In this document: in pieces, positions 1 through 64,000 of the stretch
Layout of the letters: each line of letters starts with the position of its first letter
How positions within the stretch are numbered: the first letter of the stretch is position 1
Virus record (IMG/VR): IMGVR_UViG_3300036976_000011
Span: 26,408 to 90,407 of that record
Length of the DNA: 64,000 bases
DNA from: a virus
Taxonomy: Duplodnaviria; Caudoviricetes
Reading direction: 5' to 3' (one strand)
Position numbers and translations under genes: made by a program
The notes under the pieces: model-generated
The model's database searches: none
Told to the model about the DNA's origin: nothing
The model's input: only the letters and a program-made list of their open reading frames with translations

Positions 1-83
1 TTCCAAATACTCAGAACCACAAGGCTAAATAACACTAAAATAGCAACACCATTTTTTATTCTTTCTAACATTTTTCTTATCTC

Positions 84-398
84 TCATATCAACGCCAGTT
101 GCTCCCCCGCTGATGTTTTCTCTGCCCACTCCTCGATTTTCATAGCTCGCATGACGATAGGCGCGGCCTGGTGAATAGGCGATAGGCCATATTCCGCGCC
201 CGCCTTGCATTTCTCGCATGGCTCGTCCGTTTCTGGTTCATCACCGTCTAACTGCGCCTCAAGAATTCGAGCGCAAGGCACACATAGCACCCTGGTTCTG
301 CCATTTGCCACGTAGCGATTGCGGTCAGGCTCGCCGTGGTAGGGCAGGCCGTCGTCAGGTGGTTGCTTGACTACCAGACTGCCACCAATGACATACAT
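84..398 (-). CDS. hypothetical protein with two CxxC motifs
   Basis: ORF in the phage-wide minus-strand gene train; CVPC and CEKC motifs. Confidence 0.5.
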   Translation of the reverse strand: MYVIGGSLVVKQPPDDGLPYHGEPDRNRYVANGRTRVLCVPCARILEAQLDGDEPETDEPCEKCKAGAEYGLSPIHQAAPIVMRAMKIEEWAEKTSAGEQLALI

Positions 399-971
399 CT
401 ATCCCCTCTGCTTCTCCAATCTATCCAGCACCAAGCTCCACAAAAATCCGCCCACCGTCTTTGCCACAAACTGCCCCGCACAGATTCCCCACATCGGCGG
501 CCAGCCAAAGGCAAATACCGGAAACGCTAGACTATCCACTAGCGCACTTGGCAGATTGCTCCCGTTCATGCGCTCAAGGCGCGTCCAGCCCCGCTTGACC
601 AATGCCGCATAAATCGCCGCATCCACACTCATGCTCAACGCAAAAGCGCATGTGCTGGCCACTGCGATGCGCCAGGCCCCCCAGTTCACAGCAACTGTCA
701 ACAGACTGCCCGCGAGCACGAGCAAGCCCACGTTGCGCTTGACGCGCCCGGCCCACAGGTCTTGCAGTGTATCCTTACTACTCAGATCAAAGCCGACGAA
801 AATCAACGCCGTCACGGGCGAAATCCACGGACCCGCCTTATTCACAATCAGATTGGCCGCTACGATTGCCACAAGGTAGAGGCAGACGAGCCTGGTAGAC
901 TCGTTCTTGATAATCCGACCATAGCGCGATAGTGCGTTCAATGCCGATAAACCTTTGCTTTGTACCATCAC
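399..971 (-). CDS. VUT family (YhhQ/QueT-like) membrane protein, putative queuosine-precursor transporter
   Basis: Multi-TM protein with LYLVAIVAANLIV, GFDLSSKDTLQD, RIAVAS..AF..S..VD, SN..SALVDSLAF motifs typical of phage VUT proteins; true start probably downstream of 971. Confidence 0.8.
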   Translation of the reverse strand: MMVQSKGLSALNALSRYGRIIKNESTRLVCLYLVAIVAANLIVNKAGPWISPVTALIFVGFDLSSKDTLQDLWAGRVKRNVGLLVLAGSLLTVAVNWGAWRIAVASTCAFALSMSVDAAIYAALVKRGWTRLERMNGSNLPSALVDSLAFPVFAFGWPPMWGICAGQFVAKTVGGFLWSLVLDRLEKQRG

Positions 972-1497
972 AGGTAAACTCCTCTGAGCCTTTCAGGCTC
1001 CTAAAATGCTCATAGCGCCGCCAGTTATTGACGCGGCCTATGTGAATACGCTTACCTAAAACCTGTGCACGCTTGATGACGGATATACAGGCATCACTTA
1101 TTTTCCACTCTGTACTACCGCCTATGAACAGCGTTTCCCACCGCTGCGACGGAAACGGCAAACTCTCCTGCCCATCCTGCGCCACAAACGCTATGGGCCA
1201 AGCCCGCAGCATAACGGAAAACTCCTCAAGCGCAGCCACGGTTGCCGCCGCATTTCCAACGTGGTCTGGCGCGGCGATAAATAGGCATGTCTCGCTGTAT
1301 GGATTCATAGCCTCAAGCCACAGCAATACAACCTCCCTGTTAAACCGCTTGACAAATTCTGGACCACTCAAACAACCCGGGTCACCGGCCCAATCCATGC
1401 CCTCTTGTATTCCCGCCGGAATGCCCATGTGCTGCGGGCTAGCCAGGATACCAAAACGGTAGTCAACGACGCCGCCCACAGGGAGTAAGAATTTCAT
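838..1497 (-). CDS. TGT/DpdA-like TIM-barrel protein (putative deazaguanine DNA-modification enzyme)
   Basis: Motifs APDHVGNAAAT, FVAQDG, LFIGGSTEWK, IHIGRVN, CDGT match a phage family usually adjacent to VUT genes; TGT-fold assignment is from family knowledge, not alignment. Confidence 0.55.
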   Translation of the reverse strand: MKFLLPVGGVVDYRFGILASPQHMGIPAGIQEGMDWAGDPGCLSGPEFVKRFNREVVLLWLEAMNPYSETCLFIAAPDHVGNAAATVAALEEFSVMLRAWPIAFVAQDGQESLPFPSQRWETLFIGGSTEWKISDACISVIKRAQVLGKRIHIGRVNNWRRYEHFRSLKGSEEFTCDGTKQRFIGIERTIALWSDYQERVYQARLPLPCGNRSGQSDCE

Positions 1498-1766
1498 ATC
1501 CCCAACCTATCCAGCGCCGACGCGGCGCGCTCTGGTTCAGCGGTAGGTGTGTTGCTATTTCCGCCGATGGTGACGCCTTGATCCAATTTCTCTAGGATAG
1601 CGTCTAGCTTGCGCTCCACATTCCCTGGTCCATCTGTACGCAATCCGACCCGGATGGCCTCGCGGATGGCCGCTGACTTGCGCCCCCTTGGTAGAGAGTT
1701 TAGCCAACGAATAATATCAGCGTCGCTCTCTATGTCCAGGGAAAAGGAAAAGGTGATGTTGTTCAT
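1494..1766 (-). CDS. ribbon-helix-helix ParR/StbB-like partition adaptor
   Basis: ITFSFSLD..DADIIRWLNSLPRGRKSAAIREAIR (beta-alpha-alpha pattern), two genes downstream of ParM. Confidence 0.6.
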   Translation of the reverse strand: MNNITFSFSLDIESDADIIRWLNSLPRGRKSAAIREAIRVGLRTDGPGNVERKLDAILEKLDQGVTIGGNSNTPTAEPERAASALDRLGI

Positions 1767-1773
1767 TGGTCAA

Positions 1774-2061
1774 TTATTGACGGCTATTGAACCCATCGAG
1801 GATTTCTTCAATCTCTTCTTGACTAACTGATTTATGCTTTATCAAGCAAAGAAATGGCGTTAATTCACTATTGCTCGTGGTTCGTAACACGCCAGGTTTG
1901 CCCTTGATCCAGTAACGACAAAAGGCACAATTTTCTCGTAGGCTAGTTATAAAGCCAAATTCAACATCTGGGTGCTTTAGATCACCATTGGCGTGTCTTG
2001 GAACATAAGCTATCTGCGTTCCACGCTTCATTTCTGTGTGTCCAAGTTTATCCTGACTCAT
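1774..2061 (-). CDS. hypothetical protein
   Basis: ORF overlapping parM stop, coupled spacing. Confidence 0.55.
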   Translation of the reverse strand: MSQDKLGHTEMKRGTQIAYVPRHANGDLKHPDVEFGFITSLRENCAFCRYWIKGKPGVLRTTSNSELTPFLCLIKHKSVSQEEIEEILDGFNSRQ

Positions 2062-3025
2062 TCTTTGCTATCCTTTGGGCAAAGCGCCAGAACCCCAAGG
2101 CGTTCGCCCATACCGGCTCACTCACGACGCGAGCGTGCCGGAAATGCGCCTTGATCTGGTCGCCCATCAAGAGCGCACCCCCCCCGGTGATAAGCACGGC
2201 GTCAATGCTAGCCGCCCCGTTCCACAACTGCGTTGCTTCAGCTATGACCTGCTCGGCTAGGGGAGCAACGGCCTCATCAACGACAGTCCCTAGGCTTACC
2301 GGTTCACCGTAGTATTTCACCTGGCGCTCCTGAATAACTTTCACGACCTGGTGGTCTCTCAGGTCCAGGTCGGGGCACTCGTCAGTCAAGTGAGCTTTAA
2401 TAGCCCTCGCCACGTCCCAAGCCCCCACGCTGACGGATGAGGTTTCCCGACCGATCTCCTCAAGATTATCCACGCTGAGAATGTTGGTCGTCTTTCCGCC
2501 GATATCAATAACGCCAACGCGACCGGTCGCCAAAGCCGTGTCAACGATGCGTCCTGAATCATTGAGCGCCTGAGACAAAAGTACACCAAACGGCTGCGGA
2601 ATGACGCGCACATCGCCCACATTGAACATCTGCCGATTGCGCCCATCTCGCTGAACACGGTGGCTCCCAATCAGGCGGTCACGCACGGTGTCTTTATCGT
2701 TGTAGAATGCCACAGGCAGACCGGTGACGATAATTGCCCCAACGGACGACGCTGTCAGTTCCGTAAGTGCCGATAGCACCAAGTGATACCACTCCAATCC
2801 AGCGATCCAGTGCCGGTCCTCTCTGCGCTTCAAGTGTCGGCTTTGTCGAATAGCACCATCACCAACCAGTACGTGGTCTGGTTCTCTCAAAATAATGCTC
2901 TCGGCCATTCCATTCACCGAAAAACGCGCCTGGTCCGGCGTCCCCACCACGGACGGGAACGACGTGCGCCGGTCGCCCGCGATGGCTTTCACTGCGCTGT
3001 ATCCTACGTCTAGGCCGATGTTCAT
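2048..3025 (-). CDS. parM: ParM/StbA family actin-like ATPase
   Basis: Phosphate-1 GLDVGYSAVK, FPSVVG, VIPQPFG, phosphate-2 VIDIGGKTTN, adenosine motif LITGGGA. Confidence 0.9.
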   Translation of the reverse strand: MNIGLDVGYSAVKAIAGDRRTSFPSVVGTPDQARFSVNGMAESIILREPDHVLVGDGAIRQSRHLKRREDRHWIAGLEWYHLVLSALTELTASSVGAIIVTGLPVAFYNDKDTVRDRLIGSHRVQRDGRNRQMFNVGDVRVIPQPFGVLLSQALNDSGRIVDTALATGRVGVIDIGGKTTNILSVDNLEEIGRETSSVSVGAWDVARAIKAHLTDECPDLDLRDHQVVKVIQERQVKYYGEPVSLGTVVDEAVAPLAEQVIAEATQLWNGAASIDAVLITGGGALLMGDQIKAHFRHARVVSEPVWANALGFWRFAQRIAKNESG

Positions 3026-3408
3026 GCCGCATACCTCTTGTATAGCTTTTCGGCAAACTCAAAAACTTCCTGTTCTGCGTCCTCGCAGTCGTTGAATAGA
3101 CCGACGATGTGCATTATAGCGTCGAGGTGCTCGTGAGAATAATCCTCATTTACCACGTAGCGATTGAGCCAATCTAGCATCGAGTCACGGGAATCGCCAA
3201 AGCCAAGCGGGCCATCTGAATATGACCATGCCCCAAGCCGCACCTCTAGCCACGCCATGTAGGCCTTGCACTCATCCTCTGTTCCCGTGGATAGGGTAAC
3301 GCCACCCGACACGATAGCCCAGCTCTCTGGCGCGCCAGACTCTTTTCTCATGGCGATTAGCCTGCTGGATACGTCAAGTAGGTTTCCGGCCTTTGTCCTG
3401 ATAAACAT
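3022..3408 (-). CDS. hypothetical protein
   Basis: Likely start MFIRTK at 3408 after GGAGAG RBS; upstream part of track ORF overlaps the SSB-like gene. Confidence 0.55.
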   Translation of the reverse strand: MFIRTKAGNLLDVSSRLIAMRKESGAPESWAIVSGGVTLSTGTEDECKAYMAWLEVRLGAWSYSDGPLGFGDSRDSMLDWLNRYVVNEDYSHEHLDAIMHIVGLFNDCEDAEQEVFEFAEKLYKRYAA

Positions 3409-3463
3409 CTCTCTCCCCTCTGCCCCGCCCAATCCAGCCGGGCGGGGCTTGCGCGTTTTGAGC

Positions 3464-4330
3464 CTAGAACGGAATGTTGCCCTGGTCCTGTGGATTCTCG
3501 CCAGGCGCGCCGCCGTTAAGATCGGCGTTGCCGCCGTTGTCCGGCAGGCCATCGTCAAACTCAACGACCAGGCGGCCCTCTTGGTACATCGTTTCGAACT
3601 CGACCTGAAGGGCGCGGATTTCGACTTGCTCCTTCAAATCCAGAGTGCGCCCACGTGAGCAAGCGTACTCAATCCACTGCCGTGAACCGTTGTCACGCTC
3701 CACCGTGGTCAAGACGATGGACTTGGGGGCCTTGGGGTTCAAGCGCCGCATGTACGTGGTCAGCTTTTGGGATGCTTTCATGCTCGTCCGCTGCATCGTG
3801 AGGATGACGGGTTCGAGAGAGTCGTCCTCAATTACTACCACCAGAAAGTTGCGCTGGCGCGTGCAGCGTGGGGCGTCACGGTCGCCAGTCTGAAGATTTT
3901 CGTTCCACAGTGCAAACGGACACACGTCTTTGTTTCCCTGCGAGCATGGCCCGGCCTGCTGATTGGTCAAGCGGCGCCGGTCACTCTGCGTTGGGGTAAG
4001 CCCATCATCACTGGCGCAAAGTGGTTCGTTGTTGGCGTCGTACTCTTCAGGCCACATGACGCGAGTATTAGGCAATTCGCGCAAGGGGAACATTTCCAGC
4101 CCGCTGGGGTAGACAACGCCCAGCTCAACGTTGACGATAGAGCCAGCATCCGTGGGCGTGCCATCATCTAGCTTGACGGGACGGTTGCGCTGGCTGATCC
4201 GCAAGCGGGGCGGCCTGGCCGTGTCCTCTGGACGTAGGTTATCCTGCCACCCCTGGTCCACGGTAAGCGGCCCCAGGGTCTCAAGCTGCTCCTGAAGAGC
4301 CTTTTGTTCAGTTACGGTCAATTTGTTCAT
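3464..4330 (-). CDS. putative single-stranded DNA-binding/annealing protein
   Basis: Cys cluster (LCASDDG..GPC..CPFALW..PRC), acidic tail ending QDQGNIPF like SSB partner-binding tails; within recombination cluster. Confidence 0.6.
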   Translation of the reverse strand: MNKLTVTEQKALQEQLETLGPLTVDQGWQDNLRPEDTARPPRLRISQRNRPVKLDDGTPTDAGSIVNVELGVVYPSGLEMFPLRELPNTRVMWPEEYDANNEPLCASDDGLTPTQSDRRRLTNQQAGPCSQGNKDVCPFALWNENLQTGDRDAPRCTRQRNFLVVVIEDDSLEPVILTMQRTSMKASQKLTTYMRRLNPKAPKSIVLTTVERDNGSRQWIEYACSRGRTLDLKEQVEIRALQVEFETMYQEGRLVVEFDDGLPDNGGNADLNGGAPGENPQDQGNIPF

Positions 4331-4887
4331 CTTACAGATTCTCCTAGGTATAGATTAGCTTTTGCGGTCAAGGCTTCTAGCCTCGCCCGCAGGTTACGGA
4401 TGTTGTTGTAAATAAGACGCTTTTCTTCTTCAATTTGCGATAGCTCTGCCTCCTTTATGAGCCTAGCCTTTTCGGCCTGGCGCATGTCTAACAGGGTTGC
4501 TTGGTACGCCTCATTTTCAGAAAGGGCGATGGCAACACTGGCCTTGCGCTGCTCTGCGTTCTTACCCTCGCTTTTCATGACGGCCTCAGCCTGGGCAACC
4601 TCTATTACCTCTTTATATCCCAGGACCACATCCTTCAGCCCAATGATTTCGACTTGCAGGGCGTGAATCTTGGCAGGGAAGCCCGCCAGCCGGTTCTGCG
4701 AGTGCATCATGTCAGTTACGATGGCGTCAGCCTCGTCTGTGCTAGGCGCGCCACTCTTTTGCAATTCCACGAGCTTGGCGTCTATCCCCGCTGCCCATTC
4801 CATGTGTTCGCCCCACAGTTGCCCCAGAGCGTCGAGGCGCTGGTGAGGGTTCTTGCCCTGGCCGTTGAGCCATTCTTGTTCATTCAT
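4327..4887 (-). CDS. coiled-coil hypothetical protein
   Basis: Heptad-rich; likely start MNEQEW at 4887. Confidence 0.55.
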   Translation of the reverse strand: MNEQEWLNGQGKNPHQRLDALGQLWGEHMEWAAGIDAKLVELQKSGAPSTDEADAIVTDMMHSQNRLAGFPAKIHALQVEIIGLKDVVLGYKEVIEVAQAEAVMKSEGKNAEQRKASVAIALSENEAYQATLLDMRQAEKARLIKEAELSQIEEEKRLIYNNIRNLRARLEALTAKANLYLGESVR

Positions 4888-5590
4888 CGAGCCACCCCGC
4901 GAATTTTTCCCTAGACCACGGATTGTCCATCCAGGACGTGTCGGGGAGGGGGAGTTGTAGGCACTCACGGACGGTCAAGAGCCGCTCAACCGGCTCCCAG
5001 TTGTCTTTGCCCTTCTTTGAAATCCAACGTATCTGGGACGCGCTTTCGATATTCAGCGCCACGTCTAGCGTCAAGCGAGCGTCCTGCTCGCAGTATGCCA
5101 GGACGCGCTCTTGATCCTCGCGTGTTCCGAGCCAATCCGACGCGGCCTTGCTACCATCCATGCCCTCTGTCTTGCTGCCTAGGCCAAAGCCTTTGGCGAG
5201 GGCGTTCAGGCCAACGGGAAAGCCGCGCTGGCAGAACATTTGGAAGCAAGGGTCATAGTGGTCAAGGGCCAATCCGCGCAGATTTCTATAGATATCTGTG
5301 TCCCTGCACTCCTCAGCCATCACGCGCAGGTCAAAGCCCGCAGAGTTGATACCAACAACTTTAAAACCGGCACAGGCGTAGCTCATCAGGTCAATGGCGA
5401 GGGCGCGCACGTCGCTACCCTCCATGCGTAAAGCGTAACTCCCATTGGGCTGAACTGAGCCACAGTAGTGCCTGGGATCGTTGCCCTCAGCCTGAAAGAC
5501 CGTACAGGTGATTCCGAGGGCATAATTGCCCTCATGCGCACTTGGCGGGGCCTGCGCGGTCTCGATGTCGAAAGCTAGCCATTTACTCAT
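4880..5590 (-). CDS. DEDD 3'-5' exonuclease (RNase H-like, PolB/YprB-type)
   Basis: ExoI AFDIET, ExoII GINSAGFD, ExoIII YCEQD. Confidence 0.85.
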   Translation of the reverse strand: MSKWLAFDIETAQAPPSAHEGNYALGITCTVFQAEGNDPRHYCGSVQPNGSYALRMEGSDVRALAIDLMSYACAGFKVVGINSAGFDLRVMAEECRDTDIYRNLRGLALDHYDPCFQMFCQRGFPVGLNALAKGFGLGSKTEGMDGSKAASDWLGTREDQERVLAYCEQDARLTLDVALNIESASQIRWISKKGKDNWEPVERLLTVRECLQLPLPDTSWMDNPWSREKFAGWLDE

Positions 5591-5855
5591 CTTGCACCAT
5601 CCCTTCCAGCATCCCCAGGGCGGTGATGCGCTCCCTGGCGGCCAGGCGGCTGACCGTGCCGTCGAAGGTCTCCCGACCGTCGCGGAAGTCGGTCAGGATG
5701 GCGGCGATTTCGGCGTTGCCGTTGGTGATGGCGAGGTAGGTTTTGATGGCCTCGCGGATCACGTCGCTTTTGAACGCCCTGCGCTTTGCCGCAACGAGCC
5801 GCAGGGCGTCATCGTCGTCTTGGGTTATTTTACAGGTTACGGTTACTGTGCCCAT
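5583..5855 (-). CDS. CopG-like ribbon-helix-helix DNA-binding protein
   Basis: TVTVTCKIT.DDDDAL..VA...RAFKSDVIREAIKTYL. Confidence 0.7.
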   Translation of the reverse strand: MGTVTVTCKITQDDDDALRLVAAKRRAFKSDVIREAIKTYLAITNGNAEIAAILTDFRDGRETFDGTVSRLAARERITALGMLEGMVQDE

Positions 5856-6013
5856 AGTGCCCCCAGGAAAAGCCCAATCGCTAGCAGCGCCACCCAAATT
5901 GCCAGGTACATCCCGTTTCGTCTTTCATCTCCCTCGCGCCACTGGGCAACAAAGGCTATCAAGCCTGATAGGGCCATCGCTACGCAGGCCGCGACAATAA
6001 AAAAAGTCCCCAT
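5843..6013 (-). CDS. small two-TM membrane protein
   Basis: Start MGTFF at 6013 after AAGGAG RBS and sigma70 promoter; two hydrophobic segments. Confidence 0.6.
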   Translation of the reverse strand: MGTFFIVAACVAMALSGLIAFVAQWREGDERRNGMYLAIWVALLAIGLFLGALWAQ

Positions 6014-6050
6014 AATTTCTCCTTTCTTGATAGTGTAATAAGGCAATAGA

Positions 6051-6079
6051 ATAATACCACAATACCAGGTTCCTGTCAA
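6051..6079 (-). promoter_or_regulatory. sigma70-type promoter
   Basis: TTGACA-17 nt-TATTAT with TG extended -10. Confidence 0.7.
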
Positions 6080-6095
6080 TACTCCCCAGGAATTT

Positions 6096-6575
6096 CTAAC
6101 CAATTTCAGGTATTTCGTTTATCGCCCACTCCCAAGCCTGAGCAACCTTCCTCAATTCGTCACAGGTCTCGAAAAGGGCGATGGGCCAAGACTTTCTCTC
6201 CGTTTGCGCCCTAAATTCTGCCAGGAGTGAGAATGGTATAGCCCAGACCCGCCCTCTTTGCCCTTCCCGGCCAGCAAAGCCGTAATAGTTCACCAGGACG
6301 TAGGTCAGGACGCCGCCCTGGGAACACTTTTCCAGGGCGGTCCATTGGTGGTCGGGGAAGCGAGAGAAGGGTAAAGATTTGCCCTTGAGAGACTTGCACT
6401 CGACGACGAGACCGCGACCGCCTTGCATGTAGCAATAGAAATCTATCGGTGATTGGTTCGTGAATCGGTCGCGTTGTGCGGGGGGCACGTCGTAGGGGCG
6501 ATAGAAGAAGGCTATCTCCGGGTGGGTGGATAGCATCTTGGATATTTCGGATTCGAGGCGTTTGGAGCGTTTCAT
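6096..6575 (-). CDS. recU: RecU-like Holliday junction resolvase
   Basis: SPIDFYC, VVECKS, LPFSRFPDHQWTALE motifs of the RecU PD-(D/E)xK family. Confidence 0.8.
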   Translation of the reverse strand: MKRSKRLESEISKMLSTHPEIAFFYRPYDVPPAQRDRFTNQSPIDFYCYMQGGRGLVVECKSLKGKSLPFSRFPDHQWTALEKCSQGGVLTYVLVNYYGFAGREGQRGRVWAIPFSLLAEFRAQTERKSWPIALFETCDELRKVAQAWEWAINEIPEIG

Positions 6576-6850
6576 TAGCCCTCGCGCGCCTCTTGACTTG
6601 GTAGCGTGCTCCTGAATGCGTCAATGTCACATCTGTGCATGGGCGGCTCCACCCCGGCCCAGTGAGTAGCCCCGTTAACGAATTTGCTGCCACAGATTTC
6701 TTTGTGAATCCAGTAGAAATTATAGCCGTCATAGGTCGCCAGGCCCATACCATCACTTGGAGAATAAATCAGAACCGTTTGCTTCTCATGAGGCACATCC
6801 TCGCTTGCGTCTATCCACTTAATCATTAAACTCCTCCATAAACTCATCAA
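6575..6850 (-). CDS. DUF551-like phage protein
   Basis: WI.ASEDVP...VLIY...ATHW pattern. Confidence 0.6.
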   Translation of the reverse strand: MMSLWRSLMIKWIDASEDVPHEKQTVLIYSPSDGMGLATYDGYNFYWIHKEICGSKFVNGATHWAGVEPPMHRCDIDAFRSTLPSQEAREG

Positions 6851-7097
6851 GCGGTATCATTTCCGTCGCGGTCTCGTGGGCTTGGGCGAGGATGCGAGCG
6901 TCCCCACATAGCTCGCAAAAGAATTGACCGCGAGGGCCGTAATCCCATTCAGTTTTTCCGCAGTCGGCGCACTGAGCACGGCGGGGTAGGCCGTGGGCGC
7001 ACCAGGAGAGGTAGCCGAGGATGGTGGTTAGAAATTGCTTCATGGGTGTTATCCTGACTCGCCGTGCTCGAAGCGGGCAGAGCGGGCGGCGCGACAC
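6819..7097 (-). CDS. small zinc-finger protein
   Basis: CADC..FFCELC. Confidence 0.45.
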   Translation of the reverse strand: MSRRPLCPLRARRVRITPMKQFLTTILGYLSWCAHGLPRRAQCADCGKTEWDYGPRGQFFCELCGDARILAQAHETATEMIPLDEFMEEFND

Positions 7098-7768
7098 GCC
7101 TCATCTCTTTTTTCCCAATCAAACCCCGCTAGCATAAAGGGAAAATCATATTCAACATCAAACACTTTCTCAATGTCAATGAATGTGTTACCTTTGTGGA
7201 ATCCCAATCTAACTGTCCAATAGTGCATATTTTCGCACCACAAATTTATCCTCACTGCCCCACCACGACCCGCCCATGCGGAATAGTCATCACAATCAAT
7301 CTTTACAACGTTGCCGATATGCACATATCCAAAAAGGCATACTGGGCAATGCAACATTCTTCCCCAATCGCCATAGGAATAGTTATCGGGGTCATTTTTT
7401 TGCCCAATCATGCGCTCGGGCCAATTCTCATCTATTTGAATCTCTCGCTGCGCTCCGCCCCAATCAAAGTTAGATTCCTGGCCTGGAGCCGGTATATCTC
7501 CTACAAGAACAACGTCTTTCCCTGAAGCATTGCGCAATGCGACGATTTTTTTGTAATCCTCATGATTGCATTTACCGCCCTTTACTTCTACCCACATATC
7601 TCGATTTGGCAACCAAAAATCCGGCAAGTACCATACACCATCTAAATCAAAGCCCTCTGATTCATACTGATATTCTACTGCCAATGCGTCGAATAGGTAA
7701 GCCCATCGCGCTTCAAGACGTGAGCGGAAGCGATAGCCGTTGTATTTTGTTTCAATTGCCTTAATCAT
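7049..7768 (-). CDS. PD-(D/E)xK nuclease-family phage protein
   Basis: AIETKYNGYRFRSRLEARWA..YLPDFWLP..WVEVKG. Confidence 0.75.
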   Translation of the reverse strand: MIKAIETKYNGYRFRSRLEARWAYLFDALAVEYQYESEGFDLDGVWYLPDFWLPNRDMWVEVKGGKCNHEDYKKIVALRNASGKDVVLVGDIPAPGQESNFDWGGAQREIQIDENWPERMIGQKNDPDNYSYGDWGRMLHCPVCLFGYVHIGNVVKIDCDDYSAWAGRGGAVRINLWCENMHYWTVRLGFHKGNTFIDIEKVFDVEYDFPFMLAGFDWEKRDEACRAARSARFEHGESG

Positions 7769-7788
7769 TTTGCATTTTCTCCTTTTTT

Positions 7789-7920
7789 GTGTAGGGTTGT
7801 GTAGGGTTAACCCCCCTTATAACTTTTGACAAAAACTAAAAAAAAATTAAGATTTTTTCTAACGCTTATAAAAGTTCTGGAAAACCCTGCATACACTACA
7901 CAACCCTACACACCCTACAC
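7789..7920. repeat. inverted iteron-like repeats around an AT-rich core; candidate replication origin
   Basis: gtgtagggttgtgtagggtt (7789-7808) faces multiple aaccctacac-like copies (7882-7920) across A/T runs, immediately downstream of helicase. Confidence 0.5.
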
Positions 7921-9851
7921 TAAATGGGCGGCAACTCCTGAGTCAATAGCCCAACCCCATGATACCAAACCCCGCTGCCGGCCCGCTTCTTTCTAAAGCC
8001 GATTCGTACCCAGTCAGAGGCAACCCGTGTCATTGACTTATATCTGTGCCCCGTCTCTGAGCACCACTGCTTATAGGCTTCATAAAGTTGCTTGCCGCTG
8101 ACTTTATAATCTGCTCCCTCTATACACATATCGTCAATGAAGGCGCGTTCAACATCGTTACTCTCTCGGTAGGCCGCCGTTGCGTCCTCAATTTCCGGCG
8201 ACTGCGCCCAACCGCTTTCTTCCAGGTCACGTAAGCCCCCAAGAGACCAGTTGAGAATGCCAGGCAGTTCGGAGATTAACTTATCCTTCAGGTTGACATC
8301 AGCCGCTTGGCCGTTGCGTCCAAAACAGGCACGAAAGGGAACGACCTTGACCCTGCGCCAGAACCCCTCGCTTGTGTCCGCTACCTTTGGTGGATTGTTC
8401 ATCGCCCACCAGATTTTGCATTCTGGCGTCAACTGAAAGGATTCTTTATATGGTGCTCTAACGGATGTTCTATCGCCGCTAATCAAGCCTTTTAGAATTG
8501 AGTCGGCAACCTTCAGGCCGACCGGGCTTTCAGAGCACAGCACCACTCTGACACCAGGCAGGTTGGCGAGTTGGTACGTGTCCCGTTCTAGCATTCCGAG
8601 ATTGAGGGACATTGACGCTGTGCCGCTCATTTCAGAGAGCACGCGCAAGAGTGTACTTTTCCCATTCGCGCCGTCGCCCTGCAACCAAAATGAGATTTCG
8701 TATTTCGTCCAAGCAGTGAGGGAGTAGCCAAAGGCTTGACGCATGAAATGAATCATCGTCTCGCATGGTTGGCCGTCCCTATCAATCAAGACCTGGTTCA
8801 AAAAATCAAGCCAGCGTGGACATTCCGCGTTCTGACTATAGTCAAAAGGCAGTTGTGTTGTCAAATATAGATCATAGCTCGCCGGTCTCATTTCGCCCGT
8901 AGCAATGTCCAGTACGCCATTGGTCAAGTTGATCCACTCTGGATGGGCGTCCACGGCACTTTCTGGCACTCCCATCATAGAATGCCCTTGTAGCCGCTCC
9001 TCAATGCTTGCCCGCTTGTGCTTCGACGGTGTAACGTCAAGGTCTTTCATGGCAATCATTTGGTCCCATATCTCATCTGTCGTGTCGCACTGGTCAGACC
9101 AAACGCCGCAATCGTCCCACTTGTACCATCTGGCGCGAGTATACATTCTCCGATTTTCGTGTTTTGCCTTGAAAGCATCGGCTATCATGTCATCAGTCGC
9201 CTTTGGCTTGATGGCCCTTTTAAGCTGTCGCTTTGAGGCGTTCCACATCTTCAAAATAGATGTGCGTGCATTTTTTAGCAGGGGGGGATGTCGCTCTATT
9301 TCGTCAATGACGGTGTGTATTTCAAGCTCTCCAAGCGCACCGCATTTTGAGACTATCGCCCGCGTCATGGCCGCTATGGGTGGCTCCTCTGCACTTGGGT
9401 CAGTCGCTTTCTTTAGCCAAAAGGTCGCCTGTACCGTTCGCAGTTCTTCAAGTTGAACCATGATTTCAGGGAGTTTGTAGGCTTTTGGGGCATCTTTAGA
9501 TTTCGTCTTTGACTTCTTTTTCTTCTCTAGCCCTATCACATCCCATGCGCTTTGCCCCGTCACCCCCGCGCACGTATTATGATGACAGTGATAAATCGCC
9601 GCGCCAGACGAAAAGACCTGGAAACCGTAACCAGTACCGCCATGATCTCCCGTCAAACAACCACCATCTGTGATTTCGTAATAATCAAAGTCAGATTGCT
9701 TTTTTAGGCTATACTGACGCCCCTTGTTCTTGAGATACTTCTTGATTTCTTCAACGATGTCAGTCGAGTCGCCCCGCTCACCGCTCCGCGACTCAGGTTT
9801 GCTTTTCAGCGCCGCCACCTGTCGCATGAGTTCAATCGTCAGAGTTTGCAT
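7920..9851 (-). CDS. P4/D5-family superfamily 3 helicase
   Basis: INLTNGVLD, Walker A GDGANGKST, Walker B region, WWAMN motif C, FWRRVKVVPF. Confidence 0.9.
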   Translation of the reverse strand: MQTLTIELMRQVAALKSKPESRSGERGDSTDIVEEIKKYLKNKGRQYSLKKQSDFDYYEITDGGCLTGDHGGTGYGFQVFSSGAAIYHCHHNTCAGVTGQSAWDVIGLEKKKKSKTKSKDAPKAYKLPEIMVQLEELRTVQATFWLKKATDPSAEEPPIAAMTRAIVSKCGALGELEIHTVIDEIERHPPLLKNARTSILKMWNASKRQLKRAIKPKATDDMIADAFKAKHENRRMYTRARWYKWDDCGVWSDQCDTTDEIWDQMIAMKDLDVTPSKHKRASIEERLQGHSMMGVPESAVDAHPEWINLTNGVLDIATGEMRPASYDLYLTTQLPFDYSQNAECPRWLDFLNQVLIDRDGQPCETMIHFMRQAFGYSLTAWTKYEISFWLQGDGANGKSTLLRVLSEMSGTASMSLNLGMLERDTYQLANLPGVRVVLCSESPVGLKVADSILKGLISGDRTSVRAPYKESFQLTPECKIWWAMNNPPKVADTSEGFWRRVKVVPFRACFGRNGQAADVNLKDKLISELPGILNWSLGGLRDLEESGWAQSPEIEDATAAYRESNDVERAFIDDMCIEGADYKVSGKQLYEAYKQWCSETGHRYKSMTRVASDWVRIGFRKKRAGSGVWYHGVGLLTQELPPI

Positions 9852-10561
9852 TTCTCTACCTCGTTTAGCAACAAGTGGGAGCGTCGGTGTATGCGCCCAA
9901 GCTCTGGTGAATGGTCGCCCTTGCGCGCCATTGTTCCGTACAGCTTTATACAGCGAGCAGCGTTTTTCAGAGTCACGTCAAAGTCAACCGTTTTAGTGGT
10001 GAATCTCTCTTGAAGCGTGGTATAAATATCGGCTATGAGTTTTGAAGATTTGTCATCGTTAGGAAGGTCTGGAAGTCTGTAAAGCCAGTGTCCGCCGTTG
10101 CCACTCATGGCGCGCAGGGGGGACGGCCACCCATTCAATTCTAGCCACTCCGCGCACCTTTCGCCCTGTTCAAGTGACGCGGCAAGCTCCTCGTCCGTAG
10201 CACTTATGCCAGTCGGTCGCACGGGGTCAAAGTCGAGAGTGAGCCAGCGTCTTACAAGAATCTCTTTATCCTTGGTAAATCCGCCCCTTTTCTGATAGTG
10301 CTTTAGCTGATTGTTCGCTCTGGCCCTACAATCAGAGTGAACCGGGTTCGGAATGATCCACACCGCTTCAGCCTTTCCGTCCACGCTCGCAACGGCGCGG
10401 GCCAGGGTCACTGGGTCGGTAAAGTATCCAACCGTGCTACCCTTGTACCCAATAGCCCGAACTTCCACGGTATCCCCCGGCAAGATGAAAAGTCGCGCCA
10501 CCTCTGTTACATAGTCAACGTCGTAGGGAGTTCGTGCGTGGAAGTCTTTGGGGTCAAACAT
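9839..10561 (-). CDS. AEP-superfamily primase (prim-pol)
   Basis: LTLDFDP, MSGNGGHWLYRL, FD..LKNAARCIKLYGT; adjacent to SF3 helicase. Confidence 0.8.
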   Translation of the reverse strand: MFDPKDFHARTPYDVDYVTEVARLFILPGDTVEVRAIGYKGSTVGYFTDPVTLARAVASVDGKAEAVWIIPNPVHSDCRARANNQLKHYQKRGGFTKDKEILVRRWLTLDFDPVRPTGISATDEELAASLEQGERCAEWLELNGWPSPLRAMSGNGGHWLYRLPDLPNDDKSSKLIADIYTTLQERFTTKTVDFDVTLKNAARCIKLYGTMARKGDHSPELGRIHRRSHLLLNEVEKCKL

Positions 10562-10751
10562 AATCGCTCCTAAAACAAAAAACGCCCACTATCTAACGTC
10601 CCCCGGAAACTGCACGGGGAGGGACGCCCCCAGGGGGGCGTTAGATACTGAGCGTTTTCGGCTTGAGTTCAGGTTCATAGCAGTTTCCTATTTTATTCAC
10701 AGGCACAGGCGTCCCATTCCCGCGCCGCCAGCGGGCCAGCCCGCCAAGTTT

Positions 10752-10780
10752 AGTATATCAAAATCGTCGTCGCTTGTCAA
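10752..10780 (-). promoter_or_regulatory. sigma70-type promoter for primase-helicase operon
   Basis: TTGACA-17 nt-TATACT. Confidence 0.65.
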
Positions 10781-11186
10781 ACCGTCTTTGTCTTGCCCTC
10801 ACCATCTCCCGCCACTTTAACCTCTCCTCAAGCCCCACCGCGAACTCAACCACGGCCTCACTCGCAGCCGGCGGCGGCCAAGACGCCAGCGCATAAACTG
10901 GCCTCTCGACCCGAACTATCCTATGCCTTTTCCCCTTGCACCCAGGATACCACTCACAAGACAGAAAGGGTCCATATTTGCCCGACCGCTCTACCATCTT
11001 GCCCCCACAGGCGAGGCAAAGTGGCTCTTGTGCTGGCTCTGTCCCGATTTCTTTCCAGCGCAACCAATGACCCTGGGGGCAGAGGAAGCGGGCGAACGGA
11101 GCGAGGTGATAAGGGTGCGCGGGGAGGGGCTGGGCGCAGAGAGGGCAGGCGAGGGGGATGGAAGGAAGCTCGATGCTGTCTGTCAC
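10758..11186 (-). CDS. topoisomerase-type C4 zinc-finger protein
   Basis: CLACGGKMVERSGKYGPFLSCEWYPGCK. Confidence 0.7.
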   Translation of the reverse strand: MTDSIELPSIPLACPLCAQPLPAHPYHLAPFARFLCPQGHWLRWKEIGTEPAQEPLCLACGGKMVERSGKYGPFLSCEWYPGCKGKRHRIVRVERPVYALASWPPPAASEAVVEFAVGLEERLKWREMVRARQRRFDKRRRF

Positions 11187-11444
11187 TGACTCAACTCCTT
11201 TACCACCCGAACAGCGCCAGTTGCCCGGCGCTTACTGAACCAGCAAATTTAAATAGGCGCACAATAGTCCAGGAATTACCACAACAAGCACAAAAATACT
11301 AGCGGCAATGTATGAAATCGTTACGATGTTCATGACTGCATTAACTATACCTGATTCAACAAATGAATCAATCATGCACTCTGTAACTTTTGCAACATTT
11401 GTGACATTAAGCATTTTTCGGATCTCGGCCATTGATCTCTCCTC

Positions 11445-11705
11445 TCAAAAACAAAAAGCCTTCTGTTCTTTCGTGGACAGGTGACGATCTTCTGCCCCAT
11501 GTCCAGTCTCGACCCACGCCAAAAAATCCACAATGACCTCACTCGCTATCGTAAAGTCAAGGTCAATATCACGTTCTGGTATAGGCCATGCCATATACTC
11601 TGGCTTGACTTCTCTGCCTTGTGCCAGCATTGTGTCGCGCCATGTTTTCCATACCGTGTACGCGCCATTGACCCTGGCATATTCGTGAATTTCCTTTGCG
11701 TTCAT
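11445..11705 (-). CDS. hypothetical protein
   Basis: Likely start MNAKEI after AGGAG RBS. Confidence 0.5.
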   Translation of the reverse strand: MNAKEIHEYARVNGAYTVWKTWRDTMLAQGREVKPEYMAWPIPERDIDLDFTIASEVIVDFLAWVETGHGAEDRHLSTKEQKAFCF

Positions 11706-11876
11706 GATTTCTCCTAAAACAAAAGACGTTCTCTGGCCTGTACCGTTGGCCGTTGGCAAGCTCTCCTAGCTAGAGAAAAACCGGTCAACGGTCCAGACCA
11801 AAAAACGCCTTTGCTACGCTATCTCTGCTAGACGGGCTTGCCATTCCCGCTGCGCTTCTTTTGCTCGCGCATTTCT

Positions 11877-11905
11877 ATCTTACACCATTCCGGCGTCGCT
11901 GTCAA
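11877..11905 (-). promoter_or_regulatory. sigma70-type promoter
   Basis: TTGACA-17 nt-TAAGAT in intergenic region. Confidence 0.65.
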
Positions 11906-11913
11906 GGGGTAAA

Positions 11914-12135
11914 CTAGACAACGCCTTGGTTCTCTGACCAATCTCTAACGGTGTCCTCACCAAGAAATTTAGCTATAGTCTTATCTATAGCTGATTGAAG
12001 TTTCGTCTGACAGGCGTCACACAAATGGCATCGCTGTGATCTGTTCGCACTATCAAAATATGAAAATCTCTTGTTGCAGAAAGTATAGGAGTTTGAACTT
12101 TCATAATCGCATTTCTCACATTTTATGATTATCAT
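11914..12135 (-). CDS. small zinc-finger protein (low GC)
   Basis: CEKC..LCDAC. Confidence 0.5.
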   Translation of the reverse strand: MIIIKCEKCDYESSNSYTFCNKRFSYFDSANRSQRCHLCDACQTKLQSAIDKTIAKFLGEDTVRDWSENQGVV

Positions 12136-12192
12136 TTGTCTTTCCCCTCAAAAGCAAAAACCGCTCAAGTCTGGCTGTGCAGCAAGATATAT

Positions 12193-12438
12193 TCATTCTC
12201 GCATGCGTGGACAAATCCACACGCCAGCATCAGTCGCCCATTCTATGTACGCCTCTTTCAGAACGTCATAATCAACGTCCCAGGTTCCATCGTAAGGGTC
12301 ATCCCCAACAGACAATCCCCTCTCTTTGCAAAAATCGAGAAAGTCCTGTTCTTCTTCAATGTTCAGTGAATTTAGGTCTCTGATTATTCCCCAATTGCCT
12401 TTTGTGGCGTTCCAGGCCCTTTTTCGTTCTTCGATCAT
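12193..12438 (-). CDS. hypothetical protein
   Basis: Start MIEER after AAGGAG RBS. Confidence 0.5.
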   Translation of the reverse strand: MIEERKRAWNATKGNWGIIRDLNSLNIEEEQDFLDFCKERGLSVGDDPYDGTWDVDYDVLKEAYIEWATDAGVWICPRMRE

Positions 12439-12507
12439 TGATTTCTCCTTCCTGAAACAAAAGCCACTCAAGTCTGGCTACCCGGCAAAGAGGTCTTGCC
12501 GGGCTGG

Positions 12508-12792
12508 CTATTGCTCTCCCCAGTGCTGAAATTCAACTATAGAATTGGTCCAGTGATTTGCCCAATCGTCAGCGTCGGCGTTGGCGTAGACTATTCCGTC
12601 AATGCACTCTACCTCTGCCCCTGCCGGTGTGGCAAGTTTCATGCTTTCGCCCCACGCGAATGTAATGTGTCCATACAGTTGATGGGGAGATCCGGCGCTG
12701 AATGTGTTAGTTGACCGCTCGTAGATGTCGCGTGCAATAGATGCGTCTTTCGCGCTTACAATTTTGTCATCGTCAAATCTGTAGAGGTGCAT
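12508..12792 (-). CDS. hypothetical protein
   Basis: AGGAG RBS before ATG. Confidence 0.5.
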   Translation of the reverse strand: MHLYRFDDDKIVSAKDASIARDIYERSTNTFSAGSPHQLYGHITFAWGESMKLATPAGAEVECIDGIVYANADADDWANHWTNSIVEFQHWGEQ

Positions 12793-13017
12793 GGTATCTC
12801 CTATTTGGCGTCAAATCCCATCGTATCTCATAGTCATCCGTCTCGGCTTTATCCGCGCATTCGGTCCAGTCTTGCACTTCAATATCACCATTTTTTTTCT
12901 GTGGCTCGCAAGTGACAGACGCGAATTTGATATGGTGTCGTCACGCGCCATTTAGACCGGTCGTTGCTCAGGCGATAGACCGGCATAGGATGATACTCAA
13001 ATCCACAATAGTGACAC

Positions 13018-13483
13018 TTATCCATGCTTGCACCTACCTTCTAGCCCACTTCTACAATACCATCCCAAATGGCCGCTGTCCACGTAGCCCAACTCGTGCA
13101 ACAGCGGCCATAGTATATCAATGGTGTGTCGGTGCATCATATCAAATTTCTCTCGACACGCTACGGATGATAGCCATTTCACGAATGTAGTGTCCCGGCA
13201 TAGACTCACCGCGCCAGTGCTCCGGGCGGTGAGGGTTGCACTCATAGTGGTGCTGAAGGGCTTGGCGGAAATTGACCTCATCCTGCTCTAATGGTTCAGC
13301 GCCGGTCAGGCGTGGGATGGTGAATTTGATGATGTAGAACGGCTGTTCCTGTGGACTGTATTTGCTCAGGTCGTGAATTCTGGCCTGCAGTTCAGGTACA
13401 CCCAACTCGCGGCACTGTTGCGCGACTAGTTCACGGTGTTGCTCCACTCGCTCTCTGTATGCCTGTACGTAGATATGATTCAT
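13018..13483 (-). pseudogene. DUF5662-like HD-type protein, apparently split across two frames
   Basis: HDLSK, HHY..NPHRPEHW..MP.HYIREM in 13142..13483; the expected C-terminal part (WL..MMHRHT..L..LGY) lies in frame 13018..13281. Confidence 0.45.
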
Positions 13484-13791
13484 TCTACCATCCCCAACGT
13501 CTCAGGGTCTAGCGTAATTAGCCCATGTGTCAGCTTGAAATCCTCAGCGCGGACTGCGACTACGGGGGTGAATTGGGCAAGGGCGGTGACGGTGCGCCCT
13601 TGCATGAGTCGTATAAATTGCCCCGTGTCGAGTTCGACACGGAACATGATCACCCCGCACTCGAACAGCAGGGTCATGGTTGATTGAGGCGTACCCGCGT
13701 TCTCATCTTTGTGTTCCTGTAGTCGCATGGTGACGTCGGCGGGGTCTTGGTTGATCTCGACCATTTCATCGTCAATTTCTATTTCCCACAT
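13480..13791 (-). CDS. hypothetical protein
   Basis: ATGA-type coupling with downstream gene. Confidence 0.5.
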   Translation of the reverse strand: MWEIEIDDEMVEINQDPADVTMRLQEHKDENAGTPQSTMTLLFECGVIMFRVELDTGQFIRLMQGRTVTALAQFTPVVAVRAEDFKLTHGLITLDPETLGMVE

Positions 13792-13795
13792 TGGT

Positions 13796-14767
13796 TCACC
13801 TCGCTACGCGTGCCCCCTGGTGATACTTGGCCGGCATTTCTCTCCACGCCACGCCATCCAGGTGGTGTCCGGCATGGGCTTTGCCGACGCGATACATCTC
13901 AGGCCAGCCGTCGCGCTGGTAAGTCCTTGACGCGGAAACCGGCATAATTTCATCAATAGTTTCCTGCGGCATGTTTACGGAATCTACCCATGCCCCCCAC
14001 TGCTTGAAAAAGTACTTAGTTCCGTTCGCCTGACATTGGTCCCGTAGACTTCGCGCCCAGTCAGGATGCATGGGGCGTGCGCCGAGGCCTGTCTCACCGC
14101 CAACAATCACGAGAGAAATTGCCCGACGCTCCGCTTTGCCAATATTCTCCCACTGCTCAGTATTACAGCAGTCGCAAAAAGAGCTACCATGTTGCCAATC
14201 GCGGCAGTTGGGACACCGCCACTGTTGCAGGTATGGTTCCAGGTCAATCTCAGACAACAGCGGTTCACAACTCACAAACCGCACTGCCGCTGGCGTCTGC
14301 AAAAGGAGCGGTATACGCTCGTCGGCGGCTTTCTGGTTCTCGATGGTGACGCCGAGCCACAGATTAGGATAGGCCGCCTCTTTGGCATGACGCCACAAAT
14401 ATGCCATGCGCTTGGGGCGCTTGGTCAGGATTTGAAATGTGTGCTGTGGACACTTTGCGATAATGGCGAGTACGTCAAAAATGAACGCATCAGGCACGTC
14501 ATCGTGAAACAAATCTCCCATAAACTGCACCCCAATCCGCGCTGGCTTCTTACGCCTTAGCGGTTTCTCAAGCCGGTCCTCAACCAACAGCGGCGGAATC
14601 TCGCCAGCGTAGGCCGCACGTTCATCGTCGGATATTTTTGGATTGCCAGCCAGTCGATTCGCCATGCGCAAGTGCCAGCAGTTGTCACAGCCTGCGGAAA
14701 TCGGCTGGCAGCGCATGACGATTGGATTCCAGCTAAAATCCATGTATTCTATGCCTGTCTTGTTCAT
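13796..14767 (-). CDS. phage Gp37/Gp68 (DUF5131) radical-SAM-like protein
   Basis: TGIEY..FSWNP..C..ISAGCDNC, MGDLFH, FQILTKRP, RFVSCEPLL, IVGGETG, FFKQWG. Confidence 0.9.
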   Translation of the reverse strand: MNKTGIEYMDFSWNPIVMRCQPISAGCDNCWHLRMANRLAGNPKISDDERAAYAGEIPPLLVEDRLEKPLRRKKPARIGVQFMGDLFHDDVPDAFIFDVLAIIAKCPQHTFQILTKRPKRMAYLWRHAKEAAYPNLWLGVTIENQKAADERIPLLLQTPAAVRFVSCEPLLSEIDLEPYLQQWRCPNCRDWQHGSSFCDCCNTEQWENIGKAERRAISLVIVGGETGLGARPMHPDWARSLRDQCQANGTKYFFKQWGAWVDSVNMPQETIDEIMPVSASRTYQRDGWPEMYRVGKAHAGHHLDGVAWREMPAKYHQGARVAR

Positions 14768-14905
14768 GTCAGATTCTCTCCTCAAGCAAATCCCTAACTG
14801 CCTCTTTCGCCTCATCGGCCTCTAATCCAAGCGTCCAGAATAGCACAAAGGCGCGGTCAAGCTGTTCATGCTTCAGATATTTTTGAATCTGGTCAACTAT
14901 CTCTA

Positions 14906-14996
14906 CGGTCCACCCTCGCGCCCACGGGGGAACCGAGAGACCGTAGTCTCTGGCGATTACCTGGTCACGGTCCACCCTCGCGCCCACGGGGGAACC
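14906..14996 (-). CRISPR. CRISPR mini-array: two identical 29-nt type I-E-like repeats and one 33-nt spacer
   Basis: Repeat GGTTCCCCCGTGGGCGCGAGGGTGGACCG at 14906-14934 and 14968-14996 (period 62); palindromic core and 8-nt 3' handle GTGGACCG as in I-E repeats; spacer TGACCAGGTAATCGCCAGAGACTACGGTCTCTC. Confidence 0.8.
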
Positions 14997-15163
14997 ACTA
15001 GGAATTTCCCGTGTAATGATTTCCCCGCGTGCATAGGGTTTTTAATGTCCAGTGTCCTCTCTGTGGCCCTCCCGTATTTTTCAACGGTACGACATCCACA
15101 GTCTTAGACACATTCACATTAAATTTGCAGACAATTGTCTCAGATGATCCGCTCTGACTCCGG

Positions 15164-16645
15164 CTAGCCGAAGCTGGAAGGCTTGTGCCTGCCATTTGCA
15201 GATTTAGCATCCCTAAACGCCATCTGTAGGAGCGGACCCGCACCCGACCAGCTTTCTTTCGCGTGGTCCGCGTTTAGGGTATCATTCTCGACACATCTTG
15301 CTAGAAATGCCGAGTAAAGATCACGTTGAGCCTCTATGCCACATTCGCACTCGTGCCAACGTTGCGACAGAGGTTTTTTCTCTATCGTGCCGCAGCCGTG
15401 GCATATCTGGCTCAGTCTGGTACGATACGTCGAAAACTCCTCGACCCGACCGCCCGCGCCCTCAGTCTTGCGTCGCAACATCTCAACGAACGTACCCGGT
15501 GCGCGCTTCCCGACCGATCTACCATACTGGCGCTGAAAGGCCCGGTAGGACAACTTTTCGGTCTTGACAACGTTGCCCATCCCAAGCACGCGGTTGGCAA
15601 GCCGGCCGTGCAGGCTCTTGCGGTACTCGGCCTGCCGGCGCTGCAACTCGGCCAGTTTCGCTTCCGTCTTGAGCATACGTTTGGACTTGTTGCGTGGTCT
15701 CTTGTCCTTGATGGCGCGCCCCTTTTCGTCGTAGCAGTCGGGGTTATTGGCACGCCGTTGTCGGTCCAACTTGCGCTGCAAAATCCGTATCTCGTGCTCG
15801 ATGTCCTCAAGCTCTGCGCAGAATTGGACCAGAAAGGCGTCGTCCTCGCCTACTACTGCGACGGTGGACGGCCCAATGTCTAGGCCGACGACAGCGCCGT
15901 CAACTGTGGGATGTCGTTGTAGGGGATGGCCCTCTAGCACCAACTGGGCGTAGAACCGGTTGCGCCCGCTGATGACCTTGAGGATGATGCGCACGTATTT
16001 GACCCGACAACCGAGGCCGTGGGCGTGGGTTGGGTCGTCCCGGTCCACGACGGCGGGTATTTCCAGGTCGCGCCACTGAACGTAATTGCCCTTGTCCCGC
16101 CAGCGCAAGCCCTGCAAGTTGGTGATGTTCTCCACGCTGCGCACCTGGCCGTACCGTTTGAATCTTGGCTTGCCGCAAAGGTCGCAGCGCCGGGTCTCTT
16201 TGGGTTTCTTGCACCTTCGACCATTCTTGCACGGCCTGTCGGTCCCAAACCGGTAACGGTTGACGCTCGTCCAAACACGAGCCGTAACAGCCTTGACCTC
16301 TTGGCTGCCCAGGTGGTCACGAATCCAGGAGTGTGTAAACTGTGTCGCCCAACTCATCAAATCGTATTTGCGTATGCCCACGGCTGCATCCGCTTGACGA
16401 AAGGCTTCTACCCGCGCCTTGTATTGTGCTTTTTGAGTAACCGTGGCGTCTTTCCCGTTTCTGCCCCTGGGCATCTTGCAGGCACGTCGGAAAGCCTTGG
16501 ACTCGCGCAACAACTTCAACCGCTTCAGGCCCTCGCCCAATACGGCGTTGTGAACCTGGCGGGCGGTCTCAAAGCGCACCAGGAGTTTTTTTTCCTGACA
16601 CGGCGTTGTCTTTAATGGCAATTCTAAAATAAATGTCTTGCTCAT
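15164..16645 (-). CDS. tnpB: TnpB-family RNA-guided endonuclease (IS200/IS605 OrfB / Cas12f-like)
   Basis: RuvC-I VGLDIG, RuvC-II KTEKL, zinc ribbon CHGC..CEC, RuvC-III QRDLYSA (D-E-D intact); no tnpA nearby. Confidence 0.9.
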   Translation of the reverse strand: MSKTFILELPLKTTPCQEKKLLVRFETARQVHNAVLGEGLKRLKLLRESKAFRRACKMPRGRNGKDATVTQKAQYKARVEAFRQADAAVGIRKYDLMSWATQFTHSWIRDHLGSQEVKAVTARVWTSVNRYRFGTDRPCKNGRRCKKPKETRRCDLCGKPRFKRYGQVRSVENITNLQGLRWRDKGNYVQWRDLEIPAVVDRDDPTHAHGLGCRVKYVRIILKVISGRNRFYAQLVLEGHPLQRHPTVDGAVVGLDIGPSTVAVVGEDDAFLVQFCAELEDIEHEIRILQRKLDRQRRANNPDCYDEKGRAIKDKRPRNKSKRMLKTEAKLAELQRRQAEYRKSLHGRLANRVLGMGNVVKTEKLSYRAFQRQYGRSVGKRAPGTFVEMLRRKTEGAGGRVEEFSTYRTRLSQICHGCGTIEKKPLSQRWHECECGIEAQRDLYSAFLARCVENDTLNADHAKESWSGAGPLLQMAFRDAKSANGRHKPSSFG

Positions 16646-16649
16646 TCTC

Positions 16650-16705
16650 TGGCCTAACAAAAAACCAACCCCGTCGGTGCTTGTTCCTGTCACAGAGTCA
16701 AGCCG
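16650..16705 (-). terminator. intrinsic terminator-like hairpin upstream of tnpB start
   Basis: CCAACCCCG/CGGGGTTGG 9-bp stem followed by TTTTTTG. Confidence 0.5.
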
Positions 16706-16783
16706 GGGTTGGCTAGCATCGCCAGTCTGGCGCTATGCCTAAAAAACAAAAAGCTCCGACCTGACTAACTCTGTGACGATTCT

Positions 16784-16812
16784 ATCGTATCATGGTTCAA
16801 GCATAGTGTCAA
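16784..16812 (-). promoter_or_regulatory. sigma70-type promoter upstream of tnpB leader
   Basis: TTGACA-17 nt-TACGAT with TG extended -10. Confidence 0.6.
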
Positions 16813-16902
16813 GCGGATCACCCTTCCCGCTTCAATCGTTTGGTGCGCAGTGCCCCTATCATACTCCCACTACGGCGATATGCAAGCCGCACAGCGTCAA
16901 AG

Positions 16903-17217
16903 CTATGCTAATTCCCACCTGCCCCGCTCTGGATTGACAACATGCCCCTTCTTTTTCGCCAGTGACAGGGCTGACCGCGTGTGCGGCAGTGATATCCCCA
17001 TGTGCGCCGCTATTCCCGCTGGCGTATGTCGTCCGTCACGGATAGCGGTAAGAATGGCTTCGCGGCGCATGGGCTTGCGCCCGTCTTTGGTGCTAGGGCA
17101 GCGCCCGACGAGAGGATACCAGCGGTATGAAGTATCACGATTGCGCTCCCTGCGCTGCATGACGGCGCAAAAGACACAACGGCGATACACGCCTTCCAGT
17201 CTCCACTTATGGGCCAT
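16903..17217 (-). CDS. Cys-motif plus C-terminal winged-HTH protein
   Basis: CVFC..C; AILTAIRDG..TPAGIAAHMGIS...RSALS..KKKGHV. Confidence 0.5.
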   Translation of the reverse strand: MAHKWRLEGVYRRCVFCAVMQRRERNRDTSYRWYPLVGRCPSTKDGRKPMRREAILTAIRDGRHTPAGIAAHMGISLPHTRSALSLAKKKGHVVNPERGRWELA

Positions 17218-17563
17218 AGCGCAAACTCAAAAGTTTTGTTTTTGTTTTATTGATACGCCTCAGCTCTGTTGTAGCTTTTCGCTGCTCTCGCTTGCTAACT
17301 GGGTCTGGCGTACCATCTGGCAAGACCATGCGATTTTCCGCATACAGGTACGCCTCCTCAGCGTACCTGGCGAGGAGCCTATCCACGTCGTCAAGTGCAG
17401 CATTGACGACTCGCTCAATTTCTCTCTGCGCTCGCTCTAGTGGACGGAGCAAGTCGTCCGCGTTACAATAATCGCGCTTTTTGAGAAATTTTACAAGAGA
17501 GCTAACACTTTTCCGCGCTTGATCCAATCGGTTCATTTCCCACCTCGACTTTATCATCTGCAT
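17207..17563 (-). CDS. hypothetical helical protein
   Basis: Directly downstream of promoter 17567-17595. Confidence 0.55.
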   Translation of the reverse strand: MQMIKSRWEMNRLDQARKSVSSLVKFLKKRDYCNADDLLRPLERAQREIERVVNAALDDVDRLLARYAEEAYLYAENRMVLPDGTPDPVSKREQRKATTELRRINKTKTKLLSLRYGP

Positions 17564-17566
17564 TCT

Positions 17567-17595
17567 ATAATATCACAGAACACAGATAAAATCAA
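17567..17595 (-). promoter_or_regulatory. sigma70-type promoter
   Basis: TTGATT-17 nt-TATTAT with TG extended -10. Confidence 0.55.
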
Positions 17596-17849
17596 GCGTT
17601 TTCAGGAATTTCTAACCTTTGTGGAGCTTTTCGTTTCACGCGCCGTTTGCAAGCGCGCCTGTGTCGCTCAAAATTGGCCCTAGCCAGTCCGCGTATTTTC
17701 ACCGTCCCGAATGCGCCGGCGTGCCCAGGGACGCCCCAATACCAGGCAGGGAACCTTTTCTTGCAATGGGGGCAAACATAGTGATTGCTCATAATAATAA
17801 ACTTGGGCGTGCAATGCCTTGCGCGCCTCTGCACAAAAGCACGGGGCAA
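17592..17849 (-). CDS. small C2H2-like zinc-finger protein
   Basis: CPHC...RH..AC. Confidence 0.45.
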   Translation of the reverse strand: MPRAFVQRRARHCTPKFIIMSNHYVCPHCKKRFPAWYWGVPGHAGAFGTVKIRGLARANFERHRRACKRRVKRKAPQRLEIPENA

Positions 17850-18093
17850 AGCACGCCCGGCGAGTTTGGGAGACTCGCTTTTACAGCTAATCCATCGCCC
17901 GCCACAACATGGCGAACATCAACACGACGACGATAACCGATGCAAACTCTATCATTTTCAGCTACTTGATTTTTTCGCGGCAGTCGTCACAGTATCCCCA
18001 GTTGCCACAGCTCGGGCAAATCGGGCGACCGCACGCGCCGCACGTTTGGTTGGTTTCATTTCCGCATTGGCATTTCACCGTTTTTTCTCCTTT

Positions 18094-18324
18094 TTAAAAC
18101 ATCCTTAGTTGTGCATCCTCTTTCACCAGAACATCTACAACGTCCCACTCGTCAAATCGCCGCCGCGCCCACTCCTCAAGCGCCAGCAGGGCGCTGTTCT
18201 GCGTACCGTGGTCGTGGACCCGGACGTGTAGCCGGTCGTGTATCCTGACACAACCGTGCCAGCCGCTCGCGTCCTGGTAGAGCGCGGGACGGCCTGAGTT
18301 GCGGCAGATTGTACAGGCGAGCAT
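18094..18324 (-). CDS. hypothetical protein
   Basis: GGAG RBS, coupled to neighbours. Confidence 0.45.
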   Translation of the reverse strand: MLACTICRNSGRPALYQDASGWHGCVRIHDRLHVRVHDHGTQNSALLALEEWARRRFDEWDVVDVLVKEDAQLRMF

Positions 18325-18326
18325 TG

Positions 18327-18569
18327 TTATTCTCCCAGGCCCATCGCCGCTTGCGCGACCTGCTCAAGCTCTAGTGGTACCACTTCAATATTTTCAAATT
18401 CAATATTGACCGCTGCATACTTTACCCCTTCTGGCATACCTGGATTATAGTCACTGTACCACTCGCCACACTCCCAGTATTGGGCGTATTGTCTGACCGC
18501 TTCTACGATGGCCCATTTACTAGGGCGCGTAGGCGCTTCAAGCACGAATTCAACTTTTATTTTGACCAT
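18327..18569 (-). CDS. hypothetical protein
   Basis: ORF in gene train. Confidence 0.5.
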   Translation of the reverse strand: MVKIKVEFVLEAPTRPSKWAIVEAVRQYAQYWECGEWYSDYNPGMPEGVKYAAVNIEFENIEVVPLELEQVAQAAMGLGE

Positions 18570-18593
18570 TTCGCTCCAAGTTGTCCAGCAACG

Positions 18594-18896
18594 TCATAGG
18601 TCCCAATTCTCCACCACGCGGTCCCAGTCCACCTCGTCTGGCGAGGCGTCCGACTGGCCTGCGTCCAGTAAGCCGGTGAACTGCTCCTGTATCATTGGCA
18701 AGCGCAAGATGTTCACGCCATTCTTTTCTATGCCAGCCATGAGCGTCGGTACACCTTTGATGAACGCCGTAATCGCGCAACTTGCACACACGCCGTCTGG
18801 TGTGGACGAGCGTTTGAGCAATCTCGTATTGGGGCTGTCGTCCGAGGGCGCGACCCGGCAGGGGGTCCCACAGCGGGAACAGGTTGTTTCATTCAT
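18594..18896 (-). CDS. Cys-rich hypothetical protein
   Basis: CSRC..C and CASC motifs. Confidence 0.5.
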   Translation of the reverse strand: MNETTCSRCGTPCRVAPSDDSPNTRLLKRSSTPDGVCASCAITAFIKGVPTLMAGIEKNGVNILRLPMIQEQFTGLLDAGQSDASPDEVDWDRVVENWDL

Positions 18897-19743
18897 TTGT
18901 TTGTTCTCCTCTATAAGTTAGGTCCATCGCGGCCTGCGTCACTGTCACCTCGTTGTTCTCCGGTATAGACCAGAACGACGGCTGGCGCAGCCGGTCCACG
19001 GCGATGCGGCAGTACTCCTCGCTGATTTCTATGCCGACGCAACGGCGTCCCTCGTTCTGTGCGGCAACCAGGGTTGTGCCTGAGCCGCAGGTATTGTCCA
19101 GAATGATGTCACCTGGATTGGTGTAGGTACGGACAAGGATAGACAGGAGCTTCACTGGCTTTTGCGTATGATGTAAAACAGGTCTGTCTTTCTTAAAGTA
19201 CAGAACGCTACGCAAGTAAGTGCCATCTTTTGGATATGTTATCTGCTTGGTTGGGTTAGGACGATAGCTGATATCATTTAGCCGCTTTGACTTTTCTCTA
19301 TACTTTGTTGTCTCTGCTAGAGTTGCTTTTCTGCCAGAAAAAACAATTGGATTGTAAGTGGCCTTATTCTTTGCATTAGGATGATAGTAGCGTGATGAAA
19401 ATACAAGTATGCTTTCATGTACATGATTTGGTCTGTGACCAGAGAGGATAAATGCTGCGCCACCGTCTTTCTCCCATATTAACTCATGCCTAAACCATTC
19501 CAAATTAGACATCACCAATTGACTCGTAAACGGTTGACTCCCAAACAACACTGCCAGATTGCTCAACCGCTTGCATTCTTTCCATAGTGGTTCTAGCGGA
19601 ATCACCGAATCCCACTTGCAGGATGTCACGCCATAGGGCCAATCTGATATGATAGCATTGAAAGGCCCGTCAAGGCGTGGCATGATCTCAAGGCAATCGC
19701 CCAAGTAGATTGTGATTCCGCCTTTTTGGTAATAGGGCTTCAT
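18889..19743 (-). CDS. DNA amino-methyltransferase (N4-C/N6-A, beta class)
   Basis: Catalytic DWPY (DPPY variant), H.TQKP, SAM-binding LDNTCGSGTT, GIEISEEY. Confidence 0.9.
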   Translation of the reverse strand: MKPYYQKGGITIYLGDCLEIMPRLDGPFNAIISDWPYGVTSCKWDSVIPLEPLWKECKRLSNLAVLFGSQPFTSQLVMSNLEWFRHELIWEKDGGAAFILSGHRPNHVHESILVFSSRYYHPNAKNKATYNPIVFSGRKATLAETTKYREKSKRLNDISYRPNPTKQITYPKDGTYLRSVLYFKKDRPVLHHTQKPVKLLSILVRTYTNPGDIILDNTCGSGTTLVAAQNEGRRCVGIEISEEYCRIAVDRLRQPSFWSIPENNEVTVTQAAMDLTYRGEQTNE

Positions 19744-19831
19744 TTCGCCTCAATCTCTCCGCGATACCAGGTGGCCCAGTCCAGCACGTCGGACTGGTAT
19801 AGCTGTACGCCGCCGCTGGCAAAGAACGCTT

Positions 19832-20062
19832 TCACTCCAACACCCACTTCTGAGCGTACCGCACACCCTCTACCCGCTCTTGCCCAATGAAGACCATCCG
19901 GTCCTCGCTGACCATTTTCAACGTGGCGTGTTCTAGTGTGTATCTGACATGCCCGTCAATAGAGACATGCGCCACGCTGTCATGGTAAGAGAAATCGCAC
20001 TCAATAGGCTGTGGTTCTGTTGGCCGACCTTTATTCAGTTGGATGTATAGTGTTGCTTTCAT
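19832..20062 (-). CDS. hypothetical protein
   Basis: ATGA/GTGA overlaps with neighbours. Confidence 0.5.
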   Translation of the reverse strand: MKATLYIQLNKGRPTEPQPIECDFSYHDSVAHVSIDGHVRYTLEHATLKMVSEDRMVFIGQERVEGVRYAQKWVLE

Positions 20063-20451
20063 CGCTCTATCCCCGCCAGCGCCAAATCGTACTCATCCCA
20101 CGCCTCTCCGAGCACCATCTGCCCCATCCTCACGCGCACCTCGCAGGCCGCTCGTGTGATAATATCACATTTATCACAACCGCCGACGCACGAAGCAGTC
20201 CGGTACTCTGGAAAGACTGGGTAGGTATCCTCTTGATATAAAAGCGGTTCAATCAGACCGGCGCGTTCTAGCCATAACCTGACAGTAGAGTGAGGTGTCT
20301 CGTTGCAAATCTGACCTATTTGGTGCATATTGTGCAATTCATCCCAGAGTTCAGCAAGCCGTTCTTGCCCAGGGTGGTTTTTGCACGAGCGTTCGTGCTG
20401 ATAGTACCCGCGTGGGTCCACTTCTGACTGGCAATGTGGGCAAGTTTTCAC
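20059..20451 (-). CDS. zinc-finger/HTH hypothetical protein
   Basis: CPHC..H..SC; coupled overlaps. Confidence 0.5.
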   Translation of the reverse strand: MKTCPHCQSEVDPRGYYQHERSCKNHPGQERLAELWDELHNMHQIGQICNETPHSTVRLWLERAGLIEPLLYQEDTYPVFPEYRTASCVGGCDKCDIITRAACEVRVRMGQMVLGEAWDEYDLALAGIER

Positions 20452-20984
20452 CGCTTCACCCCCAAATCAAAATCTACCTGCCCTATTTCCGCCAGCATGT
20501 CCAAGAGCGCCTGGTCGCACACCGTAGACGTGTACGGTGTACTGACGGCGATGAACAAATGTACTGGACTGGTGATTTCTGGCAGTGGCATCCCTCGGCG
20601 CTCTTTGACTACAGCGCCATTGGCCTGCGCCAGCGTGATCCAATTTCCGCAGTCAAGCTGACCGGTGTAATTTTCGGCGTCACAGTGCTCGTCCCAATCT
20701 AATACCACATCGCCGGGCCGCAACCACTCTACAATGTCGGCGTGGCAGTCGCGCACAACGACCGGCCCGGCAATGTCCAGCGTCATGAGCCATTGGCGAA
20801 TGCGCTCAAATTCTGCCAGGGCGTCGTCGCGTTCTTGACCGCCCTCGCCACGTCCTCGCCCTCGCCCCACGCACCCACCACACTGCCACGCACATTGCGC
20901 CTGTGGCTTGCCTGGAATACGGCAGTCGCCCGTAAGGTAATCGAGGTCAAGGCTAATCCAAACGACCATATCCGCGCATGTCAT
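20448..20984 (-). CDS. possible arginase/deacetylase-fold (UPF0489-like) metalloprotein
   Basis: LDLDYL, CHADI, DWDEHCD, LDCGNW motifs; tentative. Confidence 0.35.
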   Translation of the reverse strand: MTCADMVVWISLDLDYLTGDCRIPGKPQAQCAWQCGGCVGRGRGRGEGGQERDDALAEFERIRQWLMTLDIAGPVVVRDCHADIVEWLRPGDVVLDWDEHCDAENYTGQLDCGNWITLAQANGAVVKERRGMPLPEITSPVHLFIAVSTPYTSTVCDQALLDMLAEIGQVDFDLGVKR

Positions 20985-20990
20985 TATCTC

Positions 20991-21476
20991 TCACACCACA
21001 AAATCATTGCCTGGATAAATAGTTATCTCATGTGTCAGGCACTTGATTAGCGTTTTATACCAAAGATTGCCTATATCTGACGTGCACTCCTGCCCGTTAT
21101 CCGCACCGGGCCAGCCCGCTGTCAAGAATGGAAATTCTCCGTTATGATGTTCGCCGGTGCAATGAAAATAGATTCCTAGTTCATATTTGAAAAACTGAAC
21201 GGCTGCACAAAATTGATAATCCGGGCTGCAAACTTCTACTATGCTCCCAGATTTGTACATTTGGGAAAAATCAATAGGATGCTCTGGCTGCAGCAGATAG
21301 AGCAAGCGGTAAAGAGCTTTTGGTGTATCTGGCACTGCACAGCTACCACATGGCATGGTTTTCACAGGACGATTACCATGCGCATAATCATGGACTCTGT
21401 AGCACTGCCTGAATAATTCGAGTGGTTCTTCATTTGCGTCAACTAGTTTTTGAATGATGCGTAATTTTTTTAGCAT
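20991..21476 (-). CDS. hypothetical protein (low GC)
   Basis: 161-aa ORF. Confidence 0.5.
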   Translation of the reverse strand: MLKKLRIIQKLVDANEEPLELFRQCYRVHDYAHGNRPVKTMPCGSCAVPDTPKALYRLLYLLQPEHPIDFSQMYKSGSIVEVCSPDYQFCAAVQFFKYELGIYFHCTGEHHNGEFPFLTAGWPGADNGQECTSDIGNLWYKTLIKCLTHEITIYPGNDFVV

Positions 21477-21509
21477 TTCAAATGCCTCTCAACCAGCGCC
21501 ATTGCCCTG

Positions 21510-21674
21510 TCAACCTTCGAGAGGATATGCAGCGCCAGACTCCTCTAGCCAGCGCAGCACTTCAATTATCCCCTCCTCATAGCTCATGCCGGGAAACTTT
21601 GAGCCTTGGTCTATGCCTTCGGCTGCATCGTTGTAAAGTTGCTCGATTTCCTCTTTTGTCCTTATGATTTGCAT
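21510..21674 (-). CDS. hypothetical protein
   Basis: Start MQIIRT after AGGAG RBS. Confidence 0.55.
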   Translation of the reverse strand: MQIIRTKEEIEQLYNDAAEGIDQGSKFPGMSYEEGIIEVLRWLEESGAAYPLEG

Positions 21675-21790
21675 GATATCTCCTGTACGGTTGGGGCGCG
21701 TCCTCACACTGTCGGCACGCGCCCCTTCAGTTGTTGTCCGACCAGTGCCACCGGTCGGGTGCGACAGCGCCGCCTCAATGGCGCTGCTAG

Positions 21791-21899
21791 TGGCACGTGA
21801 CAGACTCAAACTGTCTCGGATTGAGGCCGCCTGCGATTGGGGAATTGAACCCGCACCTCAGTCCTTTATCCTAGAGCGAATCGCCAACGCTCCCGTGCC
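21791..21899 (-). ncRNA. tRNA-like RNA with expanded central arm
   Basis: GGCACG/CGTGCC-A acceptor-like stem, GAGCG/CGCTC arm, GACAG-TTTGAGT-CTGTC T-like arm, nested TGAGG/CCTCA and TGCG/CGCA helices with a second GGTTCAATTCC loop. Confidence 0.45.
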
Positions 21900-21909
21900 A
21901 TATCCACTG

Positions 21910-22040
21910 CTGCCCAGGACGCACCAGTGCTCACAGCCCTTGTCGAATTATTGCACTGAGGCTAAAGCCGGCTTCGCCCCCGCTTGCCACCTTGACCAGG
22001 GTATGGCAATCGCAGTGGCAGATGGATGCGCCCTGGGCAG
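21910..22040 (-). ncRNA. structured RNA with long closing stem
   Basis: CTGCCCAGG-GCGCATC / GGTGCGT-CCTGGGCAG 16-bp helix with G-U pairs on the minus strand; internal TGCCA/TGGCA hairpin. Confidence 0.45.
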
Positions 22041-22065
22041 TTGTGGATTTTAACGTGCTTGCGAA

Positions 22066-22155
22066 TGCGTCAGGACAGAATCGAACTGCCAATGTTACCC
22101 AATCGGGACCGGGGTTACAGCCCGGCGCTACACAACCAATAGTAGCCTCTGACGC
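22066..22155 (-). tRNA. tRNA-Tyr(GTA)
   Basis: GCGTCAG/CTGACGC-A acceptor, CCGGG-CTGTAAC-CCCGG anticodon arm, long variable arm, GGCAG-TTCGATT-CTGTC; CCA not encoded. Confidence 0.9.
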
Positions 22156-22297
22156 ATGTGGGCTTTAACTAGGATAGCCCTATTTCCCTGACTTGTCAAC
22201 GGCCTAGTACCGCCCGACGGGGGCTCGTGCAGGGAACAAGCCCCGTGACACCTTCATCGCCTTGGCACAGTATGTCGCCATTTGGTCAGTCGGTGTG

Positions 22298-22371
22298 TGG
22301 GACCGGCAGAAGTCGAATCTGCAACCTCTTGAGTCTAAGTCAAGCGCCTCTACCAATTGGGCTACGGTCCC
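22298..22371 (-). tRNA. tRNA with TAG (Leu) anticodon but class I short variable loop
   Basis: GGGACCG/CGGTCCC-A, CTTGA-CTTAGAC-TCAAG, 5-nt variable loop AGGTT, GCAGA-TTCGACT-TCTGC. Confidence 0.8.
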
Positions 22372-22382
22372 ATGTGCTTGGT

Positions 22383-22595
22383 CTAGTACAATTCCACAAT
22401 CCAGTTGCCTGAAGCAGAATCACACAACAGCATCCTGCCCAGAAACGTCCGTTCCCTCTCGTGCCGCAGCAGATCTTCTGCCACGCTGCCGCACCTTGAT
22501 ATCGCAACAATTGTGTACTCATTGGCAAGAACGGTGTAATATTTGTTGTTGGCTTTTGCTTGATTGCTCAAGATTTGATTGACTGTAGTCTCCAT
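22383..22595 (-). CDS. hypothetical protein within tRNA cluster
   Basis: Likely start METTV; the track start lies in the 59-bp repeat. Confidence 0.4.
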   Translation of the reverse strand: METTVNQILSNQAKANNKYYTVLANEYTIVAISRCGSVAEDLLRHERERTFLGRMLLCDSASGNWIVELY

Positions 22596-22619
22596 CTGGC
22601 TTCTCAATTGTGAAAGTTT

Positions 22620-22678
22620 GCCGGTTATTATTCTCTGCCGACCGGCGGCGGCGCATCTTCTACTCACACTAGTGGACC
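22620..22678. repeat. 59-bp exact direct repeat, copy 1
   Basis: Identical to 24343-24401. Confidence 0.95.
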
Positions 22679-22826
22679 TTAACTAGAATTGGTCCTGTAT
22701 CTCATAGTGCCCGCGTCTCCCGTCCTGGAATTTCGTTTCAGAGGTCTAGTACCAATTTAAGCGATGGCCCAGGATACCGTCACTTCCGACACCCACGGTA
22801 CAAGCGACCGGGCGAATTGGGTATGA

Positions 22827-22901
22827 TGGACGCAGCCAGATTCGAACTGGCGACTTCTGCATTTTCAGTGCAGCGCAACTACCAGGCTGTGCTATGCGTC
22901 C
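22827..22901 (-). tRNA. tRNA-Phe(GAA)
   Basis: GGACGCA/TGCGTCC-A, CTGCA-CTGAAAA-TGCAG, GCCAG-TTCGAAT-CTGGC; CCA not encoded. Confidence 0.9.
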
Positions 22902-22909
22902 AAGTTGCC

Positions 22910-23056
22910 GGCGGCTTGAGAATTGGTAGTATTTTGACCGCCTTCAGTATGACGACAGCGGCAGGCGTCCAATTGTTAACGATGTAGTTATCACACACCG
23001 GTCATTTTCGCCGCCTGGTTCGCCAAGCCCGCAATACTACCAATTCTCAAGCCGCC
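22910..23056. repeat. 24-bp perfect inverted repeat enclosing 99 nt
   Basis: ggcggcttgagaattggtagtatt (22910-22933) / aatactaccaattctcaagccgcc (23033-23056). Confidence 0.9.
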
Positions 23057-24315
23057 TCCTCACGATCCACGAAATCTTCACTGTCTTTTAGGTAGCCCTC
23101 TAACAAGCCAAAGGTAAATGACTTGTGTTTGTAGAAGTGCGTACCGTGTTCATTGTCAACTCGAATAGCCACACCTTCACGGATATGGCTACTATCTAGC
23201 ACAGAAGGCCCGTCAATATAGCTCTCAATTACGGCGCGCAACCCTCTACCATCCAGGGTATGAAAACGCTGACTATACTCCGGTACATGATCAATGCCAA
23301 GCTCATCGCAGCGTCGTTTTACATCGCGCCACGGGAGCTCAAATTGCACACCGTCCTCGTTTGCCTGCACGATACGATAGACAAATGCCTTGCACTCCCC
23401 AGGTTCACAGCCGTAGGAATATATCATCTCGTCACCGTAGCTCTTTTTGACATCCCCGTCACGGAGCTTGCTGATGTTTTGCGGTTGCATAATGGGCTCG
23501 TTTTGGCCAGCCCATCCGACAATCTCCATATAGACGACTTCGCCTTTGTGGAGATTGTTTTGTAGTCTTTCGACGGCCCTGTAACGAAAACCGTCGTTGC
23601 TATAATAAGTTGCGCCGTCATGGTGCTCAAGAATTACACGCCGCGTACCAGACAAATAGCGCCAAGCCATTTTGTGACTAAATCGAGCGCCAAATCTATT
23701 CAGTGCTCGTTTCCACCACGGCAGCGGCATCTTATCCAGCACATGACCAAGTCGGTGACTCGTGCCGTGCAATTTTTCCGTGATCGTTATGAGTGATTCT
23801 GGCGGTATAATATCTGCTGCATCTCTGAACTGGTCAGTTTTAATGTGCATTCTAAACATGGTAGTTTCACGGCGATGTTTGATACTGCGCTGGCGCGCAT
23901 GTCGCGTGGCTCTAGTGACATACTTATTACAAATTGGTACGCCATTAAGGCTATCAAACTCATCGCCTATCTTGAGCCTATCAAGATCATGACCTGTAAA
24001 TTCAAAGTATGACAGCGGCGCAAGAAACCCTTCGCTCTTTGCGCCACGGAATTTCTGTGCGCGCACGCGACGATTAGCTTCAAAAAAGCCACCCTCTTTT
24101 GCTCCCGTCTCTGGATTTGTGCGCCGAACTAGGTCATTGGATTGTGCAAATTGCTCGCTTAGTTGACCATCGGATCGAAAAAACACCATCAAGTCACCGT
24201 CTTGCGTATTCAGACCAACAACGACTTGATAGCCTAGTGCTGTGGCTAATTTTAGTCTGTCAGCATCTGGATGGGGTCGCGTATAGACTTTGACAACTTT
24301 GGCTTTGTAGGTCAT
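23047..24315 (-). CDS. ATP-dependent RNA ligase (DRB0094/Rnl5- or Rnl2-like)
   Basis: N-terminal HPDADRL domain, motif I TEKLHGTS, VYMEIVG, FVYRI, REGVAIR, YKHKS; start MTYKAK at 24315 after GAGGTGG RBS. Confidence 0.9.
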   Translation of the reverse strand: MTYKAKVVKVYTRPHPDADRLKLATALGYQVVVGLNTQDGDLMVFFRSDGQLSEQFAQSNDLVRRTNPETGAKEGGFFEANRRVRAQKFRGAKSEGFLAPLSYFEFTGHDLDRLKIGDEFDSLNGVPICNKYVTRATRHARQRSIKHRRETTMFRMHIKTDQFRDAADIIPPESLITITEKLHGTSHRLGHVLDKMPLPWWKRALNRFGARFSHKMAWRYLSGTRRVILEHHDGATYYSNDGFRYRAVERLQNNLHKGEVVYMEIVGWAGQNEPIMQPQNISKLRDGDVKKSYGDEMIYSYGCEPGECKAFVYRIVQANEDGVQFELPWRDVKRRCDELGIDHVPEYSQRFHTLDGRGLRAVIESYIDGPSVLDSSHIREGVAIRVDNEHGTHFYKHKSFTFGLLEGYLKDSEDFVDREEAA

Positions 24316-24342
24316 TTTTTCCACCTCTGAATAAGCATTCTC

Positions 24343-24401
24343 GCCGGTTATTATTCTCTGCCGACCGGCGGCGGCGCATCTTCTACTCACACTAGTGGAC
24401 C
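24343..24401. repeat. 59-bp exact direct repeat, copy 2
   Basis: Identical to 22620-22678. Confidence 0.95.
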
Positions 24402-24515
24402 AGGGGAGACTTGAACTCCCTCGCGGGGACTATTTGCTAGCATTGTCATCCCCACTATTCTGTGACCTGCCAGTCACAGCACAACCGCTATCCCAAGAGC
24501 GGCAACTTCTGGCCC
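24396..24515 (-). ncRNA. oversized (120-nt) tRNA-Ala(GGC)-like RNA
   Basis: GGGCCAG/CTGGTCC-A acceptor with G3-U70, perfect GGGAG-TTCAAGT-CTCCC T arm, anticodon-like loop containing CT-GGC-A with one extra nt, about 40-nt extra arm. Confidence 0.6.
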
Positions 24516-31609: not shown

Positions 31610-34180
31610 CTATCTCATCCAAAATGGGCGGCGCTTGACTACGTGCCGTTCGCCCTGGGCCAGCGCCGCCTTGAGTCTCTTGTGCTGATCGGCTTCCCAG
31701 TTGCGGCGCTCTCTGACCGGCAACGGTTCGGTATAAATGAACTGTTCGCCAGTCAACGCCTCAAGCGCCAGTAGCGCTCGCTCAATATCATACCACTTTC
31801 GCACGCCTAAATAGCTATTTTGATGATACTGCGACCAGTGTAGTGTGCCTGGTATCGGCTGTACCGGTCCATCGAAATTATGCGGCGTCAGTTGCGCGGC
31901 GTTGCCCGCTTCATCAACTGCAAAAGCCTCGACCGTTCCGCCCACGTCTTTGCCATAGAATCCAGCAGTATTTGATCCCATCGTCGGATCGGCAGTGTTA
32001 TCACCGACCGTCAACACCTTGCCACTATTCGCCGTGGGTGCTGTCGTCGTGCCCAGGAGCAAATCACCGCCGCCGGTAATCCGTGCTTTCTCAGACCTAG
32101 ACGTTCCACCGCTGGCCGTGGTCTCAAACCGCATGTACGTTCCCTGCGCGCCAGCCGTGTAATTCTCCTCAGCGTATGAGCCGAAAAACGCCCGCGTGGC
32201 CGTCCAAGATGTTCCATCATGTCCCCGCCCGGCAAAGGCCAGAAGCAAACGGCCCGATGGCGTTGCGGACGGTGACGCTTCAGAGCCCGCTGCCGTGCGC
32301 CCAATGACTTGCACGTTGTTGCTACCATAGTGGTCCATCAACAGGACAGCTACACTACCGTCCTTGACGCCCTCAAACAAGAATGATGGAACCACATTGA
32401 CGCCGATACCACTAGCATCAATGTGGACCACATCCGACCCACCAACTTCAATATCTATTTGGTCATCAGTCGGCGCGCTGAGGGTCGTGTCGCCATCCGT
32501 ATCAAGGATGAGGCAATCAGCTATGCCATTAAGGTCTAGCGTTGCGGGTGAAGTCAGTAAAACATTGCCGCCATCTTGAATAGTTAAAATAGGCGCACCG
32601 TTGTCCAAGAATGTAGCTATAGCCGTACCTGCACCAGTAAGATTTGCCTGCAACCCTATTCCGGTATCAGAGTAAAATCTACCACCTATCGCCGCACCAT
32701 TGGCATAGCCAAGCACTGCTGCGTCAGTTGCCGTGGCGCTTAGGGTTTCGCCAGTAATGCAATGTGAGTTTTGCTGTGTCTGCGCGAAAATGCACGGGCT
32801 GCTATAGCTCGTAATAGAAAGTGCGACCTGGTTATTGCTTGTGTTTGATGAACCTACAAACATTGTTGGAACTGCGTCGCCACTTACCCACGGGACGTAC
32901 AGGCCTGCAGCACCAGATGGTGTGGCTCGTATTCCCGTTGCTCCATCGCTGCCCTGCACAAAAAGTGCATGCGTTAGCGTGTCACTCTCCACGCGAAAGT
33001 CAACATCCCGCCCGTCCTCGTTTACCACTAGGCCAGTGGAATCAGCACGCCACACCTCATCCGCGGCATTGACGCCACAGACGACGGGAGCAGCCGCCCC
33101 CAGCGTGCGTAGAACGAGGGCGCTGATATTTGTCCCCGTCTGCAAAATGCCGCTATCCTGAATCGCCAGTCCCGCTGTAGTGAATCCCGTCCCGGTCGTC
33201 GCCAGCGTTAAGGCGTGGTCTAGGCCTGCACCAGCCGTGTTTTTGAGATTCGCGGCCACGTAAGCGCTCGCGCCACCATCAGCATTGACGAGTTCTAGGC
33301 CACTAAAGCCTGCGTTTGTGTCGTTGCGTATGGCAAGCAGTTCGTTGCCGCCGCCGACCGTGCCGACATTGACGATCTGGTCGTCGAATAACCAATCAAC
33401 CCCTGTCCACTCCACACGGTTGTTTGCGCTAACAAACTGGCCAATAGCGTCAGCGCCATCTCCAAAGTTCAGTGGTTGGTCATCGCCTATTTCAAGCCCA
33501 GCATCAAAATTGTGCAGCCCTGACCAGTTGGGAGTTTGATCCCACGCCTGCGTCGTTCCATCCGTGACCAGCGCATAGCCCGCTGCCGCCCCGGTCGTGA
33601 GAATGCTCCACTCCGGCGTGGCGTCAGCGATGAGCATGTCGCCCTGTGCCATGGGAGCAATCGGCAATGTCGTAGCGGGATTGGCAGGTATATACCGCGT
33701 ACCATCTGCGCGCAGAATATATCCCGCTGTCACACCATCGGCGTGAATAACGCCCAGACCAGTATTGACGTAAAGATCAGCGTTGGCTATCTGCACCTGG
33801 TCCGTCGCAGGCGTGCTATCAAATGTCAGCCTGCCCGCCGCTGCGCCCAGCCCTATCCAGGCGTCATCAGCCATGCTCAGATTGGCCTGCCAGGCCGCCG
33901 TTGTGCCATTGCTCTCAAGGTGCGCATACTGTGCTCCGATATTCAGGAGTGTCAAGTTTGGGTTGCTGTCTGCTATCAAGAGGTCGCCCTCGGCTAGTGC
34001 AGCGTCAGCAGATAGCACCTGGGTCGCCGCCACAATATCTAGTACGTCCTCAAGCGTGGCGTCTATCGTCAGCGCGGGATGAGGTGCACCAATGCCCTGG
34101 TGCTCTGGCGGATCCATGAAATACACCTTGAGGCGTCTCACATCCGCTTCAAAACTGTCAATGCCCAATTTACGGCTCAT
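31610..34180 (-). CDS. tail fibre / receptor-binding protein
   Basis: G/A/T/D-rich beta-repeat composition, EKARITGGG motif, position at end of tail module. Confidence 0.75.
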   Translation of the reverse strand: MSRKLGIDSFEADVRRLKVYFMDPPEHQGIGAPHPALTIDATLEDVLDIVAATQVLSADAALAEGDLLIADSNPNLTLLNIGAQYAHLESNGTTAAWQANLSMADDAWIGLGAAAGRLTFDSTPATDQVQIANADLYVNTGLGVIHADGVTAGYILRADGTRYIPANPATTLPIAPMAQGDMLIADATPEWSILTTGAAAGYALVTDGTTQAWDQTPNWSGLHNFDAGLEIGDDQPLNFGDGADAIGQFVSANNRVEWTGVDWLFDDQIVNVGTVGGGNELLAIRNDTNAGFSGLELVNADGGASAYVAANLKNTAGAGLDHALTLATTGTGFTTAGLAIQDSGILQTGTNISALVLRTLGAAAPVVCGVNAADEVWRADSTGLVVNEDGRDVDFRVESDTLTHALFVQGSDGATGIRATPSGAAGLYVPWVSGDAVPTMFVGSSNTSNNQVALSITSYSSPCIFAQTQQNSHCITGETLSATATDAAVLGYANGAAIGGRFYSDTGIGLQANLTGAGTAIATFLDNGAPILTIQDGGNVLLTSPATLDLNGIADCLILDTDGDTTLSAPTDDQIDIEVGGSDVVHIDASGIGVNVVPSFLFEGVKDGSVAVLLMDHYGSNNVQVIGRTAAGSEASPSATPSGRLLLAFAGRGHDGTSWTATRAFFGSYAEENYTAGAQGTYMRFETTASGGTSRSEKARITGGGDLLLGTTTAPTANSGKVLTVGDNTADPTMGSNTAGFYGKDVGGTVEAFAVDEAGNAAQLTPHNFDGPVQPIPGTLHWSQYHQNSYLGVRKWYDIERALLALEALTGEQFIYTEPLPVRERRNWEADQHKRLKAALAQGERHVVKRRPFWMR

Positions 34181-35657
34181 GGCGGTCCCTCTCTCGAATC
34201 AGGCGCACGGTATTACTCGCCATGTCGTATTCCACCTCACGAATGAATTGCACATCTGGTCTATCCTGGTCGAGACCGCTCGCGCCCTGCCGCTCTGATC
34301 CAGAAAGGAACTGGATTAGCCCCGGCTTGACGTTATACGGTTCAATGGGTTCCATGTCCAGTCCAAGGATCTGGTTGCCCTTGCGGTACATTGATACCGT
34401 GGTAGGGCGTTTTTCGTAGACGAACTCACGCCAGTTGTACACGCCGCCTGTGTACGGTGTCGTGTCTCCATCTTCGCCAGCTTCTATGATTTGCTCGATA
34501 GCATCCCACAGCGTCGTTGGCACATCTATCACATCTAATTTGTGATTCGTGGCATTTGTGGCTATCTTGCCTGCTGAAATCCAACTCGTCTCCCCAAGCA
34601 AGTTCGTGATATGATTTGTGGCTGTGTCTGTTCCCTGCGTCGTTTTAGCATAAATCCACCGCAAGAGGTCCACGTAGCCATAAGCGGACACGGCGAGGTC
34701 AACGGGCTTATTCTCTGACTCCTCTGCGCTTGGGTCTATGACTATTGGGTCTTCCGTTCCCCGCGTACGCGGCCATTGGCGCTTCGCAAGCTGATTCTGC
34801 CCCAAGGCGCGAGCCGATTCGTCTGAGCGTCCATCCGTGCTAATGATGAGCTCTTTGGGTGTGAATTCTGTAACGCTACTGGCGTGTATGTACCAAGGCG
34901 TGCTGGCACGATTCGGTTTTTGTCGAAATGAGCCAGCATCAATATAAATTTCACCGCTGCCGGACGTTTCAAGTATCTTTACGTCTACAGAGGTCGCCGT
35001 GTTGCTCTCTGGTATTTGCAGCTTGAGCTCTTCCTCGCCGTCATTAGCTGATGCTCGCTGTGCCACCACGTCCGTCGTACCTGTGTCGTAGACGTACAAT
35101 ATCCATGTGCCAGAATCCACACGCACATCAAAGCGCACGTCATAGGCTATGCCTGCCGTGATAGAAACCGCTGCACCGTCTACAAAAGTGCCCTCGTCAG
35201 CGGCGTCAGTAACCACGTGCCAGCTTTGCGTACCGTGCCAATAGGGATCGGTACTAGCAGCGTGGGTCGTCGGCGTCCCCTCTGCTGTCCAGGTAGAGCT
35301 TTCTGCACTGCCGTCCGTGAATAGGTTTGGATAAATCTTGGAGTAAATTACCTTGACGCGATTGGCAAATGGTCCAACGCTACGCACCACCCTATCACCA
35401 TTGGAGTACGTGAGTATCATTTCCCCGATAAATCCCTGCCAGGTCGTGCGCCCAGCAACGCTCTCCACGACCTTTTTCATCAGTGCCGTGTGAAAAAAGT
35501 CTGACATTTGCCACGGCTCACCCGCAAAGAGTGAATCTCCAAACCAGTAACCACCTATGGCGCGAATGCTGCGCTTCCAGGTCTGGAAATGTGGCTTGAG
35601 ATTCATCACGTGGTCAGAGCCTTTGGTGATGTTCTGGTAAAGGTCGAGGGAGATCAT
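34170..35657 (-). CDS. tail/baseplate hub protein with inserted carbohydrate-binding-like domain
   Basis: Position; NLFTDGSAES..W..EG jelly-roll-like insert. Confidence 0.55.
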   Translation of the reverse strand: MISLDLYQNITKGSDHVMNLKPHFQTWKRSIRAIGGYWFGDSLFAGEPWQMSDFFHTALMKKVVESVAGRTTWQGFIGEMILTYSNGDRVVRSVGPFANRVKVIYSKIYPNLFTDGSAESSTWTAEGTPTTHAASTDPYWHGTQSWHVVTDAADEGTFVDGAAVSITAGIAYDVRFDVRVDSGTWILYVYDTGTTDVVAQRASANDGEEELKLQIPESNTATSVDVKILETSGSGEIYIDAGSFRQKPNRASTPWYIHASSVTEFTPKELIISTDGRSDESARALGQNQLAKRQWPRTRGTEDPIVIDPSAEESENKPVDLAVSAYGYVDLLRWIYAKTTQGTDTATNHITNLLGETSWISAGKIATNATNHKLDVIDVPTTLWDAIEQIIEAGEDGDTTPYTGGVYNWREFVYEKRPTTVSMYRKGNQILGLDMEPIEPYNVKPGLIQFLSGSERQGASGLDQDRPDVQFIREVEYDMASNTVRLIRERDRHEP

Positions 35658-37051
35658 GCGTTTATTCCATCCCCCATCATTTCTTCGTACCGCAGGTAGT
35701 ATGAAAATTGCACACGTCCATAGTCACCTGTATTTTGCACGGTGGAGCGTTGCGCAGCGTAGACAAGTGAACCATCCCCTACCGGTGGGTAAAAGCCAAG
35801 CGTGGGATCGGGCGCAATATGTGGCGAGTGCCCTACAGCCTGCTGATCCAGCTTGCAAATAAAGTCACCTTCAGGCGTGCAAAGTACCCAGGTGCGATAC
35901 GTCGTTCCTGCACTATAGTAGGCGTATCCGTCCTTGATATGACACGACCCCTCTGAAAGAGGAACAACGACGAATCGATCCATGTTGAGGTTGCCACTGC
36001 CCGTTATGCTTTCAGCTTCTATCGCCAGACTAAAATACTGCTCATCTTTCCAGTAAGATTCGCTATGTGTTTCGTGTCGCCCGGTTGGCGGTATCTGAAT
36101 CTCACCCACTGGATAGAATAAATAGTTCGTGTCTGCCACCTTGACATAATCGTGATTTTTCCATACTCCACTATCTGCAAAGCCACTCTTGAGATAGAGT
36201 CGGGCCTCTCTAGTACTCGTCGTCGCGGCACGCAAGAGCACGAGAAATCGTCCTCGGTGCTCATCCTCATCACCAGCCGTGATGTTCGTCACCTGGTTCA
36301 ATGCCAGCGTGAATCGCTCCTGCATAGACGTGTCAGCAAAGGTACAAACCATTACGCCGCCACTCGCGCTTGTATCTGTCACCCCTGTGCCATCTGCGCA
36401 GTCCCATACGGGAGCGAACTTGGAACGGTCTCCCAATCGGTCCGTCCGAAAACCAAGCCACCACTCCGTTAATGGTCCCTGTCCAGTATACGGGCTGGTG
36501 AGATTCATCGAGCGAATCCGTGCAGGGGCATCGCCGTGAATCGTGTACAGACTACCTGAGCTATAATCCCAGATGTCACCAGCGGACTCAAGATCGGACG
36601 AAGTCACTGTTCCAGCCGTAACGTACTCCCACAATGGCGTGCGCACTATCCCCACGCCCACGTCTTGGAGAAAGCTGCCGGGCGATGCAGGTGGACCATA
36701 CACGCTTGACCGCTGCTCCACTTTGCCATGTTTGACCATCGCCCGGTATTCGCGGGTTTCATTATCAAGTTGCCTGTGCCACCACACCAGGTTATCATCT
36801 ACGGGTTCACGTTGAGCATCACTGGACTGGCGCAAGATAATGCGCACAGCGCGCACCTTGCTCGCCATGTCATCTGTATCATCTCCAGTGACGAAACACG
36901 ATAGCGCCTCATTGACTTCTGGCGGGTAGGTTCCGTCCCGATTCCTTTCTACCGTGGCAGGGATATACCCACCGCGCTGAATATGAAATCCATCCGTGCC
37001 AGCCACGAGGCTAATCTCCGTTGAGTTGCGCTTGAGTTTATTTACTGCCAT
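35654..37051 (-). CDS. distal tail protein-like
   Basis: Position after TMP; beta-rich. Confidence 0.5.
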   Translation of the reverse strand: MAVNKLKRNSTEISLVAGTDGFHIQRGGYIPATVERNRDGTYPPEVNEALSCFVTGDDTDDMASKVRAVRIILRQSSDAQREPVDDNLVWWHRQLDNETREYRAMVKHGKVEQRSSVYGPPASPGSFLQDVGVGIVRTPLWEYVTAGTVTSSDLESAGDIWDYSSGSLYTIHGDAPARIRSMNLTSPYTGQGPLTEWWLGFRTDRLGDRSKFAPVWDCADGTGVTDTSASGGVMVCTFADTSMQERFTLALNQVTNITAGDEDEHRGRFLVLLRAATTSTREARLYLKSGFADSGVWKNHDYVKVADTNYLFYPVGEIQIPPTGRHETHSESYWKDEQYFSLAIEAESITGSGNLNMDRFVVVPLSEGSCHIKDGYAYYSAGTTYRTWVLCTPEGDFICKLDQQAVGHSPHIAPDPTLGFYPPVGDGSLVYAAQRSTVQNTGDYGRVQFSYYLRYEEMMGDGINA

Positions 37052-37494
37052 CCCCGCACGTGCTCCGTTTTCGCGCCTTGCTGACGCATCTCACGCCATG
37101 ACCGGCCTAGTGTTGCCTCATTCAAATCAGCATAGTCAAATACCGCATCCTTTACCTTTGCGCCAACCAGGACACACCCGCGCATATAGGCATTCGTGAA
37201 GTCTGCGCCAGTCAAATCAGCGCTGCGCAAGTTGCACTTATCCAAAATTGCACCTGTGAAACTCGCGCCCGACAAGTCGGCTCCAGCAAAGCTCGCGTGC
37301 CAGAATTTTGCCTGGCTCAGATTTGCGCCTGACAAGTCACGACCGCTCAGGTTTACACTATGAAACTGCGCCATGCGCAGGTCCAGGCCAGCGAGGTCTT
37401 GCGGCACATCGTCGTCCGAGTAAAATACGGCGCGTCGCCCACCGTCATCGTTGAGCCAGGCCGTGTGTTGCTTAATCTTGTCCGCTACGCTCAC
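37042..37494 (-). CDS. pentapeptide-repeat protein
   Basis: A(D/N)L(S/T)GA-type repeats; likely GTG start overlapping upstream TGA. Confidence 0.85.
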   Translation of the reverse strand: MSVADKIKQHTAWLNDDGGRRAVFYSDDDVPQDLAGLDLRMAQFHSVNLSGRDLSGANLSQAKFWHASFAGADLSGASFTGAILDKCNLRSADLTGADFTNAYMRGCVLVGAKVKDAVFDYADLNEATLGRSWREMRQQGAKTEHVRGWQ

Positions 37495-38441
37495 GTTGCC
37501 GTCCCCAACTTCGATGCGGTATACTCTACCCATTGCGCAATAACGTGCAACGGCCCAGTGCATTCGCCGCCGCCGCCAAGGTTGACGGCGCACTTGCAGA
37601 CTACCGTGTCACCTGCCGCGATAGGGTACGTGCCGTGATCATAGTCTATCGTGCCGGTCACGCGGTTCACGATGTCTATAGCTTCGGTTCCGCCTGTCAA
37701 GTTTAGCGTCGCGCTTACAGTCTGACCTGCATCACTCACAGTTTCACCGGTATCATACCCGCGCACCTGGCAAGTGAAACTTACGTCGTCGCCATCGTCC
37801 TCGGCTATCTCATTCGCTACCATGAATACCAGCGTCATGTCGCTAGCCTCATCCCAGTCGTTCGGAGCTTCAAACGAGATAAACCACTCCTCGCCATCGG
37901 CGTCCAGGTTGATACTTGGTGAACCCTTGAACTCCTCAGCGGTCGCTGTACCATGTGTCACATCTAGGTCAAGACGAACGGCGCGGGTAACTTTGGCCGT
38001 GCCCGCAAGCTGTATCTCACCATCGCTCTGAATCTCGACCTGGTTCGTACCGTCGCCAATGTTGACGCTCGTGTCAGCGCTGATAGTGAATTGTCCATCC
38101 GCGTTAGAATGAACAAAAATGTCCGTATCACGAAACTGAATTTTGTTGTCGGCGTCCATAGTCAAAATGGCCTCAAGCGTTGTCGCCAATTCGCTTTTGT
38201 CTATGAGCACACGTACCCAGTCGTCATCTGCGTCAGCGTCATCCACCTTCAGCCACAGTGGGCTTTGGTCATCCGTCGCGTCATCTTGTATGTACCAAGA
38301 CCCCTTTGCCGCGCTTTGTTGCGGGTCACTATCGCCATCTGGCGCACCAGATCCAACGAGTGTGGCTATGCTACTAGCTGTACCAGCCGTCTTGTTGATC
38401 TGTACCGGGATTGTAAGCGTTGCTTTTTCGTCAAGAGCCAT
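37491..38441 (-). CDS. virion structural protein (fibre/decoration-like)
   Basis: Directly after TMP; acidic beta-rich. Confidence 0.5.
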   Translation of the reverse strand: MALDEKATLTIPVQINKTAGTASSIATLVGSGAPDGDSDPQQSAAKGSWYIQDDATDDQSPLWLKVDDADADDDWVRVLIDKSELATTLEAILTMDADNKIQFRDTDIFVHSNADGQFTISADTSVNIGDGTNQVEIQSDGEIQLAGTAKVTRAVRLDLDVTHGTATAEEFKGSPSINLDADGEEWFISFEAPNDWDEASDMTLVFMVANEIAEDDGDDVSFTCQVRGYDTGETVSDAGQTVSATLNLTGGTEAIDIVNRVTGTIDYDHGTYPIAAGDTVVCKCAVNLGGGGECTGPLHVIAQWVEYTASKLGTAT

Positions 38442-38444
38442 TTT

Positions 38445-40826
38445 TTACCTTCCTTCAAATCGTGCTCGTCGTGCCATGCTCTGCTGATTTGCCAGCATCT
38501 TAGCAGCTAGCATGGACGGCACATGATATGTGTTGTTTGTTACATGATTCACAGGTGGGCCATAAGGACCAACGGACATGCCTTGTGGCACAGCTCGCTC
38601 GCCGGGGGCCATCCAGGCGAGTGTGTGAGGTCCACCAGGCGTGCCAGGGTGAATGCCTCCGTATTGATACCTGGGAATGCCTGAACTGGGGCTGCCTATG
38701 TCGCTCGGCATATTAACTTTGACGTTAATAACCCAATCTTGTGCCGTAAGACCAATTAGCTCGCCTTCAAGCTCTGAAACCTCGTCCGTCAATCCTGATA
38801 CGCTATCTTTGGTATCCGACGCAGCTACGCCTAGCCCGTCAACATTGCCCGTAGCATCTGGCACAATCTCCGCCGTCTTTTCTATCTTTTCATTAAAGCT
38901 GTCCAGCGCCTCTTTTGATGGTCCTATCAGCCCTGGTGCGGCAGCATATTTATCCAACAGTGCGCCAACGTTAAAGTCAGCATCGCCGGCCGCTTCAAAT
39001 AAAGCCGTTGTTGCCTCTGCCATGTTTTCAGTTGGCACAATGCCATCCATATACGCCTGGGCCAGTGTGGGAATACCCACAGCGAGATTCGCCGCCTTCT
39101 CATCTAGTACACCAAGCTCCTGCCCCAATGTGGCATAAGCCTCAATGCCAATTTCTGCCGGGTCAATAGCCGCAAACGTTTTCTGCTTTACCATCTCAAT
39201 AGTTGCGCCCGTCATTTGGGTCATTAGAGCACCCTGGGCACGGGCGGCTTCGTCGGCGGCGGCGGCTTGGGCTTGGAGGGCGGCGGCGCTGGCGGCGGCG
39301 CTGGCGGCCTGCATTTCACCAACACGCTGAGCCTTTTCTTCCATCGCGGCGGCTTGTTCTGCGCTTTGCTGAATTGAATGAGTCAGATTTTTCTGAGCTA
39401 TTTCCTGCTCATCCGTTACCAGAATGCCCGCTTGTTGTGATGCCGTGAGGTTCATTAGTGAGCGGTCGTAGCTCTCAGTCTCAGCAGTGACATTCGCTAG
39501 CTCAGTCGCGTTCATTTGCGCAGCTTCAAGCTGCTGTCTCGATAACTCTATGCGCTTCTGCTCCGCTGTGTAAGCCTGGTGGTTGGCCCAAGTATATTCG
39601 CCATATTGCTCCACGACAGCGGCCATTGTACCAAGAGCTTGCTTCTCATAGTCCTCTAAGCCAGCCGCACCAAGCTCCCACTGCTTTTGCCGCTTGTATT
39701 CGGCCTGCGTCATGGCGTCAATCTTGCTCTCTGATTTTGTGACACCAGAGTTGTATTGTTCTATCGCACTTGTATAATCTGCATAGGAGCTAGAGCCGCT
39801 AGCGATAGCCTCATTGAGTGACGTAACCGCCCGTCCCATGGAGTGCGTATATTCGCTACCCTTGCCCATGAGGTCAACGGCGATGCGCTCTGCCGCGCTC
39901 ATGTTGTCCCACTCAGTAGCGGCGTCGTCTAATTTGCCACCTAGCACGCCAAGCGCATCGGACATTGACATGCCGGAGTCAACCAAGGCGTTTAGCTGAT
40001 CGCCGTAACTGGTTGCAACCTGTTCATTTGTTGCAATGACCCGCTCCATCTCCTCAACGCCACTAGTCAATTCGGCAAATTTGTCAATGAGCGGCGAGAC
40101 GGCCGTCAACAGACTAGAGACAACGCCCATCAACGTGACCATCACCGGCGCGAGACCCTGACCGATCTCCACTTTTAGATCGGCCATCTGCGCTTCCATC
40201 TTCTCGAACGACATCAAGTTGTCGTCAACCCGTGGTCCGAGCTTGGTGAGTGCGTCACCGCCTTCTTCCATCACGGCTTGCATGAACGCGGCCTCTCGCG
40301 TCATGCCCTTGGTGGCTTCTTGAAGCTCCGCAATCCTGGTACGTACTCTACCGCTACTTATGCCAAAGTTATCAAGGCGGGGAATTGAGGTATTTGCGAG
40401 CATGAGGGAAAAGTCAGCCACACGGTCAGTGACGCCCTGTGTCTGGTCGCCCATCCGAGACGCCATTTCGACGACGCGCTCCATGCCAGCAGCGTCTTGT
40501 ACTAGGCCCATCTGCAAGAGCTTGGACGCCGACGCCATGCCTTCCATCTTGGACGCTGCGCCACCTGCACCTTTCTGGAAAGCCGCTAACACCTGTTCAG
40601 CACCGCCGGCCTCTTGCGAGAATGCAGCAAAGCGGCGCTCAACACGCTCGGCGGTCGCGCCCATTTTTGCCATGTCAGCCAACTGGTCAGCGGCGAAAGC
40701 AGCGCCTAGTGCCAGCCCCGCTGATTTGACCTTATCAGTCAAGCCATCTAGGCTGGCACTGGCGGACTTGGTCGCCTTGCCGCTCTTGTCTTTAGCTTCA
40801 ATGATATACTTTAGTACTGCTGCCAT
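38445..40826 (-). CDS. tape measure protein
   Basis: Ala/Gln-rich helical 793 aa following the chaperone pair. Confidence 0.9.
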   Translation of the reverse strand: MAAVLKYIIEAKDKSGKATKSASASLDGLTDKVKSAGLALGAAFAADQLADMAKMGATAERVERRFAAFSQEAGGAEQVLAAFQKGAGGAASKMEGMASASKLLQMGLVQDAAGMERVVEMASRMGDQTQGVTDRVADFSLMLANTSIPRLDNFGISSGRVRTRIAELQEATKGMTREAAFMQAVMEEGGDALTKLGPRVDDNLMSFEKMEAQMADLKVEIGQGLAPVMVTLMGVVSSLLTAVSPLIDKFAELTSGVEEMERVIATNEQVATSYGDQLNALVDSGMSMSDALGVLGGKLDDAATEWDNMSAAERIAVDLMGKGSEYTHSMGRAVTSLNEAIASGSSSYADYTSAIEQYNSGVTKSESKIDAMTQAEYKRQKQWELGAAGLEDYEKQALGTMAAVVEQYGEYTWANHQAYTAEQKRIELSRQQLEAAQMNATELANVTAETESYDRSLMNLTASQQAGILVTDEQEIAQKNLTHSIQQSAEQAAAMEEKAQRVGEMQAASAAASAAALQAQAAAADEAARAQGALMTQMTGATIEMVKQKTFAAIDPAEIGIEAYATLGQELGVLDEKAANLAVGIPTLAQAYMDGIVPTENMAEATTALFEAAGDADFNVGALLDKYAAAPGLIGPSKEALDSFNEKIEKTAEIVPDATGNVDGLGVAASDTKDSVSGLTDEVSELEGELIGLTAQDWVINVKVNMPSDIGSPSSGIPRYQYGGIHPGTPGGPHTLAWMAPGERAVPQGMSVGPYGPPVNHVTNNTYHVPSMLAAKMLANQQSMARRARFEGR

Positions 40827-40866
40827 TCTCTAATACCAGGGGCGGGCCAATGCCGCGCCCGCCCCA

Positions 40867-41519
40867 TCAGCGTCGGGGCGGGGAGTTGGAGCCCCGTTGC
40901 CTGCCTCGCCGTCGCTCCTCAGCCTCTTGTGCTATTTTCGCACGCTGTTCTCGCAGACTCACCACAAACAAAATCTCATCCAGGTCATCCGTGGGCACGT
41001 CGCCAACTGTCCACGGCGTCACCGCCGGATAGCCCAGGTATTGATTCACAATCAGTGCCAGGTGACGCTTGTATTCAAATTCTGTCGGGTATGTGCGTTT
41101 GTGACCGTCCAGGTACGCATCATACCCGCGCCTCAGTTTTTTCGGCGGTCCTTGAACTTCTGGCGCATGGCGTTGGCTTTGTCGGAAATCCAGTTCCAAA
41201 GCTCCACGTCAAGATCATAGATGCTTTGAGCCTCCTCTGGCGTACACCCCCAGAACTTTGCATTTAGCTCAAAAGTCGCAGGCAACAACTCGTTCATCGC
41301 CCCATCTTTCTTAGCAAACTCATCCCGTGTCGTAGCTTGCATCCCCATGACTTCAAAGACTCTACGGTTGTGGTCTACCATTTTGTCATTGAAATCACGC
41401 GACCAGTTAAGCCATATTTCAACGTGGCTGCCTTTGAGCTTTGGATCATAGCCATCCAGTTTCAGCGGTTCGCGTATCTCTGGATATGTATTGTCAGACA
41501 AAAACTTTAACTTAGACAT
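40867..41519 (-). CDS. tail assembly chaperone G / GT via -1 programmed frameshift
   Basis: G ORF 41133..41519 ends CGA AAA AAC TGA; slippery A AAA AAC at 41136-41142 joins -1 frame ORF ending at 40867 just before TMP. Confidence 0.85.
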
Positions 41520-41540
41520 TCTAACTCCCCTTTAACTAAT

Positions 41541-42512
41541 TTACGGCAAACTCGAAAGCGTGTTCGCCACCGCGATGTTGCAAAACAACGTGTCGCTACT
41601 CGAATAGCCAGCCCGAAACGTACCGGTAAGCGTTGAGTTGCCGTCCGTGTCCTCAATGGTCCCGAACGTCTCCCACAACCCGGCCATGCTAATCTTCATC
41701 TCGCGGCTGGACGTGCCGCTGGCTTTGATTTGAATGAGCCTGATGGTTTCAGCCAGCCAGTTGGCCTTTTCCCCTGCGCTGTCCCAGGACGAATCGTGCT
41801 CGGCGGTGATTTCCAGCACGATCTCTGGCGCACCTGCCAGCTTTGCCAGCGTGAAGTACAAATTACCGTCGCCGGTCTGCACGGCCTGCCAGCCCGTTGT
41901 CACTGAGAAACTAAAGGACCGGAACGAGTTGCTGACCTGCGTTGACCCGACCGTGCCGCCTGTGGCGTCAATGTACAACACGCAAGTGTTGAATAGCATT
42001 TCCTCGACCGCTGGTAGTGACAATGATGCAAAACTCTGCCCCTGCGTCACCTGCCGCCCGCGCAGAGTGGCCGATACCATCAGCGCCTCGTCCGGCGCAC
42101 CCGTGATCTCGAAAGACTCACAGAACACATACTCAGCATCTTCAGCATCTTCGGCGTCACCGTATTCTATCGTGTAAGTCTTGATAGTTGTCGCGGCGCT
42201 GGTTGCAAAGGTGTACGTGTACGTATAGGGCGCAGTCGTGCCGCTAGGCGTCACGGTCTGAATGCCCATTTCTAGGATGTGCGGTAGTTGCTCATAAGTA
42301 CACACGCCTTCTAGTGAGATCTCCGCGCCCTCGCTGGGCACGTAGGTACGCAATTGATTGGGATATTGTCCCACATCTTCTTCCGCAAAGACGATCTGGG
42401 TCATGTCCTGCATAGTCGCCTGACCGCGCCAGATAGTCGTGGCGGCTACCGCCGTGCCCGCTGCGGCCTCACGCCCAAGCTGGCATTTTCTAGTTCTACT
42501 GCTTATCGCCAT
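41541..42512 (-). CDS. major tail (tube) protein
   Basis: Position; YTIEYGD, FSFSVTTG, beta-rich. Confidence 0.75.
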   Translation of the reverse strand: MAISSRTRKCQLGREAAAGTAVAATTIWRGQATMQDMTQIVFAEEDVGQYPNQLRTYVPSEGAEISLEGVCTYEQLPHILEMGIQTVTPSGTTAPYTYTYTFATSAATTIKTYTIEYGDAEDAEDAEYVFCESFEITGAPDEALMVSATLRGRQVTQGQSFASLSLPAVEEMLFNTCVLYIDATGGTVGSTQVSNSFRSFSFSVTTGWQAVQTGDGNLYFTLAKLAGAPEIVLEITAEHDSSWDSAGEKANWLAETIRLIQIKASGTSSREMKISMAGLWETFGTIEDTDGNSTLTGTFRAGYSSSDTLFCNIAVANTLSSLP

Positions 42513-42699
42513 TTTTCACCTCGTATAGTCCGCTCGCCAGGAGCACTTTTTCGCCGCCATATTCGTCAACTTCATCAGCCTCCAGGTCGCGGCTTATTGG
42601 CGGCTTAGTTTCCCAAACCCAGGCAGAACCATCGCCCACGTAGCGAAGCGGTCTTTGCTGCTTCTTTTTGCTCATTCTAAAACTCCCATCTTTGCACAT
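42496..42699 (-). CDS. small hypothetical protein
   Basis: LRYVGDG...RDL motif, before tail tube gene. Confidence 0.5.
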   Translation of the reverse strand: MCKDGSFRMSKKKQQRPLRYVGDGSAWVWETKPPISRDLEADEVDEYGGEKVLLASGLYEVKNGDKQ

Positions 42700-43775
42700 A
42701 GTTCAGCGCGTAAATGACGCACGATCTCGTCTTGAGGCTCAATGACTAGTCCCAAGTCAAGCGCCGTCAATGCCTCTCGCCCACGCCCTAGAGCCATGAG
42801 TGCCCGTGCCTTGAGTTGCAATGGCACGACCGTCACCATTCGATCACAGGTCCACAGCGCCGTCCGCGACCGCCCTGCATTGAGTGCCTTGTCAGCATAA
42901 AGCACCGATAACTCGAATAGCCCTTGCGCCTTTGCCTCTGTGGCATAGAGTAGGGCCGCTTCGGACATTACTGCCCAGACGTGACCATAGGGTTTCACGG
43001 ATAGCGCGTTTGTTCCCGCTCGTATCGCGTCAGCGTATTGCCCAAGCCGCAAGTGCGCCGCTGCCTGACAATAGCGCGCCTCGAAAAGCTCCTCTTGGTT
43101 CTCGCCATCCGTCATGGCGAGGTATTGTGCTATAGTCAAAAGTGCATCCCGCCATCTCTCAGCATCGCAATAGTCTTTTGCCAAGAGGGCGAATAGGCGC
43201 GGATTTACATTCCCTTGCTTGATAGCCTTTTCAGCTATAGCAATGTTGTGCCCTGGTCGAGATATACTAGGTTTATTGAGTTGCACCACGCGAATCAGGT
43301 CAGTCTTGATGACCTTGCAATCGCCATTTAGTCGCCAGTACTCATGGACCGGGCTGTGCCACGCGCCGCTATCTCTGCGATAAATGCGTGGTTGCAGAAA
43401 CTTGCCACCTTTGCAGGAGAGGGGTATTTGTACCATCGCAAAGTCCTGCCCGTGCAAATCCTTTACCAATTCCGGCAATCGCTCTACGCCCTGCCATTCG
43501 TCGTCTACGTCTACCACGACAGCCCAGGGGGTAGAGAGCGCATCAAATGACTGTTGTCTGGCACTGGCAAAGTCCAGCAAGCGGCCTTCGTCGTCCAACA
43601 AACCGTCGCTAGTCGCCACGGGCAGTGTCGCCAATCTCTGCGCCACTTTCGGTGTATCGTCTGTGCTCATACCACCCAGCACGATAGCAATTTCATCCAC
43701 CAGACCCACGAACGGCTCTAGTGCCTTTTCCATCGTCCCCGCGCCATTTCTGGCAATCATCGCAACGCCTATCAT
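42672..43775 (-). CDS. GT2 glycosyltransferase with TPR C-terminus
   Basis: MIARNGA, STDDT, DFASARQ, DVDD (DxD), PVHE, then TPR helices; ATGA overlap at 43772-43775. Confidence 0.85.
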   Translation of the reverse strand: MIGVAMIARNGAGTMEKALEPFVGLVDEIAIVLGGMSTDDTPKVAQRLATLPVATSDGLLDDEGRLLDFASARQQSFDALSTPWAVVVDVDDEWQGVERLPELVKDLHGQDFAMVQIPLSCKGGKFLQPRIYRRDSGAWHSPVHEYWRLNGDCKVIKTDLIRVVQLNKPSISRPGHNIAIAEKAIKQGNVNPRLFALLAKDYCDAERWRDALLTIAQYLAMTDGENQEELFEARYCQAAAHLRLGQYADAIRAGTNALSVKPYGHVWAVMSEAALLYATEAKAQGLFELSVLYADKALNAGRSRTALWTCDRMVTVVPLQLKARALMALGRGREALTALDLGLVIEPQDEIVRHLRAELCAKMGVLE

Positions 43776-44230
43776 AAGCCTGTTGTCACTACTCGCTTGG
43801 TTGTTATCAAAAGCGCCCACTCACACCCGACCCACTTGTTGCCACTTTCCGGCGGAAATTCAATAGTGCCCTGGCCGCTATCTTCGTCTATTAGCGCGTG
43901 GATTACCTCACTGTCCAATTCATCAAGTTGCATTTCGGCCTCAAATTTATCCTCGACCCGTTCATAGAACGGATCAAGCGCCTTTTCCAAGTCGCCGTAA
44001 ATGCCCGTGCCAGCCTTTCCAATTAGCAAAATCAGCCGCCAGCGTCGCATGACCCTGTGTAAATCTGGTGTCACATTATCATGGTCTGCCTCAGCAGGCA
44101 CAATGAGAAAGCACGGGCAGTCCGCCTCTTGTACGTTGCGCGGCGTGTAAGCGAATGCCTTTGTCACACCTGTTATAGCCTCTAGAAGCGTCTTAAGACG
44201 TGTTCTGGTATTTGCCAGGGTTATTGCCAC
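43772..44230 (-). CDS. tail terminator / head-tail joining protein
   Basis: Position between connector and tail tube. Confidence 0.55.
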   Translation of the reverse strand: MAITLANTRTRLKTLLEAITGVTKAFAYTPRNVQEADCPCFLIVPAEADHDNVTPDLHRVMRRWRLILLIGKAGTGIYGDLEKALDPFYERVEDKFEAEMQLDELDSEVIHALIDEDSGQGTIEFPPESGNKWVGCEWALLITTKRVVTTGL

Positions 44231-45081
44231 GATATATCCACTAGGTCTGCCGCTCGCCTGGGCAAGTGCCAGCCCATAAGTATTTTCTCAATCTCCATTT
44301 CAATCGCCGTGCCCTCTAGCGACGGTATAGCAATAATTCCACCTGCCTGGTCTCTGTGTTCATAAATCCACTTGCACACGTCCAGGCAAGCGCCTTTTGC
44401 CATTTCTGGCACTTGATACACTGAAATCGCGGCAGCATTAGCGTGACTCGCCGCCGTTGAACCATTGACACCACGCCGCACAGTCGCTATATTCGTCGTC
44501 GTGTCCGTCGCCGTGACCTGTAAATACTCCGTGCCGATCTTTAGCAAATTACCTTCTGAGCAACGCCGCGTGAACCCATCAGCGCACACACCGTCTATAT
44601 TAGTAAATGTCACGCTTGTCACTGTGGTGTTAATTCCGCTAGCATCTTGTACCGTATCTCCTGTATCGAGCCAGGCATTATCCCAGTCGTCGTGATAGCC
44701 CCACGTGCCCGCGACATCTACCGTTGCCTGTGGCGTGCTCGAATACGTAAACACGTTACTTTGGTTCAGTAACAAAGCGATACGGTGTTTTGGGTATTTG
44801 TTCAGTGGATAGAGCTTGTAATCCGCCGCCGCTATGGACGTATCATCTATAGTCAGCGTCGTCACGGCTAGCAAGTCCTCGTTCACGTAGATGTTCTGTG
44901 GATCACGCTGATAGTCAAATTCTAGCGTAGCGATGCGTGGATAAAACCTGCGCCCGTGGCAGTGCTTGTCAATGCGCCGACTGGCCCAAGCGAGATATGA
45001 TTGCAGCTTGGTATCATCTGCCGTGTCAGTCACGTTCAGATATGCCCGTATTTGCGCCAGGGTCGCGTACTCGTTTGCCAT
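44221..45081 (-). CDS. head-tail connector (gp6/gp15-like) with insertion
   Basis: YATLAQIRAYL..DDTKL...ASRRIDKHC.GRRF. Confidence 0.75.
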   Translation of the reverse strand: MANEYATLAQIRAYLNVTDTADDTKLQSYLAWASRRIDKHCHGRRFYPRIATLEFDYQRDPQNIYVNEDLLAVTTLTIDDTSIAAADYKLYPLNKYPKHRIALLLNQSNVFTYSSTPQATVDVAGTWGYHDDWDNAWLDTGDTVQDASGINTTVTSVTFTNIDGVCADGFTRRCSEGNLLKIGTEYLQVTATDTTTNIATVRRGVNGSTAASHANAAAISVYQVPEMAKGACLDVCKWIYEHRDQAGGIIAIPSLEGTAIEMEIEKILMGWHLPRRAADLVDISWQ

Positions 45082-45461
45082 CAGTCCTCTATATACAAAT
45101 AGGCCGTGACACAATCAGTCAAGTCGTTACTCTGTGCTACGGTCAGCTTAATGCGTCCGTCAACTGGCAGCGGCTCGTTGACCGTTCTCGTACCATCATA
45201 AGTCAAGCCCGCGCCAGCGGTATCACATACCGCTTGGCGTGGCAGGTACCAACCATCCGTAGCATTGTTTGATACTGTGAGCAATGTCTGCTCTGGTGCT
45301 TCGGGCATTGAAATCGTCACGTCCGTCGTGCCTGGCGCGGTAGCGGCATAGTTCAAATAGACCGCGTGCAATTTTCCAGTAATGACATCCTGAGATGTCG
45401 CATTGCCCGCCGATACACCCGCCCCGCCCGTCGTCGTCACGCTGATTTTGATGCTACGCAT
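45081..45461 (-). CDS. virion structural protein
   Basis: Beta-rich 126 aa in head-closure region. Confidence 0.5.
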   Translation of the reverse strand: MRSIKISVTTTGGAGVSAGNATSQDVITGKLHAVYLNYAATAPGTTDVTISMPEAPEQTLLTVSNNATDGWYLPRQAVCDTAGAGLTYDGTRTVNEPLPVDGRIKLTVAQSNDLTDCVTAYLYIED

Positions 45462-46704
45462 AGCCTAAAGCCTCCAATCGTTGTAAGATAACCTGGTCAT
45501 AGGCTCTTGCCTGTGGTTCCATTGCCTTGTCAATGATGGCTTGCTCCCACTCGTGATAGTCAGGAAATGGCGGCAACCGAGACAGCAACCGGCCACGCAC
45601 TTTATCACTCACGCGCCCATTGCGCGCCTCTTTGTAGTCCCGGCTATCTACCAGAATCTCGTCACCTCGCCCGTTAGCGTAAACATTTTGTACCAGCTTG
45701 ACACGGCCTTGCACTACGCCGCTGTGTCGCCACAAGACGTGCTTTTCCATATCGGGGTCAATGGTGCTCTGGCCCTTTTCTTTGAGCAGGCGGTCGCTGA
45801 CATTGCCCGCGCCGGTTCCCTGTAGCCATAGCAGGCGGTCCGGCGGCGCTGGATGTCGTGCGTCTCCGCGCAACCAATTCGCCCAGGAGACGCCCTCGCC
45901 TTGCTGCTCCCAGCCAAGCAGGTCGCATACAGTTGGCAAGAGGTCTACGTGCTGTGTTGGCTGATCCGTGCGCTTGCCTTTTATCCCTGGCACGTACAGC
46001 GCCATCGGCGTCTTGACCAGGACATTGTGCAGTGACCATAAATGGTCCCACTGCGCGCCGTGTGAACCGTAGCGTTCGCCCAAGAGCTCGCCGTGGTCTG
46101 CGCAAATAGCTATGATCGTGTCTGGAAAATCGGACAAGATGAGTTCAATTAGATTGTGTACGAACCGGTCTACGTGTTCAGCAGCGCGATTGTAAAGCGG
46201 GATGATGTCGCCACCGCTGCCGCGTTTGGGCATAGGCTGTTCGAGGTAGGGGTAATGTAGCGTCATGTCTCGAATGAATCCGCACCACGGTTTGCTCTCA
46301 TCACGCTCAGATAAGAATTTCTTGACAGCCCTCAGTTCGAGGTCTCCTGAGTCAGAAGTCTTGTGCCAGGCAATTACATCCATATATTGACGGTAAAACT
46401 CAGGAACCAGCGCGGGCTGCACAGCCCAGGTCGTGCCGCCCACCAGTTTTTTCCACTTCCAGAAAATGGTCGGCAAGCTATCCTTGAACAGGCTGCCCAT
46501 CTGCGTCGTGACTTTGGTCTGCCACGGACCGTAGCCAGTGAACAGCGCGGCGTGATTAGGGTCAGAGCAATGCGCAACGCCCCAGTGATTCGTAAAGTTG
46601 AACCAGGACCTTGTGGCGCGTTTTGCAAGTGGCATTTTCCTACGCCAAGTGTCCCGCCTCAAGCAATCCAATACGACAAGGAGAAAATTCATCTTTGGTA
46701 ACAT
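45454..46704 (-). CDS. sulfatase / alkaline-phosphatase superfamily enzyme
   Basis: VVLDCLRRD, SDPNHAALFTG, HYPY, ADHGE, H, VDLLPT, RLEALGY. Confidence 0.85.
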   Translation of the reverse strand: MLPKMNFLLVVLDCLRRDTWRRKMPLAKRATRSWFNFTNHWGVAHCSDPNHAALFTGYGPWQTKVTTQMGSLFKDSLPTIFWKWKKLVGGTTWAVQPALVPEFYRQYMDVIAWHKTSDSGDLELRAVKKFLSERDESKPWCGFIRDMTLHYPYLEQPMPKRGSGGDIIPLYNRAAEHVDRFVHNLIELILSDFPDTIIAICADHGELLGERYGSHGAQWDHLWSLHNVLVKTPMALYVPGIKGKRTDQPTQHVDLLPTVCDLLGWEQQGEGVSWANWLRGDARHPAPPDRLLWLQGTGAGNVSDRLLKEKGQSTIDPDMEKHVLWRHSGVVQGRVKLVQNVYANGRGDEILVDSRDYKEARNGRVSDKVRGRLLSRLPPFPDYHEWEQAIIDKAMEPQARAYDQVILQRLEALGYA

Positions 46705-47093
46705 ACCACCTTTCTGTCGCTATCAAGGATACAGCCTGGTGTATACCCTGGAATTAGTGCTGAAACAACTTTATCTAATGGCAAATCAGTTACAAAATCA
46801 CATTCTGGTCGCCAGACTTTCACTTTCTCAAGCACCTCGCCCACCGTTTGGGCGTCAACTTCCTCAATGAACGTCTTGGCATTGACTTGCCATTGTTCAC
46901 TTTCTCTTTCCCAGCTACGGCATGATTTCACTTTGCTATCATGCACATTAGCAGGCATCCTTTTCATCAGCCCAGCAATGCACTCAAGGTCTTCTTGCGT
47001 TATAGGCCCAACATCAGCTAGGCTGCCAGTGCAAGCGTATTCAGCGTCATCTACTGAATAGACACCGCGAAATGATTGATTGGATTCATTCAT
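46689..47093 (-). CDS. hypothetical protein (low GC)
   Basis: Coupled ORF. Confidence 0.5.
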   Translation of the reverse strand: MNESNQSFRGVYSVDDAEYACTGSLADVGPITQEDLECIAGLMKRMPANVHDSKVKSCRSWERESEQWQVNAKTFIEEVDAQTVGEVLEKVKVWRPECDFVTDLPLDKVVSALIPGYTPGCILDSDRKVVCYQR

Positions 47094-47575
47094 TGGCTTG
47101 CCACCTTCTGCACATCTCTGACAAGAATTTTGCCACCTTTACCTGTGCCAACGATTTTAGAGAGAGGCACTGTTAATCTACCTTCAGCGTGTAATTCTTG
47201 CGCCAGTTTGTAGGCTTTGTCAGTAATGCCGTGGTCAAGCAGGTCAGCGAGGGCGAGAAGATTAGGAGAATCTTTGTCAAGCTCTTTTACCATGATCTTG
47301 GTTACGACCGGGTCGTCACCTTCTTCGTAGACGACACTAGCATCTAATTCAGCTAGCTTTGGCACAACTGCTTCGCCCCCCGGCTCAAACAATTCATAGT
47401 CTGCCGTTACATAACCCCCCACACCATCCGCTCTCGGCAAATCCACTTCAGAACACACATTAGGGAAATTGTGCAACAACTTCCGTCCTGTTTTCTCATC
47501 AACCTCATACTCGCCTGGTTCATAAGTCAGACCCCAAAGCATCCTAGATTCCGTCAGTCTTACTCTCATCGTCAC
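47090..47575 (-). CDS. protein with C-terminal E3-binding (PSBD)-like domain
   Basis: AYKLAQE....PLSKIVGTGKGGKILVRDV. Confidence 0.65.
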   Translation of the reverse strand: MTMRVRLTESRMLWGLTYEPGEYEVDEKTGRKLLHNFPNVCSEVDLPRADGVGGYVTADYELFEPGGEAVVPKLAELDASVVYEEGDDPVVTKIMVKELDKDSPNLLALADLLDHGITDKAYKLAQELHAEGRLTVPLSKIVGTGKGGKILVRDVQKVASQ

Positions 47576-48138
47576 TCCTCAAACAGCCTGAATCCCAAGG
47601 CATCCCTGGCGCTCTGGCTACCGCGCCAGGCCGCGAACATCACCCGACCGCGAGCTAGTCTTAGTGCACTACGAGGCTTTAGCCCCCTCGCTAATGCACG
47701 GCGGAACCACAGGCCCAATAAGTCAGCGCCCCTTAACTCTACACCGGTCGCGCCCCAGTTCTTGCCCGGTCCTGCGACGACGGCGCTTGCGCCCGCGTCC
47801 AGAAACGCTTGCCGCATGGGATGTTGTTCGTCACCCATGTAGCACGCCTCAGAGAAAACTACTACACCACTGAGGTTCAAGCCATTAAGCTGTGACGCTC
47901 TTAGTGCTACCGGTGGACCATCTCGCTTTCCCAGAAGCGCCGCTGTGCCTGGCAGGCTGTGCAAATTGATAAAGATCAAATCATTGCCTTCCAACAAAGA
48001 TAGCTCCAGCGTCTCTGCCGTGAAAGGCGGGCAGCAGAACGGCTCAACGCCTGCCGCCCGCCTCGTTGCGTCTACATATTCTGTCGAGCAATATGCGAAA
48101 GTCCGCATTACTTGTAGCTGATAAAGACCTTGCACCAC
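47572..48138 (-). CDS. caspase-like clan CD peptidase (CHAT/C25-like)
   Basis: IFINLHS (His) and VFSEACY (Cys) dyad, AFLDAGASAVVAG. Confidence 0.65.
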   Translation of the reverse strand: MVQGLYQLQVMRTFAYCSTEYVDATRRAAGVEPFCCPPFTAETLELSLLEGNDLIFINLHSLPGTAALLGKRDGPPVALRASQLNGLNLSGVVVFSEACYMGDEQHPMRQAFLDAGASAVVAGPGKNWGATGVELRGADLLGLWFRRALARGLKPRSALRLARGRVMFAAWRGSQSARDALGFRLFEE

Positions 48139-50105
48139 CAGTCTTGCGCACTCAAGTCCTCAGTCGTGACCGTCTGCACAGCTATGGTAGCGCCTGCCGC
48201 CACGTCAGTCGTTGACGCAGTGACCGATGTGCAAGAGGTGTCACCAGTCGCAATCGTGCACGTCACGCTAGGCGTCAGGTTCGCCTCAGCACTGCGCATC
48301 GTGAAACTCTGCCCGTTGCTACCACTGGACGTAACCTCACACATCATGCCAAGCACCTTGAATGACGTGTTGGCGAACCCGATGGGCGCGTCGGCGGTTG
48401 CCTCGGTTGCATTGTCCAGTGCTGCACAGCCCCCACTTGCCAGTGAATAGTCGGTCGTGTAATCACCACCAAGAAAGGCTACGACCGGCCCGCTGTAGAG
48501 TGTGGTATTGTTCGGACTGTCACCACACAAGATAACCTGATCCACCATCGCAGCCAGCTCGTCAGGCCCAAGCGAGTTCTCAGGAACTGCAAACTCCGCG
48601 TCGCCCGTGCCGTCAGTTGAGACGGTCACAAGGTCGTTGTTCGCAGAACCAACCGTGATTCCACCATCAGCGTCGAGGTTTAGGCGTGTCTCAGCGGCAT
48701 TGCCACCCTCGGCCACGCCAATGGTAAAGTCACAGTCCTCAGCGCCCGTGCTAGCGTCCGTGCAGTTAGCCGTCATCAGCACGTGCGCCATGTCGTCGTC
48801 TGCGCTGTCCGCATAGTCACGGAACGAGAGCAGCACGTTGCCCGTGGCGGTGTTTTCTAGCATCATTTCACCGGCAGAGCCATCGAGAAACACCTGCGTT
48901 CCCGCCGCTGCGCCGCCAGTCACGGTCAACAGCGACATGTCACACTCCTCAGCACCCGTACCGGTCCCGGAGCAGTTGACGCGCACCGCGCCATGTACCA
49001 TGTCATCATCAGTAGTGTCTGCGTAATCACGGAAACTCAGGTCCACATTGCCCGTTGAGCCACCGATGAGGCTAAACCCACCAGTCGCACCAAAGTAGGC
49101 AGAGATACCTGTGCCAGCCGCGTCATCAGCGTCCAGGCTAATGGCCGTTGCCACAGCTTCATCACCCTTGATGACGATTGACCCGGCTTCTGATTCTGCC
49201 GTCAGGTCAATGCCCGCGCCCGCAACGTTGATATTGCTCGCAGCGTCACCGTCAACGCTGAACCCGCCGGTAATGTCTACGTCAAAACCGTCACCGTCCA
49301 GGTCAATGTCACCGTCAACGTCTAGCGTGTCATCAACCTCAGCATCACCGGCAACTAACAAATCATCGTCGCCATTTGCTGTCCCGCCGGTTCCCGTGCC
49401 GATGTCTACCATGTGACCGTCAATGTTCATGCTCGCTGACAGATCAATATCCACATCGTCCAAGTTGGTTGTGCCGTCCACATCCACGTCGTCCGCGATG
49501 TCCACGTTGCCATCGTCCACGTTCAAGGCGTCCTGCCCTGCCGTGCCGATGATGTGCAGAGCTTCCTCTGAGGCGTCCCAGAAGAAATGGTCACCGCTCG
49601 TGCCGCTGTAGATATAAAAGTCAAGGCCCGTGCCCGCTACGCCAAACGACGTGACCAGGTTCTCGTCAATGGCCATCGCCTGTGTCGTGCCGGCAGCGGA
49701 ACCTTTACCGATGACCAGGTCGTCGGCGCTATCATCGAGGATAATGTGGTAATCCTGAGCGTTGCCATCGAACACGATTCCGGCATCCTCGGTCCCTGCA
49801 TCACCGATGGTCAAGACCGGCGTCGTGCCACCAAAAGTCACATCGCCCGTAGTGCCCTCGACCTTGAACGACTGCGTGGAGCCAGCGTCGGTGTACATCA
49901 CGATGTCGGAACCGTTCCAGGCCTCGACACAATTCCTGTCATCGCTGGTGCAAAGCACGCTGATGCGCTCGGTTGCCTTTGCTTCCACGCCTTCCTCTGG
50001 CGCGGGCGGGACAGGGTACGTCACACCGGAAATAGCCAGCGCCGCGATGACGACGGCCATCACAGCCCAACTAATCCACTGCTTTTTTTCAGTAAGGTTC
50101 ATCAT
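48108..50105 (-). CDS. acidic repeat-rich protein with N-terminal hydrophobic anchor (head fibre/decoration or surface protein)
   Basis: TM/signal segment residues about 9-28; duplicated GNV.LSFRDYAD..DDDM.H....NC....GAE.CD unit. Confidence 0.55.
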   Translation of the reverse strand: MMNLTEKKQWISWAVMAVVIAALAISGVTYPVPPAPEEGVEAKATERISVLCTSDDRNCVEAWNGSDIVMYTDAGSTQSFKVEGTTGDVTFGGTTPVLTIGDAGTEDAGIVFDGNAQDYHIILDDSADDLVIGKGSAAGTTQAMAIDENLVTSFGVAGTGLDFYIYSGTSGDHFFWDASEEALHIIGTAGQDALNVDDGNVDIADDVDVDGTTNLDDVDIDLSASMNIDGHMVDIGTGTGGTANGDDDLLVAGDAEVDDTLDVDGDIDLDGDGFDVDITGGFSVDGDAASNINVAGAGIDLTAESEAGSIVIKGDEAVATAISLDADDAAGTGISAYFGATGGFSLIGGSTGNVDLSFRDYADTTDDDMVHGAVRVNCSGTGTGAEECDMSLLTVTGGAAAGTQVFLDGSAGEMMLENTATGNVLLSFRDYADSADDDMAHVLMTANCTDASTGAEDCDFTIGVAEGGNAAETRLNLDADGGITVGSANNDLVTVSTDGTGDAEFAVPENSLGPDELAAMVDQVILCGDSPNNTTLYSGPVVAFLGGDYTTDYSLASGGCAALDNATEATADAPIGFANTSFKVLGMMCEVTSSGSNGQSFTMRSAEANLTPSVTCTIATGDTSCTSVTASTTDVAAGATIAVQTVTTEDLSAQDWWCKVFISYK

Positions 50106-50157
50106 TTTTACCTCTATTCAGTTGTGGCGGGGTATATTGCAACCCCGCCACAAGATA

Positions 50158-51858
50158 CTACACAGTGATGTTGTAGCCCAGGCCGACCATGCCAGCTTCT
50201 TTAAAGCCAATATCAAGTCGGGCCAGGGTCAGAATGTACCAGGCGTCGGAGAAGGGTACTTGCCCCACGACCATGCGCGGGCGGCGACGCCAGCCCACGC
50301 GCACGCCCAGCCGGTTCACGACCAGGAACGAGCCTTTCACGTTGTCAGCAGCGGTGTCGTCAATGTTTCCGTCAGCGTCAGTCAATTGATACTTCTGAAC
50401 TGACATGATGGGAATACCTGTTACGCTGCCAAGCTGTCCGGTCAAGATCGTCGCGCCGGAGCCGAATTTGTCCACGGTCGACACTTCGTCCAGTAGGGTG
50501 AACTGCAACCCAGTCGTCGGGTCGCAGAAAATCACCAACTGACCGGTGTCAGCACCGAAAACGGCGTCCGTGCCCATCAACTTGCGCACACCAACCACGT
50601 CATCAACGGTCAGCGCGCCAACGCTACGCTTGTCTGCCGTGGTCGTGACCATTGGCTCGTGGCGCAGGCCATCTACCGCCAGGTAGCGGCTATTAGCCGT
50701 CAGGCTCGTGCCTTGATACGAGATGTTCGTGGTGTCCGTGGTCTCGTCGCCGTTGATGAGCACGTCGTTGATGGCGTGTGCCATGCTAACGCCATACTGA
50801 TCACGGAACTGCGTCTCGATGTTTACCGGCGAGTCCTCGGCCTGTTCCGCCGACCACATGGTTATCGCGCCAATCTTATTGGCACTAAATGTGGTCTTGG
50901 CCGTCCCGATTTTGCTGTCAGGGATAGGCATGCCACTACCCAAGGCCATCTGCGTCTCAGCGGTCGTCTCACCCACCAGGTAGAACGTCGGGTCGGTGGA
51001 CTCAATGCTCACGTCCTGCGGGTTGCTCGTCATGTCGAATTGCGGCAAGACAGACAGCACACTGGACTCCAAGCGCACGGTGCGCCACAGAACTGCGTCC
51101 ATCAAAGTGGGCACCCACTCATCACCATAATTGGACTGGGTGGAGTGTACGAGTTCGTTCGCCTTGGTGTGCTTGGCGAGTTTAATCAGCCCGTCAATGC
51201 CCTCCCTTGTAATGCCCTTCTGACCATAGGTATTGAGCTTGACTCCGTCAAACTCAATAGTATCTTCCTCGCGGCCCTGTTCACCCCATTTGCCCAAGAG
51301 TTCCGGGTCGAACGCAGGGACCGTCATCTTGAAAGGCTTACCATAGGCATCCAACCGCGCTAGCTCGTCCTCAGTGCGCAAGAACCGGTTGGCCTTCACG
51401 CATAGGGCGCGGTACAGTTTCTGACTGGGCGCTTGGCTCCTGCCAGCGCGGTGGCTCAGGCGCTGAATTTGATACTTGACCGCCATTTCAGTCAATGGCA
51501 GATTGTCATACTTGCTCATGACGCTCAGGCGTGACAGGAACAGAGACGGATCAGTCGGGGCGGTGTCGGGCGGTTCGCCGTCTCCATACTCTGGGCGTTG
51601 CACACCCAGGTTTTTGGTTGCTTCCTCGACACGCTTGTCAACCTCAGCCTGAATTTCGGCTTCGCGCCTCTTTTTTTCTTCTTTTTCCTTTGCAGCCTGG
51701 CGAGCTTCAGCGTCAGCTTTTAACGCCTTTACTTTGTCGCCACGCTCCAAATTCTCTTTGACTTTTTCGGCTTTCGCCGTGAGTTCGTCAGCCTTTTCAA
51801 TATCGCCTGCTTCAAAAGCAGCTTCAGCTTCACTGACGAGCTTCAGATATTCGTTCAT
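50158..51858 (-). CDS. major capsid protein (HK97 fold, N-terminal scaffold-like coil)
   Basis: GDEWVPT, ANKIGAIT.WS.EQAEDS, INGDETT, G.LGSV.GIPI. Confidence 0.85.
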   Translation of the reverse strand: MNEYLKLVSEAEAAFEAGDIEKADELTAKAEKVKENLERGDKVKALKADAEARQAAKEKEEKKRREAEIQAEVDKRVEEATKNLGVQRPEYGDGEPPDTAPTDPSLFLSRLSVMSKYDNLPLTEMAVKYQIQRLSHRAGRSQAPSQKLYRALCVKANRFLRTEDELARLDAYGKPFKMTVPAFDPELLGKWGEQGREEDTIEFDGVKLNTYGQKGITREGIDGLIKLAKHTKANELVHSTQSNYGDEWVPTLMDAVLWRTVRLESSVLSVLPQFDMTSNPQDVSIESTDPTFYLVGETTAETQMALGSGMPIPDSKIGTAKTTFSANKIGAITMWSAEQAEDSPVNIETQFRDQYGVSMAHAINDVLINGDETTDTTNISYQGTSLTANSRYLAVDGLRHEPMVTTTADKRSVGALTVDDVVGVRKLMGTDAVFGADTGQLVIFCDPTTGLQFTLLDEVSTVDKFGSGATILTGQLGSVTGIPIMSVQKYQLTDADGNIDDTAADNVKGSFLVVNRLGVRVGWRRRPRMVVGQVPFSDAWYILTLARLDIGFKEAGMVGLGYNITV

Positions 51859-51863
51859 TATTT

Positions 51864-53144
51864 TTACCTCTTGTATGATTTCAGAATTTCAAGTCGTTCT
51901 TGTAGCTCTGCCAACTTTTCCTCGTCCACAACTTCACTCTGCGGTCCCTCGTCGCTTTCTAGATCCGACGGCAGTATCTCCTCGGCGGTTAGCGCCGAGA
52001 AGGCTTTTAATGTTTGTACTTTGGCTCGTGGCTCTGCGGGCGTAGGTGTGATGGTCGCGTCTAGCCCAAGCGGCCACGTCTTGATCCATTCAGCTTTGCC
52101 TACAGGTTCAATCTCTACCAGGTTGGGAGCCGTGCCAGATGACCAGCCCATTTTGCCTTCTTTGATACGCTCATAGATAAATCTTTCATAGGCATCGCGC
52201 AATTGAAGCTGTGCTTCAACCCATACACCAAAGTCATCAGTCTTGAGGCTAGCGCGAGGCAGCGTCAATTTGCGCTTGCGTAGCGTACGGTCAAGTCCGT
52301 GGTGAAAGTATACACTCGATGCACCCACACCATTATCCAAGTCATAATCAGTTCTCTTGGTAAAAAACTGGTTTTCCAGGTCGGGGTCAATGTCTGTACT
52401 GAAGCGTACTAGATAGCCACCTACTAGACCGTCATTCGTATCAGAAAGCACCTTGACCGTGCCACCATAGGCTATGAGCAGGTCGTCAGACAGTGACTTG
52501 ACACCCGCCACTTCCATCGGCTCAGGTTCACCTATTCGCCTGCCCCACCCTGGTACGTCAATGCCCGCACTCTCTAGCAATTCAAGCAACGGTACGACAG
52601 CGTCGCGGATACGCCGCGCATTGGTGCGCGATAGCACACGACCAGCTTTGTCAGCTTTTTCCTCTTTTTTAGTTAGCTTACCGCCCTCGTATTCGTAATC
52701 AGCATCGAGGTGGCGGCTGATGCGCTCTGCCAATCGCTTGCCAATAATAGACCACTCGGCTGACGTGTAGCCACCAGCCTCACGTTGACCATCACGATTG
52801 AAATACTGTGCAACAGAACTGGCGAACTCTTTGTTCGCCGGATAGGCCCAGTTTACCGGGTCGCCAAAGTCCGCTTCGGTAACATCAGCAAACTTAGATG
52901 GCTTGGTCACAGCCTTGCCTTCTTTCGCATCAATGCCGTACTTTTCGGCGCGTTTTTCTCTCGCCTCTTTATCAGCATCCGCGGTCTTGGTAGCTTCTTC
53001 CTCTGCCGCGTACAGCGCCGTAACCTGTTCGTCGGCGCTCTCCTCTGTGTCGTGGCAGCCCATGACCTCACCGGTCTCGTCATTGATCACCGCGCCCCAT
53101 TGGCCCTCGCACTCGTCGTGCCCCTCTACCGTTGAATAAGGCAT
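51864..53144 (-). CDS. prohead protease with N-terminal accessory domains
   Basis: VGGYLVRF, YFHHG, DDFGVWVEAQL, GWSSG, TPTPAEPR; directly upstream of capsid gene. Confidence 0.75.
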   Translation of the reverse strand: MPYSTVEGHDECEGQWGAVINDETGEVMGCHDTEESADEQVTALYAAEEEATKTADADKEAREKRAEKYGIDAKEGKAVTKPSKFADVTEADFGDPVNWAYPANKEFASSVAQYFNRDGQREAGGYTSAEWSIIGKRLAERISRHLDADYEYEGGKLTKKEEKADKAGRVLSRTNARRIRDAVVPLLELLESAGIDVPGWGRRIGEPEPMEVAGVKSLSDDLLIAYGGTVKVLSDTNDGLVGGYLVRFSTDIDPDLENQFFTKRTDYDLDNGVGASSVYFHHGLDRTLRKRKLTLPRASLKTDDFGVWVEAQLQLRDAYERFIYERIKEGKMGWSSGTAPNLVEIEPVGKAEWIKTWPLGLDATITPTPAEPRAKVQTLKAFSALTAEEILPSDLESDEGPQSEVVDEEKLAELQERLEILKSYKR

Positions 53145-53153
53145 TATTCACCT

Positions 53154-53198
53154 CACAAAAAAAGCGCCCGCATGCCTTTAATTAGGCATGCGGGCGCT
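53154..53198 (-). terminator. strong intrinsic terminator
   Basis: 15-bp perfect stem agcgcccgcatgcct/aggcatgcgggcgct followed by T run. Confidence 0.85.
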
Positions 53199-53394
53199 GA
53201 TCTCCGCTAATACTATTCAGATTTTAAAACAGATTGCCCATTATGCTGAAAGGCATTACTGGCTACTGTTATTGCTAATTCACTCGTGGCGAGGGCGCTT
53301 TGGCTTGCGCCGCAGTTTTACCGGCCTTGCTAGGGTGACTCCGGCTATTGTATACGCTCGAAGCGCCGCCCCCACAAATGAACTAGCTACAACC

Positions 53395-53423
53395 ATTTTA
53401 CACTTTTTTGGCGTCTTTGTCAA
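53395..53423 (-). promoter_or_regulatory. sigma70-type promoter
   Basis: TTGACA-17 nt-TAAAAT. Confidence 0.65.
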
Positions 53424-53872
53424 TATGTCTCTAGTCCATGTTTGGATACGTCAAAAATCTCAAAATTCGGCAACAGTATTACGCCGTCTACTAACGGGTT
53501 GACAATAATTGTCATGCCAAGCACATCTGCGCACCCCCTGAACTCCTGATAGAATCCAATCGGAAAGTTAGCACAATTTATCTTTAATTCCTTTGCCTGC
53601 CGTGCACCCAAAATAACAGTCTCAGGCCACTTGCCGGTCATCCCTTGCATAGCCTGCGCTTGTTCAATTATCAAGCTAGAAATCTCACTAAAATCTATAC
53701 GCATCATTTGATACTCAACATAATTGTCTTGATGCTCACTGCCTATTCTCCGCAACACACATAGACACAACCTTTGTAGCCACCGCAGGTTTCCGCTTGG
53801 ATTATACTGATATGCACCGGATAGCCTATTTACCGAACGCTTAATGGGCTTGTAATAGCCTTGCACTGTCAT
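53420..53872 (-). CDS. hypothetical protein
   Basis: 150-aa ORF. Confidence 0.5.
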   Translation of the reverse strand: MTVQGYYKPIKRSVNRLSGAYQYNPSGNLRWLQRLCLCVLRRIGSEHQDNYVEYQMMRIDFSEISSLIIEQAQAMQGMTGKWPETVILGARQAKELKINCANFPIGFYQEFRGCADVLGMTIIVNPLVDGVILLPNFEIFDVSKHGLETY

Positions 53873-53877
53873 TGCAG

Positions 53878-54402
53878 CTAGTCCCCCTTATCAATAAGAT
53901 ACTTTTCTATCACGTCTGGCAGGTACAAATCGTCAGGCCAGTCGCCAGCCCCGCCAAGACTAGCACAGAGTCGCCGCAGTGCAGCAAGTGTCTCGCCCCG
54001 CTCCTGAAGGAGCGCCAAGCGACCCCGCTCCCCCTCGACTAGTTCCCACTGTACTACGTGTAAAACGCTACGGGCTACCGCTAATCGCACTTCCTGGTAT
54101 GCTTGATTGCTTGGCTCGTGCGACATATACCGCATGTGCTCCAAGCTCTCCCTGTGCCGCTTGTTCCCATCCCAACAGAGCACCTTGCCACAAATGTAGC
54201 AACGCGCCTGACCCGTTTTTAGCATCAGCAGCGGCGAGCACAGGTAGAACGTGGCGTTGTATTCGACTGCGTCCATCAGGTAATTGTTACAGCCCAGACA
54301 TTTTAGCGGGATGGTCTCGCCGTAGAGTTTAGTCATTCTCGTCCACCTCTCGCAATGGCGGCCTGTCGCCCCGGTCATATTTTGGTAGTACAAATTCCTC
54401 AA
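53878..54402 (-). CDS. Cys-rich hypothetical protein
   Basis: CLGC and CYIC motifs. Confidence 0.45.
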   Translation of the reverse strand: MRNLYYQNMTGATGRHCERWTRMTKLYGETIPLKCLGCNNYLMDAVEYNATFYLCSPLLMLKTGQARCYICGKVLCWDGNKRHRESLEHMRYMSHEPSNQAYQEVRLAVARSVLHVVQWELVEGERGRLALLQERGETLAALRRLCASLGGAGDWPDDLYLPDVIEKYLIDKGD

Positions 54403-54595
54403 CGTGCGGTATTGGCGCTGTGAAAGTTTTTCTTAAAAGCTCCCTGATTCGCCGCTCAACATCTTCAGGCGATAATCCAAGTTGCTCCTCTAAGCCTGAT
54501 GGCAAACCGCTTGTAATGTCCTGACCAATTAGGAACTTGTCACCCGGCTTTGCCTCTTTGGCAGATTGCTCATTGAAGTCATCGTGTATTGTCAT
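54329..54595 (-). CDS. hypothetical protein
   Basis: Start MTIHDD after GGAG. Confidence 0.45.
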   Translation of the reverse strand: MTIHDDFNEQSAKEAKPGDKFLIGQDITSGLPSGLEEQLGLSPEDVERRIRELLRKTFTAPIPHVEEFVLPKYDRGDRPPLREVDEND

Positions 54596-54879
54596 CTCTC
54601 CGTCTCCCTGCCCCAAAGTGTAATATCAGCCCGGTCAAATTTATCTCCGGGCCAATAGATAAATTCGTCCATTCTGGCTTCAATTTCCAATGAAAGCACC
54701 CTCAGCTTGAACAATTCACCGCTTCGATGTAATCCGTCTAAGCACACGATAATATCTCTCGTCAGCCGGGCCTCAATAGCTATTTCCCATAGTCCAGACA
54801 AATAACATAGCTGCGTCCTATGAGTATCAAATTCGATTTGCCTGCCATTTTGCTGAACAACAATGGTTAGTAACTGCAT
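54592..54879 (-). CDS. hypothetical protein
   Basis: Abuts upstream gene. Confidence 0.45.
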   Translation of the reverse strand: MQLLTIVVQQNGRQIEFDTHRTQLCYLSGLWEIAIEARLTRDIIVCLDGLHRSGELFKLRVLSLEIEARMDEFIYWPGDKFDRADITLWGRETER

Positions 54880-55287
54880 TCATCTCTCCATCTCCTTCAC
54901 CGCCGCCGCTATCGCATCCTCAAGAATCTTGACGTGCTGCCCGCGCAGCGACTCGATGATTTTGCGTATGGGTCGCCAGCGCCCACGGTGAACCTCAGCT
55001 TGTTCCTCGCCCTGGACGTAGGGGGAATACTCTGTTGGATTTTCCACGATGGCCGCAATGCCGTCTATAGTCTGTTCAACGCTGGTTTTCCACCTGCGCC
55101 CTAGCGTACCTGTGCGTCGGTAGGTGCTGCCCGATGGCGGCGGTGGGTAAACCTGCGCTGGGCGCTGGACGCTAAAGCCAACCTTCTGCATCGCTCGCCG
55201 CAAGTGCTTGCGCAGAATGAACGGCGCACGCTCTAGGACCTTTTTGATCTTGTCTGCGCCCTCGATTTTAAGGGTATATTCAACCAT
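54880..55287 (-). CDS. HK97 gp10-like neck/tail protein
   Basis: YRRTGTLGRRW, NPTEYSPYV. Confidence 0.7.
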   Translation of the reverse strand: MVEYTLKIEGADKIKKVLERAPFILRKHLRRAMQKVGFSVQRPAQVYPPPPSGSTYRRTGTLGRRWKTSVEQTIDGIAAIVENPTEYSPYVQGEEQAEVHRGRWRPIRKIIESLRGQHVKILEDAIAAAVKEMER

Positions 55288-55783
55288 TAGCAGTCACTCT
55301 TATTACCTGCACAGGCGACGCGCAAAATACCGATAACTCTATCGCCGTCTCTACAGCTTTTTCAACATCATGTCCCAGATAAAGAGCCGCAAGCGCAAAG
55401 TCCATGCCTGCCCCTATTGCCTCATAGGTAATCACTTGGTCAATTAACCACTGCTCAATGTGAAAAATCTTGTGCCCTAGACCAATCAAGTAGTGGTTCT
55501 CTATCTCTCTTTTGTCGGTCTTTTTATGTTTCCACTCTGAAAACTCTGCCCAAAACTCTAGCAAGGCACTTTCGGCTTCACTCGCTGGCTTATGCGTAGC
55601 GGCGAATAGCCGCAAAAGGGCTGCTTCTTCAGCCGTCCCAACACTGCCAATCACGAGACCATTGACCTTAAACAACTTTGACAACTTGGAATTGTTTCTC
55701 GTTTGCGTGTAGCCGCGCACTGAAATGGAATCCGACGCGATTTCATACCCATCCTTAGTAACTTTGCAGGCTACGACTGACAT
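55280..55783 (-). CDS. Ntn-hydrolase peptidase (HslV/proteasome beta-like)
   Basis: N-terminal (M)SVVAC, ASDS, SKLFK, GSVG, AIGAGMDFALAAL..G..VEKAVETAI. Confidence 0.75.
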   Translation of the reverse strand: MSVVACKVTKDGYEIASDSISVRGYTQTRNNSKLSKLFKVNGLVIGSVGTAEEAALLRLFAATHKPASEAESALLEFWAEFSEWKHKKTDKREIENHYLIGLGHKIFHIEQWLIDQVITYEAIGAGMDFALAALYLGHDVEKAVETAIELSVFCASPVQVIRVTANG

Positions 55784-55789
55784 CCTTTG

Positions 55790-56062
55790 CTATCTCCTCG
55801 CTGTGTACTCGTACTTGATTACACCGCCGTCCTGCATAGTCGGCATTGCCATCTCACCCGATGACATCCTTGCGGGCGGTGATTGGAACCATTGCACTTT
55901 CTCAGTCTGTCTTTCATCCCCTCTAATATACCCTAAAGCGTAGGCTAAGACAAGACATATAAAAAAGGCTACTCTATCAGTCACACTGGCTTCTCTTGTA
56001 ATGCTCTGGGCTAGGTAATACATCACAGGAAAGCAAGCGAGCCTTAAAAGAATTTTGCCCAT
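55790..56062 (-). CDS. small membrane protein (possible holin/spanin-like)
   Basis: Two hydrophobic segments, adjacent to lysin. Confidence 0.45.
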   Translation of the reverse strand: MGKILLRLACFPVMYYLAQSITREASVTDRVAFFICLVLAYALGYIRGDERQTEKVQWFQSPPARMSSGEMAMPTMQDGGVIKYEYTARR

Positions 56063-56069
56063 GTCTCAG

Positions 56070-59000
56070 TCACCTCCCCCCCCCCGCCTGCCGCGCAATC
56101 TCGTCCAAAATCACAGGCCGATACATTAGCCCCCAATCATCAGCAGGGTCATACCGGTAAAAGCAAATCCCCGTGACGGGCTGCGCGCCGGTTGCATTAT
56201 ACCGATCAAACTCCTTAACTGCCGCCTCTATCCAGGCAGCGTTGTCATCAAGCCAGCCAAGTTGTGTGTCGTCTATCCTCTGCGGGTTCACTTCGGTAAT
56301 GAATACTGGCAAATGTTGCAACGATGACTTGACCCACGCCAACTGATCTAGGTAGGTACGCAGATGCAAATACCGCCCAGTTAGCGGCGCGTCGCTAAAC
56401 TTTTCGTTAGACGCACACTCCGCAGGGTCGTTGGTCTGCGTTTTGGCATGCAACAAGATTGCATCTATCCTGTCTACAGCGTTGTGCATTGTGTCAAGCC
56501 AGACTTTGGGATCTCCTGGCTGACCGAACTCTTGAGCCACGACATTGAACGGGTCAATTGCACCGGGGGCAAGCAGAATACCAGGAGTCACCCAATCCGC
56601 CACCCGGTTGTACAAATCAAGCACTCGCGCAGGCGTTAGCACCTCATCAGGATTGGGATACCCGCCCGCCCATTCCACCGGGTTGTTCCACTCATTAAAG
56701 AGCGTGTGTAAATAAATGCCTCGTGACTGGTTGATGGTGTGCGTTATCGCGTCCACCCACTGATTAGTCTGAGCGATTGGCGGCACGGTTCCAGTGCCCC
56801 CGTAGCCATAGCCCCATCGGGCAATGACTTTGATACCCACCTGTTCAAATCTGGTCACGTCTATCGGCTCAACAGTATCGCGAACAGCCCTGTGAATGAG
56901 CAGGTAGCCTTGAATGCCTTGGTTGCGCATCCAATCCCCGCCCGCGTCATCGTGCATGCCCAGAACGACCGGCGTCCGGGGTGCATCATCCCAGTCAATC
57001 AAAATCTCCGGGTCAGCATAGTGCTCCCCAATCTTCACGTCAATGTGAAGGTGATCGCCGGTAGAATTGCCCGTGTTATCTGGCTCACCTATCACAGCGC
57101 CACTTGAGACAAAATCGCCAATCTGCACATAAGTGCCGCCGTCTACGAGATGCGCGTAGCGGATTTGCATATTTTTGCCATCTGGCAATGTGGTAAGTGT
57201 CTTAATCTGATGCCCGAACCATTCCTCTGAAAGATCGCGGCCAACAAAGATAACTTTCCCGTCATGTGCAGCAAGGACGTGGTCCCCGTGCACCGCGTGG
57301 GACGCTCGTAGGTCTAGCCCGTTGTGATAATAGGTCTCACGGTCAACGCCAAATTCGCTGGTGATATGCGCAGGCCGATGGGTCGTGGGATAAGCCAGGC
57401 TCAATCCCCGCGCCTTGAGAAGCGACGCCAGCACCCGCCCCAGTAACTGATACTCATTCCCGCCGTCTGCCGGCAGGTAGCGCACGCCAGGATAGTGTTG
57501 CTCGAAAAACGCTTGCAGACCATCAGTCCAGTTTGTTGACTGCACCGCAATAACCGCTCTATCGTCCAGGTCTCCAATACCCGCGTCATCGGCACTACCA
57601 CCAACAGTAGGACGAAAATCATCAAAGAAGCGTTCGCATAGCGTGGACGCTAGACCACCGTCCCCGTATGGCGGCAGCAAAACGTAGGAGCGTTGGTATT
57701 GCTCCCTGGGCTGTCCCCGACCCGACGAGGGTGGGTCAATTGGTGGTGGTTCAATGTCACCAACGCTCACAGCATAGTCAATCAACTCAGGATAGTCAAT
57801 ACCATAGTCATGCGACGGCCACCATTGTGAGTCAGTCGGAGCGCCCAGCGTGAACGGCGTCACGCCAAGCACGTAGTCGTCCTGGCGTGCCTTGCTATCA
57901 TACCACGCGAATCTTTCAACAACTTCCTCAGTCGTGATGTCGTGATTGCCGCCGTGGGTACGAAATTCCGAGATGATAAGCGGAACAACCTCGCCGCGCT
58001 GCTGCAATAGATGGTATAGGTAACGATAGCGGAAGCAAAGCGCACCAGCCCCAGGTACGATCGGCGAGCCTGGTATCTGATCACCCCACCACTTATCAAT
58101 AGGATCGTCGTCAAAGACGCCCTCATGCAGTGCCAGGGCATGGCCGCCAGCCTTGGCGCGTGCAAACACATCCGTCTCACACATCTCTACCATTTCTGAC
58201 CATTCTGGCGTGCCCGCGTTCAAGGAAAACAGCGCGAGCTTGACACCATGAGTGTCTGCGATGTTCATACAATGAATCATCAGACGTGAAAGTTGTGCGT
58301 AGCCAAAGTCCCCTGGCGGGTCTGGCTCGTTACACACCTCCCAATAATCTACTACATTGTGCAACTCGGGATGATGGTTCAATTTGTCCAAAATGAACGC
58401 CATGAGGTCCTGAGCCATCTCTGTCAGGTTGGTGTCAGGATCTTCAACGTCCTGACATCCCTCAGTTTGGCTAGCGATTCTGGCAACAATGACCGAATCC
58501 GGGCAAATCTCCCTCGCCTCTGCCAACCAACCCAGGTCTGACACAGCCTTGATGACGGCTGGCTGACCGCCTCTGTCACGCCATTCGCGTAATAGATCCA
58601 GCGTATCGCCTGCGGGTGACGCCGCGTTGATACTGTGCGTGCCCAAGCGAGAGCCGCCCACAGGCTCAGGCAATGGTTCGGGCACGTCAACTTGACGCAA
58701 TTCCCACTTGTCACAGAACAGCCCGTTGTTCGACAGTGGAAAGGGGAGCATAAAGCGCACTTCTACCTTGCATTGAATCGAAGGCGCAGTAAATCGGTAC
58801 GTCACGGTTTGCAGACGTTGATCTATTGGCGTATCCTGTGGCGGGTTCGCGTCTTGCCAATCGTTGGGTTCGTCATTGATTGCGAAGCGGATACGCACAG
58901 CACGAGGGTCATCTGCAAATATTTTCTGCCCTTCCTCGTACCCCGCTACCACGTCAGGGTAGAAGCGAATGGTAAAGTCGTAATCTCGCCCTGGCGCAAA

Positions 59001-59291
59001 TCCGTGAATCACCTGGTAAAATGTGAACAGGAGTGAACCGTTGCCCTTGAATGGCTTGAGACAATAGTCACCAGCAAGGATGAATAGGTCCTGCTCGTGT
59101 GGCGGCAGGTGCTCACGAGGCAACACGCGCACCTCTGGGCGCACGAATCTGGCCCAGGGATTAGGGTCTATCGGATTGTCTATTGACTCATCAGCATACC
59201 AGAACCCCCACTCCGCAGGGATTTGCAATTCAGGAATGCCATCAGGATGCCACCAGCCGCCCTCGAAGCTCGCGTTGTTTAGTTTGTTCAT
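56070..59291 (-). CDS. modular lysin: beta-sandwich, GH-A barrel, M23 peptidase, second GH-A barrel
   Basis: CNEP..ISE and FNEWN..ITE clan GH-A pairs; M23 HNGLD, YAHL, TGNSTGDHLH. Confidence 0.75.
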   Translation of the reverse strand: MNKLNNASFEGGWWHPDGIPELQIPAEWGFWYADESIDNPIDPNPWARFVRPEVRVLPREHLPPHEQDLFILAGDYCLKPFKGNGSLLFTFYQVIHGFAPGRDYDFTIRFYPDVVAGYEEGQKIFADDPRAVRIRFAINDEPNDWQDANPPQDTPIDQRLQTVTYRFTAPSIQCKVEVRFMLPFPLSNNGLFCDKWELRQVDVPEPLPEPVGGSRLGTHSINAASPAGDTLDLLREWRDRGGQPAVIKAVSDLGWLAEAREICPDSVIVARIASQTEGCQDVEDPDTNLTEMAQDLMAFILDKLNHHPELHNVVDYWEVCNEPDPPGDFGYAQLSRLMIHCMNIADTHGVKLALFSLNAGTPEWSEMVEMCETDVFARAKAGGHALALHEGVFDDDPIDKWWGDQIPGSPIVPGAGALCFRYRYLYHLLQQRGEVVPLIISEFRTHGGNHDITTEEVVERFAWYDSKARQDDYVLGVTPFTLGAPTDSQWWPSHDYGIDYPELIDYAVSVGDIEPPPIDPPSSGRGQPREQYQRSYVLLPPYGDGGLASTLCERFFDDFRPTVGGSADDAGIGDLDDRAVIAVQSTNWTDGLQAFFEQHYPGVRYLPADGGNEYQLLGRVLASLLKARGLSLAYPTTHRPAHITSEFGVDRETYYHNGLDLRASHAVHGDHVLAAHDGKVIFVGRDLSEEWFGHQIKTLTTLPDGKNMQIRYAHLVDGGTYVQIGDFVSSGAVIGEPDNTGNSTGDHLHIDVKIGEHYADPEILIDWDDAPRTPVVLGMHDDAGGDWMRNQGIQGYLLIHRAVRDTVEPIDVTRFEQVGIKVIARWGYGYGGTGTVPPIAQTNQWVDAITHTINQSRGIYLHTLFNEWNNPVEWAGGYPNPDEVLTPARVLDLYNRVADWVTPGILLAPGAIDPFNVVAQEFGQPGDPKVWLDTMHNAVDRIDAILLHAKTQTNDPAECASNEKFSDAPLTGRYLHLRTYLDQLAWVKSSLQHLPVFITEVNPQRIDDTQLGWLDDNAAWIEAAVKEFDRYNATGAQPVTGICFYRYDPADDWGLMYRPVILDEIARQAGGGR

Positions 59292-59308
59292 AGTGCTACT
59301 ACCCCTTG

Positions 59309-59590
59309 TCAGTGCGCTGAACGAACCGTTCTTCCATCAGCGTATTCCGTAATATACTCAATCACGCCGCCCTCTTGTCGTCGCACTGGGTATCTGATAG
59401 CATCAACTCCTATGTCGCCCGTGGCGAACAATGCAGAAAAGTCAACCTCATCATGCACCTCTTTAAAATCATCCCTGGCGTAAAATAAGTAACCCAGCAG
59501 AAAGCCATTTACCCAGGCGCAAGCGAACAGCAACAAAATGATCCACCAGAGCACTTCAATCATCGCCCGGCTCTCCTGCGTCATGCTCAA
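59309..59590 (-). CDS. small membrane protein
   Basis: N-terminal TM; C-terminal QEGGVIEY motif. Confidence 0.5.
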   Translation of the reverse strand: MSMTQESRAMIEVLWWIILLLFACAWVNGFLLGYLFYARDDFKEVHDEVDFSALFATGDIGVDAIRYPVRRQEGGVIEYITEYADGRTVRSAH

Positions 59591-59762
59591 CCTGAGATGT
59601 GATAACTTGTAGCATAGCTCTCATCCTGTGTGCATAGGCTTGCATGTATAGCTTCTCAATTATTTCTTTGCGCAGTTCCGCATTAACCAGTTCCGCGACG
59701 ATCTGCTCTTGTGTTCCAAGTGCCGCCTTCTGAAAATCTGCATGTCCCAATTTCACCATCAT
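59556..59762 (-). CDS. hypothetical protein
   Basis: Coupled ORF. Confidence 0.4.
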   Translation of the reverse strand: MMVKLGHADFQKAALGTQEQIVAELVNAELRKEIIEKLYMQAYAHRMRAMLQVITSQVEHDAGEPGDD

Positions 59763-59766
59763 TAAA

Positions 59767-59979
59767 CTAACTCTCCCACGGCAACTTGCTCCCCTGCTCT
59801 GCTAATTGGCAAAGCGCGCAGTACCAACACGACACAAGCCACAAATTCTCTAACGTGCGTGGTATTTCCATAATTCGCTCAGTATACATAGCTTCATAGG
59901 ATGTCATGCCGAATAGTCGTTCAGAGTCCTCTATAACCTTTTCCGGCTCAGAAAGTTCAAGTGGATAAGTGAATTGCAT
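59767..59979 (-). CDS. hypothetical protein
   Basis: ATG directly follows the read-through TAG of the MuF gene. Confidence 0.45.
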   Translation of the reverse strand: MQFTYPLELSEPEKVIEDSERLFGMTSYEAMYTERIMEIPRTLENLWLVSCWYCALCQLAEQGSKLPWES

Positions 59980-61059
59980 CTAGCTCTCCCACGGCAACGT
60001 CCCCACCACCGGCGAGGTCGTGCAACGTCAGCGCGGGTGCGCTGGCTCCATTGGCGGCCCTGCGCCAAAACCAACGCTGCCATCTCTGTTGTGCCAGACA
60101 TTACTATCCAGCGCCGCTATCTGCCCGTGAAGCGGGCGGCAGATTTCCTTACAAACCCACTCGTCACGGGCCGTGTTCCAAACTCGCCCAACGACAATGC
60201 CGCTTTCCTTCCAAACAATATAGTTGCCATTAGCATACGCGCTCGTTGCCTCAGTAGAGGCTATCAAGTCGGCACGTTGGCGACCAAACAAACTGCTTAG
60301 CCGCTTGACTAGCGCAGGGTAATCTTCGTGACTCTCTACCCACGATGCAAGATTTTCGCGTAGTGCTCTCCTCTCTGTCCTAGACAGTCCTTTCGCAAGC
60401 TGTCCCGCGTACTTGCGTGCCCAGGCAGCGACTTCGACATTGACTGTGCTAGCGTCCAGTCCCAGGGCATAATCGGTGAACATGGACTCTATCGCCAGGT
60501 CTGACCCAATCGTCGCGCCGCTTTCCATGAACGGAATGAGCGCCGCTGCCGTTGCCGCTGTCCATAGCGCCCACTGCGATGTGTCCTTTGCCAGTCGCTC
60601 GCCATTGCGCGCTATCTCGTCAAGCTGCGCAGCAATAAGGTATTCTTGCATCTCCGATGCTTGTACATCCCAATTGGCGAGAAGCGCGGATTGCAGGTCA
60701 CGCTCCCAGTCGGCGTAGAGTGCCCAGAGAGGTGAGGTCTCGGCTTGCTTGGTCTGTACAGTAACAACCTCGGCACGCACCCTGAGCACTTGCGCAGCGA
60801 GTTCCTGAGATTTCATTTGTCTCACTTTACCAACAAACATGGTCGGCGACCAGTTATCAATTTTTGGTATCTCTATTGGAATGTGCAATCCAGACAATGA
60901 TGCTGGTGTGTCCAGTCGTCGTTGACGCGCTTCGCTAGTAATGGGTACGAATGGCATATCAATTAGTGGTATTGACTCTCTCTTGCTCTCGCTCATGCCT
61001 ACATCAATACTGCGCCGTGCCTCTTGAGCCAACTTGTACCACCCCATCAAATGTACCAA
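59980..61059 (-). CDS. MuF/SPP1 gp7-like minor head protein with in-frame TGA at 60028-60030 (candidate selenocysteine)
   Basis: RADLIASTEATSAY, W.TARDEWVC..C.PLHG, then PAHPR-TGA-RCTTSPVV where the family has HPxCRC; read-through ends at TAG 59980-59982. Confidence 0.8.
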
Positions 61060-61231
61060 CGTTCGGGCGGTACTCTATATAGACATCACCAATCCAAATG
61101 CTCGATGCTTTATCAGGATCACGATACAATTGTCGTATCGTATCATCGTGTTCCTTGACAAAATCAAATCGCTTGGCCGGCTCGATACCTTTTATAAACA
61201 AAAACCCAACGACATCATCTTTGTCCAACAT
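61004..61231 (-). CDS. hypothetical protein
   Basis: ORF between portal and MuF. Confidence 0.45.
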   Translation of the reverse strand: MLDKDDVVGFLFIKGIEPAKRFDFVKEHDDTIRQLYRDPDKASSIWIGDVYIEYRPNVGTFDGVVQVGSRGTAQY

Positions 61232-61243
61232 TTTACACCCCCT

Positions 61244-61465
61244 TTACGCCCACCTCTCAAGCACCATGTTTGCTTTCCCATCAACCCACTCAATAAATTC
61301 AAGAATGAGAACTGCCACTCCCCCAATCATAACCAAGGGCCAGACGATACCAACGTAACAGGCATATAATCTGCTTTTTCTATTCTTTGCCCCTTCCATC
61401 TCCACCACGCTAATCATAAACACAAAAATAAGGTAAAGAATTATAGCCTCATTTACTCCCATCAT
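61244..61465 (-). CDS. small membrane protein (low GC)
   Basis: Two hydrophobic segments. Confidence 0.45.
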   Translation of the reverse strand: MMGVNEAIILYLIFVFMISVVEMEGAKNRKSRLYACYVGIVWPLVMIGGVAVLILEFIEWVDGKANMVLERWA

Positions 61466-61468
61466 GAT

Positions 61469-62944
61469 CTACGCCCACCTCTCAAATACCGCGCCCACTT
61501 GGTCAACCGTCTTTGCGCCTTCAAGTGCTGCCTCAATCTGCGCCCTAGTGTACGTCGGTATCGTGTCACTGATAAATTGTCGCTTGCCCGCGTCACGCCC
61601 CTTTGCCGCTTCCTTCAGTGCTACCTTGCGCCAGGTGCGCAAGTCCCTACGCCAGATCTTCTCTGTCGGCGTCTCTTGGACCATTTCGTACTCAGGCAGT
61701 TCCGGCTCATCTTCCGGTACAGGCAGCCCCATCGCCATTGTCTGATTCAGTGCAGGCATAAGGCCGACCAGGGTCTCACCCAAAGCGCCGCCAAGGGGTT
61801 TCTTGCCTTGCGACTCACGCGCCTCGTCTATCGTCATTACGTCTTTATGCGCCTCATATTCTTGTAGGATAAGCTCACGGTCTTGTGGCACGATGTTGTC
61901 CGCCTGAACCACCAAGTCCTCGTCGTAGTACCGATCCACAACCTGCGCGTCAACTTCTTCGGCCTGATAGTCCAGCGCAGGCTGCACCGTGTCTCGCATC
62001 ACGATAAGTTCAGCCGTGGCGGCCACGTTACGCGAAGCATCTTTAGCCCAGTAGCCCGCCGGGATACCGAATACACGATCAATGGTCTCGCGGTTCATCC
62101 CAATACCTGCTAGAAATTCCATGTCTTTTTGTGGCAGACCAATGACTTCAACGCTCAGATCATCAGCGCGCCCAAAAGCTGAGCGGCGGTTTGACCCACC
62201 AAACCGCTCCACAAACTGCTCGCGTAGACGCTGAAAATCGACATCTGACGTAGACGCTGGCACTGAAATAATGGCCGTTGGTATCGCGTTCTGCTTATCG
62301 AAAAAATTGGTATTCCACGACCACATGGCTGTATCACTTTGCACTTGTAGCCGTAGAGCAGATAGCGGCGCGAGACCGGCTAGTGGGTCAAATGGATTGG
62401 CGAGCCGAAAGTGACACACCATCTCAACGGGAAGCGTCTTGCGCATAGGTTCATAAAAATAACCCGCGAGAACATCATTGCTCCCACGCCTGGTCTTGAC
62501 TGGGCGCACGTCACGCGCCGGGAGCGGCCATATCTCCACTAATTCATCTTTGGCATTGCAAGCTAGCCACCAATAGGCGTTACCGTCTAGGTTGCGCCAC
62601 ATCGAGGTATAGGAGCGTAGGAACGAACCAGACATGAGCGGGTTGGGACGCTGAAGCAACATTTCCAGTGGGTGGTCTGTCACCGGCTCCAGCTCGCCGC
62701 CAGCGCCCTTTGCCATCACGTGCAAGCCAGCCTGAGACTCTTTGCGAGCTAGCAAATTGATGTCACTGTAGACCCACGCGCAGGCCATTGCTTGTTCCTG
62801 CAATTTGCGGCCATCCAAGTCATCGTCAGCAGCAACGCGATGATATTCAAGGCCGCTAAAGTCGTCACGGTAGACGTAGGCAGGGCGGTTTTGCTTGATT
62901 TGCAGACCAGCCTTTGCCAGAATTGAGTCAAGGACAGTTGTCAT
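61469..62944 (-). CDS. portal protein (HK97-like)
   Basis: LL.RPNPLMSG..L, GNAYW, GLAPLSAL, NFF..NAIP, MEFL....NRETIDRVFGIP. Confidence 0.9.
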   Translation of the reverse strand: MTTVLDSILAKAGLQIKQNRPAYVYRDDFSGLEYHRVAADDDLDGRKLQEQAMACAWVYSDINLLARKESQAGLHVMAKGAGGELEPVTDHPLEMLLQRPNPLMSGSFLRSYTSMWRNLDGNAYWWLACNAKDELVEIWPLPARDVRPVKTRRGSNDVLAGYFYEPMRKTLPVEMVCHFRLANPFDPLAGLAPLSALRLQVQSDTAMWSWNTNFFDKQNAIPTAIISVPASTSDVDFQRLREQFVERFGGSNRRSAFGRADDLSVEVIGLPQKDMEFLAGIGMNRETIDRVFGIPAGYWAKDASRNVAATAELIVMRDTVQPALDYQAEEVDAQVVDRYYDEDLVVQADNIVPQDRELILQEYEAHKDVMTIDEARESQGKKPLGGALGETLVGLMPALNQTMAMGLPVPEDEPELPEYEMVQETPTEKIWRRDLRTWRKVALKEAAKGRDAGKRQFISDTIPTYTRAQIEAALEGAKTVDQVGAVFERWA

Positions 62945-63073
62945 TTCCTACGCTCCAACTTCAACATCAAAATAGCCGCCCACCAGATATTAGCCGCCAC
63001 AAACCAGACGGCAGGATGCAAGATTAGCAACAGTGCCCACGGCGACAGGATGATAGACATTTTAGCCAGGTTC

Positions 63074-64000
63074 TCATAAGAAAACAAATTCCACGCTCCC
63101 AGTCTGCCAGTGCGCTAATATCAGCGCCTCGCCGCGGTCTGGACTGCGTCCCAGGCGCTTTTTGATGCTTTCTTTATCCTCTATCGTCATACCGCTAACA
63201 GCGACTTTGTACCGTGGCGCGCACAGGTCAGCTAGCAACTGGCGGTCATCTGGGATAGCCAAATCATCACCGTGCTCTGGATCAAGCGCCTCGCGCAGTG
63301 ACCAGAATGCTGCTGCTCGAACATTGCGCATTTTTAATCGCCCGCTGCGGTCGCGTAGGTTGCTTCCCTCTGCAAAGTTCACGCTCTGCATAGGTAGCCC
63401 TGCATTCTGCCCCGTGTCGTAAACCGATGAACCTATACCAATAACGTCAACGTTGACCGGCGCTTTGCCCTCGTGGGCACTAGCAACTAGGGCAACTGCC
63501 GCTGGCCCGTCCTTGACTTGCGCACCGGGGTAGCACAATAGCTCGTCAAACCAATTGTCATACCGCTTGCAAATAACTGTTTCATCTCGCCCGCCACGCG
63601 AGGGGTCAATGCCAATAGCAGATAGTGGCACGTCGGGTTTCTCCCGCTCCCGCCATCGCTCCTGTGCCAATTGCACCCACTCGGTCGGTATGACTTGCCA
63701 CGGGTCAACTTCAGCCGCTACGTCAAAATCGCCGTAAAGAAGCTGTGAGCGCAACGGCTCAGGGAGACCTTGCAAGATGCGCCCGTAATCCGTATCACGC
63801 AGGTATGGATTGTCATCTAGCCGCGCAGGGATGAACGTGCGTGACTTGGGCCTGATAGTTTCGCCGTTGTGATTGAATGGCTTTCCGCTCTCTAGCTCAA
63901 TATCCTCACCATCTATTGGCGCAAACCAGCGCAGCTCACCGGGCCGCGCCGGGTTCGGGTGCTGTGAATTGAGCCACGGCCCCCAATAGTTTATGACCCA
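63074..64000 (-). CDS. terminase large subunit, C-terminal part (5' end outside window)
   Basis: Open frame from window edge; FIPARLDDNPYL, nuclease IGIDPSRGG.D, VDVIGIG, SPDRGEAL. Confidence 0.9.
   Translation of the reverse strand, partial: WVINYWGPWLNSQHPNPARPGELRWFAPIDGEDIELESGKPFNHNGETIRPKSRTFIPARLDDNPYLRDTDYGRILQGLPEPLRSQLLYGDFDVAAEVDPWQVIPTEWVQLAQERWREREKPDVPLSAIGIDPSRGGRDETVICKRYDNWFDELLCYPGAQVKDGPAAVALVASAHEGKAPVNVDVIGIGSSVYDTGQNAGLPMQSVNFAEGSNLRDRSGRLKMRNVRAAAFWSLREALDPEHGDDLAIPDDRQLLADLCAPRYKVAVSGMTIEDKESIKKRLGRSPDRGEALILAHWQTGSVEFVFL

Follow-up and report, generated by a model that had tools for sequence, protein, structure and literature searches.

The CRISPR mini-array in this 64,000-nt stretch of phage DNA (the window) is probably the one-spacer guide store of the TnpB-derived, type V-like nuclease (TranC/Cas12r-like) encoded upstream of it, and was probably fed by the type I-E adaptation machinery of the host. 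Because the repeat pair lies directly behind a TnpB/Cas12-like gene and a guide-RNA scaffold, the array is most likely the nuclease's own. Several observations support this reading, namely the anatomy of the locus, a conserved scaffold, the linkage of nuclease, scaffold and array across the clade, the varied spacers, the intact catalytic residues and the loss of transposon hallmarks. Among the points that count against it, the collections searched gave no protospacer, the array is minimal, with no turnover visible within this phage itself, and its I-E-like repeats would suit host Cas6e and Cascade equally.

The initial annotation had put forward three leading readings, in which the array serves host Cascade, guides the type IV-B complex of the phage or acts as a decoy. 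Beyond the likeness of the repeat we found no positive evidence for any of these, and the nuclease, the scaffold and the clade-wide layout point elsewhere. Our analysis recasts the feature: instead of an orphan I-E array dependent on a borrowed distant or host effector, it is likely the guide store of the adjoining RNA-guided nuclease, which is compact (493 aa).

Anatomy of the locus

The features of the locus, in the direction of transcription, are as follows.

16784..16812 (-): sigma-70-like promoter before the nuclease gene (TTGACA, 17 nt, TACGAT with TG)
15164..16645 (-): TnpB-family RNA-guided nuclease gene, 493 aa in the record; the open frame extends to 16693
15017..15163 (-): omegaRNA-like scaffold, 147 nt, beginning immediately behind the stop codon; its last element is the terminal C-run/G-run hairpin of the family
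14997..15016 (-): linker, 20 nt, in the position of the guide (flank) in IS-type relatives
14968..14996 (-): repeat 1, nuclease-proximal, 29 nt
14935..14967 (-): spacer, 33 nt, unique; its 3' half contains a 6-bp hairpin
14906..14934 (-): repeat 2, 29 nt, with the same letters as repeat 1
14890..14905 (-): trailer, 16 nt directly after repeat 2, a possible extra guide

The 29-nt unit has two exact matches on the minus strand, against none expected (100 shuffles). Repeat identity reaches 30 nt if the next T is included, and the start-to-start distance of 62 nt can accordingly be read as 29 + 33 or 30 + 32. Every long open reading frame (ORF) of the window runs on the minus strand, so the orientation of the array agrees with local transcription. 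The exact matches and the ORF strands bear out the initial description of two identical 29-nt repeats with a 33-nt spacer, oriented along local transcription, and the AGAGAC/GTCTCT hairpin described within the spacer is likewise present. With at least two near-identical repeats in the range of 23–55 nt, the locus is a CRISPR array in the generic sense (which also calls for spacers of similar length), in the minimal case of one spacer. A genome-wide periodic-repeat scan identified the pair as the sole CRISPR-like or periodic pair in the phage genome, a complete virus record of 90,407 bp with direct terminal repeats.

As RNA, the repeat is predicted to form a hairpin across nearly its full length (-15.2 kcal/mol, z -1.65), interrupted by one bulged A and one bulged U. 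It has the marks of a type I-E repeat: a length of 29 nt, a C-run/G-run stem, a 3' end in ...GTGGACCG, an 8-nt handle ending in ACCG and a period of 61–62 nt. It is identical at 19 of 29 positions to the repeat of a genuine I-E array in an Anaerolineae genome (G002) and has the same ...ACCG handle. The exact repeat has no match in IMG/VR, Rfam (including its CRISPR-DR models) returned no family over 14850-15250 even at E 10, and a gapped repeat pattern found single chance-level matches and no array across 401 sampled Chloroflexota genomes. In GenBank phages, 13000-17000 had no match by megablast, and a protein-based scan of IMG/VR gave no close relative. The complete phage genome, searched for Cas6e (PF08798) and I-E Cas1 (PF01867), matched neither, so the array shares its genome with no I-E cas genes and any I-E function must come from the host.

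The gene upstream encodes a nuclease of the TnpB family (Pfam PF07282, E 2.7e-8; PHROG 506, E 5e-50), which matches the NCBIfam guided_TnpB model at E 5e-26 and 91.8 bits, just below the curated cut-off of 100. Cas12u2 was its best defence-model match in PADLOC (E 1e-18), where Cas12f models matched as well. The RuvC D/E/D triad and the CxxC..HxCxC zinc ribbon are kept. The gene stops at 15164, and repeat 1 follows about 167–168 nt farther downstream on the same strand. Homologues number in the thousands, are about 500–540 aa long and mostly behave as IS200/IS605 elements. The locus in the window has the RuvC D-E-D residues, the zinc ribbon and the omegaRNA scaffold of such elements, and lacks their mobile unit (TnpA, ends and copies): the phage has no Y1 TnpA, no left-end hairpin or TTAC junction of the kind seen in IS copies is recognisable before the nuclease gene, and the element is present in a single copy in the phage genome.

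The promoter in front of the gene is weak evidence alone, one site having been found in a scan with 1.2 expected by chance; near-consensus promoters are placed alike in two relatives (L168 and L006). In a separate study's wetland metatranscriptome, contigs 100% identical to parts of the nuclease gene, and not reaching the scaffold or array, give a weak hint that the gene is expressed, with DNA carry-over also possible.

Between gene and array, the sequence can be aligned to the right-end RNA (the omegaRNA region) in more than 20 relatives, IS-type ones included. An RNAalifold consensus of 24 sequences contains 19 pairs, of which 15 show compensatory double changes. The linker measures 14–33 nt in array-bearing relatives and is absent in one (L170), in which the terminal hairpin of the scaffold is itself the first repeat. 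The tail of the scaffold also co-varies with the repeat of its own locus: mean duplex energy was -24.7 kcal/mol for own pairs versus -19.8 kcal/mol for cross pairs, only 4 of 720 permutations were as good, and L168 has a perfect 10-nt complement between scaffold tail and repeat. This pattern fits pairing between the two, as by the anti-repeat of a tracr-like type V or TranC scaffold, and common descent of two homologous palindromic hairpins equally well.

Arrays, spacers and losses in related loci

Among the closest homologues, every locus that is long enough has the order gene, scaffold, array. L168 (76% identity) has one 33-nt spacer, unrelated to that of the window, between two identical 29-nt repeats; L169 (66%) and L170 (59%) have three repeats each, so that these closest relatives carry 1–2 spacers, L091 and L092 (53%) have eight that are degenerate, and L027 (44%), on the Anaerolineae chromosome of G002, has 16. 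Three further contigs (L004, L006 and L007) break off within or exactly at the first repeat. Relatives do, then, carry such arrays, and the initial annotation of a mini-array stands in this respect. Spacers in L168, L169, L170, L091 and L027 differ from that of the window and are 31–34 nt long throughout, and L092 lacks two spacers present in L091; spacers thus differ between related loci, with repeats and layout kept. A TnpB/Cas12-family effector adjoins the array here, and this arrangement, characteristic of type V and TranC loci, is conserved across the clade.

The association is confined to a small part of the family. In a census of 167 homologous loci, 124 with at least 350 nt of downstream sequence have no array and are plain IS200/IS605 elements, and arrays of 29-nt I-E-like repeats behind a scaffold occur in only one clade of nine. 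In the protein tree (159 sequences, built with FastTree only and with long branches for L027, L170 and L006), all array-bearing or repeat-truncated loci fall in this one nine-row clade, with SH-like support of 97, or 100 for the inner six rows. Its sister clade is IS-type, with a Y1 tnpA in front and no arrays. IS-type ends are seen in a Nitrospirota genome with more than 10 IS copies, where the left junction is sharp after TTAC and the right end is sharp directly behind the terminal C-run/G-run hairpin, the sequence beyond differing from copy to copy.

Throughout the array clade the nuclease has lost its C-terminal tail, which in IS copies overlaps the omegaRNA. Zinc-ribbon cysteines are lost in two members (L027 and L006), so not every clade member need be an active nuclease. 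An extra Cys4 insertion (CX5C...CX2C, residues about 137-160) is restricted to the inner array-bearing clade, with a deletion in L004, and may be an extra zinc finger gained together with CRISPR association.

The likeness of the repeat to those of type I-E, proposed initially, held up in length, stem and 3' end, and relatives extend it through their spacer lengths and through G002. A genuine type I-E module of that genome encodes Cas6e and I-E Cas1, and the repeat of the module's array is identical at 25 of 29 positions to the TnpB-linked repeat of L027, 3.4 Mb away.

Several other features of the related loci were noted. The closest relative, L004 (nuclease 87% identical), was considered as the same phage as that of the window and rejected, its two upstream ORFs having no similarity to window ORFs. 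It also holds tandem remnants, in that a second, partial TnpB C-terminus and scaffold copy (L004:780-1046) lies just upstream of the intact gene. Spacer 4 of L091 (4790-4822 / 5291-5323) matches an ORF start 470 nt downstream on the same contig at 29 of 33 positions, the first 15 nt exactly, and is possibly self-directed or regulatory. On the G002 chromosome (e.g., L182-L191), many solitary exact copies of the 29-nt I-E repeat of that genome lie outside arrays and not beside TnpB genes; we rejected the idea that they are TnpB element ends, none of 10 sampled sites having a TnpB-family ORF within 2.5 kb. Upstream of the TnpB-array locus of L027 lies another array with 28-nt repeats (L027:1-330), followed by an RRXRR+HNH (IscB-like) gene (L027:555-1817), such that this chromosome region has two OMEGA-type nucleases with an array beside each.

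Proposed mechanism and comparison with known systems

We propose that promoter, nuclease gene, 147-nt scaffold, 20-nt linker and repeat-spacer-repeat form a single minus-strand transcription unit. The scaffold RNA would bind the nuclease, like the omegaRNA in IS200/IS605 elements. Each repeat would fold into a hairpin built like the terminal hairpin of the scaffold and placed directly 5' of the spacer, so that repeat plus spacer would mimic the "terminal hairpin plus guide" end of an omegaRNA and give a guide of roughly 16–20 nt. This guide could work in cis while still part of the long transcript; alternatively, it could work in trans, within a crRNA that pairs or stacks with the scaffold. 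The RuvC nuclease would then cut, or at least bind, matching DNA of a competitor element. New spacers would be installed by host type I-E Cas1-Cas2, as has been proposed for Cas12r; this source is probable because the repeats are I-E-like, the spacers are 31–34 nt long and the phage has no Cas1.

One of the two nearest described systems, the other being TranC, is the Cas12r-CRISPR system of Thermus "Lalka" phages (Trofimova et al., bioRxiv 10.64898/2026.04.20.719267). There, an array starts 15 bp after a 564-aa ORF, no tracr or scaffold RNA is needed, repeats of 29 bp resemble those of host I-E, spacers are 31–33 nt long, adaptation genes are absent with host I-E Cas1-Cas2 the proposed supplier, and the sequence past the last repeat can also guide (bioRxiv 10.64898/2026.04.20.719267). 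The locus in the window has in common with Cas12r a phage carrier, a TnpB-like nuclease gene with a short array behind it on the same strand, 29-nt I-E-like repeats, spacers of about 32 nt and a lack of adaptation genes. It differs in having a 493-aa ORF with a conserved 147-nt scaffold and a linker before the array, and so lacks the crRNA-only arrangement of Cas12r, in its protein lineage, and in its habitat (wetland here versus hot spring there). In a tblastn search of GenBank phages, matches to Thermus phages were weak with no close homologue among them, and the best phage match had 33% identity. This makes it very likely that the system in the window was recruited separately from Cas12r.

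TranC systems consist of IS605/IS607-derived TnpB-like proteins beside short arrays with an omegaRNA-derived scaffold between, some of them in Caudoviricetes genomes, without adaptation genes of their own and with repeats of 32–38 bp in the tested clades (Jin et al. 2025, via PMC13565253, bioRxiv 10.64898/2026.03.27.714800). TranC resembles the window locus in its TnpB-like effector, in the omegaRNA-derived scaffold kept between gene and array, and in the lack of adaptation genes, whereas the repeats of the window are 29 nt and I-E-like rather than 32–38 bp; the clade may belong to a numbered TranC clade or form a separate one. The solved LaTranC gave a weak sequence match only (E 0.01).

The protein family and the scaffold RNA are those of IS200/IS605 TnpB, and sister loci have tnpA, a left TTAC and a sharp right end, whereas the locus in the window has neither TnpA nor a recognisable left end, occurs once, has a promoter of its own and a shortened C-terminus, and continues into an array where those loci have plain flank. 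Type I-E arrays agree with it in repeat length, hairpin position, 3' end, spacer length and the 61–62-nt period, and differ in that the phage has no I-E cas genes, the stem is bulged and the array is always coupled to a TnpB gene and scaffold. Small TnpB-like effectors also lie beside arrays in type V-U2 (C2c8) and Cas12f systems, and Cas12u2 was the best PADLOC match; however, the NCBIfam model for C2c8 scored 34 bits versus a cut-off of 350, so the nuclease of the window is not a C2c8 member.

If the array belongs to the nuclease, as we think probable, it is a phage-borne example of a transposon nuclease becoming a CRISPR system. The clade ties together IS605 TnpB elements, the origins of type V CRISPR and type I-E adaptation, which are usually studied apart. 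It also offers natural intermediates (IS copies with tnpA, arrays fused to the scaffold, mini-arrays in phages and a chromosomal array of 16 repeats) that make the transition from omegaRNA to CRISPR testable. As a second independent case, after Cas12r, of a phage type V-like system with I-E-style repeats, the locus suggests a recurring route by way of parasitism on host I-E adaptation. Its small size also makes the nuclease interesting as an editing tool.

Targets, alternative readings and the type IV-B region

A search of the spacer against phages and plasmids had been suggested in the initial annotation, and it found no protospacer: the spacer of the window had no match in its own genome, IMG/VR (as 27-mers and 20-mers), GenBank phages or PLSDB (blastn), with chance-level partial matches at most. 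Spacers of L168 and L027 found no protospacer in IMG/VR, nor did relatives' spacers in all fetched loci and the phage genome, and the L027 array matched only other arrays and solitary repeats in its own genome. The collections searched therefore give no target and no PAM.

The trailer matches 15 of 16 positions, the first 11 exactly, at G000:C1:17282-17297 of the same phage, 9.1 kb before the window start, with TTGAC in front. Such a second copy exists for 1.3% of 16-mers in the genome overall and for about 0.5% in ordinary regions, and three candidate guides were tested. The matching site, in the intergenic space between divergent genes and next to a long palindrome, overlaps the -35 of a promoter-like site before a T5orf172/GIY-YIG-like gene; the flanking motif TTGAC differs from the TTAC derived for IS relatives. 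We regard the match as suggestive of a self-directed guide, or as chance. The possibility that the array is a duplicated insertion site was rejected, since its flanks have no homology to G000:C1:16900-17700 beyond the 16-nt trailer match.

A bolder reading takes the clade as a CRISPR system being born. Host I-E Cas1-Cas2 would insert 32–33-nt spacers at the 3' end of the omegaRNA, where the right-end hairpin approximates an I-E repeat (as in L170), and the trailer would add a self-regulatory guide to the phage's own promoter region. We hold this only tentatively and think it rather unlikely in full; if true, a transposon nuclease would have become an adaptive weapon that the phage carries, with no adaptation genes of its own, and one RNA-guided protein would have both a defence guide and a self-regulatory guide.

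The type IV-B genes that bear on one of the alternatives were recovered by PADLOC (E 1e-22 to 2e-81) and NCBIfam in the region 26494..30788.

30000-30788 (-): csf1, type IV-B
29777-30352 (-): cas11, type IV-B
28806-29777 (-): csf2, type IV-B
28115-28855 (-): csf3, type IV-B
26494-27231 (-): cysH-like gene, in the type IV-B region
within 26494..30788 (-): HTH gene and SPOUT methylase gene, in the type IV-B region

In one alternative, host Cas6e would cut the repeats and the crRNA would arm host I-E Cascade-Cas3 against a competitor, with the TnpB gene incidental or an additional user. The I-E length, stem and 3' end of the repeat are in keeping with this, as are the I-E-like spacer lengths (31–34 nt), the sister array in G002 with its 25/29 identity to a genuine I-E repeat there, and a phage that has neither Cas6e nor Cas1 of its own and would leave I-E function to its host. 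We nonetheless judge it unlikely, given that the array always lies behind nuclease and scaffold within one protein clade, that its stem has a bulged A, and that the repeat is unlike any host repeat identified, no such array having been found in the 401 Chloroflexota genomes. The same I-E-like repeats on a phage without I-E cas genes could instead yield transcripts that titrate host I-E Cas6e or Cascade subunits as an RNA anti-CRISPR, like the solitary repeat units of phages, and the hairpin in the spacer, which a guide does not need, would accord with such a decoy. To our knowledge, however, RNA anti-CRISPRs require neither a spacer of canonical length nor a nuclease neighbour, and an inhibitor is a poor fit for relatives' arrays of as many as 16 repeats with varied spacers, found in a cellular genome with an I-E system of its own; we consider a decoy highly improbable.

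Least credible to us is that the array supplies a defined crRNA to the phage's own Csf complex. The type IV-B genes, named in the initial annotation as an array-less effector 11 kb away, are real, as PADLOC and NCBIfam confirmed, and the genome holds no other array. The 11-kb gap, though, contains unrelated genes and tRNAs, the phage has no Cas6-type processing enzyme, and the conserved partner of the array is the TnpB gene: the array neither adjoins nor is co-conserved with csf genes, with no csf within 3 kb in L027 (a bacterial chromosome) and L091. Type IV-B complexes have also been reported to bind heterogeneous RNA. Co-residence in one genome is the sole support for a link between the two, and the array does not solve the problem of what guides type IV-B. 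A different kind of alternative dispenses with function altogether, the TnpB element having entered a phage and its right-end hairpin having undergone a single duplication, through slippage during replication or stray integration by Cas1-Cas2, to leave an inert or decaying remnant. The single spacer, the failure to find a target, the degenerate repeats of L091 and the leftover scaffold adjoining the gene in L004 would accord with decay; against this, the repeats here are 100% identical, the gene is intact with its catalytic residues, the scaffold is conserved with compensatory changes, and arrays persist in independent relatives, where the spacers differ but their length is constant, making a remnant very unlikely.

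Some minor features surround the array. Between it and the IV-B operon, tRNA genes at 22298-22371 and 22827-22901 (-) lie beside an RNA ligase gene at 23047-24390 (-). The gene after the array encodes a DUF5131 protein (phage Gp37/Gp68-like; 13796-14767, -), whose start is likelier at 14767, with a good ribosome-binding site and a Pfam match from residue 3, than at the listed 14815. One base before 14767 ends a 72-codon open frame (14769-14987, -) that begins inside repeat 1 and crosses the spacer and repeat 2. It has no start codon past the array and no Pfam or PHROG family, and we treat it as a chance frame in G+C-rich repeat DNA, although its last 45 residues (the C-terminal part) look helical and protein-like.

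Follow-up and report, generated by a model that had tools for sequence, protein, structure and literature searches.

A phage-borne TnpB-derived nuclease gene with an omegaRNA-like scaffold and a type I-E-like mini-array: a candidate minimal type V-like system

The nuclease gene and mini-array of the window phage

The locus lies on the minus strand of a 64,000-nt stretch of DNA from a wetland phage (the window), whose source record is a complete genome of 90,407 bp with direct terminal repeats. Read along that strand, it consists of a tnpB-derived, cas12-like nuclease gene (15164..16645), a non-coding gap of 167 nt between its stop codon and the first repeat, and then a 29-nt repeat of type I-E-like shape (repeat 1, 14968..14996), a single 33-nt spacer (14935..14967) and a second repeat identical to the first (repeat 2, 14906..14934). 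An earlier note, made from the letters of the window, had described a gap of about 165 nt followed by a repeat-spacer-repeat on the same strand as the gene, and measurement agrees with that description. The copies are exact over 30 nt (14905-14934 and 14967-14996; period 62) and the repeat is palindromic; it has two matches in the window against none expected from 100 shuffles, and no further copy occurs elsewhere in the 90,407-bp phage.

Counted from its ATG, the nuclease ORF encodes 493 aa, or 509 aa if the GTG at 16693 is the start. The sole Pfam match of the 493-aa protein is the Cas12f1-like TNB domain (PF07282; 34 bits against a cut-off of 26), the NCBIfam guided_TnpB profile scores 92 bits, which is under its cut-off of 100, and the top PADLOC match is Cas12u2. 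An alignment of the protein with 29 relatives shows that D256, E363 and D442 of the RuvC triad are invariant in all 30 sequences, as are more than 60 other columns, so that the 493-aa TnpB with a D-E-D RuvC site recognised in the earlier note is indeed present. An AlphaFold2 model built from the same alignment (pLDDT 84.9) has TnpB and Cas12f as its top Foldseek matches (E 1e-14 to 1e-12); the nearest folds are the TnpBs of ISFba1 and ISDra2, followed by Cas12p, Cas12f and LaTranC, all at 14-16% identity. With a RuvC-like D-E-D triad and a TNB zinc-ribbon, the protein belongs to the TnpB/Cas12 superfamily. Its ORF stops at a PSSFG motif and is without the C-terminal tail of ~45 aa that array-less relatives carry.

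By the features that define mobile IS200/IS605 (OMEGA) elements the gene falls outside that group: it is present in one copy in the phage, an array occupies the guide position, and neither a Y1 transposase nor a serine recombinase/transposase is encoded anywhere in the 90,407 bp, which also extends to the whole genome the absence of tnpA remarked on earlier. The phage likewise encodes neither Cas1 nor Cas6e. It does carry a type IV-B-like operon at 26494-30788, with genes for Csf1, Cas11, Csf2 and Csf3 and a CysH-like gene, 11 kb from the tnpB-array cassette and with no array or cas6 adjoining it.

Upstream of the nuclease gene, at 16784..16812 on the minus strand, there is a candidate sigma-70-like promoter, a weak match to the consensus. 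A terminator-like hairpin (16664-16678) sits between this candidate and the ATG of the nuclease.

Protospacer searches were empty throughout. The window spacer has no protospacer in IMG/VR, nor do the spacer of L253 and one spacer of L090, two relatives discussed below; the spacers of the window array and of an Anaerolineae array (G001, below) have none among GenBank phages; and all spacers of related arrays were searched, with the same outcome, against two phage genomes and every locus that was fetched.

Linkage of nuclease and type I-E-like array in one clade

The TnpB family to which the window protein belongs is very large (2,658 matches). Some 250 loci, drawn from genomes, metagenomes and viral contigs, were retrieved, and in each the sequence downstream of the gene was searched for arrays. 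Most of these loci are array-less, but 12 relatives, at 43-84% identity to the window protein, have type I-E-like arrays in this position; they come from phages, from metagenomes and from one Anaerolineae chromosome. Relatives with at least 58% identity and with enough downstream DNA all have an array of 28-29-nt repeats with a period of 61-62, or lie on a contig that breaks in the first repeat; contigs tend to break at arrays in assemblies. The array starts 141-167 nt past the stop codon. More distant members (L176, L090 and L028) have arrays of 3 to 16 repeats; L176 is at 52% identity, and L090, at 50%, is on a complete 83-kb phage. The most distant of the three is the Anaerolineae member, on chromosome G001, which at 43% identity precedes a 16-repeat array. 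Across the clade the arrays range from 2 to 16 repeats and turn over their spacers, and the nuclease ORF is intact in 12 of 12 members. The tnpB-array cassette also occurs in a second complete phage, G002, which has no type IV genes.

In both trees that we built (FastTree with 98 proteins and IQ-TREE with 41), the array-linked proteins form a single clade, with an SH-aLRT support of 93 and sub-clades at 100. Array linkage requires one change on the tree, and none of 500 shuffles gave as low a number. The association is thus found in every one of the 12 members of a monophyletic group, and its sister and neighbouring clades consist of TnpBs without arrays, many of them from Chloroflexota and some multi-copy. 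This distribution indicates that the adjacency of tnpB and array is not due to chance. Array adjacency in close homologues had been put forward earlier as a check on the link, and it is kept through the whole clade, down to 43% identity. Homologous TnpBs without repeats, which the earlier note had named as telling against the link, do exist below ~57% identity; all of them, however, fall outside the array-linked clade.

The arrays themselves are of type I-E character, with repeats of 28-29 nt that form a stem, spacers of 32-33 nt, a period of 61-62 and similarity to a Cas6e-linked array. That array is in the Anaerolineae genome, where a Cas6e gene lies beside ~75 repeats of 29 nt with spacers of 32-33 nt. 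Its repeat core is identical to the repeat core of L269 and close to the repeat of L090, and the window repeat is more diverged from it than either. The final bases of its leader are similar to the junction that precedes repeat 1 in the clade loci. The tnpB-linked array of the same chromosome has its own repeat variant in 16 of 16 copies, with 3.4 Mb between it and the Cas6e-linked array and cas genes; the tnpB beside it is single-copy, in a chromosomal, non-prophage setting. Type I-E cas genes are accordingly not linked to the cassette in either genome: the window phage has no Cas6e or Cas1, and the cas locus of G001 is 3.4 Mb off.

Because the phage has no insertion genes of its own, the arrays have type I-E dimensions and the junction resembles a type I-E leader, it is probable that the host's type I-E Cas1-Cas2 inserts the spacers, and thus that these are acquired through the host system. 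We infer that the clade captured a type I-E array, which the host type I-E module adapts in trans.

The non-coding gap and its junction with the repeat

Past the stop codon of the clade ORFs, the DNA can be aligned to the sequence that encodes the tail, and to the right end, in array-less relatives; 117 of 200 positions are identical to L009. The segment at 15040..15179 (minus strand) is therein homologous to the end of an ORF and the element end that follows it, and now appears as an omegaRNA-derived, non-coding scaffold; it is untranslated because the clade ORF stops early, at PSSFG. Where the right end of such elements lies can be read from a Nitrospirota genome with ten near-identical copies of a family member, which are the same up to a hairpin and a 9-nt tail and diverge right after. 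This sharp divergence marks the right end of the transposon and the start of the guide. The left flanks of the same ten array-less copies suggest a TTAC-like TAM.

The scaffold contains three helices, at 15112-15106/15057-15052, 15101-15091/15071-15061 and 15087-15084/15075-15072, which are 86-99% paired across the clade with compensatory changes in 14 of 20 pairs, in a sample of nine to twelve related sequences whose shared ancestry can produce part of this covariation signal. None of 500 shuffles reached the observed values, and controls in which the helices were slid along the sequence also fell far short. The single-sequence fold has a z-score of -5.2, and no Rfam family matches 14700-15700. 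Right-end homology and covarying helices at the 3′ end of the gene, where omegaRNA scaffolds are encoded, together identify the 167-nt gap as the ancestral omegaRNA scaffold. A small hairpin at the stop codon (15174-15157) was considered as the ancestral omegaRNA end and is ruled out by both the protein and the DNA alignments.

The scaffold is followed by a stretch (14997..15039, minus strand) that we describe as a putative anti-repeat and mini-leader. It holds a terminal hairpin, with its 5′ strand at 15039-15035 and its 3′ strand at 15030-15020, then a second, partial copy, and then the junction with the array (15013-14997). No canonical IS605 right-end hairpin had been recognised before the repeat when the window was first read; comparison with relatives now places the homologue of that hairpin at ~15039-15020. 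Its two strands are predicted to pair with the 3′ and the 5′ half of repeat 1, respectively. Pairing in these anti-repeat:repeat helices is 85-95% across the clade, and 9 of their 13 pairs show compensatory changes; for a model with two separate hairpins the figures are 81-83% and 4 of 10, a difference that is modest only. The clearest examples are L253 and L176, in which T stands for C in the repeat stem and, to match it, A stands for G in the scaffold; L253 also has 12 contiguous scaffold-repeat pairs. Because the repeat is palindromic, the anti-repeat may just as well be a repeat that has degenerated.

A further case is the junction of L270, which lies inside the clade. There the terminal scaffold hairpin is at the same time the first repeat of the array (repeat 0, a near-perfect copy); a 32-nt spacer comes next and more repeats after it, and the first spacer therefore stands exactly at the guide position of an omegaRNA. 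The register is less clean in the window, where ~17 nt separate the end of the scaffold from repeat 1. Similarity between the 3′ half of the repeat and the 3′ end of the omegaRNA is significant for L176, L090, L007 and the host repeat of G001 (p = 0.001-0.05) and, by the same statistical test, not significant for the window repeat, for which reason mimicry of the 3′ end remains a lead only.

Readings of the cassette and its known counterparts

From these comparisons we propose, with a probability of about 0.6, that the cassette constitutes a phage-borne minimal type V-like system, TranC-like or Cas12r-like, whose nuclease is a CRISPR-associated descendant of an IS605-type TnpB. The earlier note had suggested an intermediate between TnpB and Cas12 with a scaffold that runs into the repeat or pairs with it, and the monophyletic clade, the omegaRNA-derived gap, the covariation and L270 all support that suggestion. 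In such a system the gene, scaffold and array would be on one transcript and the scaffold would bind the nuclease in the manner of an omegaRNA. Each strand of the terminal hairpin would base-pair with one half of a repeat; for repeat 1 this would happen in cis, and for the later repeats it might happen in trans. The repeat's 3′ half would thereby act as the 3′ end of the omegaRNA, substituting for the terminal hairpin's 3′ strand and tail, and the spacer after it would act as the guide. The RuvC site (D256, E363 and D442) would then cut targets that, beside a 5′ motif, match the spacer over its first ~18-20 nt, and new spacers would probably be inserted by Cas1-Cas2 of the host type I-E system. 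A TTAC-like TAM such as that of the array-less relatives would be a misfit for spacers chosen by a type I-E system, unless the specificity of the nuclease has changed. By analogy with related systems, the single phage spacer would most likely be aimed at a competing mobile element.

An alternative that we regard as unlikely is that this is an ordinary viral mini-array, which uses the Cas6e, Cascade and Cas3 of a type I-E host against rival phages, with tnpB a mere long-standing neighbour whose 3′ region might serve, for example, as leader or promoter. The shape and size of the repeat and the spacer length suit it, as do the identity of the L269 repeat core with the core of the Cas6e-linked array in G001 and the lack of Cas6e and Cas1 in the phage; viral mini-arrays with host-type repeats are, moreover, well documented (PMC11656645). 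Like the window array, those mini-arrays have one or two spacers, repeats of host type and no cas genes of that type. Unlike them, the window array is tied to a nuclease gene and a scaffold throughout a clade. An identical repeat was found in 0 of 401 Chloroflexota genomes searched for a host, and the window spacer matched no target virus in IMG/VR or among GenBank phages. A host-Cascade array would also leave unexplained why one TnpB clade keeps the array in position down to 43% identity, why the scaffold end covaries with the repeat, why the scaffold hairpin of L270 is repeat 0, and why G001 keeps a separate repeat variant by its tnpB, 3.4 Mb from the cas genes. It is possible that the array is used both by Cascade and by TnpB.

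Less probable still is that the nuclease works with a cis omegaRNA and a fixed guide, consisting of the ~17 nt before the repeat or of the start of repeat 1, the spacers being irrelevant; the protein would then be a domesticated homing, regulatory or anti-CRISPR nuclease directed against type I-E leader-repeat junctions. By homology the ancestral guide does start at repeat 1 or up to 17 nt before it, the pre-repeat junction resembles the end of a type I-E leader, and insertion of an element at such a junction would give the same picture. Against a fixed guide, the segment is poorly conserved and ranges from 13 to 34 nt among relatives, and, taken as 18 nt and with mismatches allowed, it has no second match in the window phage (G000) or in G002, where the window spacer and the post-array flank have no other match either. 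The arrays, with 2 to 16 repeats, also turn over their spacers, and in L270 the guide position is held by a normal 32-nt spacer.

That the mini-array supplies crRNA to the phage's own type IV-B-like complex we consider very improbable. The Csf1, Cas11, Csf2, Csf3 and CysH-like genes do lack an adjoining array and cas6, and type IV-A systems are known to borrow type I-E adaptation (PMC11656645); the array, however, is 11 kb away, and the cassette is present without Csf2 both in the complete phage G002 and in G001, and therefore the conserved partner of the array is tnpB. It is equally hard to credit that tnpB is a decaying transposon remnant with a functionless neighbour: the absence of a transposase, the single copy and the shortened ORF would fit, but the catalytic triad does not vary across the family alignment, nor do more than 60 other columns, none of the 12 clade members has a broken ORF, compensatory changes have kept the scaffold helices and, as weak support, fragments of the ORF occur at 100% identity in a wetland metatranscriptome. 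These transcript matches are three short contigs that lie inside the ORF and upstream of it, the scaffold and array not being covered.

The minimal type V-like reading has its closest published parallel in Cas12r of the Thermus Lalka phages, which works at the bench, has 29-bp type I-E-like repeats with spacers of 31-33 nt, recognises an ARG motif and uses a crRNA of 26 + 18 nt with no tracrRNA; adaptation by the host type I-E system was proposed for it and specificity to thermophiles suggested (Trofimova et al., bioRxiv 10.64898/2026.04.20.719267). Both systems combine a TnpB-derived phage nuclease with a short array of 29-bp type I-E-like repeats that lies after the gene on the same strand, in phages without adaptation genes, and by eye the window repeat agrees with that of Lalka8 at ~20 of 29 positions. 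The apparent role of Cas12r is in conflicts between mobile elements, and a similar role in the window is suggested by analogy only. The proteins, in contrast, have no detectable similarity (against LalCas12r, BLASTP E = 2.7 and hhalign probability 0.05%), from which we conclude that the window clade is of independent origin. Cas12r has 564 aa, an intergenic gap of 15 bp and no tracrRNA, whereas the window system has 493 aa and a conserved, structured scaffold of 167 nt; the window clade comes from wetland and sediment metagenomes and Anaerolineae, whereas Cas12r is suggested to be thermophile-specific; and the activity of Cas12r is demonstrated, whereas the window system is known here from sequence.

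The TranC nucleases (Jin et al., Cell 2025, pmid 41027434), as summarised in PMC13565253 and bioRxiv 10.64898/2026.03.27.714800, are also of TnpB size (300-600 aa) and lie by arrays, and some are phage-borne; their omegaRNA is divided in function between a tracr-like scaffold and a guide carried with the repeat. TranC repeats are reported as 32-38 bp with subtype unknown, whereas the window clade has 28-29-bp repeats of type I-E. The window protein matches LaTranC with a sequence E of 0.009 and, by fold, LaTranC ranks below the TnpBs.

The V-U6 to V-U45 candidate type V variants, compared here by description, have the same layout: they too are branches of TnpB in which a downstream array is conserved and further cas genes are absent (Altae-Tran et al., PNAS 2023, PMC10691335). 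That survey leaves open whether the arrays arose by duplication of the omegaRNA or through insertion beside an existing array. It excluded loci with arrays assigned to non-type-V systems, and may by this exclusion have dropped type I-E-like arrays of the present sort. Phage TnpBs adjoining arrays had also been noted earlier (PMC12607003). With the canonical TnpBs of IS200/IS605 elements (ISDra2 and ISFba1) the window protein has the fold and catalytic triad in common, and its scaffold is homologous to the right end of sister elements; unlike the canonical TnpBs, it has no transposase, is single-copy, has lost the C-terminal tail and has an array where the flank would serve as guide.

Considering how such a cassette arose, we tentatively suggest that the clade is, besides Cas12r, a second and independent instance in which a class 2 nuclease captured a class 1 (type I-E) array with its leader junction. 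Such a capture may have been enabled by the terminal hairpin and tail of the omegaRNA sharing the geometry of a type I-E repeat, and the array could serve both Cascade and TnpB and be refilled by host Cas1-Cas2. This proposal is as yet doubtful; if true, type V systems would arise recurrently through the capture of class 1 arrays, carried by phages, and not through omegaRNA duplication. The clade makes the question of array origin (omegaRNA duplication or the settling of a TnpB by an existing array) directly testable, because its scaffold is still readable beside type I-E-like arrays, the hairpin of L270 is the first repeat and the clade is independent of Cas12r. The concept itself has been published before, in the V-U variants, in TranC (2025) and in Cas12r (2026), which limits the value of one more example; the lineage appears to be new, and extends the Cas12r type of architecture from thermophiles to phages of wetlands and of Chloroflexota. 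With 493 aa and a defined scaffold, the nuclease is also a candidate compact editor.

The window nuclease and its array

The 493-aa TnpB-family nuclease of the window (15164-16645, minus strand) carries, at residues ~139-162, an insert of ~17-24 aa with four cysteines, which we found to be common to this protein and its relatives L253, L254, L255 and L008; the insert is missing both in L006, a relative 84% identical to the window protein, and in every array-less relative. Residues 135-143 of the window protein are of low pLDDT in the predicted model. A terminator-like hairpin (16664-16678, minus strand) lies immediately upstream of the tnpB ATG, and a promoter-like site (16784-16812, minus strand) is found 100 nt upstream of that hairpin.

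As to the spacers, the first two in the array at L090 (L090 5612-5706), a locus in a complete 83-kb phage, are identical over their first 7 nt, and the window spacer (14935-14967) begins similarly to this common start.

Further TnpB genes adjoining arrays

Other viral contigs also have arrays beside TnpB genes. L091, from a 512-kb viral contig, is a family member with a complete C-terminal tail, and a 36-nt repeat array begins 71 nt past its stop; in trees it forms a long branch near the clade of array-linked relatives of the window protein, its position being uncertain. L095, also a family member from a viral contig, has a canonical right end, ~16 nt past which a 36-nt repeat array begins. 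More distant (28-30% identity) are the phage TnpB-like genes of the viral contigs L135 and L141-L144, each with an array that begins 197-231 nt downstream of the gene and has repeats of 32-33 nt; these may represent further type V-like lineages.

Repeats and neighbouring genes on an Anaerolineae chromosome

On the Anaerolineae chromosome G001, which has both a tnpB-linked array and a host I-E array, the repeat of the host I-E array recurs unchanged dozens of times, dispersed and distant from the cas locus (for example at L266 and L267), in single copies or mini-arrays of two repeats. At L264 (G001 500200-501900) there is an additional repeat upstream of the large I-E array, separated from it by 48 nt, and the ORF preceding this array contains a degenerate repeat. 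Upstream of the tnpB-array locus, three notable genes lie inside 10 kb (L262): these encode an IscB-like protein of 420 aa with RRXRR and HNH domains, a RE_endonuc protein, and a second TnpB (457 aa), unrelated to the first.

A type IV-B-like operon in the window

Elsewhere in the window, an operon of type IV-B-like kind, without an array, occupies 26494-30788 on the minus strand. PADLOC and Pfam confirm this, and identify Csf1 (30000-30788), Cas11 (29777-30352), Csf2 (28806-29777), Csf3 (28115-28855), an HTH protein (27579-28118) and a CysH-like PAPS reductase (26494-27231), all encoded on that strand.

Follow-up and report, generated by a model that had tools for sequence, protein, structure and literature searches.

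In bacterial genes that insert selenocysteine (Sec) by way of SelB, of which E. coli fdhF is the prototype, the UGA codon aligns with a Cys of homologous proteins, Sec and Cys forms alternate patchily among relatives, and a hairpin, the SECIS element, lies in frame directly 3' of the UGA and carries a small apical loop with G-G/U (PMC13188914). The consensus for this bacterial hairpin (bSECIS) has a loop of 3-9 nt with a G in its two leading positions and an upper stem of 4-16 bp, at a spacing of 16-37 nt and with a minimum free energy (MFE) of at most -7.5 kcal/mol (PMC13188914, Fig. 2). Viral Sec recoding has been noted (PMC8310308), and the 2026 review of the prokaryotic selenoproteome from which the consensus is taken never mentions phages or viruses (PMC13188914). 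A search of the literature yielded no report of a bacteriophage selenoprotein; phage papers mention selenocysteine only in passing. The selenoproteins known from prokaryotes are redox enzymes almost throughout. Among eukaryotic viruses, selenoproteins such as the poxvirus homologues of glutathione peroxidase borrow the Sec-insertion machinery of the host for a gene of the virus itself, as would the phage gene that we describe here. These proteins, however, are captured host oxidoreductases with a eukaryotic SECIS in the 3' untranslated region, whereas our gene belongs to a phage structural family and carries a bacterial-type hairpin in frame.

The gene encodes a minor head protein of the MuF type. 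Described members of this family (PF04233), such as gpF (gp30) of Mu and gp7 of SPP1, share with it a Pfam match above the cut-off, a position downstream of the portal gene, and the motifs D-E-x-V-C-x-x-C and HPxCRC-W-x-x-P-V, but all of them have Cys where the gene studied here has UGA. Judging from the sequence comparisons set out below, we consider it probable that this MuF protein is a selenoprotein, with Sec inserted at the UGA in a SelB-dependent manner. The recoding mechanism that we propose is the known bacterial one. Unlike the bacterial genes, however, this one is viral and belongs to a phage without Sec machinery; MuF proteins, unlike bacterial selenoproteins, are structural or ejected head proteins without known redox activity, and the Sec would sit in a cluster of four cysteines rather than in a recognised oxidoreductase active site.

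Results and Discussion

A MuF gene with an in-frame UGA at a conserved cysteine position

The DNA analysed here (hereafter, the window) is a stretch of 64,000 nt, bases 26408-90407 of a 90,407-bp IMG/VR virus record that has direct terminal repeats and is rated complete. The record originates from IMG sample 3300042731, which a preprint ranks among the largest IMG/M soil metagenomes. On the minus strand of the window, two small ORFs separate the portal protein gene (61469..62944; PF04860, E 2.9e-44) from the MuF gene downstream of it. Within the packaging module, the MuF gene thus occupies the position expected of a member of its family; synteny of portal and muf genes has been described as a rule (PMC5576092). 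The MuF ORF, also on the minus strand, spans 61059..60031 when read from a TTG, with ATG codons at 61047 and 60957 as alternative starts, and ends in PAHPR. From the ORF list, the translation, and the match to PF04233, we place the part of the gene upstream of the UGA at 60031..61047, while gene callers picked either M35 (P0003) or M5 (P0196) as the start.

The in-frame UGA (60028..60030, minus strand) is the candidate Sec codon; it stands where HPxCRC has its first Cys and corresponds to residue 344 of the read-through product. The sequence bore out the reading frame given in the earlier note, PAHPR-TGA-RC followed by a TAG that abuts the ATG at 59979: 15 codons lie between TGA and TAG (59983..60027), encoding in frame RC and then TTSPVVGTLPWES, and they include a conserved R-C, an S-P and a PWES tail. 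The TAG that would end the extended MuF frame (59980..59982) directly precedes the start codon of the next gene (59767..59979, minus strand), which encodes 70 aa and matches no Pfam family.

The read-through product matched the Pfam family Phage_Mu_F (PF04233) over residues 247-348 with 31.4 bits, above the cut-off of 29.6 (E 3.5e-7); a six-frame search of the genome with PF04233 gave 25.2 bits, under the cut-off. Among 66 aligned homologues, C303 and C307 were invariant, and H341, P342, C344, R345 and C346 were each at least 90% conserved; the column of the UGA contained an invariant Cys in 39 C-terminal domains. The window protein has C303 and C307 in a CxxxC spacing as well as H341, P342, R345 and C346, with the UGA at position 344. 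Because of this conservation, the UGA can be placed exactly on the first Cys of HPxCRC, in line with what the earlier note had claimed from the window alone, and the Cys that it replaces belongs to a set of four conserved cysteines together with C303, C307 and C346.

An AF2 model of the full protein had a pLDDT of 78.7 and was confident from about residue 110 on, and a model of the 75-residue Cys domain reached a pLDDT of 90.3. A sequence search of the PDB with the MuF protein returned no relative. Foldseek and VIA-align found only generic helical bundles for the full model (best Z 9.8, rmsd 5.5 Å over 155 residues), and among solved structures none resembled the Cys domain (best Z 2.9, rmsd 4.7 Å over 63 residues). 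Since no solved structure matches, we infer the role of the cluster from its CxxC...CxC pattern, which may point to binding of zinc or another metal, or else to a redox role.

UGA and Cys codons alternate among MuF relatives

A homologue search covering 5.8 billion proteins showed that both states occur close to the window protein. Among its closest homologues, P0006 and P0007 (both 46% identity) as well as P0008 (45%) end at exactly the same point as the window protein, while the very closest, P0004 (55%) and P0005 (45-47%), read H-P-R-C-R-C. Seven lineages, A to G, carry TGA at or beside the Cys column, with the stop codon of lineage D deduced from the end of the protein. Lineage A is the window MuF itself (TGA 60030-60028). 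Lineage B (L002-L007 and L088) has TGA at the Cys, and its sequence does not vary among six assemblies, which represent at least five JGI/ENA samples; the DNA of P0006, which belongs to it, reads H-P-G, TGA, R-C-W-Y-S-P-W-I-G-E-I-P-Q, TAG. Lineage D (P0008) ends at HPG. Lineages E (L128, from the window's own metagenome), F (L205/L226) and G (L207) all have TGA at the Cys and came from a scan with back-translated patterns, with F and G being MuF lineages outside the window's clade. In lineage C (L089, and P0197 from another run), TGA stands one residue later, after an extra Cys.

The arrangement in lineage C deserves separate description. Both sequences, L089:675-700 (Ga0180431_10076217) and P0197 (SRR14699967), read H-P-N-C, TGA, Q-P and then C-R-C-W, which yields a C-U-x-x-C arrangement in which all four canonical cysteines are retained. 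As the N-terminal two thirds of the lineage C protein are nearly identical to lineage B, its C-terminus looks recombinant.

Cys is carried in or beside the window's clade by P0004, P0005 and L008/L012, and the column is TGT or TGC at 61 further viral MuF loci. Hence, seven UGA lineages stand against more than 60 Cys homologues, with the Cys forms interleaved among them. The pattern scan covered 2.9 million viral contigs and, for TGA at the first Cys, recovered four MuF loci of three lineages, most of its other matches being due to chance. As a control, we placed the TGA on the second Cys of C-R-C instead; this mirror pattern gave 103 matches with no MuF gene among them. A scan with P-A-H-V-x-U-R-C gave 16 matches and again no MuF gene, and a scan of the viral contigs for close relatives with the single window protein found nothing.

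On a maximum-likelihood tree, lineage A was sister to the Cys-bearing P0004 (support 99/97), and lineage D grouped with the Cys-bearing P0005 and with B and C, the latter two as a pair (99/94). The subclade had a support of 100/98, and F and G were placed elsewhere. Across the branches with good support, no fewer than three switches between TGA and Cys are required. The tree was built from the last 260 residues of each protein; four rows with long C-terminal extensions (L013, L041, L042 and P0012) were mis-trimmed and form long branches, which leaves the clade of interest unaffected. Such a patchy distribution of Sec and Cys is the pattern that selenoprotein families show, and it therefore supports reading the UGA as a Sec codon. 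The alternation of Cys and TGA that the earlier note had proposed to look for is thus present, with TGA at or next to the Cys in B, C and E, a protein end there in D, and Cys in P0004, P0005 and L008/L012. Overall, this comparative evidence argues strongly for recoding.

Among the more distant relatives, one MuF homologue of 31% identity (L090:2787-3617; ERZ1292632, contig 'Hain-H43') contains an insertion of 277 residues. Its first residue is a Cys directly after H-P-Q, and its end, V-R-N, directly precedes C-R-C-W. The insertion looks like an intein whose site coincides exactly with the Cys replaced by UGA in the window, and it gave a weak match to the Pfam family Intein_splicing (E 0.0015, under the cut-off). 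Portal-MuF fusions also occur among the relatives of the window protein, as the MuF domain forms the C-terminal part of an open frame of 680-750 aa in four viral contigs (L008, L012, L024 and L027), and P0034 combines the portal and MuF Pfam families in one protein.

A SECIS-like hairpin recurs behind the UGA

The hairpin reported in the earlier note was recovered in the form described. It spans 59994..60023 on the minus strand and is made up of 12 bp, interrupted by one A-A mismatch and one bulged U, with an upper stem of 7 bp and a GGU apical loop at a spacing of 17 nt from the UGA; its energy is -14.2 to -15.0 kcal/mol. Its spacing, an energy under -7.5 kcal/mol, and every other item agree with the bSECIS model (PMC13188914), as they do for 19 of 63 homologues with a Cys codon. 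Compared with dinucleotide shuffles, the fold was not more stable in any of three cuts (z = +0.06, -0.27 and -0.89), and its weight therefore comes from the relatives and not from its energy. A search of 59900-60120 against Rfam, even at E 10, returned no match.

Hairpins lie behind the UGA in other lineages as well. The loop is UGGAU in lineage B (spacing 18 nt), GGU in E (20 nt) and GGUCUA in G (17 nt). Lineage F has a weak hairpin (MFE -7.9 kcal/mol) with the loop GUGUAG at 18 nt, and in lineage C a loop UGGGU lies at 27 nt on a stem whose -6.5 kcal/mol falls short of the threshold. In A, B, C and E, homologous codons (S/A-P ... G) form the hairpins in slightly different registers, with a Gly codon as the 3' arm, and this Gly codon is missing from the closest Cys relatives P0004, P0005 and L008. 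Compensatory pairs amount to a single case, an A-U in B against a G-C in C.

We quantified the association in a case-control comparison (Fisher test) with 63 distinct Cys-codon homologues as controls. Under a narrow definition (a stem of 4 or more contiguous bp, a loop start at 19-27, an early G in the loop, and an energy of at most -6 kcal/mol), a hairpin was found for 4 of 6 UGA genes and 3 of 63 Cys genes (p = 5.6e-4), with the range of loop starts chosen after the hairpins had been seen. Widening that range to 19-40, which covers the spacing of the published model, gave 5/6 against 4/63 (p = 6e-5). The published bSECIS model itself, applied to MFE folds, is permissive and separated the groups less clearly (4/6 versus 19/63, p = 0.09), while addition of a G-G/U loop gave 4/6 versus 12/63 (p = 0.023). 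Lineages A, B, C and E are related, and four of the six cases are therefore not independent in these statistics. The hairpin thus reappears after the UGA in other lineages and is missing from the closest Cys relatives, which answers the recurrence question raised by the earlier note with statistics that are moderate and not decisive; as evidence for Sec insertion, we regard these predicted structures as supportive but moderate.

UGA may also be read through by SelB-independent means. A near-cognate Trp or Cys tRNA would then decode it at low frequency and limit how much full-length MuF is made, and the hairpin would either slow the ribosome or have no function. UGA-C is a leaky termination context in E. 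coli. It is this context that is found in A, B, C and E, and programmed read-through of this kind would also fit a hairpin that is not unusually stable, a bSECIS model that 30% of the Cys controls pass, and the low copy number of MuF proteins. We nonetheless consider it rather unlikely, for several reasons. The UGA is confined to the nearly invariant Cys and absent from the Cys next to it (the 103 matches of the mirror scan), whereas an attenuator could use any codon; Trp at the Cys site should not be tolerated; lineages F and G have UGA-A; hairpins with a G-G/U loop at 17-20 nt go with UGA and not with a Cys codon; and the phage lacks a suppressor tRNA. For the Sec reading, in turn, the nature of the protein counts against it: almost all selenoproteins are oxidoreductases, and MuF is not known as one.

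The frame behind the UGA carries a coding signal

Differences among lineages B, C and E fall mostly on third codon positions. Over the 12 codons that follow the UGA, the three pairwise comparisons gave 3/2/7, 2/1/7 and 3/1/7 differences at positions 1/2/3, and each of them included 4-5 synonymous codon changes. Behind the UGA, all three lineages keep the motif R-C-W..S/A-P-W-I/V-G. Similarly, lineage A and the Cys-bearing P0004 are identical at 10 of the 15 residues after the UGA. To judge by these substitutions, the frame behind the UGA is under coding constraint, as it would be in a selenoprotein gene.

These data bear on a second alternative, namely that TGA is a true stop, that MuF is truncated just before C-R-C in a functional or decaying form, and that the downstream frame is a relic. 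Gene callers annotate the proteins in this manner (P0003, P0006, P0008, P0196 and P0197), and 15 open codons are by themselves not improbable. A relic is nevertheless unlikely, since the third-position bias and the intact in-frame motif persist across lineages that are only about 45% identical and that have all kept the TGA. A true stop would moreover remove the nearly invariant Arg-Cys, the extended frame ends exactly at the start of the next gene, and a search of 1.84 billion proteins found no other truncation at this point in its 150 best representatives. Overall, we judge a true stop improbable, and Sec insertion at the UGA remains the reading that we favour.

The codon in the assemblies and the genetic code of the phage

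As the genome is a metagenome assembly, the TGA might have arisen by an error in sequencing or assembly or belong to a rare defective variant in the population, the real codon being TGC or TGT. Over 13,973 bp that include the TGA, the window does not differ from the Logan assembly of SRR12150544 (L127; 100% identity), and a JGI contig of 90,349 bp encodes the same truncated MuF protein; the two probably share reads and therefore show only that two assemblers agree. Further support comes from the relatives: four other clade members have the TGA (with that of D deduced from its protein end), as do two unrelated MuF lineages, and lineage B is identical in its six assemblies from at least five samples. 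An error is thus very improbable, and both outcomes that the earlier note had named as fatal to its proposal, a sequencing error and a private nonsense mutation, found no support as far as could be checked, the latter because TGA recurs in other members of the clade and in the two unrelated lineages.

Stop-codon recoding is known in some uncultured phages. Phages that reassign a stop (TAG to Gln, TGA to Trp) resemble our phage in that an in-frame stop in a late structural gene is read through, but in them many genes are affected and a suppressor tRNA is usually present, whereas here a single codon is concerned. Despite this precedent, a genome-wide reassignment of TGA to Trp or Gly (code 4 or 25) can be set aside as having next to no likelihood, since TGA is the commonest stop (55 TGA, 34 TAG and 31 TAA in 120 non-overlapping ORFs that cover 87% of the genome), coding density is normal under table 11, no suppressor tRNA was found in a search of the 90-kb genome, and the MuF gene alone needs read-through. 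The genome thus shows none of the signature of an altered code (TGA rare as a stop, many TGA-interrupted genes, a suppressor tRNA), in keeping with the statement in the earlier note that TGA is an ordinary stop elsewhere. Its tRNAs are Tyr-GTA, Leu-TAG and Phe-GAA only. TGA is likewise an ordinary stop in the genes adjoining the other UGA lineages. Elsewhere in the window, an ORF on the minus strand (18889-19743) ends in TGA, and its frame stays open for 112 further codons, which may mark a second candidate for read-through or be due to chance.

A proposed model for selenocysteine insertion into a phage head protein

Both comparative tests, the alternation with Cys and the recurrence of the hairpin, gave the result that a selenoprotein predicts, and with both named refutations having failed, the proposal of Sec insertion in the earlier note is supported. 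We envision that, late in infection, SelB of the host with Sec-tRNA(Sec) would bind the hairpin a few nucleotides after the UGA and deliver selenocysteine to the ribosome at codon 344, whereupon translation would run for 15 further codons to the TAG abutting the next gene. Ribosomes that stop at the UGA would instead yield a protein in which the last Cys pair is missing. A capsid of SPP1 contains 1-2 copies of gp7 (PMC5576092), and a low-copy virion protein of this type could for that reason tolerate inefficient recoding.

More broadly, we are inclined to view MuF, on the basis of these sequences, as a phage selenoprotein family in which several lineages repeatedly swapped the first Cys of HPxCRC for Sec and evolved a SECIS of their own for the host's SelB. 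Selenium would then be placed in a low-copy, portal-associated and possibly ejected virion protein, Sec would form part of a four-Cys metal or redox centre in a protein that is not an oxidoreductase, and the production of full-length MuF would be tied to the selenium status of the host. If this holds true, phages would use the most specialised recoding machinery of their hosts for a structural gene, a family with Sec inside a four-Cys cluster would be added to the known selenoproteins, and gene callers would systematically truncate such MuF proteins. The UGA would also provide a sequence marker that predicts Sec use by the host of a phage.

The model presumes a host with selA, selB, selC and selD. 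A search of the 90-kb phage genome for tRNA-Sec, SelA, SelB and SelD found none of them. Several searches addressed the identity of that host. A profile of the MuF clade found no relative in contigs of cellular genomes, and the GenBank phage collection contained no match to MuF and only portal matches of 23-28% identity, spread across many host genera. An exact scan of 185,579 species-representative genomes with the 26-nt core of a CRISPR-like repeat of the phage gave 0 matches, and a look-up of the phage TnpB in the Atlas gave only vague hints of Chloroflexota or Cyanobacteriota.

The repeats lie at 14906-14996 of the window, where two identical copies of about 30 nt, resembling type I-E repeats, surround a 33-nt spacer. 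The pair adjoins the TnpB-like gene, which encodes 509 aa (15164-16693). Closer to the head genes, a protein of 1073 aa is encoded on the minus strand at 56070-59291, a few genes downstream of muf; it contains a Peptidase_M23 domain (E 1.3e-14) and is probably a virion-associated cell-wall hydrolase or a tape-measure-like protein.
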